64,000 nucleotides of DNA from Yuukianura sp. NJ FZ-2021 (GCA_046563655.1 CM102288.1:2480001-2544000); one strand, 5' to 3'. Positions 1 to 64,000 are shown, numbered from the stretch's first letter. Notes: generated from the letters alone by a model not told the origin. Made by a program: numbers and translations.

Positions 1-1798
1 AAAGAGTGTGAAAAGTAGCTAAAAAGCTCAGGGAGACAAAGGGATTTTCTAAAACTTCAAAAACTTGTGAAAGTGGAAACATGAAAACTTGGATGAAAAG
101 AACCTCTTTATTTGCTTTCATCTTCTCACAAAAATTTTAGGAAAAAAATGACCTGAAGAAAACAAGTTTCTTGGTCAATTATGTCCCAGTGAAGTTGGAA
201 TTAGTATGAAAAAAAAAGTTATAAAATGCGAAAAGAAAAATTGGATGGGAACTTTCTCCAATTTGCACTAATCAAACAATGGAGCGAAAAGGAAAGTTCT
301 CTCCAAGGAACAACAATAATTATATATTAACTTTTAGCTACACAAAAAAAAACAGAAATGAGCTTGTTCAAATGAATTTTAGCCCTGTTTAATTTAAAAT
401 TGAAAACTAAACAGTGTTTAGGTTTTTCTGACTAAGTTCAAAGTCAAATGAATTTCTCAGTGAATTCACCCATAGTTGTTCAAAAAAATTCAAAGTTTCC
501 ATTCAGCGACGTTAAAGCTTACCTAACCAAGAGATTTTTTTTTTGACAAATGTTGACTTTGAATTTGAAAAGGGAAGGGCGCGGATTCACAAAATTTCGT
601 GCCATTTTGCCAAAAAAGGACGAAAGGGGATAGGGAAGTCAAGCGGAAGTGGGAGTGAAAGCCATCGGTTAATTTAGTTTCGTCAGTTGATGTCCTAATT
701 TCCTGTTTCATCCCAAAAACCTAAGCATTTCTAACCATAGAACAAACTTTGCTCATCTCCATTAACCTAACAAACCTTATCCCACACACTAGCCTCATAA
801 ACCTAACCTAAACACTAGACTAATTAGCCAGCAGAAATCAACTGGAGGGCGGAACCTAGCCAACATTCTAATTCGATTTAAACTCATCATCCAAAAACTT
901 CATTTAATCAATCACACTGCTAAAAACACAGCAACACATTCTCCCTTCAAAATTAGTTTAGCTGAACTTCACTTTGTAAAATGTCAAATTCTGTCGGAAA
1001 ACAACAACAACAGAGAGATGATGAAAACTTTCTAAAGTCGTGAGCCGTCTACATGTAGATACTCAAATCTCAAACAGTTTCAAGCGTTTCTTTAGCATTT
1101 GAGGCACGTATGCCAAATTAACTTTCTGCCACTAACGGGGACCCTCAGCCTCAAGCGGCACCATCAAGCAGCGCCTTTGGTCACAGTCACAGTGCGTAGC
1201 TTTTACAAATTTCAAAATCTGCTGCTCCTTTGTGTATTTAAGATTAGTCTATGTCTCCTTAGGGAAAACTTTGGTGCGTTGAGTCAAATAGGTATAATCG
1301 TTTTTGTTGAAAACTTGTGAAACTGTCAATGTGGTGCCAAGAATTACTAAAACTGAAACGGTTTTGATTATGTTAACACTCAAAGTTACTCAAATTCACT
1401 CCTCCGAATGCCAAAAGCTATGCTTGAGGAACAGAAACAGACATATTTCACAACAACTTTTCTAGCAAAAAAAAAAGTGAACAATTTTGTTTTGGAATCC
1501 AAATCAAATAATTTTTCCAACAAAACTGGAGAAAGCGAGAGAAAAGTGACAAATTTGCCAAAAGTAACAAGGTTGCCAAAAAATTGACAGTTTTTCTCCT
1601 TGTTCTAATAAATTGAATTCTCTCAGCAGGGAATCAATTTACGAAAAAAAAATATTTTCTATGACGAGCTCTCATAACGTTTGACAAATTATAAAAAACC
1701 AACCTCCTATTTGTCTCCTTCTACTCCTTCAACGATTCGTTTTAACTTTCACTTTTAAAATTGGGATCCTAAACAACGAAAACCAAAAATATCATTAC

Positions 1799-4700
1799 CT
1801 GTCTCCACGCTAGACGATTCTGTGTTGTCTTCCTTCCCTTCTCCAGCAGCGATTTCCGGAATTTCGTCTGGAACGACGTCGTCTGGAGATTCGACCTGTT
1901 CGACCTCTGCTAATTCTTCCGGAATCAAACGACCACCGTTTTCTTCTCCTCCACCTTCAGCCTTTCCCTCTTCTGATCCACTCTCTCCAAGGTCACGGCA
2001 GAGGTCAAGGTCAAGAACCTCGATGGGCTCTTGCACTACTACGACGCAGGATGTGCCTGATTCTGGACTGTGTGTACATTCCGCTGAGTGATTCTGCAGG
2101 AGAAAGTCGGGGGAAGGTGAGTCATGATGGTCTTCAGCAGAGGTACTGCTGGACCAAGAGCCTTTCTCCTCTGCGGGTGTCCCACTTTCTTCTTCTGCCT
2201 CCCGTTCTTCGGTCGATATCCCCGTTTCCTCCTGCGCCGACGCAGCATCGGCTCCAGTACCAAGAGCAGCAGCCACGGCCATCCCACGCTCCTCGTCGGA
2301 ACAGCCACGACTTTCTCCTGCTTTGTGTTCCTTCCAGGCCAATTCGAAGCCCCTTGGCCCAACGGCACTAGCAGCACTTTCTCCAAATTGCATCCGCTCT
2401 TCATCTTCTGCCGCCTCTTCTTCTTCAGGCTCCTCCAAAATCGTTGTCATTTCCCATTCAAAGATTCGAGGTCCATTATTCTCACACTCTCCTTGTTCCT
2501 CATCGTAGTAGCCACCTTCTTCTTCTTCATCCTCGTAATCTTCGCATTCTGGAGTAATAGTGTCCGAGTCAGAGTCAATACTTTCCTCTCCTTCTCCAGA
2601 ATCTGGTTCAATCGTAGATGAAATGAAAGCAGACCCTGAAAAAACAACATGAAAATTGCATTAGTACACAAGTTTTGTTTGAAAAGCTTTTAAAGTGCAT
2701 ACATAAACTGAATGTTTCATGGAAAGCGTGGGCTCAATTGAGTTTCCAAATGACTTTGCGGAAAAATAGAGTTCGGAATGGAAACCTGGACAAAATGCAG
2801 TACAAAATTGGTTGGGACGTCCTTGACAGGGGGCTTACGGGGTGAGTTTATTAGCTGGAAGCTGTTTGGGTAGAGAAAGTTATGTGAAAGTCTCCTGAGC
2901 CTTTGGAATGGACGTCATCGAGCCTAACCTAACCTCCCACACGTTTACTTTCACTTGTTGCTACCCAACGAACTGGAGAAAATTCCATAATGAACACGAG
3001 GAAGAACTTGGAAGAAGAGGAAAAGGGAGATGCGGGCATTTTAGCAATTGAGCAAATTAGGAAACGTACGTTAGCATTTCCAATGGGAGAGAAGACTAAG
3101 GTTTCACACATCTACGCTGCCTTATCATCATCTTCCAGCTTTTCCAGGAGGACAAAAGGACACTGGCCAAATCACTGCCAGATTTACTTTCTACGCGCCT
3201 TTTCTTTTCCACGTCAGCTCCTCCTTTCTCTGCTAAAACTTTTGTCCATTTCATAATCGACTCACAAAAAAAAACTATTCATTTTCAAACTACAGCTTGC
3301 TGTTTGAAAATGAATATGAATAAAAATAAGAAATAAAAACTTGTAGTCTACAAGTTACGTTAAGCTGCATTTCTAAAGCTCACTCCAAAAATTTGGTTTT
3401 CATTTTGGCTGGCGAGAAAAATTTAAAACAAAAATCTGGACAGATTTTAGAGCAAAACCAAAATAAGACCAAAATTTTTGTTTTCATTTGAAGCAACCGC
3501 CCAATAGTAACGGAAGTACTGTGTGGCTTTACATTGAAAAATGGAAGCTTTCAAAAAAATACGAAAATTCGATACGATTCGTTAAAATTTTTATTGAGCG
3601 GAGTAAATGCTCGAAAAACCATACAAACTGAAAAGAAAATCTTGATTTTGGTTTCTTTTTTGAAAATTCGGCAAATGACTTTGAATGTTTTTCTTCGTGA
3701 CAAAACCAATTACATCCGCAAAATTGATCTTTTAAGTTTAGAAAATGATGTAAAAGCTTCGTGTTTTTAGAATTTGAAAGGATTACGTCAAGCTACAAAC
3801 TTTTGTTTCAAACTTTTTTCTTCTCTTTTCAGAAAATAATGGCGCATTACTACAATGAAAAAGTTCTTTTTAGAGCAATTTTCGGCTTGTCGACTGACTT
3901 TTTAGCAGAAAAGGAGAAGCCGACAGCGATTTTAACGCGTAACTGTCTACTTTTATAAGAAAAACTGTAACAAAACTTTGTGAATAGCCCAGAAAAAATT
4001 TGTGCAAAAAGATGATTTACGATGTGGGATTTAACACGTATGACCGATTGTTAGACACTCCGGAGCTTAATTAAAGGGCTTCAGTAGGCTTTTCATTTTC
4101 ACTCTATTTTTGGTAGAGGTTGAGTTGGTTTTGTGTTCTTTGGTATAAAATACATTAGATTTCGAGAATGAAAGGACTCAAGGGACTCGTTCTAACGTAA
4201 CGATCTCGGTGACTTGTGGGAATGAAATTATGAGATCTTCCAGGCTTCGGAGTTGGGAATTTAATCTACTTGGAGAAGCACGAGATCATGGCTACGCTTA
4301 AATCGAGACCTTACAAGCGCTCAACTCACTACTTCAACTGTAGTTTGAAAATCTAGAAGAAAACGAGGGTACTTAATGCATGAGAGCTTCCTTATGCGCC
4401 CCACAGAACAATCAGTTCAGGACTTAAACGATTCCAACTTTCGTAATTCTGAAAAATCAGAGTTATGGTGATACCCCTCCTAAAGTTTCATTATTTGATG
4501 AAGGGACTTTTTATTTGACTTGAACAAGTTGGGGGCCCTTAGAACCTACCAGGATGTAAGAGCTTATGTGCCGAGGAGACAGCCAGCAGGTTCCAAGGCC
4601 CCTGTTTCACTTGAACCTTGTTCAAGTCAAATGGGTTTATGAGGGCAAAGGGAAATCTAAAGTGGCGGCAGAAGGATATTGAGCAGCGCTGTGGCTCCAT

Positions 4701-5070
4701 GGAGCCGCGGCGGTGCTGTTTACTCAGCCGTTTCCCCCCACGGTTCCTTCGTAAATACATGACCCACCTGTTTCGTCGTCTTTTTCTGGCGGCCCTGATT
4801 TGAGCCAACGGATTTCCGGTCTGCGAACTTCCGTTCCATCTTCCTCGTCCTCCGTGTTCCCATCTTTGATCTTCTTCTTTAGGATTCCGGCGGCCTCTTC
4901 TTGTAACAAGCGCAGCTTTGCCTCCAATCCAAAATCTGCAAAGAGACAACACAGAAATCAATTATTTGCAAATTGTTAGGCTTGTCACATCATTAGGGAG
5001 TGTTACGTTGGGCTGGGACGAAAGAACATCTAGACTTACCAAAAATTGTACTTAGGATGACACCAGACAT
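1799..5070 (-). CDS. Acidic, low-complexity protein of unknown function (5' part; continues leftward beyond the exons found)
   Basis: Three phase-compatible GT-AG exons, 5040-5070 (ATG; MSGVILSTIF), 4768-4935 and 1799-2635, join into one frame (..DFGLEAKLRLLQEE..KDDETGSAFISSTIEPDSGEG..EWEMTTILEEPEEEE..SSVETG). Ends at donor G|GTAATG with no stop. No domain recognised. Confidence 0.7.
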
Positions 5071-6216
5071 TTCCGTTCCGTTTCACTTCACTTTGTCAAT
5101 TTCACTTGCTCAAAAAATTCACTTTTGATAGTCTTCCAAAAGTAAATGGAGCGTAGAAATTTCACGACTCAACACATTTCAATTCCGATTTTGATTCTTA
5201 GCACATCAGAAGCAACGTACACACCGGCATCGGTATTGACACTACAAAAACAAAACACAGATAAGACGTAAATTAATACTTGCTGATTAGATGATTAAGA
5301 TTCTGTCATTTACTGCGGTGGAAGTGCGTATGTTGATGTTAATGAGGCCGAAAGTGGTCACTAGGTCACTGATTGATGCTCGATTGACAGAAACTTGTAG
5401 GGAACAATAAGAAAACAGCAAGAACCACATGCTAAGGAGCCGCAGCAGGAGAGTCAAGAGATACGTCCTTCCCACAGACCCGTAGTGTAGACACTAATTG
5501 ACTCCCTTCAACAATCTTCCCGTCTCTCCACTACTAAGTCAGCGTAGTATTCTTGTGCTCGTAAGGTCGTTCCATTGTTGGTTGTTACACTCCTTTTCAC
5601 TATAACATCAATTGACAGACAGACATGCAAGGGTTATTGAAACACTTTTACGAACAAGAGAAACTTTTTCAATTATTTCGAAAAAAAAAAGGCTACTTAC
5701 TTTGACAAGAAAGGTAAGAATAGGAGAATAATCATCAGCCCCCTCCGCTTCGTGTCACCCGTTGTAACTAAGGAGAGGTGAGAACCAGGACGAGGTCACT
5801 TTCTTTATCCGCTTTCTCCAGGGACCCTTGAAGGGTTCACCCGGAGTACTTGTGATCCTGATCCTGCTGATTCCTCGTCTTTCACAGTCAATTCTCAGGT
5901 ATGGAGGCGACGACGGTTAGATCTTCTATCCTTCTAGAATTCCAACGGGACAGGAACAGGGACGATCACTGCCAGCCAATTGCGTGTAAGTCACAAAAAT
6001 CGTCACGACGTCTCAATATTTCTTGAATTTTGCCATCGACGGAGAATGAATCGTTGAAATTCCAGACTTTTCTTGAACATTATTGCGGAATGCGGAGGAG
6101 GGGAGTGCGATTTGCGAAAAAATGGAGATGTGTCAGATGTAGGTTTTCCACTTGTTTTTGAATGCGACGCGAGTGGCGGGAAAATTTTTGAAAAATATAA
6201 ACAAAACAGTTCCAGT

Positions 6217-7115
6217 CATAGATGGGAGTCCTCACTGTCCTCTTTGAGGATTCCTCAAAGAGGACAGCTTTTTTTCAGAAATTGAAGTTTGAGGATTTGA
6301 GGACTGAAAATTGGATGAGGATTGAGGAAAGAGGATTTGAGGACTGAGATCTGAATGAGGAATGAGGAAAGAGTAATTGAGGACTGAAAGTAAGATGAGG
6401 AATGAGTTTTGAAGACTTGAGGATTGAGTTTGGCGTGAGGATTGAGGAAAAGAGCAATACTCTTTTTCACTAAAAAGCGAAGTAAAATTTCAGACTTGAG
6501 ACTTTAAAATGTTGAAATGCATAGGAAAGCAACAACCGCGGTTGTTTCAAATTCATTTTTGATCAAATTTTGCTTTGCATACTTTACCTCCCTGCCACAG
6601 CCTGTCTTTTTTTTTCATTGCTGGTACTTTGGCAAGATCTTGACGGTCTAGAATTACAATTGAATTGTTCGAAAACGTATTAATGGTTCGTCAGCATCTC
6701 CTGAACTCGACTGTTAATTAACAATCGCGATTGTTTTTTAAAGTCAATACTTGTGCTGACATTATTATCGTAGTTGAAAAGATTTATGTAGATTCGGAGT
6801 TAACACTAACTAAATACTACATTACTTAACTGTAGTATATAACCAAACTTTTGCCATTTAACATCCTTACACTGGAATCCTACCGAGTTTCCGGGAAATG
6901 TTCACAATGAGGATTGAGGAATGAGTTTTTGAGGACTGAAATTCAGGTGAGGATTGAAGTTTGAATATTTGAGGACTGATTTTTCAAAGAGGAGTGAGGA
7001 ATGAGTTTTTGAGGACTGAAATCCCGTTGAGGATTGAGGAAAGAGGTTTTGAGGATTGAAATTTCGTTGAGGATTGAGGAAATGAGGAGTTACTCATTGA
7101 GGACTCCCATCTATG
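6217..7115. mobile_element. Non-autonomous DNA transposon (MITE), 899 bp, P- or hAT-type
   Basis: Perfect 18-bp TIR CATAGATGGGAGTCCTCA (6217-6234 / 7098-7115). 8-bp TSD GTTCCAGT (6209-6216, 7116-7123). Arrays of TGAGGA(T/C)TGA motifs at about 6280-6450 and 6908-7100. No transposase ORF. Confidence 0.92.
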
Positions 7116-9689
7116 GTTCCAGTCTCATCTTACCCGAATATGAACCATTCTCAACTTAAGACTCATAATCAGTTTTTCCTAATTTTGTGTATAAATATTT
7201 TTTAACCGACGTGTTAATTACTCATTACATTAATTATTTTTGTTGACGCTATTTTAGTACAATACAATTACACTTACTTATATTTTAGGTCACAATTACA
7301 ACAATAACCTTCATAATTTAGAATACAAAATAATAAATAAATAATGCTAGAAGCCTTCGCATCAAACTTTAAACTGTTGGTTGCATTGAGTCCATCCTAT
7401 GACATTTTTGAACAAAAATTAACAGGGCGGCAAACCCTAGCAGCAAATTTAGCACTTGTCTTGTCTTTTGTTCTACAAACGCACGACATTTTTGTGCAAA
7501 TTGCAATTTGTGTTTGCCATTTTTTGCTCGTTTTAAACCAACCAAAAAATTGCGTGATAAGAGGCCGAGCTACTTTCCCTTGAAAGTTTCCTCTTGCTTG
7601 GAAACTTTTTTGTCCCTAGCTTGTTAGTTAAAGTTAACGTTAAATGTTAATCAGTTTTTAAAAACCTTGGTAGTGGTTATAAAGGAAAAACAGAAGAAAT
7701 CAAGTGTGCCAATTAAAAATGCAAATGAGGCTTAAACAAAAAGTCGATGGCCGACATGACAAGATCTTGCGGAGAGAAAAAAAATGCGAAAATTCGCAAC
7801 GCACACAGGTGATAAAAAGAGAGTAGAATTTCCGTTCAAGTTTTTTTCAATTAAAAAAAAACTTGCCAAAAAAGAAAACAACAACAAATTACACGGCAGT
7901 AGTTTTTCTATTAATTTTTTCATTGCGTAAAACGTAAGTGCCAATTCTTGTTCATTGTTTGCATTGATTCGAAACGCTTACTCATTTCGCCCCCCACCCC
8001 CATTGTTTTCTCCTCCCCACCCCCGTTAATAACCTATAAGTACAATGTAGTTAGACAATTTGCCAAATTGCAAATTTTTCAAAATTATTGAAAAATTTGA
8101 ACAAAAGAATGAAAAATGACAGACGCGTGTGAAGTACCTGTAACAAATGCATTATTGCAGACAGGGTAAAGCCGTGTGTCATTTCCATTGTGTCGAAATA
8201 ACGGCATTTTTCGCACGTTTTTGACAATATAGCCTCAAAACTCAAAAAATAAAAATTTCAAAATTAACATTCTTTGAGGCTACACTCGGATTCAACCTTC
8301 TTAAAACCTCAATTGACACGAACCTGTCATTTCTGGGATTAAAAACTTCCTATTTTCTGAGGTTTTTACCATAACCTCATGCTCAACAATGAACTCTGAA
8401 ATGTAAACTTTTTAAAACAACAATGGGAAGAACAATTGACAAAAAACAGAAGTCTCCGTCAATCATAAATGCAAAGCAAAAGGTCTACCGCCCTCCGTCC
8501 ACCGGATGCTTTCCGTGGGAATTTCTCACAAGATGAAACGATTGTTCACATTAACGCTGGATTCCTAGAATCACAACGAGCGGAACGACCAAGCATTTTT
8601 CTTGGGGGATTTGAAATTCAAGAAACCAGTTCACTTCCCTTGATCCTGCAAACAGAATTAAAATATAATCATTTTTGTAATTATTTTTATAATTTCATAA
8701 GTGTAAATTATTACATAAAAAACACTCTCGAACCTCTAAAAAGTGATTTCTGTAATCATCCAGAGTGTTTCTCCCTCTCACCATTAAATTTCAAACGGAA
8801 AATGTACTTCCGGTCCCATCTTTCTCCCAAATCATTTTCCATTTCCATCTCTGGCTATTTTGCATAGAATCAAAATTTTAAAATTCAAATTTTGAAATAT
8901 CAGTTTTTCAAAAATCTTGTACAGAAAACAATGAAAGGAAAGGGCGGGGTACGCCAACTTTCTTCTTAACTCAGCAGCAGTTTACTACCCCGCACTTCCG
9001 TTTCCAAAAACACTCAATTTTTGTTCAATTTTGGAATTTTGAATATTAATTTGTATATTTCAAGTTTTTCAATACATAATAGATTTTTTTTTGTCTTGCT
9101 CCAGGCAATTTTCCTAAATACGCGTAACGAAACTATTTTGTTTTCTTTTTCTACTTTTTTAAACATTTAGCTAACTGCGAAAGACATTTTAACTAATAAC
9201 TCTTTGTTATCAAACTAAATAAGCCTAAAAGTACACAAAACAACTGAACTTTCGTAACAAAACATTGATTTTTAGAAAAACTACGCTAAATAATAGGAAG
9301 TTCTTCCACAGGAATCCTTTTCACTTTTAGTTCACTCTTTTTAGTGCTAAAGTTCAACCCTAAACTAATCTAAGAAATCCAGTCTTCTTGTGTTTTGCAT
9401 ATTTTTTGGCCAACTTCCCTCTTACATTATACTTTCTCCTAAACTTACTAAAAACTAAAAAACTATGAAAATATCAAATTCTAAATAATACTAAATTTTG
9501 TAATTCAAAACAGTAGTTCTATCACAAAATAAATTTTTAACTCCAAATTCGAAATTATTGTTTAGAATCCTGGAGTAAGAGACACACTTACAACAGAACT
9601 GGAAGGAGTAACAAAAATTGACCTGGATTAACTGAACAATGAATTCCCACTTTTAAGTACCCTCTAATAAGTACCCACTTTTAGACTCT

Positions 9690-12600
9690 TCATCCAAAGT
9701 TTTCAAAGTGATGAATAAAGTAAGGCAGTTTGCGTCCCTTGTTCACTTCTTCACAACTTGACATGATCCCTTTGGTCAGTGGCCGTGGACCACACGAGAA
9801 CACTCCAATCTTACTCACGTGACTGTGCTTCTTTTGCACAAATTTTAAAAATGATGTCATGTCGGGACGACCAAAGTGGTTCACTGCTTTCAGCCCCGTG
9901 AACATACTCTTCTTCGAGAGCCGTTGAAAGTGGTTTTCACAAATATACTTAAGTAGCATAACAAAAAAGTTCGTTTTTCAATACTTTTTGTTCACAACAC
10001 AACATTAATTCTAAAAATCTCAAAAAAATCTGGACTTACCAACATTGTAGTTCTCAAATCAAACTTGTGGAAGAACTGAGTAATGAAAATGTGAATTTCC
10101 AAAACATTTGTTTTCGCATCCTTCTTTTCCACATCTCGCAATACGTCTATGAACCACTCAAAGTGACGATGCGACGGACAGATCCAGAGGAAGTACACCT
10201 AAAAACAAGTACAAAATTACTCAAATCCACCAAAATTCAAAAACTAGGCACTTTTCAAAATTTCACGCTCACTTTTTTACAAGCAACTCCAGAATAACGA
10301 TTCGTCGAAGTTCCAAACACCAAATCATTCAAAATTGATGCATACGGAGTTACACCAATTCCACCTCCAACCATCACAGCAACTTCGAATTTGTACCAAT
10401 CTTGATTTCCACCTCCAAACGGACCTTCCAGTCGAATCTAAAACAAAATTGCCAAAAAAATAGCACATTTTAGTGGACATGCAGAGATCTGAAAACTAAA
10501 AAGTCTAAAAAAAAATACAGGCCAACATTTCCTTAAAATTCAACTGGAGTTCAAGTTTTTACAGTAAAAGCAGTTTCATTTTCACTCAGATTCGATTTTT
10601 TTAAAATACTTTTCCCTACCCTTGGACTTTCCTCTTCTGGATTGTAATTGCACGGATCAAAGTAGTTGCGTAGTTTCCAAGTCCAGGGCCCTTGGGCCTT
10701 GATGTGACAACTGAGGAAATTCTCATGCGGAGCACTTGTGAGTGTAAATGAATGGAATTCATGAGGACGGAAGGAAGTGCATGCCAGGCGGACCCATTGA
10801 CCTGACAAGTACTTGAAATTCGGTGGCCGGTAGTACTTAATTTTAATGACATCCGATGGGAGTAGTTCTGTTTCAATAATGTCCAGTTCCATGTACTTTG
10901 TGCGGAGTGAAACCACTTTGTCCAGGGTATAAATTATCCCTGGACCGATGAAATACATCCAGAAGCGTGGCGTTCCTGTCAGTCTTGCAAGTCCATGAAC
11001 GAGACACAGAATGTATAGGACGATATAGAGCTTGTGAGCTGAGAAGAAGAACTTGTAGGCCTGCTTCCGGATCGTTGGATGAGCAAAGACGAAGATGATG
11101 GACATGACAGTGAAGAGGAGCAAACCCGTGACTCCTGTCACTGTTTGGAACAACCAGTAGAAAATGGTTGGGCGCTGGTCGGACTGGAACAGCATTTCCT
11201 TGGTGAGACACCGTAGGTGATCAACTGGCTGGGTTGAAACATGGTAAAAGTTGACAATGTGCCCGACGGTGTGTAAGACTGAGAAGAACAGGGCCGTGCA
11301 GGCAACGATTTTGTGAAACTGGATATGTGAGTCCAGCGGAATGTACTGCTGGATTGGAAAGTCCTTCAACTTGGTCAACAAATTCCTGGACATTGTTAGG
11401 AGGAGAAGCGAGTAGCAAAATGACAGTGATGCTGCTGAACCACGCGTAATTGCTATTCCGACGCCCATGATGTGTCTCAAATCCGTGTGTTCAGCCATGA
11501 ACGAATAGTCTGAAAAAAAAACAAAAAGGAAAAATCAAAATCAAAAAAGCCCAAAATCATCACAAAACCAGAAAATTTTCTGAAATCTTGTTCATTTAAA
11601 ACTTTTCGCTCTCCAAAATACTTCCAACATTCCACGCTCCAACTGATGCTACCTCGTGACCTCGTTTGACCTTGCCCTTCTAGATAATTACAACTTCATT
11701 AACACCAAAATCTCTTCTTTTTGCACTTGATTTACAAAAACTGGAGCATATTTTTTCAAGTTTCAAGTGCAACTCCTTTTTGCACAAGGTATCAACTTCA
11801 AAAGTACAACCAATTGTTTCTAAAATCTCATTGTTCTCATTAACTTTGACATGTTGTTCCGCTGATTTACATAACAGTTCATCCAATTGTTGATTTTGCA
11901 ACCATAAATCATATCATCAATGACTTCCAAGGAAAAGGAACAACTTTTCCTCCCCCTGCGGGTTCGTATTTCAAAAGTTCAAAAAAATGAGAGTCATCTT
12001 GAATTATTTACTAGACTTGTCAATTTTCAATGGATAAGGTTAATTAGTTGCCAAAGAACAATCAGACTAGTCAAAACAGAGGTCAAATGGGAGCAAGGTC
12101 AACTCATACATGCACAAATTAACAGAAAAACAGCAGCAGTACTCTCTGCTTCTGTAAGTATTGGGAAAACCCAATCGAAATTCAAAGCACAAATGAAACC
12201 AAATTACAATAATGTAAGTTCTAATTGCAAATAATTGCAATCACAATTAAATTTAAACTAATTGATTATAATTAAATATTCTGAAGGCATCACTTACGTA
12301 TAAATCTTTCCACAAACAGAGCAATCGTGAGGACATAAAAGACAAAGAGGTAGAAAATGTGCTGCCGATTTTCTTCTAGAAAAGTCGTCACAGAATCCCA
12401 GTGTTTGCGGATTTTCGAGCGATACTTTTCCGTGACCGTGTCAATATGAAAGCTCGTCATCCTGAAACCACAAAAAAAGTTCAAAATTCAACATCGCTTA
12501 TAAAAATAAATTCAGAAGCTTACTAAAAATTCCAACCTAAACAGGTTGATTGTACGTAAATGATGATTTTAGTAACTTTACCTTGCAACATTAGTCGAAG

Positions 12601-15600
12601 TATCCAGAAAATTCTGTTTTGCCCCTTTACAGTCCAGTCCAATAGCCACAAAATCTCCTTTGTACTCTCTCATCATCAATTTGAAGTCATCGTATGTCAG
12701 GAAATCCTTGTGCTCAAATCCAGAAGTTTTGAACATTCCATCAATCAGTTCCGTTACTTCTCCATCAGACAAACTGTTGGTTTTGGCAATATCCACAAGT
12801 GACCTCAGCATTTCTGACAACTCCACCTTGTCAATGACCCCATTCCGATCGTTGTCACACATATCAAAGATGATTCTCAGTTTATCTTCAGTCTTTCCTT
12901 TGGAAAATAGGACCACCGTGTCCAAAAATTCTTGAAACGATATCCGTCCATCTCCATCTTTGTCAACAATGTTGAACATCCTCTTGACAAAAACAGCGTC
13001 TCCCTTCATGCCAAGCGCTCCAGCAAATTCCGATTGGCTGAGACTTGTGCGCATGACCATGATGACATCAGGCGACACATCTTCAAACTTCCGTTTTTCT
13101 CCCGGTTTCAATCCAAAAGTTAGTGCGTAGGCTTCACGAAAAAAATGTTCCAGTCGTTTTTGTCTTCTCTCCTTTGTTTCAGCGTTATTGAGCATCACAT
13201 CTTTGAGCGTCGTAATAATTTCCAGTGATTTGGAAATACTTCTTAGAAAAGTTTCCAACTTGTTTATAAACTTGGCTCGGGATTGGACACTATCAAATTC
13301 CAGCACCAAGTCATGGTCTCTTGGCACTCGAATCAGCAGCATCGGTTTAGTATTTGAATCTTGTGTAATTTCAATGTTCATTCCTTCAACATTGCGCAGT
13401 TGAACAGCCCGTAGTTTCTCTCCTTTTCGATTTGTTGTGTAAATGGCTTCTTCTGGACCAAACTTCACTTTGACCAATCGTTTATGATTTTGATGTAGCC
13501 ACTCTTTCACCATAATTTTATCCACAGATTTCCCATTGTTGTTTTCTTCTTGCTTAATTTTGAAACGAAGTCTACGATTATTTTGCATCCGAACTACAAA
13601 CCACCCTGCTCCAGCACATGCAATTGGAATCAAACACAGAAGTAAACAGGCGTTGATATACGTCACTTCATTTCCCTGCAATTTCAGAAAACCAAACAAC
13701 ATGAAAATGAAATTTTGAAAATAAAAAACCAAAATTTTGCAAATCCGTTTTCCAAAAATACCTCAAAATAGTCAAATCCCGTAAGATACTTGCAAGGATC
13801 CAAAACAGTTGAATTGAGTTGCATCGGTTGAGGGCAAGGATCTCCTTCTTTCCAAATAAAAACATTTCGCTGAATTTCCGTCGCCTTAATCGTCGTACTA
13901 TTCAAAATCACATCAGCCAGCGTCGTCGCACGGATTTCCTCAATTTCTTCTTTACTGAACATCCTGAAACGTCAAAACAAAGTCCATTCTACGTCATAAA
14001 CGTAACAAATTTCACAAAACCAGACAGTAAATGTCAATCTCAAGGATTCAGACACTTAACATCATACTTAACGGAACTTCATTCATTTCCACTACTGTCG
14101 TCATATCAAAAATATCGAAGTGGGAAAGATAGGGCGTTGACGCTTCCGGAAATTTTTGGGCGTGGACAACACACACCTAACCAGCTTTTTGTTTTCAATT
14201 TCCAAATGTCTCATTCACATTCACTACCACAACAAAAATCAAAATCCACTCTATTGCATTACTCACAACAATGTCCAACATTCAAAGTTCAAAAATTTCA
14301 CACTTTAAAAAAATTCAAAATTCTGCCAAATATTGAAAACACTTTGATGTTGACAACCATGACTGCAATTGCACAGACTGACATAAGGACACATTTCTAA
14401 AATTTTGCAACTTTTCAACATTTTTTGATTGAAATTGAGCAGAATTGAAGTGCCCACAATGAAATCAACATCACAAAGCAAAAGCAGAGCAAAGGCATAA
14501 AAATGTCAACGCCAATGAAATGACAATGGCCAAAATCCCAAAGTGCTAAAAGCCTGTTCCCAACTAGCATAACTGTAACTTTTGCATAAATTGCTGAGGG
14601 TCATGTCGATTAAAAGAGAAACGTGTCAATTGATACAAAGTAATTGCTCTAACACTTTCATACCCACACCCACTTCTTTTAAAATCAAAAAATTCAAATT
14701 ATTCACATCACAAGATGAACTCATTTCTCAAATATCCACTTCAATCATAGATTCTAATCACATATTTCATTTTTTCAACATTTCCACACGCATTATTATT
14801 ATGCATCTTACATAAAATGTGGTCATGCATGTTATGTAGGTGTTAGATGATTTGTAACAAATCAAAAATCACTGCTACCAACTAACTAATGCATCATTCC
14901 CCATTTAAATACGGGTCAAATCCACTAATCACTGCCCACATTAAACTCAAATGTTGGAAAATGTTGGAAATGCTGCCTCCCAGCATCCAATATTTTCCTT
15001 CACTTTCATTCCTAGTCGTTATCCGTCATGATCGATTGCTAAACCAAAAGGAGAAGCCCTTCAATTAAAAACCAATCTACCCTAGAACACATGCAATCCA
15101 ATTGGACTCAAGTAATTACTTATGCAACACAGCATCATCATCTCATTTGGCAAAAACTCAAAAGTCTAGGCACATCATTTTCAAAAAAAGTGTACTTTTT
15201 CAAAAACTTTTCTAAAAACCAGTTTTCAATATCATAACTCACCCGTTTCGTTCATTTTCAAACCAGAAGCGATCAGCGTCTCGTATTCTCCGAAACTGTT
15301 CTAGAATAATTTGACGAAACAGTTCTCCAGGTCCATCATGCGTCTCCAGCATTCCGCCCAAGTACAAATCAACATTATTCAAGTCATCTCCGTACAGATC
15401 CCGCAACTTGTTTATCATTTCTTGCTGAAAAAACAAACAAGATTCAATTAGTTTAAGTTCAGCATTCCTACACGTTTGAATTCTTGTCTTGTTTGTCCGG
15501 ATTCTTACATTTTCTTTGAACAAACTTGGATTAATCTCAGTCCAATTTGTAATTTTAGGTAAATTGAAGCATTTGCGGACAGTGTTGTAGTCGGGAAGTC

Positions 15601-18600
15601 CATTATCCCTTCCACGCATAATGTTAAGGGCTCCCAAGTCTCTCCTTGAAAAATCCATTGGTCCGAATAATTTGTCACGAACGTCTGAGCAAAGAATCAC
15701 ATCTTCCTTCTCTGCAATTTGAGAACTCATGCCACGAAGTAGGTCTTCAACTGACGAAGATGCCAAAACATCCTACAAATAAATGTCAAAATACATCGTA
15801 AATGTTGACAGACACAAAAAAAAACATTAAAAACTTTGCCACGTTATTTTCACACGCACACAACAAACGTTAAAATTTCACAAATCAAAATCTCATCCCT
15901 TAGACCACTTATACTGGCAACATTTTTCAAAATTTTGTGTTCCACAACAATTCCACTCAAACATTTGCCAAAACTGATGCCCAGGAAAATCACTCAAGAT
16001 CAGATTTAATTTTGCTGAGGTGGCTCAAGCAGTGTGTACTTCCAAGTATTCCTTACATCTGAGTCCCACCAAGTGGCACAAAGTCGCAATGCTGGAGCCC
16101 CACCGGGAGTTAGCCTAATTGGACATTCGTTTCCTGGAGATGAAGCTCCTCTTCTGTAGATTCCTGGAGGAATCAGCGTATGTCCAAATCGAAAAGCAGC
16201 ACTTTGGAATACATGGGTGATACCCGGATGGGTATCAGCCTTATACCCAGAGTACTCTGGCAGTCGATCACCCAGAAATGCTGGCAAGTATTCATTTACA
16301 ATGATACTCTGAAAAACAAAATCTCATCATCATCTCATCACCAATATCGCCTAAAATAGAGCAGCATCTGAATTTCACATTTCAACACAACCAAAAACCC
16401 GAAATTTTTTATGCACGGCGTTTAAGAATAAAATTTTTACCTGGAGCGTCGCAATTACTCTTCGGCGAGCTTTTTGAAAAATTTCTTCATCAGACCAGGA
16501 TGGATTTGCTTTTTGAATGTTCGCCGCTACTTTGTTGTGGTACCGAAAAAATAGGATTCCAAAGGCCAACAGTGCTGGATTCTGGTTCGTCCGCGCATCT
16601 CCCAACACTAGAAAAAAAATTGCAAACAAAAAACAATGTTACAAAGTAAATAACAAAGGAATAACAGCACCATCATCAATCATCGTTCAAGTTCCAATCA
16701 AAGCCCAATCAAAACCAATGACTGCAACCTACTCAAACACTACATCACAACTCCGCAGTAGTTCGTGACACTTGACACGTACTGACTCAACAATACTTCT
16801 GCAGCATCATTTTCATCTTACAACTTCCCAAACATCAAAGATGAACTTTTGAAACACTCGTCTTCTTAGCCGTAGGCGAACACAACAAAGTCCAATCTTT
16901 CAAATTTTTTGTCACTTTTTTGTCAAAGCAAATCTAAAAGTTGCCGCAGTACTTTGAAGTCCTGATCCAGAATCCGATACCACGCAAATCCTGGACATCC
17001 ATTCTAAACCAAACGTCGTCACTTCTAAAATTCACCTTGTCATACAATCAATTAACCTTGAATCCCCTAGTACTGTTGACACATTCAAACAGTTAAATGT
17101 TGACATTCCTCAATCCAAAAACCACATAAAAAGCCCAAAATTGCAATTCGTTCTGCTTCAACACATTGTTCTCCCCCACAATAACCAGAAATGAATCCAA
17201 ATCATCAAAAAATACAAAGGACTTTTTGAGTTCTAACCCAAAAAATACATTTTTCATCTCAAATCTTACAAAAATAGTGTAACCAAAAACGTCAATTTTG
17301 AGCATCATCATGAAAATAAAGGTAAAGTGGCACACGAAGGACGAGTCATTTCCAAAAACACCCAAGGACATCCAGGAAACGATTTTTCAAGAAGAAAAAA
17401 ACAAAATTTCCAACCAAAATTTTCATTTTAAGACTAAAATTAACAATGCATTTCAAAACTAACACCTTGTTCCCTTCCTTCTTCAAAAATCTTAATCTCC
17501 AAACAAAGGCACTTCAACAACTCTTCACCTACACACAAAAAATGTTACAAAAAAAAGTAGATCTTCAATTTCCTAAAAGCACTTTCAAGTGCAATGTCAA
17601 ACTCTTAAAAAAAAGTAAGAGGCAAAAAGTAAACTGGAACCATAAATTAAAAATTATGACATTTAATTAGTCATAGTCCTTTTAACGATCTCAACCCTCT
17701 CTGTCCTAAGCACACTCCTAAAAATTTCATCTTCCTCCAATTTTTACAAATGCAAAAACAACTAAATCTTTACAATTAAGCACCCTTCATAACGTGCGCA
17801 AATTGGCAAAAAATTACTACGATGAAAAAAAGACACGAAAATGAGCATTTTCCAAATTTTTACCAGCATTTCTTTCAAACAAACGAAACTAATTTTTGAA
17901 ATAATTTTTCAAACACAGGATTTTTTCAGAAGTTTTCTAAACGGCATTCAGGATAGGGGGCTGACTAATCGGCAGAATGCGCTAAAAAATCATCATGAGC
18001 TCATGCCTATTAAATTTTCTTAACAATTCAGTTTCCGCCTCCCCAATTCATCAGTATTCCACAGATGGATTGGCTTTAAAAAAAAAAGTTTGCAAAATTG
18101 GTAAATTTTTTGTTACAAGTGAATTTCCTTTAGGAAATGCACTCTGTTACTAGAAACAATGACATGGGGAGAGCAAGCACAACCATCATCATCATCATCA
18201 AATCATAACCACTTTAAGGTTACTTGCCTCTGACTTCATGAGTGAAGTCCTCATGATGCTGGTGAGGTGGTTACCAATTGTCTACAAAATCCTTCCTAAT
18301 TATAGACTCTTAGTTAGTAATTACACTTAAACTAAACTTCTGCTTCCACTTTTACAATGAAAATGGTGACTTCTGCTGCTGCTTGATGCTTATTCCAATT
18401 CCAAGCAGACAAAGGGCCAAAGGTCCTTCCTGGATCCATTTACAAATTAGAAAATTAGACACACAGCATAGCAGCATCAAGGATACTGGCGTCAACAGCA
18501 TCCGCAGTAGCAGTAGCACCAGGTCTCTACCATTCTCATGTCATCTCTTCCTTGCTCTAATCCAATTGACTACGGTCAGAAGATGAGGAAAAAATGGCAA

Positions 18601-21600
18601 TTTAAAATTGCTCAACAAATGATACACCAAATTTCCAATTTTTTCACGAAATTTCAACCCTCTACTGTACTTATCGTCTCTCCCATCAAACTGAGAGCAG
18701 AAAACTGCAGCAGCAAAGACACTTTTTGGCAAACTAAGGCTATGTTAGGTTAAACGTTCAAAAGTTAACTTACGGAACATCCTTTCTGGATTGAGCATCC
18801 TTAGTACATGTGGTGACGGAGCATTCGCCAGCGGAACTCTTTCTGTATTCTTCGGTGGCATTTCCGGATGCTCAAGATCTGTTCGAAATGTTCCATTTTC
18901 AAACGAGCGCATTGAAGCCACCCACGCTTCGGATACGCTATAGATGAAACTTCCGTCAATCCAACTCGTCATTCTATTCGTCTGAAAAGTAAAAACCAAA
19001 ATAAAATTAAAATTTTCAATTCAATTCAAAAATTTTGAATCCAAAATTGTGCAACAATTTCAATTTCAGATTCGTTGATCTGAATGTTAGAAAACTAATG
19101 TTTTTGGGTGGGGAACAATCGAAACCTTTGCTGAAAAGCAACCACCTCCAGCACACTGTCAAATTCATTCAAGCGGTGTTTAAATTTTTCTAAAAACTTA
19201 AAAAATTGATCAGAAAAAAACATAAAATTCAACACGAAATCCACATCATCCAAAGGAAGCCGCCTGAACGTGTCGCTCTTGGCTGTGTTCACGCTGAGTA
19301 ATTTCCTTATAAAGTTTAGTAATTCGTAACCTTAACCCCCTTAAGTGGTTAAGTTCCTTCTGAAAACGTAAAAGACATAACGAAAAGGACACTCAGTCAC
19401 TTGAAAACGTTCAAGATGAGAGGAAAAGCTACAAGAACAAACACAAAAGTGTCATATTGTTCCTTCCCTCATCCTATCAAAACATCGTTCCTACAACTTG
19501 TTATTTCCACTAAATATTATGAAATTCTGCGACTCAAACAATGTGACAGACATTGGCACAAGACATTCAAATCCTGTGTCACTGACACCACAACCATTTT
19601 CCTAAAGGTCACCACAACCAAATCGTCGTCACTTCACTCCTCAGTTGAGTGACCAAGTGCAACTACCTTCCAAAAACTACAACTTTTTACCAAAAATTGC
19701 AATTTTTACCAAAAACACAACTTTTTACTAAAAACTTCCCAAGTTCACTTGTCAGTTGCAGTTTTTAGTCTCAAAAATTAAATCCTAGCTCAAATAATTA
19801 CACCTTAGTAAAACATAAACTAAACGCCAATTTTGAAATAACTACCAGAAGTACATCAAAATTTGAAATCTCGTTTTCGTTTTTGAACTTACTTGTTCCC
19901 TTGGACGATTTGGACTCTGGCCAGTCTTCCTGTCGTATCCAGCACGATGAAACGGCATGAATTTGTTTCCTTTGCAGTCCTTGTCATACATGTCATCACA
20001 CTTCTCAATGTCAATTCGATGCATCTCAATTGGACATCCCGACTCACTCGCCATTAGAATCTCACTTGACACGACTTGACCTACAACAGACACAAAAATG
20101 ACAAAGGATTATTTGATCTAAGCCTCTTAAAACATTAAATTAGTTCAACTAAATCATTAATCAGTCTCACACCTTCCTTCTAAGGTGTGAACTTGCACAG
20201 TACTATTAATCCCCCATAACTTTTTTCAAATTAAATCCCACGCTCTGCAGGGGGTTAGACTAAAAAGCTAAGAATAGACACCCCAGCCAACTCCCTTCTG
20301 TTGAAACTAATCCATTTACAATTAATTACGTAAGGCTTTAAATGGAGCATTGTCCAAAGGGAAACCCTCTCAATAGGGGAATGTTCAAGAGAGCAATTTA
20401 GAGTTAATGACAAGGTAGGGCCAGGAGTATAAAAAATCCACATTCCAAATGTTAGTTCTATTTGATTTTTTGCAATGTAATCGCCAATTATGAATGTTGG
20501 ACTGACCAAAGAAGGCAAGCATTGCCGTTCTATTTCGACTTGATCTCAATCCATCTTCTCCTCGCATAAAAACTTGACTTAATTTCCTTGGACTAGGACG
20601 ATTTTGGCCAGCTAACATGTACACACCATCAGCATAGGCCGGAGGAGTCTTCCGAGTTAACTGAGTTTCTAGAGGTAGCAAAAAATAAGTATTACATATT
20701 AAACATTATTTAACATTTTACTACACAAAAATTAAAAACTATTTTAGAATTTAATCATAAAAACCGAATATTCCTGCAATATTTTTGGTCAATTGAAATT
20801 TTAAAAACTTCGAAGGTTGAAAGTTTTGTAAAAGTTATGTCAGTTACGTAATTGTTAGTTAGGTTAGTTGCGAAATTGTTTGCTACGTTAGTTAGGTAAT
20901 TGCTGGTTAACTTACTTGTTAGTTAAGTTAGGTAGTTAGAACCTTCAATGTTCAAAATTTATGAATTTTATGAAATTATGAATTTTATGAATACCAACAG
21001 AACCCCAATCCGGATGTGCCAAATTGTTGTACCATCCATCGTAGCGCTGTTTTTCTGTTACACTCTCGTGATCTGCAAAACAAAAATTTAACAGAATTTT
21101 AGATTTTGATTTTCAAATGTTGAGAAACTTTTCTTTTATTTTTTCAAAGAATTCTTTGTATTTCTTAGCATTCAAATTGATTCAAAAAGAGAGAAAGTGA
21201 AGACGATTTTCACAAGTTCAATGAAAATTAAATCTGCGTGCTCATGAAAAGTCAAATTCCAAAAGACAATTTCATTGTATTTTTCCTATTTTGATGCTAA
21301 TTCGACTACTATTTCATCACTAACCTTTTTTTGCACATTTTTGACAAGACAATTAATTCGTCAAGTCAAAAAGTCATTTCCTCCCTCAGGTCTACTCACG
21401 TCGTTTCAAATTTTCCTGATTTTTCAAAACGAATCTACAGCTTTCAGTGAAGAAAGTGAGATATTCTTTTTTTTTTGTTCGAACTTACGTTAGTATGGTT
21501 GCAAACTTTAAAAAAATGTTGCAAAAATTGCATTCCACGAGAGAAAAAATAGGAATGGAGAAGTTTAGGGATTCGCGAATCTCAAATTTGCAAATTTGGT

Positions 21601-24383
21601 GGGAGTGGGCCATCTCCCTCAGGCTACGGGTCACTCTACTTTAGTCAATTCCAACCAACCGTGTACTATCACAAAGAACCTGCCTTGTACATGCACTTTC
21701 ATAGTAAAATTAACATCAACCTCCTGCCGACCAAATTATCCTGGCTAAACAGTTCCCATTTTCTGCTATTTTCATTAAAATCTCAAAAATAAACCAAATC
21801 TCAGCACAAATTGCCAAATTTTTGGGAATCTTTACGTTACATCTCAACGCCACAAAGAAGAAAAATTAAAAAATGTTTATGAATTTTATGCTGCCAAACT
21901 ACATGAAAAATCGAATTCGGCGTAAAAGTTACACAATTTATAAAAAAAAAAAAGTTTCACCAAAATTTCAAAAATTAATCCAATTTCAATGGCTGAAAGG
22001 AAATTGTCAATTTTTGAAGAATTATATCTATTTCTATCACAATTTTAACTTTTACCTCATCGCCATACAGAAAACAAATTCAACAAAAACTGTCGAGAAA
22101 AAAAAATATTATGCTATGAAACTACGCTAAAAATAAAATTCGGCGTAAAAGTTATGCAAGTAATAAAAGAAATTGTAAAATTCTCAAAAAGTTTGAGAAA
22201 ATAGAGCAAAACTTTTAGTCCCATGAAGCTGCTGACATCGCATTTCTTAAACACTCAAACGTTTGACTTTGACCTCTTGAAGAACTGTTTAAAATTCATG
22301 AGATTCCCCCATGGGGTCACCCATCAACAATTAATTAGATGACCTTTGATTTTTGATTGTTGGTGAGAGGTGGAAATTAGTTTTTACTCAATTCATTCAT
22401 TTATCACCCTCTTAAATTCTAAAGTTCAATTTCCTAAATTGCAGAACACAGGACTCAACTTCAATCAACTTCTTGTGTAAACTGACATTATGACAGGCAG
22501 AAGCTCTCATCCCTCTTCCTTGGGAAAATGAACCTCATACTTAATGAATTCTAGTCAAAATTAATCATTCCTGCTCAGAAACCATGTTCAGTCTGAATAG
22601 AAAATCAATCAACACAAAACCATCCATTTCACCTCTGACACAAACTCAAACAAAACAACAATAATCAACGTCAATCCATTGTTTACTTTTCAAAAACTCC
22701 AAAAAACTCTGTACTAAACCTTGACTTGCACGAAAATGAAATAATCTAACTTTCAAAATTCAAAATTTAATCAGATGACTGACCAAGGACAACCAACCTT
22801 AATTTTGAATTGGTCATCTAATTGCAGTAATCAATTAAACACAACTTTTCAATTATACAAATTACAGTTATACAAGTTGAGTCAATCAGTATGAGTCAAA
22901 GCTCTAACTTTGTAATATGGATTTCATGGAATATTTTTTGTAAAAAGTACAGCAATGACATCAAATCCTTGATCGATGATCATGTCCTTGACATAATCTG
23001 ACGCACTTTTCTCATCCCCCAACTGACTCTCCTTAGTCATTCATTCACAAAATTTAACACCAAAAATTAATAGTACAACTAAAAAACAACAAGGTTTCTC
23101 TCTTTTTACTCATCTTTGACTAAAAAGTTGAATGTTTGATTAGTAAACCAACTTGTCAATGCTACATTTTTTCTAAAAAAGTGATATCCGGATTCCCACC
23201 CTCGTTTGTCGTCATTCAGTTAGCAAAAAAAACGTCGCGAAAACGATTTTCCCATACTTAATCATAATAAAATTTAACAGTTTTTGACAAACTAAAAAAC
23301 CAATCCATTGACCAAATCCCGAAAATTGGGCAAAGATCCCAACAAAATCAACAAAAACCAGTCATTTTTTCCATTTTCCCACGATTCTGGGAAGCTTTCT
23401 CGTTGTTCATTAGCATTAAAAACTTAGTTAAGCACATAATCATTCCCAATTCATTTAAAAATTTTCCCGTTAATGATCTACTGGTTTGGTTTTTGAATTT
23501 AAATGATCCATAATTCGAACAAACCAGCAGGAGATCGTATCATCCCTGAAGTTTTTGAATTAAGATGTCTTTTGTTTCTAGTTTTTTGTGTAAGTTAGCT
23601 TGTCGAGCACAGAATTTTAGCAATAAGAGGGTTGAATTCAGATGTTTTTCGGGGAGGAAAAGTGGCGTGCAGATATGATTACAATTACAAAGTTGTACAA
23701 TTACAACACAAAACGTGAAATCTGAAATCAAGTCAATTAGAGTCCATTACCTCAAATGAACCCTCAGAACAAGTACACAAATTTACAATCACACCACAGA
23801 TGATATAAATTATAACAGTCGAGAGACAACTGGGATCATACAAGACAAACTTAATGCTAAACTGGTTTGGTTCATTTTAAAAGGAATTCCTACGATACTC
23901 CAATTAAAGGCCCAAAAAATTTATAGGAAATCAACGTCTCTCCTGTCATGCTCAAAAACTTCGACATAAAAACTTACACCTAAGTTTCTCGTCACGAAAA
24001 TCATGAATTCACGAAACCAGCTAGTTTCTGGACCAACTAACTACCATGTTAATCTTACCATTAACTAAACTTAAACTAACATAAAGCTTTTAATTTCTGT
24101 TCTCTTGCATTATCGCATGTCTGTCTCTTCTCCTTCTGTCTATTGAGAACTTTCCTGCTAACTACCACAGACTCTGTACTTTTGACATCCACATCCACAA
24201 CAAAAACAATCGAATCTGATCCAACCCTACCTGTTTATAAGAAATCACAATGTGGGAACTTAACGGAGCAATTAACTTAAATGTAAAAAAGACAATTAAA
24301 ACGAGAGACTTACGTTCAGCTGTAGCCCAGACCTTAAGGGACGATAGATTTAAACACAAACACAGCAGGACCCTGCAGATCAT
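9690..24383 (-). CDS. Duox: Dual oxidase, 16 coding exons, about 1500 aa
   Basis: Exons 24314-24383 (signal peptide [11 protein letters not shown]..), 20995-21072 ([18 protein letters not shown]), 20507-20668, 19893-20080, 18774-18981, 16441-16607, 16057-16308, 15509-15772, 15243-15424, 13762-13963, 12582-13675 (TM, EF hands [12 protein letters not shown] and [12 protein letters not shown]), 12298-12461, 10620-11509 (ferric reductase; HSFTLTS), 10273-10437 (GGGIGVTPY), 10040-10198, 9690-9947 (FSCGP, HHFENF). Phases are consistent; total 4503 nt. The first exon is the least certain. Confidence 0.97.
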
Positions 24384-25144
24384 GATTCCTTCTGCTGAAA
24401 AAGGACTCACAAACTGCTGAGTACTTGAGTCGTTCCTTGTCAACTAACTTCTGTACACTGACCAACTGAAGATGAGGAAGAGACAAACACTTGCAAATCA
24501 CAGACAGTCACACAGGTAGATTCTTCGGTTGAAGTAAACTCACCCCACACACCACACAAAACAACCCCTTCAGTTGTACAATTGCAATGCAAAAGAGGGA
24601 GAGAAAAGGAGGGAGAGAGGGGATGCACTTTTGGGGGGTGAAATGAGACAAAGTTAAATGATGACAGTGGGCACAAAACTAGGCATAAACGTTATCTCAA
24701 CCCGGTCTGATTAAAAGTCATATTTTGCACCACATTCCGATATGGGCATCAAAAAATATTTTTAATAAATTAATGAATTAAATTTTAACATTTTTGTTAA
24801 AAGTATCATTAAATCTATTAGTAACTAAATACCAAGGTAAATAGAATACTACTAGGTAGTGCGGATAGAAAGTTTGTTTGGTTGCCATGTGGAAAAAAAA
24901 ATGACGTCACCCGCTGAAAAGTACCGGAATTCTGCGTATTAATGATGGTGTGCTATAGAAACCCGCAAACCGTATCTTGTTTACATAGATGCCAACGGGT
25001 TAAAATATCACGATTACGGTATTTTTTTAGCTGGTGACGTCACAAACAAAAAATTGCGTTGGTTGCTAATGGTGCTGATTGCAGGGGGCTGACTAAATAC
25101 TAGGTAATCACTGATTACTAATCAGCTGAAATCATTGTTGTGTA

Positions 25145-26079
25145 TGAGGGGAGATCGACTGCTTTTCAACGCGATTTGCTGCAAGCTTTTTTTAAAAAAA
25201 CACAATTAAATTTCCTTGCAGAAAATCAAAACGAACATTTTCTGCAGGTTTTTTTCTTGCGGAAAATCGAGGAGCTGTTATAAAAAGCTTGCGAAGAATC
25301 GAGCCGAGGTTATAAAAAGCTTGCGAAGAATCGAGCCGCTGTTATAGGAAACTTGCGCAGAATCAAGACGTTGTTATGAATTATAATTCACTTTTAAGAT
25401 TTTACGACAGCTGAGTTTTCCCAAGTTAGAATTCTTGGAAAAGTAAACGAAAAAGTTATATTTTGTCAAAAAATTTTGCCACGTCAAAAAGTTAGAGAAC
25501 AGGTCAATTTTTCACGAGACCAACATTTCTAGACGGTAGAGTACGCGTGAATCCTTGGCAAGGCAAATATATCCGAAAGTTGAATTTCAGCTGAATTTTT
25601 CAAAATTCCAAATCCTCAAAAAGTAAGTGTACAAGTGAATTTTTAAAAATTTGGTCACGTCAAAAAGTTAGAGAACAGGTCAATTTTTCACGAGACCAAC
25701 ATTTCAAGACGGTAGAGTACGCGTGAATCCTCGGCAAGGCAAATATATAGAAAAGTTGAATTGCAGCTGAATTTTTTAAAATTCCAATTCCTCAAATTTT
25801 CCGCATGTTTCTTATAACAACGTCTCGATTTTCCGCAATCTTTTTATAACAACGCATCGATTTTCCGCAAGCTTTTTATAACAACATCTGGATTTTCCGC
25901 ATGTTTTTTATAACAACGGCTCGATTTTGCGCAAACTTCTTATAACAACGCCTCCGTTCTCTGCAAGAAAAAAGCTTGCAGAAAATGTTCGTCCCTATTT
26001 TCTGCAAGGAATTCTTGCTTGTGTTTTTTAAAAAAAATCTTGCAGCAAATCGTATTGAAAAGCAGTCGATCTCCCCTCA
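25145..26079. mobile_element. Non-autonomous Tc1/mariner-like element with long TIRs, about 935 bp
   Basis: TA|TGAGGGGAGATCGACTGCTTTTCAA ... TTGAAAAGCAGTCGATCTCCCCTCA|TA. Imperfect inverted arms over 200 bp that include about 31-bp tandem units (GTTATAAAAAGCTTGCGAAGAATCGAGCC). Internal direct repeat of about 140 bp at 25480-25620 and 25656-25796. Confidence 0.88.
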
Positions 26080-26851
26080 TAGTTTTGTACTTCATAATAA
26101 AAGAAATTAAGTTTAAGTTATGGTTAAATACAAATTTGGTTAGGTTATTCAACCCACATTTTGTGGGTGTAAGTGTTGTAAAATAAAAACTTAAATACAA
26201 AAAAAAAAAAAAAATTTGGTTATAACTCGTTAAACAAAAAACAGGATTCATTCTAAATATGTGCTGCAACGTTGCCACGTTTAATTTTAATTTTGAGATG
26301 ATTAAAATTAAAGTGAAGCGAAACATATAAATGAGTAAAAATCGTTTAGAAGTTAATTGGTGAAAGTGAAAGGGGTAGTTTGCAGGCTAAATAATCACTG
26401 CGACTACCCACCTTTAATAATATTAAAAACCACCCTGTAGTGCATTTGTTCCGCTTCGGGTCAGCTGATCACAATTGATGCAATACAGCCTTACCTCAGC
26501 TGATTTGTTAGTTTATGGTGGGTGAGAGGGTGATGTGTGGTGGGTTTTAGTTTTGCCAATATGCAAATGAGTTTGACATTGGGGGTCGGCTGGATGGTGG
26601 GTTTTAGTCCTGAAATTGGCCTCCCGTTTCCCCGCACCTAATTTCCCACCCGCCCCTCTCCTGTACTCCGAACAATTGAGCCACACACAAAGTGATAGGA
26701 GGGAGGACGGCTCGGTGAAGCCATTTTTTGAGCCGCCCCACTTCCACTTCTGTCGAGGGACGTTGATCCCGCCGTTAAAACACACAGAGACCACAGTCCT
26801 TGTTACCCGTATCAGGTCACTGTCAACTTGACCTTTCTTAAATCTCGTAAA

Positions 26852-34616
<7,765 letters not shown>

Positions 34617-34935
34617 ATGGAGAAATAAGTTACAGAGTAACAATGTAAATGATGCGAAACAACCACGACGTAGCGTACCTTTCTTCTCATTTTTGTTTAT
34701 ATTAACAATTAAAAGTGACAACTTAACTATCATTTGATTTTCTAAAGAACGTTATCAAGAAAAGTAAATTATTATATGTACTCCTTTCTGAAACTGCTGC
34801 AATTTCCGGTTTTCTTTGAATCCACCGAAATCCAATTTAGGGTGGGTGTCGATTTCTCGGATATAGCGGATATTCCGGATCAACTATGGCAGATTGCAGA
34901 AATTCAATAGAATTTTCGAATTTTAATGAATTTCA

Positions 34936-34949
34936 ATTGCCATGGTAAC
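34936..34949. promoter_or_regulatory. RFX X-box candidate upstream of the coiled-coil gene
   Basis: ATTGCCATGGTAAC fits the RTHNYYWTRRNRAC consensus; about 180 bp upstream of ATG 35128. Confidence 0.5.
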
Positions 34950-35127
34950 ATGTTCCGTGTTGACATGTTACTGCTAAAAACGCAAGCGCTTTTCGAGGCA
35001 ATCGCTGCTGATGATCGGTACTTGTGAAAAAAATTTTGCGTTTCTGTTCCGACGAGCAGCAGCGCTACACGAATTTTAACTTGTTCCTTGAACTTCTCTT
35101 ACACAACATTAGCAGCCTTCCACAAAA

Positions 35128-37188
35128 ATGGACGCTGGAGACAACTCATACCTCGGCGCTGGTGCGTCTTGTATCGCTGATTCCAGTTTTTCTGCACATT
35201 CAATTCACTACAATGCAAGTGACTCCGAAAACGAATTTGACGGAAATGGAACCCTCATCGTTCGGAATCCTTCAGCGACTTCGCCAATTCCGTATCCACC
35301 GCCACGACAATTTCCGTCACCACTCAGTCCTAGTCCACGATACTTGTTTCCATTCGACACTCTTCGTGTTTCTTCGATGCTCAACCCATCGCCAACTACA
35401 AACTCTGCGCAGACGCAGTCTCATTCGAACATACTGGACACAACCATTGCAGAAATCAGTGCTGACCTGGACGGTTTTTCAAATTCTCCACGACTAGCAA
35501 CCGAAAGTGACCCACAATGTACAAGTATCAGCATGCTGGTTCACAGTTCCATGGAAAACAAAGTAACACCAGAGCGTCGTCGGACCAAAACTCCTTTCAC
35601 GGCAACACAGCGTCTTCAGGAAGAACTGTACGAATCGCTGGGAGAAAAACCAAGTAACTTGGCAGAAGAGAATCAATTACTTTATCAAACGCTGGACTCT
35701 GAAAGGAAGAAGCTCATTCAGCGCAAAGGGATCTGCGCATTCATGCATGGTGCTCTGATGCGGCAGCGTGAGAAACTGGAAGTAGCTGAATCTAGAAGTA
35801 AAATTAAGTCAGAAGAATGTGCTGCTCGACTCATCTTTCATACGCTGCTACTTCAAGCTTACCGCCGTGTTCAGGAACAATTGAATCAACTTATGGCTGA
35901 AAATGGCCAACTTCAAAAATCGGTATGTTAAAATATTCTAGACTTACATTTCGACATTTTATAATTCAATTTTTGTATGTTGTGTTTTCAGGTGGAAAAT
36001 CTTTGTCTCCAACTTCGTGTCGTGCGTCATCTTCAAAATGCTGAAAAAGAACGCGTCGTTGGAAAAGTTCATGAAATTGGAAATCTGAAGACCGAATTGG
36101 CTTATGTCAAAAAAGTTTTGAGCAAAACTAAAGCTGTAAGTTGGGTGAAAAATTTTTCAAAAAAAGTATGGTTATGTCAAATTGTTAGACAGTTCAAACA
36201 GGACATGTGATTCATTAGACGAATGTTTGATGTAATGTTGATTCTTTTTTTAATGTTTTATGTTTACAGGAGCTTCGAACAGTTGAGCAGGAATGTGAAG
36301 CACTGGAAAAAGGAAATGCGGAATTAGCAGAAGAGAAATACAAAATGCTGCGGGAGCAGCGTCTGATTGAAGACAAAATGGAAATGCTGCAAGGAAGTTT
36401 GGAAATGGAAAAGAAACGTTCCGAAAAACAATCGGTCACACTGAAAGACCTGAAAAAACAGGTAAGTTATCCTAATTGTTCGAAAACGTGATATTAGTAG
36501 TCTAAGATTTGAATTTTATACTTGAATTTAGGTGATTGACCTTCGACAACAAACTGCTGACCTTGTAAAGCAGTGTGACGACTACAACGCTGCAGCCAGA
36601 ACTTTCGAGTCCAAGAACTGGGAACTGCAAATGCTGCTCGAATCTCGTGGCAAAGAGGTCATTGAACTTGGACAGAATCGTGACAATCTCAAGACACAAT
36701 TGGATGAATTGGCACAGTAGTTTTTAAAATAATTTTAAAAATCAGGCTTTTTCGAAATACTTTGATTTTTTTTTGTTGTGCAAGGTTTACGAAAACGTTG
36801 GGTTGGAAGAACAACGATCTCACCAGTGAGATGCAAGAACAACTGAAAGAAACAATGAATCTAAAGGAGCAGTTTAGCAAAGCTCAAACCAATCTTCGCG
36901 AACAGTCGGGAAGGATCGGCTTGTTGGAAAATGAAATTGGACGAATGACGTAAGGAAACCTCACGTATCATATTTCGAAACTTAGCAAATGGAAAATGGT
37001 TTTAACGTATACTTTTCGTATGCAGGCGGACCAACTCAGCCTTACGCACGGAATTGGCAGCGTACCAATTAGCCAACATTCGTAGACGTCGATCTTGGGT
37101 CAACTTAGCAATTGGGATGGTGGATCCCGTGGGTGCAATTTTCACCTACTTCTTTGGAAGACCAAACGAATTCATTGCGTGGTTCTAA
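35128..37188 (+). CDS. Coiled-coil protein of unknown function with Ser/Pro-rich N-terminus and basic-then-hydrophobic C-terminal tail, about 547 aa
   Basis: Exons 35128-35922, 35992-36135, 36270-36461, 36532-36716, 36785-36949, 37026-37188 in consistent phase (1644 nt). Heptad-like L/E/K/Q composition. Ends RRRSWVNLAIGMVDPVGAIFTYFFGRPNEFIAWF*. Confidence 0.8.
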
Positions 37189-37754
37189 AAATTAGTCAGC
37201 AATATAAAAATGTTGTAACCAAAAATAATCCAATTTCAATGAAAAATTTTAACCGTTGTGAATTAGCATTTAAGTTTCATTATTGACTCATTTTGGTTTC
37301 AGCAAAATACTAAATTGCGGACAATACAATTTTCGAATTCTCTCTTCGCCCCATTCATGTATCTGTCGCATCAGGGGATTAGTCAATTTCTTTTTTGCTT
37401 CCTGAGAAGTCGTCAGCCGGTCGTCCAATTTTAGTCTAAATTCAAAATTTCCAAATCATTTTCGTTCTTTTGCTGGTTCGATGCTGGAACGTATCCAGAT
37501 TCTGAACCTGATAAAGTCAATACCGGCATTCGGAATCGCTTGGAGAAGTCGTTTCTTGTCATTTTCATCAATCATCTGGTCACGTTCAGACGTAGAACTT
37601 AAGGAATTAGATAGTGAATCTCAAACAAAGTAAGTCAGTCAGAGTTCTTATCACGACAGCTCATTGAGATTGAATTTACTAAATTCAATTTATGTATGTA
37701 CCACTAATTAAAACGTGAGATAACCTTCCTAGTTTGAATTTCAGATTAGACAGA

Positions 37755-40700
37755 ATGTCTGGACGCGGTCGGGGTAGAAGTTGGACTAATGAAAAAGGTC
37801 GTCATCCACGATACAGTAACGGTTTTGTAGAACCGTCTTGGGACACTTCAGGGCCACAAGCTGGGCCATCATCCCCGGCTTCATCAAATCAAAACACTAA
37901 CGGGCATCCTAAAGGACTTAAGGGAAAAGCAATCGGGATGTTCTATGCTAACAAGCAGAAAGAGAAAACAAAACGACAAGAAGATCAGCTTAAGAAAGTT
38001 GTAAGTTGAATTTCAGTACTAACAAAACCAATACGCTATGGAAGTAAACAATTTTCTGCTGGTAAATCTACAGGGTTATGATCTGACGATATCAAAGGAC
38101 GTGCAAGAAAAGATTACGCAGACCTTGGAAGAACTGAATCGTCGTCAGGAAGTAGGCAGTCCGACACCGAGTTGCACAAACGTTGAATTTAGAAAGGACT
38201 ACATGCAAAACCTGGTTGGAAACTTGAAGAATGGAATCACAGGAGATGTGGAAGTCGTACCTATTGAGAGTATTCGAAATCGTAGTTTGGATGCAATGCT
38301 AAAGCAGGAGCTTTCGGATAGAAAATTTAAGAATCATCAGTACCAAGCGATGCGGCCGAGTAGAATGAAATTGCCTGTTTTTGCAAAGAGGAAGGAGATT
38401 ACTGAGGCTATCATGCAAAACCAAGTGAGTTAGTTGTTTTAATCTGTGAACAACGAATCAAATTGTTGTTGGCTCTCTAAACATTTTGTTTTTATAACAG
38501 GTCACCGTTATTTCAGGCGATACTGTAAGTCTATGACGACTTTATATTCATGTATTACTCATTTCAGTGCTCGATTTTGAACAAACTGAACTCATTCCAA
38601 TTACTTTTGCTTTACTTTCAGGGCTCAGGAAAAACTACACAAATTCCGCAATTTATCCTAGATCGTGCAATTTTTGATGGCAACGGGTCGATTTGCAATA
38701 TCATCTGTACCCAGCCGAGGCGAATCAGTAAGATTTCATTCGCAATCGCTGCAAACTAAACTTAAGTTCCAACTGTTTCAGGTGCAATTACCGTTGCTGA
38801 AAGAGTTGCAGAAGAACGTGGAGAACGCATTGGTGGAACAACAGTCGGATATGCAATTCGTCTGGAGAACAAACTGCCTAAACGGAATGGTGGAACTCTC
38901 AATTTTCTCGTCACTGGTGTTCTACTTCAGCGACTCCGCTACGACCCTCTACTCAAAGGAATCAGTCATGTAATAGTGGACGAGGTCCACGAACGAGATG
39001 TGAGTCAATGTCAAGAATTTGGTGCTTCTTTAACTGCCTTATCTCGATCTCTGGAACTTAACTGTGTTAATTTATCACAGGTCCTCACTGATTTCACGCT
39101 AGTCATTTTGAAGGATCTCATCAGCAAACGTCCGGACTTAAAAGTGGTCTTAATGTCAGCCACTCTAAATGCTACGAAATTCGCCGAGTATTTTGGCGGA
39201 AGTGCAATTTTTGAAATTCCTGGAAGCACTTATCCTGGTAATTTTTTTAAAGTCGAAATTCCAATCTGAGTTACTTCATAGTCTATGTTGATTTCTGTTT
39301 TCATTTCCAGTGACGGAATACTACTTGGAAGATGTTTTGGCCAAGACCAAGTTCTGTTTTCCACAACCGTCAAAGGCTTTCACGAAACAGAAGAAAAAAG
39401 ACCCAAGTACAATTGAATTCGAGCAGCTAGTGCTTCCTTACGTTCTACAAAAAACTGCCCAATATCCTCAACATGTAAGGAAGCAGCTAATGAATCCCAT
39501 GTCAGAAGAGCTCAATAACGACCTCATTCAAGCCACTCTCCAGCACATTGTGGATACGGATAACACAAATGGTGCCGTTCTCATTTTCTTATCTGGATGG
39601 GCTGAAATTCTAGCTCTTCTTCGTCAGCTCGAAAATTCTGGAAAGTTTTCATCCTCTCAGTTCAAGTTTTTCCCGCTCCATTCCATGGTGCCACTAGCTA
39701 CTCAACGACAAGCTTTCAAACCCCCGCCAGCAGGAACTCGGAAAGTCGTTCTTGCTACGAACATTGCCGAAACTTCAATTACAATTGATGACATTCGTTT
39801 TGTCATTGACACTGGGCGGATCAAGCAGAAGAATTTTGATATCGGACTTAACCTGGAGACTCTGGATGACGAATGGGAGAGCAAAGCCAATGCACAACAA
39901 AGACGTGGAAGGGCTGGACGTGTTCAAGAAGGAGTCTGTTACTATTTGTTCAGTAGAGGCAGAGAAAGACTTTTTCAGAGCTTCAAGGCTCCGGAAGTCC
40001 AACGTTCTAAATTGGAAGAACAAGTTTTGTTGCTCAAGAACTTGAAGTTTGGAAATGCTGAAGCATTCTTTCGTCGATTCATGGATCCTCCTGTAGAGAG
40101 AGCAGTGGTCTTGGCCTTGGAAAGATTACATAAGATAGGAGCTCTAGGATCCATGGAACAGCTGACTCCGCTTGGTAAGATGAAAGAAACTACTGGAGAT
40201 TCTAATTGAATTTACATAATTGATTCAACACCATTCTTGTACTGTAGGATTCCATTTGTCCAAGTTGCCAACAGACCCGTACACGGGCAAAATGATACTC
40301 ATGGCGGCCATCTTCTCATGTCTGGATCCTATCTTGACATGTGCTGCCAGTATTACCTTGAAGGACTGTTTTGAAGTTCCACTAGGTAAGAAGTTAGATT
40401 TTGATTAAAAGAGAGGAGAGTAAGTCTTTCTGAAACCGGTAAATGGCAAAACCCGCATATTTTTTAATCTCACTGAAACTTGGCATGATTGAAGGTACTA
40501 TCAAGAGAGAATTTTTGGCTATCTTGATTTTGACCTTTGACCTTCAAGATGGCGGCCAGGCGAGATCGAAGTTGGCAAAAGTGACTTTTTGGAACACCGA
40601 TAACTCATGAACGAAGCCACTTAGCGACGTGGGGTCAACGGCAAATTGAAGCCCTTAAAATTCCCTAGATCCATTTTTCTTGCGGTGTCCCTAGGTGCCC

Positions 40701-42844
40701 TTGACCTTAGAGGTCAAGGGTCAACCCCTATGACTACCCTTGTCAAGTAATACCTCGTTGGAAAGCCCTCATCAAGCTGATTCAGAATATATATAGATGT
40801 TGCTATTTTGGAGTTAGCCCTTGACCTACAGAGGTCAAGAAGCGATCTTTTGGTCCTAGAACGGATAGTATGACCTCTGCAGGTCAAGGGCTAACTCCAA
40901 AATAGCAACATCTATATATATTCTGAATCAGCTTGATGAGGGCTTTCCAACGAGGTATTACTTGACAAGGGTTGTCATAAGGGCTGACCCTTGACCCTTA
41001 AGGTCAAGGGCACCTAGGGACACCGCAAGAAAAATGGATCTAGGGAATTTTAAGGGCTTCAATTTGCCGTTGACCCCACGTCGCTATGTCTCTTCGTTCA
41101 TGAGTTATCGGTGTTCCAAAAAATCATTTTTGCCAAATTTGACCTCACCTGGCCGCCATCTTGAAGGTCAAAGGTCAAAATCAAGATAGCCAAAAATTCT
41201 CTTCTGATAGTACCTTCAATCATGCCAAGTTTCAAAAAAATCAAAAATATCGCGGGTCAATTTTTTTTCCGGATTTACCGGTTTCAGAAAGACTTACTCA
41301 GGAGAGTTTTAACTGTAATAATTTTTCAGGACATGAAACCGATGCAGACAGGATTCGCAGAACCTTCGCTGGAGATACCAGAAGTGATCATCTCGCAGTT
41401 GTACGTTGTAATGTCTTTGGTAAAACTAGTGAACTCTCTGTAAATACGTTTTGTTGGACAGATACGAGCAATGGTTGGCTACGAGGAGGCAAGATATGAA
41501 GGAAGTGAATCCGATTACTGTTACTCTAATTATATCTCACAGGGTAGAATTTTAATCGTTAATTGAACAATGTTGATCTCCGATCGTGGCAAATATTCTC
41601 AATGATTAATTCCTAATTGATTCTTTAGGTACGTTGAGACACATGGAAGGCGTGAAAGAACAGTTTGCTCAGCATCTCTACCGGATGCAATTTATACCAA
41701 CGACTGACACCAAGAATCTACAACTCAACAGGAACGCAAATAACATTGCTCTCGTCAAGGCTATCATTGCTTCTGGTCTCTATCCGAATCTGGCTACGGC
41801 AAAAGCAAAAATCGGAAAATCGGGACAAGTGAATGCCGTTATTTGTCAAACACATGAAGATGGACGGGTTCAAATCCATCGGAAATCGGTCAATTGTGGA
41901 AAAGGAATGACAGAACAGTTTGAGTCTCCATTCTTTGTCTACTTCAAGAAAATGAGAACCACGTCCATATTTATCCATGATACGACCATGGTCACCCCGT
42001 TTCCAATGCTTTTCTTTGGTGGTGTTCTGGATTACTTGGAGGATAGTGGATATGGGTCACTTGGAATCGATGGCTTGACTCGTTTTCGTTCTACTTATGA
42101 TGTCTACAATATGATTCAAGTAAGCCATGATTCTTCATTTGTTAAGTCGAAAGCATTTTGTAACCTTTACCTAAATTGAATCTAAATTGTTTTTCGGTTG
42201 CGTTTTTAATAGAATCTGCGATTAAAGCTGGATGAAGTGCTGGAACACAAAATTCAAAATCCGGGACCAACTTGCTGGGAAGACAAACCAGGAGCCATAC
42301 TCCGAAACCTCTAGTCTATGTATTTCGGGGACACCCCCCTCGAGGGGAGGTCCGAGGGACACCCCCCGGCTCTCAGGGGTGTCCGGACGTTCTCGAAGAG
42401 ACCTAAAATACGAAAATCGGTCGCGCCTTCGGCGCGATGGCTACTTTTCTAATGTATTTCGAGGCTTTTCACCAATTTTGAGCGTCGAAAACTCAAATTT
42501 TCGTCGCGCCTACGGCGCAAGCAATGTTCTCATTCTATTTTTGTGTTTTAACACGAAAATCGGTACCTCACGGGACACCCCCCACCCTGATTTGCCGTCG
42601 GGACACCCCCCTCGGAAACTCGAGGTTTCGGAGTATGCCAGGAGCGAAGACTTCTGAACGACTAATCCTCGAGTAAGATTTTCAACTAAATACGTTCCGT
42701 TCCACTGGTGTTGAAAGATTTTATTTGAAAATTTTTAGAGCATTACGAGACCTCCTGAGCACTGAATACAAGGCTTTGATGAACGAAACTGATGATAGTA
42801 ATGCTGAAGGTGCTCGTGATGATGACACTTTTGAAGAGTGGTAA
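37755..42844 (+). CDS. DHX36: DEAH-box G-quadruplex helicase, DHX36-like; penultimate exon interrupted by a transposon
   Basis: DSM-like motif [60 protein letters not shown]2 and OB regions. Exons 37755-38000, 38074-38424, 38501-38524, 38622-38727, 38782-38999, 39081-39237, 39311-40174, 40248-40385, 41330-41400, 41462-41543, 41629-42119, 42213-42672 (contains the insertion), 42739-42844. Confidence 0.9.
40418..41299. mobile_element. Palindromic (foldback) non-autonomous DNA transposon, 882 bp, Sola2-like
   Basis: Termini GAGTAAGTCTTTCTGAAACCGGTAAAT / ATTTACCGGTTTCAGAAAGACTTACTC. 4-bp TSD AGGA (40414-40417, 41300-41303). Arms of about 420 bp around a 33-bp spacer (40838-40870). Removing it leaves a normal 58-nt intron. 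Confidence 0.92.
42296..42637. mobile_element. MITE, 342 bp, hAT- or P-type, inserted in a DHX36 coding exon
   Basis: TIR CATACTCCGAAACCTC(T/G)AGT (19 of 20 match). 8-bp TSD CCAGGAGC (42288-42295, 42638-42645). Four GGGACACCCCC motifs and CGCGCCTTCGGCGCG-type hairpins inside. Confidence 0.93.
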
Positions 42845-43407
42845 GCAGTCATCAACTTCGGAAATTACCAAAAATAAGGCCAATTGGATCTCTGATTAAT
42901 TATTTGTGATCTCTTTCGGTTCTGTTTCAACGTAATAGTAATGAATTTAGAGTTTTTCTCTTGTCACAAGGAGTTTGATTAATTTTACAAGGCGATTTAC
43001 CCGCCTATTCACCTTCGTAGTTTAGGTTTAACGTTTCAAGTAAAAACGTCAATTCGTTATGCTTGATTTGAGAATTGCATAATCGACTCTCGAGTTTTAT
43101 GCAGTTTTCTAAAGGTTTTGAGATTTTGGGTACTTTATGTACCATGGGCATGCACAATTGATGAGGAAGAAAGAGAAGGTAACAAAATTTGCGGAACTCA
43201 GAAACTCCGTCACCACAAAACGTCTATTGGCTGCTATTAAGTGGAAATAGAGCAGTGAACCGTGGGAAGACTGTTTTATTGAAGTGACAAAGTAGACAGT
43301 GAGGTAATGGCCCAATTTAATGGAGACTATTTAAAGGCTGAGAGGGAACGCTCAATTAGTTTATAGCTTGGTCGCCGCTCTAGAAGGACCACGGAAGGAT
43401 GTTCACA

Positions 43408-44107
43408 ATGCAACGAAATACTTTAGCCCTGGTAAGAAACTGCATTCTTTTTTTAAATCCGAAAAAAAGTTTGGAAAAATCGGTTTTCTATCATTCAAAA
43501 TTCGAAATTGTAACTTGAAATTTGTATTTCTGCAGGTTGCTCTGGGCTTAGTCCTCTGCCTCGGAGTTCAATTTTCACATGCCGGTCATCGTCACGGAGG
43601 AGGAGGCTATGGTCATGGTGGAGGAGGCTATGGTCATGGAGGAGGAGGAGGAGGTCATGGTGGAGGAGGCTACGGCCATGGAGGAGGAGGCTACGGGCAC
43701 GGAGGAGGCGGGTAAGCTAGAATATCAGAATTTGGTTAAACAATTTTTGCATCCACTCCCTATTCTATCAAAACTTAGGTACGGTAGAGGAGGAGGTCAT
43801 GGTGGAGGTGGTCACGGAGGTTATGGTGGAGGAGGACACGGAGGAGGTTATGGTGGAGGGGGACACGGAGGAGGTTATGGTGGAGGACACGGGGGCTACG
43901 GTGGAGGGGGACATGGAGGAGGAGGTTATGGTGGAGGAGGACACGGAGGCTACGGTGGAGGTGGCCACGGAGGTTATGGTGGAGGTGGTCACGGAGGTGG
44001 CGGGTAAGTAAAACAGCAAACGTTTTCAATTTACTGTAATTGTAAAATTCGACTACTGCTGAAATATTGCCGTACGATTTATTTTCAGTTATGGCTATGG
44101 CCGCTAA
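43408..44107 (+). CDS. Secreted Gly/His/Tyr-rich peptide, 147 aa
   Basis: Exons 43408-43431, 43536-43711, 43779-44003, 44089-44107 (444 nt). Signal peptide MQRNTLALVALGLVLCLGVQFSHA, then HGGGGYG and GGHGGYGG repeats, ending GYGYGR*. TATTTAAA at 43328-43335 and AATAAA at 44210-44215. Confidence 0.9.
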
Positions 44108-44230
44108 GTCTAGGAGGAACTTTATGAAATTAGAAACTTAACTTCGTTTTTGATCTTCCCTAGTTTCTCTTTTTTTCATTTTTTGTGATACATAATTTTA
44201 TGACTACTAAATAAAAATTTTTATACAAAG

Positions 44231-47172
44231 TTACTTAATCAGTAGCATCAGAACTGCTAAAAAACTGTACACAACTAGCGCATTTCTAGCGTCGATTGTG
44301 TTGCCATTGCCAGCATCTCCGCCATGTTGTGCACTTGTCTTTTCGCGCACCCCTTCCCAGCTACCTTCTGAATCTACATCTTCATCTTCCGGATGCTTTT
44401 TGATCTCTTCCTTCAAAACTGCCATCGCTTCTTCATTTACTGTGTAGATCTGCAAAATTCAACAGCAAATATTTAAAAAGTTCAAAAATCTTAGGAATTC
44501 GAACTAACCCTCTCTGACCAAAACACAGGCAGAAGCAGCTCCGGAACTTTTTTTAAGTACGTTAGGCTTGAAAATGGCTTCATGTGAACGTTTAACTGAA
44601 ATCGTTTTGTGTCTAAAATTCAAAAACAAACGTTTTTCAATGTAATGGGGAATGTCATATCTGAAGAGTTTTAGTTATCTTTAGTACCTTGTAGCACAGT
44701 GCCAGTTTTCTTAAGCGGTTTTGAACACAACCATGAAAAAATTATTAAAATTAGACTTATTCAATTTTTTTTTAAATTTTGTTCAGCATCAGCATCCTCT
44801 TACCGGTTCCACGACAAGTGCCGAATTGTGCAACGTTTTGTTAGGATGCATTCCTCCGATTTGATTTCCATAAGTTTCATCAGCATGAAAGAAATGCGGA
44901 TAGGAAAGTACCAAAGGAGCGCCTACAAGTTACGTTTAAAGCATATTAAAGTTAGACCTTGGCCTTTGACCTGCTAATCTCATGCATTACCTTCTCTGCA
45001 AGGACTGAGGTCAATGACCCCCCTTTTGTAGCACTTTTCCTTCTTGTCTCCTGGTTTAGGACAGTAGCACAAGTTATTCGGATCTGATCGGGGATCTTCG
45101 AGCAGATCTTTAGACAAAACGTACTTCCAGACTGGAACGCTTCCTTGAAACTTGGATTTACCGTGATATGTGTACTATATTAAGTAAACAAAAAACGCAC
45201 TTTCAAAACTCTGTCGAATTTTGAAAAACAATTTTGAATCTATGAAATTCTAACTTTTAGGCTCCGACAGACATCAGGGTCAAAGGTTGTGATATGTGCT
45301 TTGCCAAGGGCTCTCGGGTCAAAAGTTTCTCCACGAACTCCGCTAAGGGCGTTGCATTTGTCTTCAGTCCACCATTTCAGCGATGATTCATTTTTCCAGG
45401 TCAAGATTTTGCCGTAAGGAATTTCAGCGTTAGTTCCAGTTCCGATTGAGTACACTCCGTCGTCAGTTCCATTGCGCTGTTAAAAAACGGAAGATGAATT
45501 TTTTCAAAATTTTGAGTTCGCTGATTATGAGATTGAGTTTTAAGGAACTCCTACACTAAAATTTCGAAAGTATTTCGAAAACTTACGCCTTTGAACAGTC
45601 CAAAGCGTCCTCCAGAAAACTGTTCTGGAACTGCCTCTTCTCCTTGCAAAGCTTCCAGAACTTTAACATACGCTCCAGCCTCAAATCCATAATAGAAAAC
45701 ATCACCAATTCGCTCATTGCGCCGTGTCAACGTTTCTCCACTTTTGACTAAACTTCTGAAGTAATTTGCACCAACGTATGGAACATCCGACAAGATTTTA
45801 CCAAAAGTCTGTAAAACAAAAAAAATGAAATTCTACTTTTCGAAAATGATGTTATTTTATACTTTACCGAAAAAATGAACTTACGAGCAGTGGAATGTTG
45901 ACGATTGTAACTAAATCGTCTTCACTTCCAATGGAATCAGCGCGCAGGAAGTCGTAAGTCTTGATTTCTCTAAATTCAACTGAAGACTTATTTTCAGAAT
46001 GAGCAATCCCAACTTTTTGACGAGATTCTCTGAAATTTTGAATAATAATAAATTTAAAAAAAAACGCATCTTCAAAGTTTTCGCAAATTTTCAAAATCCC
46101 AGGCATGGTTCATGGATTGTGGCAAACATCAGTCAACTTTTTTATTTCGATTTTTTGAGCTTAAAAAATTCTTTGGATCATTCTGAATTTATTCGCGAAG
46201 AAATTAGCTTTCTAACGCATTTCGTTCAAAAGATGTAAATATTTAGTTTTTGAATTTCAGAATTTTTTGGAAGAGATTTTACATAGTGAAGCTAAAGGTT
46301 AAGCTTTGAAACTGTCCGGAGCTATGCGGGTATCATATGGTGCAGAAAGGCTCCTCGCCTTTCTCAACTTTTTTCCCACTGGCGGCATTCCCATACAAAA
46401 GCAAGGTAGAGGACGATTTCCTATCTACCTCTTTGCTTCGTATAATCCCCTATCTCAATTCTACCAAAAAACTTTACGATTCCCAGGATCACAAAATTAT
46501 AAAAATTGCAACTTTTTAGTGATTTCTGCAACTCCATCGCTCCGCTGAAGTTCCAGATCAAGGGTTTGCGTAATTTGGACTCAAATTTTTTCTAAAAATC
46601 GAAACTTTAAAATTTCAATGAAATTGTATTTTTAAAATGCAATTTCTTAAAAACTGGCAATATTTAGAAGAAAACCGAAGCTGCTTCGTTGAAATTATAG
46701 ATTGTTGAAATTGCAGTGCACGATGTGCTACAAATCGCATGAGTAGACGTAGATAGATGCGAAATTCAGGCGTTCCGCTAAATTGTTGTTATGAGTCGCA
46801 CCATTAATCAGTACAATCTTGAATTTGATGAAAATTATTAATTCGTTCTCGAAATCAACTTACTTGAAGACGTAAGGTCCAATTTCACTAAAAATCGGTT
46901 TCTTTCCTTCTTCGAACTCATCTGGATTTGTTAAATTGAACACAAAAATTCGCAATTGACTTTGAGATGGCACGGATTCCCAAACTTCCCATTTTGGTTT
47001 GAGGTCACTGCCCTGCAAAAAAATTTCACAAATAAAATCCACCGAAATTTCAAATTCTAACAGTTACTTCTTCGTTTTGAGCATTTCGCAAACTTACCGT
47101 TGTGAATAAAATGTAATTTGGAAAAACGAGCACCACCAAAATTGCAAAACCAAAATTGAAACACCACCTCAT
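44231..47172 (-). CDS. CD36 / scavenger receptor class B family protein, about 486 aa
   Basis: Exons 47098-47172, 46864-47012 (FVFNLTNP..EIGPYVF), 45885-46029, 45587-45808, 45255-45476, 44991-45174 (NLCYC..GVIDLSPC), 44804-44922 (GAPLVLSYPHF), 44688-44709, 44509-44612 (LPVFW), 44231-44449; 1461 nt in frame. Confidence 0.9.
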
Positions 47173-48006
47173 TTCGAATTCAAATAAAAATCAACTTTTA
47201 GCTAAAAATGACCTATTAAAATGAAAAGTGAAGAGCAAACACTTTATTCCTGCTTCTGATACTGTCAAAAGTGTGTCAATTTTTCCATGTGCGAAACTAT
47301 TGAAAGTACTGTTAGGTAGTTCCTCCCGTTAGCTACGAACTCCACCAAAGTTGGCACTATCTAATCACTGTTGAAAATGTTATTTGCCAAAGTTTGTGCT
47401 GAAATTGCAAATATTGGACTTGGAACAACAACCATTTGCCCCCCTGAGTCATCATCATTAATTTCCTAAGTCCAAATTCCATTTGAAATGCTACGAACTT
47501 AACATTGACATGCCATAGGCATTTTTTACATCAATGGAGTCGCTAACCACAAGGCAAACTAGAACTACTTCCGTTCACCAAAGTTTGCAACATCTCGATT
47601 TTTTTAATTGTAACCTTAGAGAACTTACAGTTTAACTTTCAGCATTAACCCTGCTGGTAAATCTGAATATGAATTTCTCACTGTAACATTAATTTCTAAA
47701 CAATATTTTAAGGAAAACGGAACACTTTGAATTAAACAATTAACGTTAAGCACAACTCGGAAATGAAATTCAGAAATTTTTGTGATTAAAATGACTCAGA
47801 CTAAAAAAGACTCAGGGAATTGGAAAACTTTAAACTTTCAGTCCATTGGTTCAGAAATTCAAGAAATCAGGGAAAGAAAAGTGAAATGAGAAGTTCTGAA
47901 TGTCTGTTTACAAAAAGCTCCAAAGTGTTCCGTAAATTCAAATATTTATGTATGCAAATTATGCCGCCGTAACTTGAAGAAGGTCAAGGTCATAGTGTCC
48001 AGCAGG

Positions 48007-51000
48007 TCACCAACCAAACCAGTCAGAGTGATTCAACCTCGAACCGTTGTCACTGCTCTCATCGATGCTTGGTCTGCGGCTACTTCCTTCACCCTGAGCC
48101 CAGTCTCCTTCCAAAAATTCCAGTGGCGATGGTTCTTGCATGCTCAAATCCAAAAGATCAACTGCACGAGCATCAGCATCAACAAAACTACCAATGATTG
48201 GATCGTCTCGCCAAGGATTTAGAAGTGCTGGATTTTGAGTCACACGTAGATCCAAAGTTTCTCCAAACGTAGTACTGCGGGGTGCAGGCACAAGTTCGAG
48301 TGCACTTTGTAGTGGTGACACAGTCACTCGACGAGCTGTAACAAAAAACGAAGAAACAGAATGGTCAAAAATTCAACAAAATCTTGCCTCTTTCGAAAAT
48401 TGTTTTCAAAATGTATAATTTACTTGATTCAGTTTGATTTGGAATGAAGAAGGAGCCACGTCCAGTACTGGAACCATTCCGAGTAGTTTCTCTGGAATTG
48501 CATTGTGTGTCACTGCTTGAAGAGTCGTCGTCATCATTGATGTTGTTGCTCTCCTCTTCCGAACTGCTCAACAAGGCTCGTGCCTTTGTAACAGGCCACA
48601 TTGGCTTCTGGCAATCGCTGTCACTGTCACTGGAAGTATCATTCACTTCTATTGGCTTCTCTCCTTCGCTGGCTTCTGACTCCCATCGTGGCAAAACTCC
48701 ACGACTCGGCCCAGCAATTGTAGCTGACGACGAAGGAGCAACTCTGACCACGCCAGTACCACTGTTCTGCTGCTGCTTCTCTTCCATCAACTTTCGTAAA
48801 TCCAAAATCCCAATACCAGGCATCGTACTCGGCATTGCTGCGGCAGCGGCCGGGCCGCCTACTGATCCAGAAGAGTAAATGTTCCTCATTGGCATGGGTG
48901 CTGCAATGTTCAGCGGTCCAGTAGCAGCAGATGCAGTCGAGTTCCAGCGAGAACGTGACCATGTCGGAATATCAGGCGACGTCAACGGCTTACCTTTTCG
49001 TTTTCGCTTGCTAGAGTGGGGTATACCCCAGTCATCTGAACCATCTTCATCTGAGTCACTCGACGTCTCCTTGCGAAATCCAAACACATCTTGCGTTGTT
49101 AAGGGCCCATAGGACTCATATTTTGCAAGCTGCCTTCGCCTTCTTAGCTCGTGCTCCGGAACATCTTCCTCATCTTCCTCGTGCTTTCGACGACGCTTCC
49201 TCGCCATTTTCTCAGCACTTAAGCTTTTCTGCGGAGATCTGGAATTAACAAAGCAAAATTAAAGCAGTTTATTCGAGTTCAGAATCTGCAAATATCAAAC
49301 TTGCTAACTTACTTTTTTGGAACTTTCTTCCGTTTGAGCTTCATTTTGTTGTCAACAAGAGAATCCACGTAGATCTCATTTTCGCTGCTGCTCGAGTCAG
49401 AACTGGGACTCGTGTGACGAGCATGTCTTGTTGGAAGCAACCTAGAACTGAGCTTAATACGTTTTTCGTATTCCTCTTTTCGCTTTCTCGCTGCTTCAAA
49501 AATTTCTCGTTTTTCATATTCCTCTTTTGACTCTTTTCGCTTTCTCGCTGCTTCAAAAATTTCTCGTTTTTCATATTCCTCTTTTGACTCTTTTCGCTTT
49601 CTCGCTGCTTCAAAAATTTCTAGCACGCTAGAGTCATTGTCATTGTAATTCCTTCTTAAGTCTGCTGCAGCTTGTTCAGATTCAAAGATAACGTCATTTG
49701 ATTCACCTTCTACATCACCAATATTCACTGGAACAGAGGCTGAAGTTGTCGCTAGCGGTAATAAATCTGTGACCCAAGCAGTAGTTGATGATGATGTTCC
49801 TGCGCCAGTATTAGTCTCCAATTTCTCAACCTTGGATTTTGATTGTTTTGGTTTCTCTTCTTCCTCATCTGAAGACAAAGTAATCACTGCCAACGGAGGT
49901 GGTTTAACCACTGGATGAATTCCAAGCATCTCAATTTCATCGTCATCAGATTGGACGGTTGATGCCGCAGCAGTGGCTGCAGCCGAGGAACTTGATGGGC
50001 TAGCTTTAGTGAGTTTTATCAATGCTTCTGCCACTGCCACGACATTTGTGCTGTTAGAAGTGACTGCAGAGGTGTCAGACTCACAGCGATGTACAGCAGT
50101 GCTCCTTCGAGGAGTTCCATCTGGATTGACATTTGTGACTGGATCGGCATGACTACTCACACGACGAACACAGCGTGGATCTCCTGGACGACTACGTGGG
50201 TCTGCTGGTAATGGAACTACTTGTGGTTGTCCATAAATATACATCAATTGATTGCGAGTTCTGGCAGAAGTACTGCTGTATCGTTCAGGTCTTGGCATGA
50301 GTCGTTCATCATAAGTGGGATATCCCGTTTCAACAGGGCAACGCGGACGTTCCAAGTCGTTCCTAGTGGCAGTGGTTGGTGGGATTTCAAAATCATCAAT
50401 AACAGTTGTAGTTGTGGGCCTGAAGTAAATCGTTAAAAAATAACATTAATTTATACTTAATACTCCAAAAACTTCATTATGAAGTCACTTACGCGTATCT
50501 ATGTCCATCCATGGGCTGCTGCGGCGGTGCGGGCGGGTAGTAGCTAAGTCTGGCCGATCTCCTTGAAGGACTCGTTTGACTTTGGCCGGGTCTGAATCGA
50601 TGAAGCGATGCAAGTGCAGCAGCGAAGTCTTGATTGGGGCGTAGAACAGGCTCAAATTCAAATGTAGATGGAGCAGAAGGTGGAGCATTAGTATGAGCAG
50701 CAGGAGGCTGTCGGGCTGGAAGTGTAACCCAGGGAGATCGTCTCCAACTGGCGGTCGACGACGGAGCAAAGTCGCTTCGGTTTGGGTGAATAGCTTCTAA
50801 AATAGGTCTGGGTGTTATGTCACTCGCTCGATCAGTTGTATTGCGGAATGGGTTGCTGGGATGAGCAGAACGTCGACAGGACGGGATCGGTGGACTTGTT
50901 GGCAACATAGTTGGACTCTGAGGTACTAGACGATCTGCTCGTGCAGCAGCAATTCTTGTGACAATGTCAGACTCTGGTGGAACTGAATGTCCCGGAAAGA

Positions 51001-52761
51001 GGCTCAGATTTCGTTGGATTTGGCGAGCTGAGAATTTCAAAATACGTTGTAAACAAATAAACTTAAAACTTGTAGTATGTTTTTACGTTGCTATGGAGAC
51101 ACTTACCTTCAGCAGCATTGTTCGGAGCTACTTCAGCGCTTGGCCAGTTTAATGTCTCAATGCTGCCATCCGATTCAGATTCGGTATCTGAAGACGAGTC
51201 AATCGTTACTACCAGTGGAGATTGTGGAGCAACTGGTCTTCCGTCTGTTCCTGTTCCATTAGTATTGGCGGTAGAAGAAGGGCAAGTAAAAGCTGTAGCA
51301 GTGCTTCGCGCATGTCTACTAGGAAATGTGGCACTGGTGAGAGTTGAAACAGCGGAGGGATTGCTTGGTGAAGGCGCTGTGTAGTGTGCCACTCGATCAT
51401 ATTCCTCCATTAGCATCCCCGAAATTAGGAAGTGGTAGAATTCATGCTGGAAGTGACGAGTTCGAACACCAAAGTGTGAACTGATCGTTTCACGAAAATC
51501 TCGAGATCGGATGTCATACCGTGACAGAATGCTGAGAATAAGGTCATAGACATATCCCATCTAAAGATAGAAAGAAAAGTATAAAGTTATCCAGTTTTAA
51601 GTTCATTTTTAAGCGTTTTTCAATTAGATTTTTCAAAAAATACCTCATTTCGTGAACGCTGAATTCCCATCAGAACCATGATTTCTCGATAAAGCCAAGC
51701 TGAGACGCGAGAGAGTGCAGAAGGATGTGTTTGGAAGTATTCTACCGAAGGGAAGAAAACAGTACCAGCAGGTAGTGTAGCCGCGAATGGCTGAACGAAT
51801 TGAAAGCGATCGTAAATCCTCTTGCGATTCTGATACCCTCGAAGTGAAGTATCAGTTTCAAGTCTGGTAGCATTGTCATCGACTGATCCAAATAATTCGC
51901 TGCTTTCACACAAAAAATAAAGACAACACGTCAAACACAACAGTTTTAAGCTTTTCCATCGAAAAAAAAAAAAAAGACTGATCTGTAATTGCAAACTTAC
52001 GGTTCATCAGTATAAAAAGGATTGTCCAAAACAGCTCTGGAAGTGGGTCTGCTACTGTAGTTAACGAAGTCTATAGCTCTCGGCTCAGTAAATGGTCCCA
52101 TTTCCAAAATTCGAATGTAACTGTTATTTTGATGCTGACGACGCTCTCGCTCGCGTTCTCGAACCAGTCTTTGAAAAGAGTATCCATGGTCATGAAATGG
52201 AGACGAAGAATGAGCCAGAAGCGCATGTGCTGGTAACGGTTCATCAAATCTGAAGGTGGGAAGTTGAGCTCGGAATCCTTCCGTAGTCAGTCGGATGGAC
52301 AAATGTGGAACGATATTTGTCGGTGGTGGAATGATATACTCGTCGTAATCATCATTGTTGCGAATATTGTGATAAATACTTTGGAAGTTGCTCTTGCATA
52401 GTGGGCACTCGGCCTTGATCTTTGACCATTCCAACAAACATCCAAAGCAAAATTGATGTATACATGAATTTGTATAACATCTATTGGAGAGGTTTTCCAA
52501 GCATATGGCACATTTAGCTGGAGATGATGCTGGTTCCGGACGTGGTGGGTTGTTGGCAGCAGCCGTCGAAGTGGATGCAGATCCTGAACCTGCTGCTGTT
52601 CCCGAAGTTGATGGACGATCATTTCCTGCAGATAAGTCTTCAGTAGATGTATTGGCAGTGGATGAAGTCGCCGCAGCGGCTGCTGCAGCTGATCGAGTCA
52701 TCATTTTGTTCGGATTGCTCTTCGGATTTGGATATTTGTCTGATACTACCACTCGCGGCAT
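48007..52761 (-). CDS. Topors: Topors-like RING-finger E3 ubiquitin/SUMO ligase
   Basis: C3HC4 RING (CAICLE..CIHQFCFGCLLEWSKIKAECPLCK..IYHNIR..DYDEY), conserved RVSAWLYRE and TRHFQHEFYHF..MEEYDR blocks, SIM-like motifs (VVTIDSSSD, VITLSSDEEE). Exons 52001-52845 (start 52761 or 52704), 51644-51899, 51107-51560, 50493-51027, 49313-50419, 48424-49238, 48007-48335. Confidence 0.87.
49459..49620 (-). repeat. Coding tandem repeat, 57-bp unit twice plus one 48-bp variant
   Basis: EIFEAARKRKESKEEYEKR twice, then EIFEAARKRKEEYEKR; near-identical at DNA level. Confidence 0.92.
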
Positions 52762-52941
52762 CGCAAACAGCTTATCTCTTACGACATTCACAACAAGGTT
52801 CCGTCAGTCTTCGGCCACGAATTAAAATCCCGTTCTGCCTATACCCTGTGGATATTACAACAAAAAATTCAGTTAATACATCGACACTCACAGTGTTCCA
52901 GTTCACTACGAACATAAATACTCGTGGTCACGACTTGTGAG

Positions 52942-53857
52942 CATACCTGTTCCTCGCCCATTTCCCTTATCTCACTTCTTAATTAAGAAGTATGGAGGAA
53001 ATGTTGCAAAACACCACCACGTACCCAAGCCCTATATTTTAATTCAGTTCACATTCTTTTAACATTAATTAATTATTATTACATTATTTGGATGTTTATA
53101 TTAATAAATGAACAAAAAATTATAAAAGCAGTAAAATATATATTAAAAAAAAACTATTTCGTTGGAAATCGTTTGGAGCCTTTACAGATGATTGAATAAT
53201 TTCTTATGACAAAACAACACTGGCAAAACCTAACACACATCTTTTAAACGTTTTGCAGTTTACAAAATACGATAGTTCTAATTTATTATGTACATTATTT
53301 CTAATTAAGTTGTTAATACATTAAATAAATATGAAGTAAAGGGAAACTGGAATATACAGTTGTGGTATAGTTAGAGTATAAATGAAAATGGTGAGGCGAC
53401 AGATCTTACAATTACAAATCTTACAGTTACAAAACAGACCTGAAAAATATATTCAACCTAAAACCTAAACAGAAAATAATAAATATAAATATTTTTTACA
53501 TCTCTGATTGTGTAAGATTTGTAACTGTAAGATTTGTAATTTTAAAAACGTTTAATAGATGTGTATTAGGTTTTGCCAGTGTTGTTTTGTCATAAGAAAT
53601 TATTCAATCATCTGTAAAGGCTCCAAACGATTTCCAACGGAATAGTTTTTTTTTAATATATATTTTACTGCTTTTATAATTTTTTGTTCATTTATTAATA
53701 TAAACATCCAAATAATGTAATAATAATTAATTAATGTTAAAAGAATGTGAGCTGTATTAAAATATAGGGCTTGGGTACGTTGTGGTGTTTTGCAACATTT
53801 CCTCCATACTTCTTATATAAGAAGTGAGATAAGGGAAATGGGCGAGAAACAGGTATG
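52942..53857. mobile_element. Foldback non-autonomous DNA transposon, 916 bp, P/Galileo-like
   Basis: Termini CATACCTGTT(C/T)CTCGCCCATTTCCCTTATCTC. Near-perfect inverted arms of about 310 bp plus an inner inverted pair (TTACAAATCTTACAGTTACAAA). 8-bp TSD CTTGTGAG (52934-52941, 53858-53865). Confidence 0.93.
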
Positions 53858-56800
53858 CTTGTGAGAGCTGTGAAAAAAGAACATACTAACTATAGCTACG
53901 GTCTTCATATGCTTAAAACATTATGCAGTACTTTATAATTTATAGCTGATCAATTCAGCCTAATGTTCACTAATCAATAACTTATTATTCTTGTTATTAT
54001 CCTTACCGTGCAAAGGGCCACGGCAGGATCACGGTCAAGTCCTCCAAACTTTTCCCCCAATTAGTCTCCCTCTTGCTGAATTCTGAGAGTGATCCTTCCC
54101 TTCAAATAAGTATTCAATTCGTTAAGACTTGTTAGCAAAAACAAGTTAGGTACAGGTTATGGGGTGTACAGAATGGCGAAGGGTATGCTTTCAAGTTTCA
54201 AGCTTTATACTACTACAGTTCTGATGCAAGCAATACAACCGTTGTACTGAGCAAAAAGCACTGCTTTTTGTTCGAAAAATGAGCAAAGTGCTGGTTAGTT
54301 GATAGAGATTTAATAAAAAAGGTTATGTTCAGTTTAAGTTTTAGAGGATTTGATTTATTAATGGATGATATGAATAATGAATGAATTGGATCAATTACCA
54401 ACAATGATACTAAGATCTAGGTCCCACCCAGTTCTCCAGTTCCAATCAATCAGTCATTCTTATTTCCAAAATGGAGATGAAAGGCGAGTGACGGATGACA
54501 AGAAAATGACCTCCTTGACCTCTGACTCAGGCTACCACAAATGTCTAAAATTGGATTGACAATATTTTATGAGCTCGGTTCCAGTTTACCGTATTCAACG
54601 ACGATTAAATTGGGGTGCGGTTCGGTAATATCTAATTTAATTCAGATTCTCTTTAACTTTCCTAGAAACAAACCTGTACAAGGTCGACCTAATCGAGAGT
54701 AAGGTCAAATGCTACTCAAAATATTCAAATTAAAATGCAAATTGAAACTAGTATGTAACATGCTAGTTAGAAAACTTTTTTTCCCGCAATTTTAATAGCA
54801 ACTTAAAAACACAAATTATTTTTTCATTACTTCTGGCTAAAGTGAATACATAGCAATATTACTTTTAGACTTAGCTTAGATAGTGTCACTGTCGGTCAAT
54901 TTTAATTAGTACAAGTAAGAACATCATAAATTACCGTTCCATAGCCAAACTCGATTCTTTGCCGCACCACATCGAAATGTAATTCCTCACCCCTATGCTT
55001 CTGTTTATATTTGACATTAAATTTTAAACCCTTGCGCTTAAATTCCTATTTAAAGTTCACCATAATTCCCGCCAGAGGGACACCCACGCCCAGACGTTAT
55101 GCAAATTGAAATTAGATAGATTTTTCAACAATTGAATCATTCAATTACTGTTGAATCTATTCAATTTGCGATTCATTTGAATCGCCAACTTTTGCAAAAA
55201 TAAGTTCGTCTTTCCCCTAAAACTCGAAACCTTTTGAACAAAAATCTGCCAGTTTTTAACAAACCCACTTGACCCCATTTGACCTTTACGAGGCCATATG
55301 GAAAATGTAATGTAAAGTGATGTTGTTGTTGAAAGATGAAAACTACCAGAATTACGCATGACGTAATGAACAATACGTCCTTTGTGTGCGTGTCAACATG
55401 GATCTCATTAGGATGTTGATTGTTGATGATGATGACCAACCTGTCGACTAAAAGTGACATTGACAGTGGCCAAAGAACCCCATGTCACCTTGTCTTTTTC
55501 AGTGGAATCCAGAATACTGATGAAGGATATGATGACATTCTGTTTTGGTCTTATGACGCCATTTCTGCTAAATTTAACAATTGGGAATTGTAAATTGCAA
55601 ATTTCGGATTCACCCAAGTCATGAATTCCTGCACACCCGAATTCGTGTCATGCGTTTTATTTTGAAGTGACAGAAACATGCAAAGCCAAATTCAATTTAT
55701 TGTTAACTTTTGGCAGGAGAGTAATTAATTGACCTTGGCAATTTTAATTGTGTAGTCATTTGGCTTTTAGCAAAAAGACATAAATTACAGGTAACATCGC
55801 TTAGTTATTCCTCCGAAAGTTGACAATTCATATTTCCCTAGAGAATTTTTAGGGCTGACCACTGCCATAATATTTTAAGTGTTTGGAAATTAGAAAGCGT
55901 TTAGTGTCCACAGATCATCGTCGTAATTTCATCACATTCACAACGCTTTCGCAATTTGCCAATTTTTCACATGTACAAAAAAAAAATTCGCCATTTTAGA
56001 AACTAGTGCTTATGTTCAGAAGAAGCGACAAGGAACAAAGCAACAAGCAGTCACGTGAAACTGGAACTAATTTACAATTAACATCAAAAATTTACGCTTG
56101 AACAGTTCACAAAATTTCCAAAGCAATGGAATGCTCCTCCAGCATTATCCAGTCTATCAAGACCAAAGGTAGCTAAAAACTTACACAAATTAATTACATT
56201 TAGAGATTTAACTATGTAATTAAATAATTTAACTCCAAAAACGTAACTAATATTGCGTAATCCAAACTAAGTGGATGATTAATGCTGTGACCATAATAGA
56301 CCTTATCTTGTACCAACATTGACTCTGATGTTCAAGTACTATTAGGAAAGTTTTAGAGATGACGAGGACATAGAGATTGAAGCTTAAAGTTTGTTGACTT
56401 ACTGGGGAAAATGTTAAGTTTAAAACTAATTTAGACCATTTTCCTAATGATACTCTTCACAACCTCCCCCCAAGATAAACAAATCCCGTTTCCAGAAATA
56501 CTTGTGACTAATACTTGGCAAGTATTACCAGGATTTTAGGATTCTAAGTAAGTAAAGCTTAGAATTGGAGTTGGAAGTTGCATTATCCTTCAAAGTTAGT
56601 ATTTTTAATCCCAAATAAGTCAATTTATCCTACCTTATAAACCTCCCAACACAGTGCACAAGTGGCACTTCAATACTAAGGAGGACACCATACCACTTCA
56701 CTTTTAGCTTACAATTAGTATTTTCATTGGCAATTTCTTGTGAATTGTTAATTGCTAGTCTAGAACTGTTCAAGTAAAACAGTGTGGAAGATCGCGGATT

Positions 56801-59401
56801 TTGAAAAGTTATATAATTTGAATTCTGAGTTTCAAAAAAGTTAATTTCAGCGTCCTTTCAAAGTTAATTTCTAAAAGGAAGAGTTGAAACGGTGCTAATT
56901 TTTGTAGTGTCACAAGGAAATAAATCAAAGGAACTGATCATGGAGTTGGCCAATGGAGAACTATCGGTCGTTCCCATTAGGATTGTCACAAACAGGTAAA
57001 AACGTTTTAACTTTTAACATTTCAACACTAATTTAGTTCCAATTAATTAGTAATATAGATACGTTGAGTTTAACTTAGGGTTATTCATCAAAGGTCAAAG
57101 GTCAATCACTGTCATACGTAAACTCCGAATGGAATTTCACGCGTTTTTAAAGCGGTTTTAAAAGTTGCTTTTTAACGCCAAACCAAATTTTTCACAGCTT
57201 CCGATTTTATCATTTTAAATTAGTTCGCTTGGTTTCTTTGAAAATTTTCTAGAACGGCGGTTTACGTCTGGAATTTTCATTAGAATTCAATGACCTTAGG
57301 GCTCAAGCAAAAGATGACAGGTTATGGAAATTGTGTAGTTTGAAGTTGACCTCTGACCTCTTCCAGCTTATCTTAGACATGACACTTTGACTCAAAAGGA
57401 ACGAAGTGTGTGCGTAGTTTTATGGAAATTGAACAAGAGATGAAACCATGGACGCATGAAACTATCACGTTCTAACGTCAACACTTCCATCTTTCCTTGA
57501 ATTTCTTGCATTAATTACCTTGTGTATGATTTGCAAAAGTGGAGATTTGGAAAAACGCTATAAGTAATTAATAAATCAGAAGAGTCTAGAGTGTCCTTAT
57601 AGCATCACGAATTCATTAATTCACGGAAGCGTCTTTTCAGTACTATCGTATTTTAAGTGCCTTGGAATCCCAACTAGGTCACGGAGTTAGTACTAGCCAG
57701 AGCTAAAACTTTTTATTAGTCTTTAGTTGCAAATTTGATTCAACAAAGCCAACTTTTATAATCCTCGAGTCTAGTTTTAAATTGGAGGTGATTTTTGCAA
57801 ATTAGACGTTAGCTAATTACTGTCAGCAAAATTTTAGCAAGGAATTTAGTAATTGTAAACGATTCAGGAAGGAATGGCATCAAAAAAGTGTAGCAAGTTC
57901 CGGGCTATGAAATCGGGACCTTCGAGAATGGCAAGGTGAGAGACTAATACAAAGCAATCCATTCATGTGCAAATTTTTTGCAACGATTTGCAATTTCCTG
58001 AGGGAGGACATAGAACTGATGATAATAATTTGAGAAGAGGTGTAGACGCCCTTAGTCTTTACAGTTCAATTTTTAGTAGTATCTGAGTTTGCAAAAAATT
58101 TGCACATTATTTGCACTGTAATTAAATGAAACTACGGTGCATTTCATTGAACATTGGGAATCAATTTGCAATTTGCAAAAAATCAAAACATGCAATAGAC
58201 ATATTTTGGTAGTACTTGAGGGAGGAGTGGAAGGATTATGTTCAAGGTGCTTGTTTGCAAATTCGCAAACTTTTTGCAAATTGAAATTTTTGCACCTTTA
58301 GTTTTAGACTTTGAGTTACCGAAAGCGTGAGTTGGTAAAGTTGCAAGTGATAAGTGGATGATTGATCGAAGACGCTTAAAGGCTTGTCTGCGGTTTGCCA
58401 ATTTTAGAACTCTAAGCTCTTAAGCCTAGAATTATTCGCAAGGTCATTTTTAAGCCTTATCGCGAAAATTCGCCAATTTGCAAAAAAATACACCACGAAG
58501 CTTCACTGATTTGTGAGTATTAATGGATTTGTGTTTTTTATTTACGCAGGAAAATTTCACCGGGACTTGCTGAACCGCCTGGAAGGTAAGAAAGTTACGG
58601 ACTGAATGACTCATAATTCTTTTATTTGGGTTTTAATTGATTAACTAATTAAATAGTTAATCTTATGTTTAGTCTTGACCTCAATTAACTCAAATTAAAG
58701 TGGGGAATAACATGGTTTTGGCCAGTCTTAACTAAATCCCTAGGCTAGGCTTCGGATATTGTGGCGTAACAATTTTGATTTGTATTTTTACACCACATTT
58801 TCTTAAACTTTTGGCTAGACATGTTTTTACAAACAGTGAAAGCTTAGCTATTAATTATTTTGCAAAGTAATTAACAATTTAGAAAGTTCAATACTCAAAA
58901 AATGGATAAGTTCGATCAATTTTTGGAAAAATTAAAAATTTCTGGAGCAGGAAGAGGAAGACGCTAGTAAGGAATTTCAATATTTTCATTTCATTTTTCT
59001 CATTCTCATTTTTTTAATTTGAAACTTTAGCTTCACATTCGTTGTATGTGTTAAAACAATTGATAATAGTTGTATTAAATTACATGAATTGAATTCAGTT
59101 GTGCTAATTAATTTAATTGTAATTAAAACTTAAGTTTTAACTAGAAATTAAATTAAAGTTGGGGAGGGAGTTACTAAAACGCAGATTTTCTCACATTTCT
59201 GATTTTTGTTCTCTCAGCCCGGGAACGTACCGAAGGAAGAGTTCAAGTTCTGAGATTCCAAAATTTGGTCACCATCAAAATAATAATAACAGTTTCAGCG
59301 GCAGTGACGGAAGCAGCAGGTCACAGGTCACTCCAGCTCCTCGCAAGACTTCGGCAGTTCGACGGGTCAGTTTGTCATTTGCAGAACTTCTAAGTCCAAA
59401 G

Positions 59402-61574
59402 ATGGCTGAAATTCCAGCGCCGCCCCAACCCTGGCCAAATACCAAGGAAGACTATGAACTCAATGAAGTCATCGGTGAGTCATGGAAAAAGTTAACCACT
59501 TTTGCATGTTTAACGATTCCCGAGTTTTAAATGTCGTTTTGTACTGGATTTTATGTTTGTAGGTGTTGGGGCGACGGCTGTTGTCCATGCTGCTTACTGC
59601 ATACCTCGCAATGAAAAATGTGCCATAAAAAGAATCAACTTAGAGAAATGGAATACGAGCATGGAGGAACTGCTGGTAATAAATTCGATTTAACGACAAG
59701 AGGTCGAACGTGTTGTTAAGGAATTGATTTATTTCTTTTGTACAGAAAGAGATTCATGCAATGTCATCTTGTCATCACGAAAACGTCGTCAATTACTACA
59801 CGTCGTTTGTGGTCAAAGAAGAACTTTGGCTCGTTCTTCGTCTCCTGGAAGGTGGATCTCTGTTGGACATAATCAAGCATCGTATGAAAACGGCGGACTG
59901 CAAACATGGTGTCTTCGACGAGCCCACAATTGCAACGTAAATGACAACGTTATAATGTTTTTTGATGAAATTTTAAATCATCCATGCTAAATTCTTTTGC
60001 TTCTCCAGGGTTCTCAAAGAAGTCTTGAAAGGTCTAGAGTATTTTCATAGCAATGGCCAAATTCATCGTGATATCAAAGTAAGAAAGTCGTATTTCGAAG
60101 CGATACAGCAAACTAATGAAACTTTCTTATACAGGCGGGCAATATTTTAATGGGAGAAGATGGCACTGTTCAAATCGCTGATTTCGGAGTCTCCGCTTGG
60201 CTTGCCACTGGTGGTGACTTGTCACGTCAGAAAGTTCGACACACGTTTGTTGGAACACCGTAAGTTTTATCCCATACTCCTTCAGCAGCTTGTTACTACT
60301 ATTTACGCGCTGTCAATGTCATTAATCACGTGTATCTTGTTTTGACAGATGCTGGATGGCTCCTGAAGTGATGGAACAGGTTAGTGCAAACATTCCGCTG
60401 TTAATGCTTGTACATATTTTGTAGTTCAACATAACAATAAGCGTTATTTATATATTTTAGGACCACGGCTATGACTTCAAGGCCGACATTTGGTCATTCG
60501 GCATCACAGCGATTGAGATGGTGACCGGAAGTGCTCCATACCACAAGTATCCTCCAATGAAAGTCCTAATGCTTACGCTTCAAAATGATCCACCAACAAT
60601 TGAAACTGGAGCCGAGGACAAGGATCAGTACAGCAAAAACTATGGAAAAACAATCCGGAAGATGATTGCTGACTGTTTGCAGAAAGATCCTACCAAAAGA
60701 CCCACAGCGACTGAACTCCTCAAGCATCCCTTCTTTAAAAAATCAAAAGACAAGAAGTATTTGCAACACACGTTGCTCTCCATTGCTCCAACGGTGGAAA
60801 CAAGAGTTCAGAAGGCTGCCAAGAAACAACCAGCGAGTGGCAAGTTACATCGAACTGTTAGTGGGGAATGGGTATGGTCAAGCGACGAAGAAGACGACGA
60901 CAGTGCCAGTAGTGCTGCACGGAAAAGTATGAGGCGACATTCTTCTGCTCAGGAAACGGCTCCTGGTGGGGCTGACGGTGGCTCAAGTGGAGTTGAGGGA
61001 GCTGGTGGGAACGTTCCTAGGCGACCATCGGAACCGATGCTATCTGGTGGTTCTTATGGTCATTCAAGTCAGATTCAATCTTCAGTGGGTGGTGACGAGA
61101 ATGGACCTTATGCCACTTCGGATGATGAGACACTCAACCTTGTTTTGCGAATGAGGTCAGTACATGAACTTTCACCTTTGACCTTCAACAACCAATGAAA
61201 CGCTAACAATTATAGTCTTTTTTTTTTAGAAATTCGCGCCGAGAGTTGAATGACATCCGATTTGAGTATATACCGGGCAAGGACACTGCTGATGGCATTG
61301 CCTCGGAACTGGTAGGGGCGGGGCTTGTGGACGACAAAGACTTTGCCTCAATAACAGCAAGTCTCCAAAAACTCATCGCCAATCGGAATCAAATCCGTCA
61401 TTTAACATTTCCTCTTGTAAGTTCAAGGACAAATCGATAAACGTTTCAGGTCAACTTGTGCCACTAACTTGACCTTTGACATTTCCCTAACAGAGTTCTG
61501 GCCTACCACCATCAGAGATCCCTGATGACAAGTCATTAATCGGATTCGCCCAGATGAGTATATCAGAGAACTGA
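59402..61574 (+). CDS. fray: STE20-family kinase frayed / OSR1 / SPAK
   Basis: [63 protein letters not shown] domain ([17 protein letters not shown]). Exons from 59218-59474 to 61494-61574. The frame is open upstream of ATG 59402 and may be extended by alternative first exons. Confidence 0.95.
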
Positions 61575-62156
61575 ATTAGACTGAATACGAATAAGTGAAA
61601 AACCTCGCAATGAAGTTCAGCGTTGGACATTCTACGCATACAGTACTTGGTGTAATAGCGCTGCTTTTGCTAAAAACATCACTTTAGCAGCCAACTTTAA
61701 ACTTCAGCGCCAAATGCCCGCTTTTCAATTGATAATAATCTATACACCAAAGTCTTTTTAGAAAAAACCAATACCATCTACGAAACCGGGCTTTCTGAGA
61801 TCCTCTCATGTCTCGTGTCTCTTTTCAATTTTAGTCACACCTTCTAAAAATTAATTAGCAATGTGCAGAATGTAGTAATTTACCAATTTTTTGTTAAATT
61901 AGACCAAAAATCCTACAGAATAGATCAGCATCCAATTAAAAGTCGTGCGTAAAACAACAGACTGTTTAATAATAATTAATGTTTGGGTTTGTAGGAATTT
62001 CCAATCAATGGAACCCAGTACAACAACGTTTGCGCGCGTAAAGAGAGCTTAGCTCAAGAAAAGAAAAAAGTTTTAAATGTGAATTGGTTAATACTAATGT
62101 GAGATGGAGGTGTCAATTAGTACTGATTAACTTCTCGTGCTAACACTTGAGTGAGG

Positions 62157-64000
62157 TTAAGATTTGATTTTGGGAAAGCCAGTTATTTGTTTCTTTTCTT
62201 CTTTTCTCTTTTGGGCCATCACTTTCTTTCGCAGATGTTCCTTGTAGTCTAAAATTCCACTTTCCCATTTCGTTACAGTTCCTTTTTCACAAACCCAAAT
62301 TTCGTTTGCCACCTAAACCCAAAAAATTGTTCAAAATTTTGATTTTCACAACACCAGTTTGAACGCAGTCAGCTTAAGAAATTGTTCTTTTTTCTCACCT
62401 GAGAAATTAGACGAAAGTCGTGAGAAACAAGAACCATACCACCTTCAAAGTTTGCAATTGCATCGGCCAAGGCATCAATTGTTTCAATATCCAAATCTAT
62501 CAATCACAAAGTTAAAATCAATTGCGTCAATTTGATTTTTTTTTAGTTTGTAAACTTACGATTCGTCGGTTCGTCCAGAAGGAGCAAGTGAGGAGCTTGT
62601 TGTGATATCCAAGCAAAGACAACACGGCATCGTTGACCATCGGAGAGTTGACGAATAGGACTCACCTAGAAATGACATGCACCAGAAGTTTCAACATTAC
62701 ATCTACATGCTGTTTGTGGTGAATTTGTTGACGTGACTGGCGTGATTAATGATTAAAGGAATGATTAATGATTCTCACCTGCTGTTTTCCTGACAGTCCG
62801 TACCGTCCTACGATTCTTCTCATCTCTTCCCGTTCTTTAATTTCTGGGAAGCACTTCATCATGTAGTCGAGTGGTGAAAGATCCAAATCAAGAAGTTCAT
62901 GGAGATGCTGATGGTATCGGCCGAAACGAAGATGAGAGTTCTTGCGGATCATTCCTTCAGTAGGGACAATCTACGAGAAACAAAACATATCAAGTGAACT
63001 GTATGGCAAACATTCTGCTGAATTACTAAATTGAACTTACGTCACCGTAGAGTAGTTTCAGCAGGGTACTTTTTCCAGCTCCGTTCGGACCGACAAGAGC
63101 CAACCTCGTATCCAAATCAATTCCGAATTCTAAGTTTTTGTAGATCCACGGAGACTTGTCATTGTACCGAAAACTGACATTTTGGACCATAATCACTGGA
63201 GGCGGAACTGAAACCAAGAAGTATACATCACAAATTAACTTTTTACTGAATGTTTCTGTTTGAGTTTAGACGTTCTTACTTGTGCCACATGATGGAAAAT
63301 AAAATGAAACAGTTTTATCAGCTGTGACTTTTTCGGCCAATCCACCGGCAACCATTTTGGCCAAAGTTTTCTCTTTGGACTGTGCCTGACGAGCCAATTT
63401 GGCGGATCCGTGTCCAAATCTAGCAATGTAGTTCTACACGACAACAAAAACCAGTAATTAGTACTAAAAAGTATTTCAATAAGCATTCAGCATCAGCATG
63501 CACCTAGACATTCTTTGTGTCTTGTCATGCAGAATCAGGTTCGCTTCGGGTGAGTTATGAACATTCGATCTCGAATTCAGTTCAAATGAAGGTCAACTGA
63601 ATAAATCCGAAAACTTATTGCAGTCGGCACATTCACTTCTTGAAGATCGAGACCGTATTCATCGGCCTCTTAGTTCATCATTTATGCACACACAACTACT
63701 TTTCATAACTACTAAAATTGAATCCATGTTTCCGTACCTTCATGTGAGCAATCTGATCTTGCTCCCAGTTGAACTGCTTCATTTGATTCTCCAGCAATTC
63801 CAGTCGAGTTTGAACGAATTGATCATAATTTCCCTAAGAAAGGAAAATTATTAGACTTTGTGAAATTTTCTGGTGCAGATTGAAGGTGACTTACTCCATA
63901 GTATTTCAGTTTTTTCTTGTCCAAGTGGATGATATTAGTACAAACTCCGTTCATGAAGTCCTGCGAATGGGAAATGATGACCAGGATTCGCTTGTAAGTT
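62157..64000 (-). CDS. ABCF2: ATP-binding cassette subfamily F member 2 (3' part)
   Basis: [69 protein letters not shown]; stop TAA at 62157-62159. The gene continues beyond the window. Confidence 0.95.
63526..63690 (-). ncRNA. Candidate intronic box C/D sno/scaRNA
   Basis: Lies in the 304-nt ABCF2 intron 63434-63737; most neighbouring introns are about 60-110 nt. Box C ATGATGA 63681-63675, box D CTGA 63538-63535 (alternative 63496-63493), TGCA-based terminal stem, long internal stem 63662-63647 with 63574-63557 enclosing two small hairpins. Confidence 0.6.

Follow-up and report, generated by a model that had tools for sequence, protein, structure and literature searches.

Near the 5' end of human U2 snRNA, the modification table of PMC7960923 lists Am1, Um2, Gm11, Gm12 and Gm19, with no Gm4 among these entries, and the same table assigns Gm12 to the box C/D RNA SNORD89. 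SNORD89 guides U2 Gm12 in a yeast assay (Deryusheva et al., PMC6984369), and knockdown of Snord89 in mouse cells lowers Gm11 by 72% and Gm12 by 37% (Song, Bae et al., PMC11863803). According to the latter paper, the SNORD89 guide is followed by a degenerate D' box, UUGC, and chimeras recovered with FBL and NOP56 that contain Snord89 map to the U2 5' end; its supplement places the mouse chimeric eCLIP peaks at U2 positions 0-24 for FBL and 0-22 for NOP56. U2 Gm12 is reported to be required for in-vitro splicing, and loss of SNORD89 alters hundreds of exons (PMC7960923, PMC11863803). As printed in the supplement of PMC11863803, mouse Snord89 has 110 nt and begins with the terminal stem and box C; the next 14 nt are a spacer that closes with AAAAGGCCGA and one further nucleotide, and UUGC follows. 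Its interior holds a hairpin with CUGA, followed 6 nt later by CGAUGA and then by 11 nt, and its 3' part is composed of GAAGCGA, 8 nt, box D and the terminal stem. The human SNORD89 primers and antisense oligonucleotide given in PMC11863803 carry AGGCCGA and GAAGCGA.

A second relevant group is formed by guides with extra base-pairing elements, described in PMC3116282 as conserved stretches of 4-11 bp that are complementary to sequence immediately beside the methylation site, that often lie in the second guide region and that boost methylation up to five-fold. Highly divergent C'/D' motifs can be active according to the same source, and extra base pairing combined with unusual C'/D' motifs allows methylation of two neighbouring sites (PMC5389607). 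Among arthropods, PMC3884663 describes four box C/D scaRNAs for U2 in Drosophila, namely mgU2-25, mgU2-28, mgU2-41 and mgU2-48.

Here we describe an intron within a 64,000-nt stretch of arthropod DNA (the window) that, judged from its sequence, probably encodes a box C/D RNA of ~163 nt, the counterpart by orthology or convergence of vertebrate SNORD89.

The host intron and its box C/D candidate

The preliminary description of this DNA had proposed a structured box C/D RNA within an intron of ABCF2. The intron is of the GT..AG type and the host clearly belongs to the ABC-F family, as judged from the exon at 63026-63265, whose best matches are yeast ARB1 (5.9e-19) and human ABCF1 (9.9e-19); with these as the best matches, the narrower label ABCF2 is no more than plausible. 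A search of the open-access literature for a snoRNA in an ABCF2 intron returned nothing relevant. The features of the locus are as follows.

63434..63737, minus strand: host intron, 304 nt, GT..AG, defined by sequence between open exon frames
63696-63833 and 63266-63433, minus strand: open exon frames flanking the intron
63527..63689, minus strand: predicted mature box C/D RNA, ~163 nt, with ends placed by the terminal stem
63687..63694, minus strand: (UG)4 tract just 5' of the terminal stem, with possible outer pairing to 63525-63515
63682..63689, minus strand: terminal stem, 5' strand, GUGCAUAA, pairing with 63534-63527 at 7/8 positions
63675..63681, minus strand: box C, AUGAUGA (A+UGAUGA), by sequence
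63662..63673, minus strand: block 1, D'-type antisense element, CTAAGAGGCCGA (DNA) or CUAAGAGGCCGA (RNA), complementary to U2 nt 9-20
63662-63659, minus strand: alternative D' box AUGA, by motif, more D-like than GAAU
63657..63660, minus strand: putative degenerate D' box GAAU, placed only by register with the SNORD89 D' box UUGC
63558..63661, minus strand: internal irregular hairpin, 104 nt, between the D' and C'-like regions, by folding
63577..63580, minus strand: internal CUGA, by sequence, with a CUGA at the equivalent place in mouse Snord89 as compared by eye
63561..63567, minus strand: weak C'-like motif CGAAUGU, a weak assignment made by eye against mouse Snord89
63541..63547, minus strand: block 2, GAAGCGA, proposed extra base-pairing element, complementary to U2 nt 2-8
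63535..63538, minus strand: box D, CUGA, by sequence, separated from GAAGCGA by AC (2 nt)
63527..63534, minus strand: terminal stem, 3' strand, UUCUGCAU, pairing with 63689-63682 at 7/8 positions

Box C, the two antisense blocks, the long stem and box D all lie on the minus strand where they had originally been placed. The candidate has the general build of its class, with a box C of the form RUGAUGA near the 5' end, a CUGA box D near the 3' end and a terminal stem that joins the two through 7 of 8 possible flanking pairs. Block 1 ends 1 nt before GAAU, a D' box by register with SNORD89 only, and block 2 ends 2 nt before box D, where U2 G4 falls at the fifth position. About 93 nt separate the 3' end of the predicted RNA from the downstream 3' splice site. 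Outside the terminal stem, UUGUGU (63695-63690) could pair with ACACAA (63520-63515); a role of the (UG)4 tract in Cajal-body targeting would be speculative.

How much weight can the core motif bear? On both strands of the window there are 38 combinations of RTGATGA with a following CTGA, and at least 7 of 8 flank pairs are found in two of them: the RNA described here and a (GAT)n microsatellite at 18198-18051. The latter, being a (GAT)n repeat that does not resemble the RNA described here, was rejected as a second C/D-like candidate. Because one of the two well-flanked matches is a microsatellite, the core motif by itself is suggestive rather than proof, and we regard the complementarity to U2 as the stronger evidence.

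The interior between block 1 and block 2 (63661-63548) folds as one long hairpin with a minimum free energy of -36.2 kcal/mol (z = -4.78), a stability reached by 0 of 200 shuffled sequences. The preliminary description had spoken of a branched stem of roughly 105 nt; the length agrees well with the 104-nt hairpin at 63661-63558, and the branching does not, the minimum free energy structure being unbranched. This structure also pairs the D' region within the foot of the hairpin. A search of the 64,000-nt window found the intron and hairpin in a single copy, and the lack of a second copy there led us to discard a repeat or transposon origin of the hairpin. Two motifs compete for the role of D' box: GAAU, which matches none of the four CUGA positions, and AUGA, which would place U2 C14 instead of G12 at the fifth position of the duplex. 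The internal CUGA may be a canonical D'-like box.

An Rfam scan, which the preliminary description had suggested as a means of identification, yielded chance-level matches only and identified no snoRNA family. At the gathering score there were 0 matches in the whole window, and the SNORD89 model (RF00578) had no match even at E <= 10 on stretches of 401 nt and 176 nt. Weak matches to SNORD82 and SNORD43 align box C only, and a further weak match relates 63580-63642 to mir-4791 with E of 0.1-0.24. This last match would fit a locus in which the inner hairpin is a pre-miRNA, the matches to U2 then being incidental, as they would also be in an ordinary rRNA-directed snoRNA. We consider either origin very unlikely: with 20.4 bits the mir-4791 match falls short of the gathering score of 100, the hairpin closes in a 4-nt apical loop and is nested in a larger stem, and neither a pre-miRNA nor an rRNA guide explains the pair of SNORD89-like elements.

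Two signals for Cajal-body localisation were sought in the RNA. The best match to the Drosophila C/D signal cgaGUUAnUg has 3 mismatches among the 9 specified positions, and the apical helix of the hairpin is not a G.U/U.G wobble stem of the vertebrate type. The label scaRNA is thus unproven for this candidate.

In a different part of the window there is a large kinase exon that matches the OSR1/SPAK kinases of springtails and insects, with an identity of ~56-66% from end to end and of as much as 83% within the conserved portion. The source is accordingly an arthropod, one to which nothing in the protein collection is closely related.

Two antisense blocks and the 5' end of U2

The U2 target used throughout is the 20-nt start quoted in the preliminary description, which may differ from the U2 of this species. 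It is identical to the human U2 forward primer in PMC5716273, and the Drosophila U2 primer in PMC13228274 differs from it only at nt 17, where it has A and not U. When this start was searched for complements by script, block 1 formed 12 bp with nt 9-20, including 2 G-U pairs, and block 2 formed 7 Watson-Crick pairs with nt 2-8. These are the best box-adjacent complements to the U2 start in the RNA, and their target stretches abut, such that together they cover nt 2-20. The adjacent pairing proposed earlier for the two blocks is thereby reproduced. An additional 8-mer within the hairpin (63640-63633) complements U2 nt 2-9 with 1 G-U pair, which by a rough estimate is near chance expectation.

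Duplex energies for the two spacers were compared with those of shuffled sequences. The 14-nt spacer behind box C reaches -20.1 kcal/mol with the vertebrate-type U2 start, a value attained by 0 of 2000 shuffles, and -16.1 kcal/mol with the Drosophila-type start (3 of 2000); the Drosophila-type A17, if present in the U2 of this species, would introduce one internal mismatch in block 1. For the spacer before box D the values are -11.9 kcal/mol with the vertebrate-type start (66 of 2000 shuffles) and -13.8 kcal/mol with the Drosophila-type start (5 of 2000). Taken alone, the box-D spacer has only a modest advantage over shuffled sequences when paired with the vertebrate-type start.

A fundamental question is whether such matches could arise by chance in an AT-rich intron, with boxes, stem and complementarity all coincidental and no functional RNA at the locus, as had been allowed for when the short matches were first noticed. 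The microsatellite among the two best C/D-like matches of the window and the lack of an Rfam snoRNA family match are consistent with such a coincidence. The probability of a match like block 1 against a target library of 10^4 nt is ~0.065, and that of a block 2 whose target abuts the first and which lies no more than 12 nt from box D is 5e-4, which jointly gives ~3e-5. If the comparison is made with SNORD89, the probability of GGCCGA in the SNORD89 register together with GAAGCGA no more than 12 nt from box D is ~4e-8 per candidate. These estimates, along with the hairpin z score of -4.78 and the spacer duplex that none of the 2000 shuffles attained, weigh heavily against coincidence, and we judge a chance origin to be very unlikely.

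Two sequence scans address the specificity of the pattern. When metagenomes were searched for box C and block 1 followed, after a gap of 95-125 nt, by block 2, 5 loci were found, where ~2-4 had been expected by chance on a rough prior guess that was not computed. All 5 were taken as chance matches, and none has an Rfam snoRNA match: 4 of the 5 resemble unrelated sequence, L001 and L005 being GC-rich, and one (L002) is AT-rich but has its heptamer followed by no CUGA. As a check on specificity, and on the remote chance of meeting contaminating host DNA, 596 Gb of prokaryote contigs were scanned for the whole pattern, box D included, with gaps of 40-70 and 100-130 nt; it occurred 0 times, which likewise argues against chance. 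Neither collection yielded a homologue of this RNA.

The putative guided nucleotide and a possible role of the second block

Which nucleotide of U2 would this RNA modify? With GAAU as the D' box, the register is that of SNORD89, and C63665 stands opposite G12 at the fifth paired position while C63664 stands opposite G11 at the fourth. The earlier reading had instead counted from box D and arrived at U2 G4; the SNORD89 register points to G12, and to G11, which are known methylated sites. The same reading had assigned the RNA to an atypical class of discontinuous guides. Block 1 looks like a normal D'-type guide, and block 2 fits the extra base-pairing elements of PMC3116282, so a separate class does not seem to be needed.

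The alternative that block 2 is a true box-D guide, by which U2 G4 is methylated instead of or besides G11 and G12, draws on the position of GAAGCGA 2 nt from box D. In this register its 7 bp occupy positions 3-9, C63543 stands opposite G4 at the fifth, and the neighbouring block 1 could stabilise the short duplex. Nevertheless, 7 bp is short for a guide, and the human table of PMC7960923 does not have Gm4. Moreover, the heptamer of mouse and human SNORD89 is, as counted by eye, 8-9 nt away from box D. Going five positions upstream of that box leads past the U2 5' end, which argues that block 2 is conserved for pairing and not for methylation of G4. Methylation of G4 is for these reasons an unlikely function here.

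Another alternative is that the RNA acts as a chaperone independently of modification, its bipartite pairing over 19 nt holding open the 5' end of U2 while the snRNP matures. The blocks do cover U2 nt 2-20, the D' and C' motifs depart strongly from consensus, and many novel snoRNA-target interactions are low in methylation and may act without modification (Song et al., PMC11863803). However, the homologous layout of SNORD89 does direct methylation (PMC6984369, PMC11863803) and highly divergent C'/D' motifs can be active (PMC3116282), and a pure chaperone appears distinctly improbable.

In U2, stem-loop I comprises nt 9-25 and is preceded by the single-stranded nt 1-8. We hypothesize that the candidate is a methylation guide that is freed from the spliced intron, trimmed to the box C/D core and terminal stem, and assembled with the common C/D proteins, among them the methylase fibrillarin. 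The spacer of 14 nt that follows box C and adjoins the degenerate D' box would pair with U2 nt 9-20 such that G12 at the fifth and G11 at the fourth paired position both become 2'-O-methylated, as for SNORD89. GAAGCGA beside box D would pair with the neighbouring single-stranded stretch of the target, nt 2-8, and could act as a toehold or clamp that aids invasion of stem-loop I and raises the efficiency of methylation. The 104-nt hairpin would be looped out between the blocks and may carry signals for localisation or stability.

Comparison with known systems

Like the candidate, the Drosophila mgU2 scaRNAs are intronic arthropod C/D RNAs for U2. In the part of PMC3884663 that deals with them, none of mgU2-25, mgU2-28, mgU2-41 and mgU2-48 targets G11 or G12; they carry a CAB-type signal, cgaGUUAnUg, that is not found in the RNA described here, and Rfam shows no similarity between them and this RNA.

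The arrangement of the second block more closely recalls the extra base-pairing guides, among them yeast snR13, snR75 and snR87/U16, in which a conserved second element occupies an otherwise unused guide region and its target adjoins the methylation site. In the same manner, the target of block 2 (nt 2-8) abuts that of block 1 (nt 9-20); its conservation is seen against mouse and human SNORD89 only. In the work of van Nues et al. (2011) and van Nues and Watkins (2017), such elements accompany divergent C'/D' motifs and the methylation of two neighbouring nucleotides, which parallels the pair Gm11 and Gm12. The described cases differ in that their targets are rRNA whereas the candidate target here is U2 snRNA. 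With one exception, their extra elements also do not adjoin a D box; block 2 is 2 nt away from its box D. SNORD89 (HBII-289) does not appear among the human examples in the PMC3116282 section on extra base pairing.

The closest resemblance is to SNORD89 itself, likewise an intronic box C/D RNA, and was established by eye from the printed mouse sequence. In both RNAs GGCCGA follows UGAUGA after 7 nt within a 14-nt spacer complementary to U2 from nt 9; in the RNA from the window, this spacer ends in AAGAGGCCGA plus one nucleotide, followed by GAAU. Both have a degenerate D' box (UUGC in SNORD89, GAAU here), and in mouse Snord89 as in the window RNA an internal CUGA precedes a C'-like motif. The 3' part of the latter reads CGAAUGU, 13 nt, GAAGCGA, 2 nt and box D, such that GAAGCGA lies upstream of box D and follows block 1, the order also seen in SNORD89 of mouse and human. 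This shared pair of elements supports the original proposal that the RNA is aimed at the U2 5' end. The eCLIP peaks of mouse Snord89 span the targets of both blocks and are compatible with engagement of both. In the text of the SNORD89 literature, as far as its accessible parts extend, pairing of GAAGCGA with U2 nt 2-8 is not mentioned, and figures may depict it.

There are also clear differences. The RNA is longer, with ~163 nt and a 104-nt hairpin as against 110 nt in mouse and ~108-114 nt in human SNORD89, its heptamer stands 2 nt from box D and not 8-9 nt as in the mouse and human RNAs, and it does not match the Rfam SNORD89 model. It is common for snoRNAs to reside in different host genes in different lineages. 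The host is of the ABC-F family here and RNF149 for human SNORD89, which is listed as conserved in 'Deuterostomes' (PMC4914119 supplement), whereas the RNA described here comes from an arthropod. Neither a protostome SNORD89 nor a protostome guide for U2 G11/G12 was found in the open-access literature, within a scope of running text and part of the supplements. The shared motifs are no proof of common descent, because guide sequences are constrained by their target.

If the candidate is a protostome counterpart of SNORD89, the guide, and probably the modification, would date back to the bilaterian ancestor. We tentatively put forward a further possibility, which we hold to be doubtful, that a two-part recognition of U2 is ancient and bilaterian-wide, with a D'-type guide for nt 9-20 and a GAAGCGA toehold clamp on nt 2-8 that opens stem-loop I for Gm11 and Gm12; the clamp would have moved beside box D in the present lineage, where it could create a lineage-specific Gm4. 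GAAGCGA occurs in this arthropod RNA as well as in mouse and human SNORD89, which suggests that it serves as an accessory pairing element for U2 nt 2-8.

Kinase exon beside the host gene

The ABC-F gene whose intron carries the candidate, a predicted SNORD89-like box C/D RNA of ~163 nt, is adjoined by a large exon recognized from protein matches:

60461-61198, + strand: STE20 kinase exon, OSR1/SPAK (frayed) type

The top named full-length matches to this exon are from springtails and insects at ~56-66% identity. The single highest match is labelled as a nematode (Toxocara) and the remaining matches are otherwise from arthropods; the Toxocara-labelled record may be mislabelled or a contaminant.

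Motif look-alikes of box C/D RNAs

Two loci resembling box C/D RNAs were rejected:

18051-18198, - strand: (GAT)n microsatellite followed 140 nt on by CTGA, box C/D-like with 7/8 flank pairs
401-535, - strand, of an AT-rich metagenome contig: box-C-like UGAUGA, then a AAAAGGCCGA-type element, with GAAGCGA 100 nt on

The first is a microsatellite mimic without similarity to the candidate, and it cautions against calling snoRNAs from motifs alone. At the metagenome locus, the AAAAGGCCGA-type element lies in SNORD89 register relative to the box-C-like UGAUGA; because no CUGA follows GAAGCGA there, we judged this locus a chance match.

Second U2 complementarity and (UG)4 tract

Two further elements were noted at the candidate:

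63633-63640, - strand: 8-mer AGAAGUGA, complementary to U2 nt 2-9 if one G-U pair is allowed
63687-63694, - strand: (UG)4 tract directly 5' of the candidate's terminal stem

The 8-mer is located within the 5' arm of the candidate's internal hairpin and repeats the U2 specificity of GAAGCGA, the candidate's antisense block near box D; by rough estimate, its match to U2 is close to chance expectation. Cajal-body targeting of vertebrate C/D scaRNAs occurs via GU/UG-repeat elements at the apical hairpin tip, whereas the (UG)4 of the candidate lies 5' of its terminal stem.
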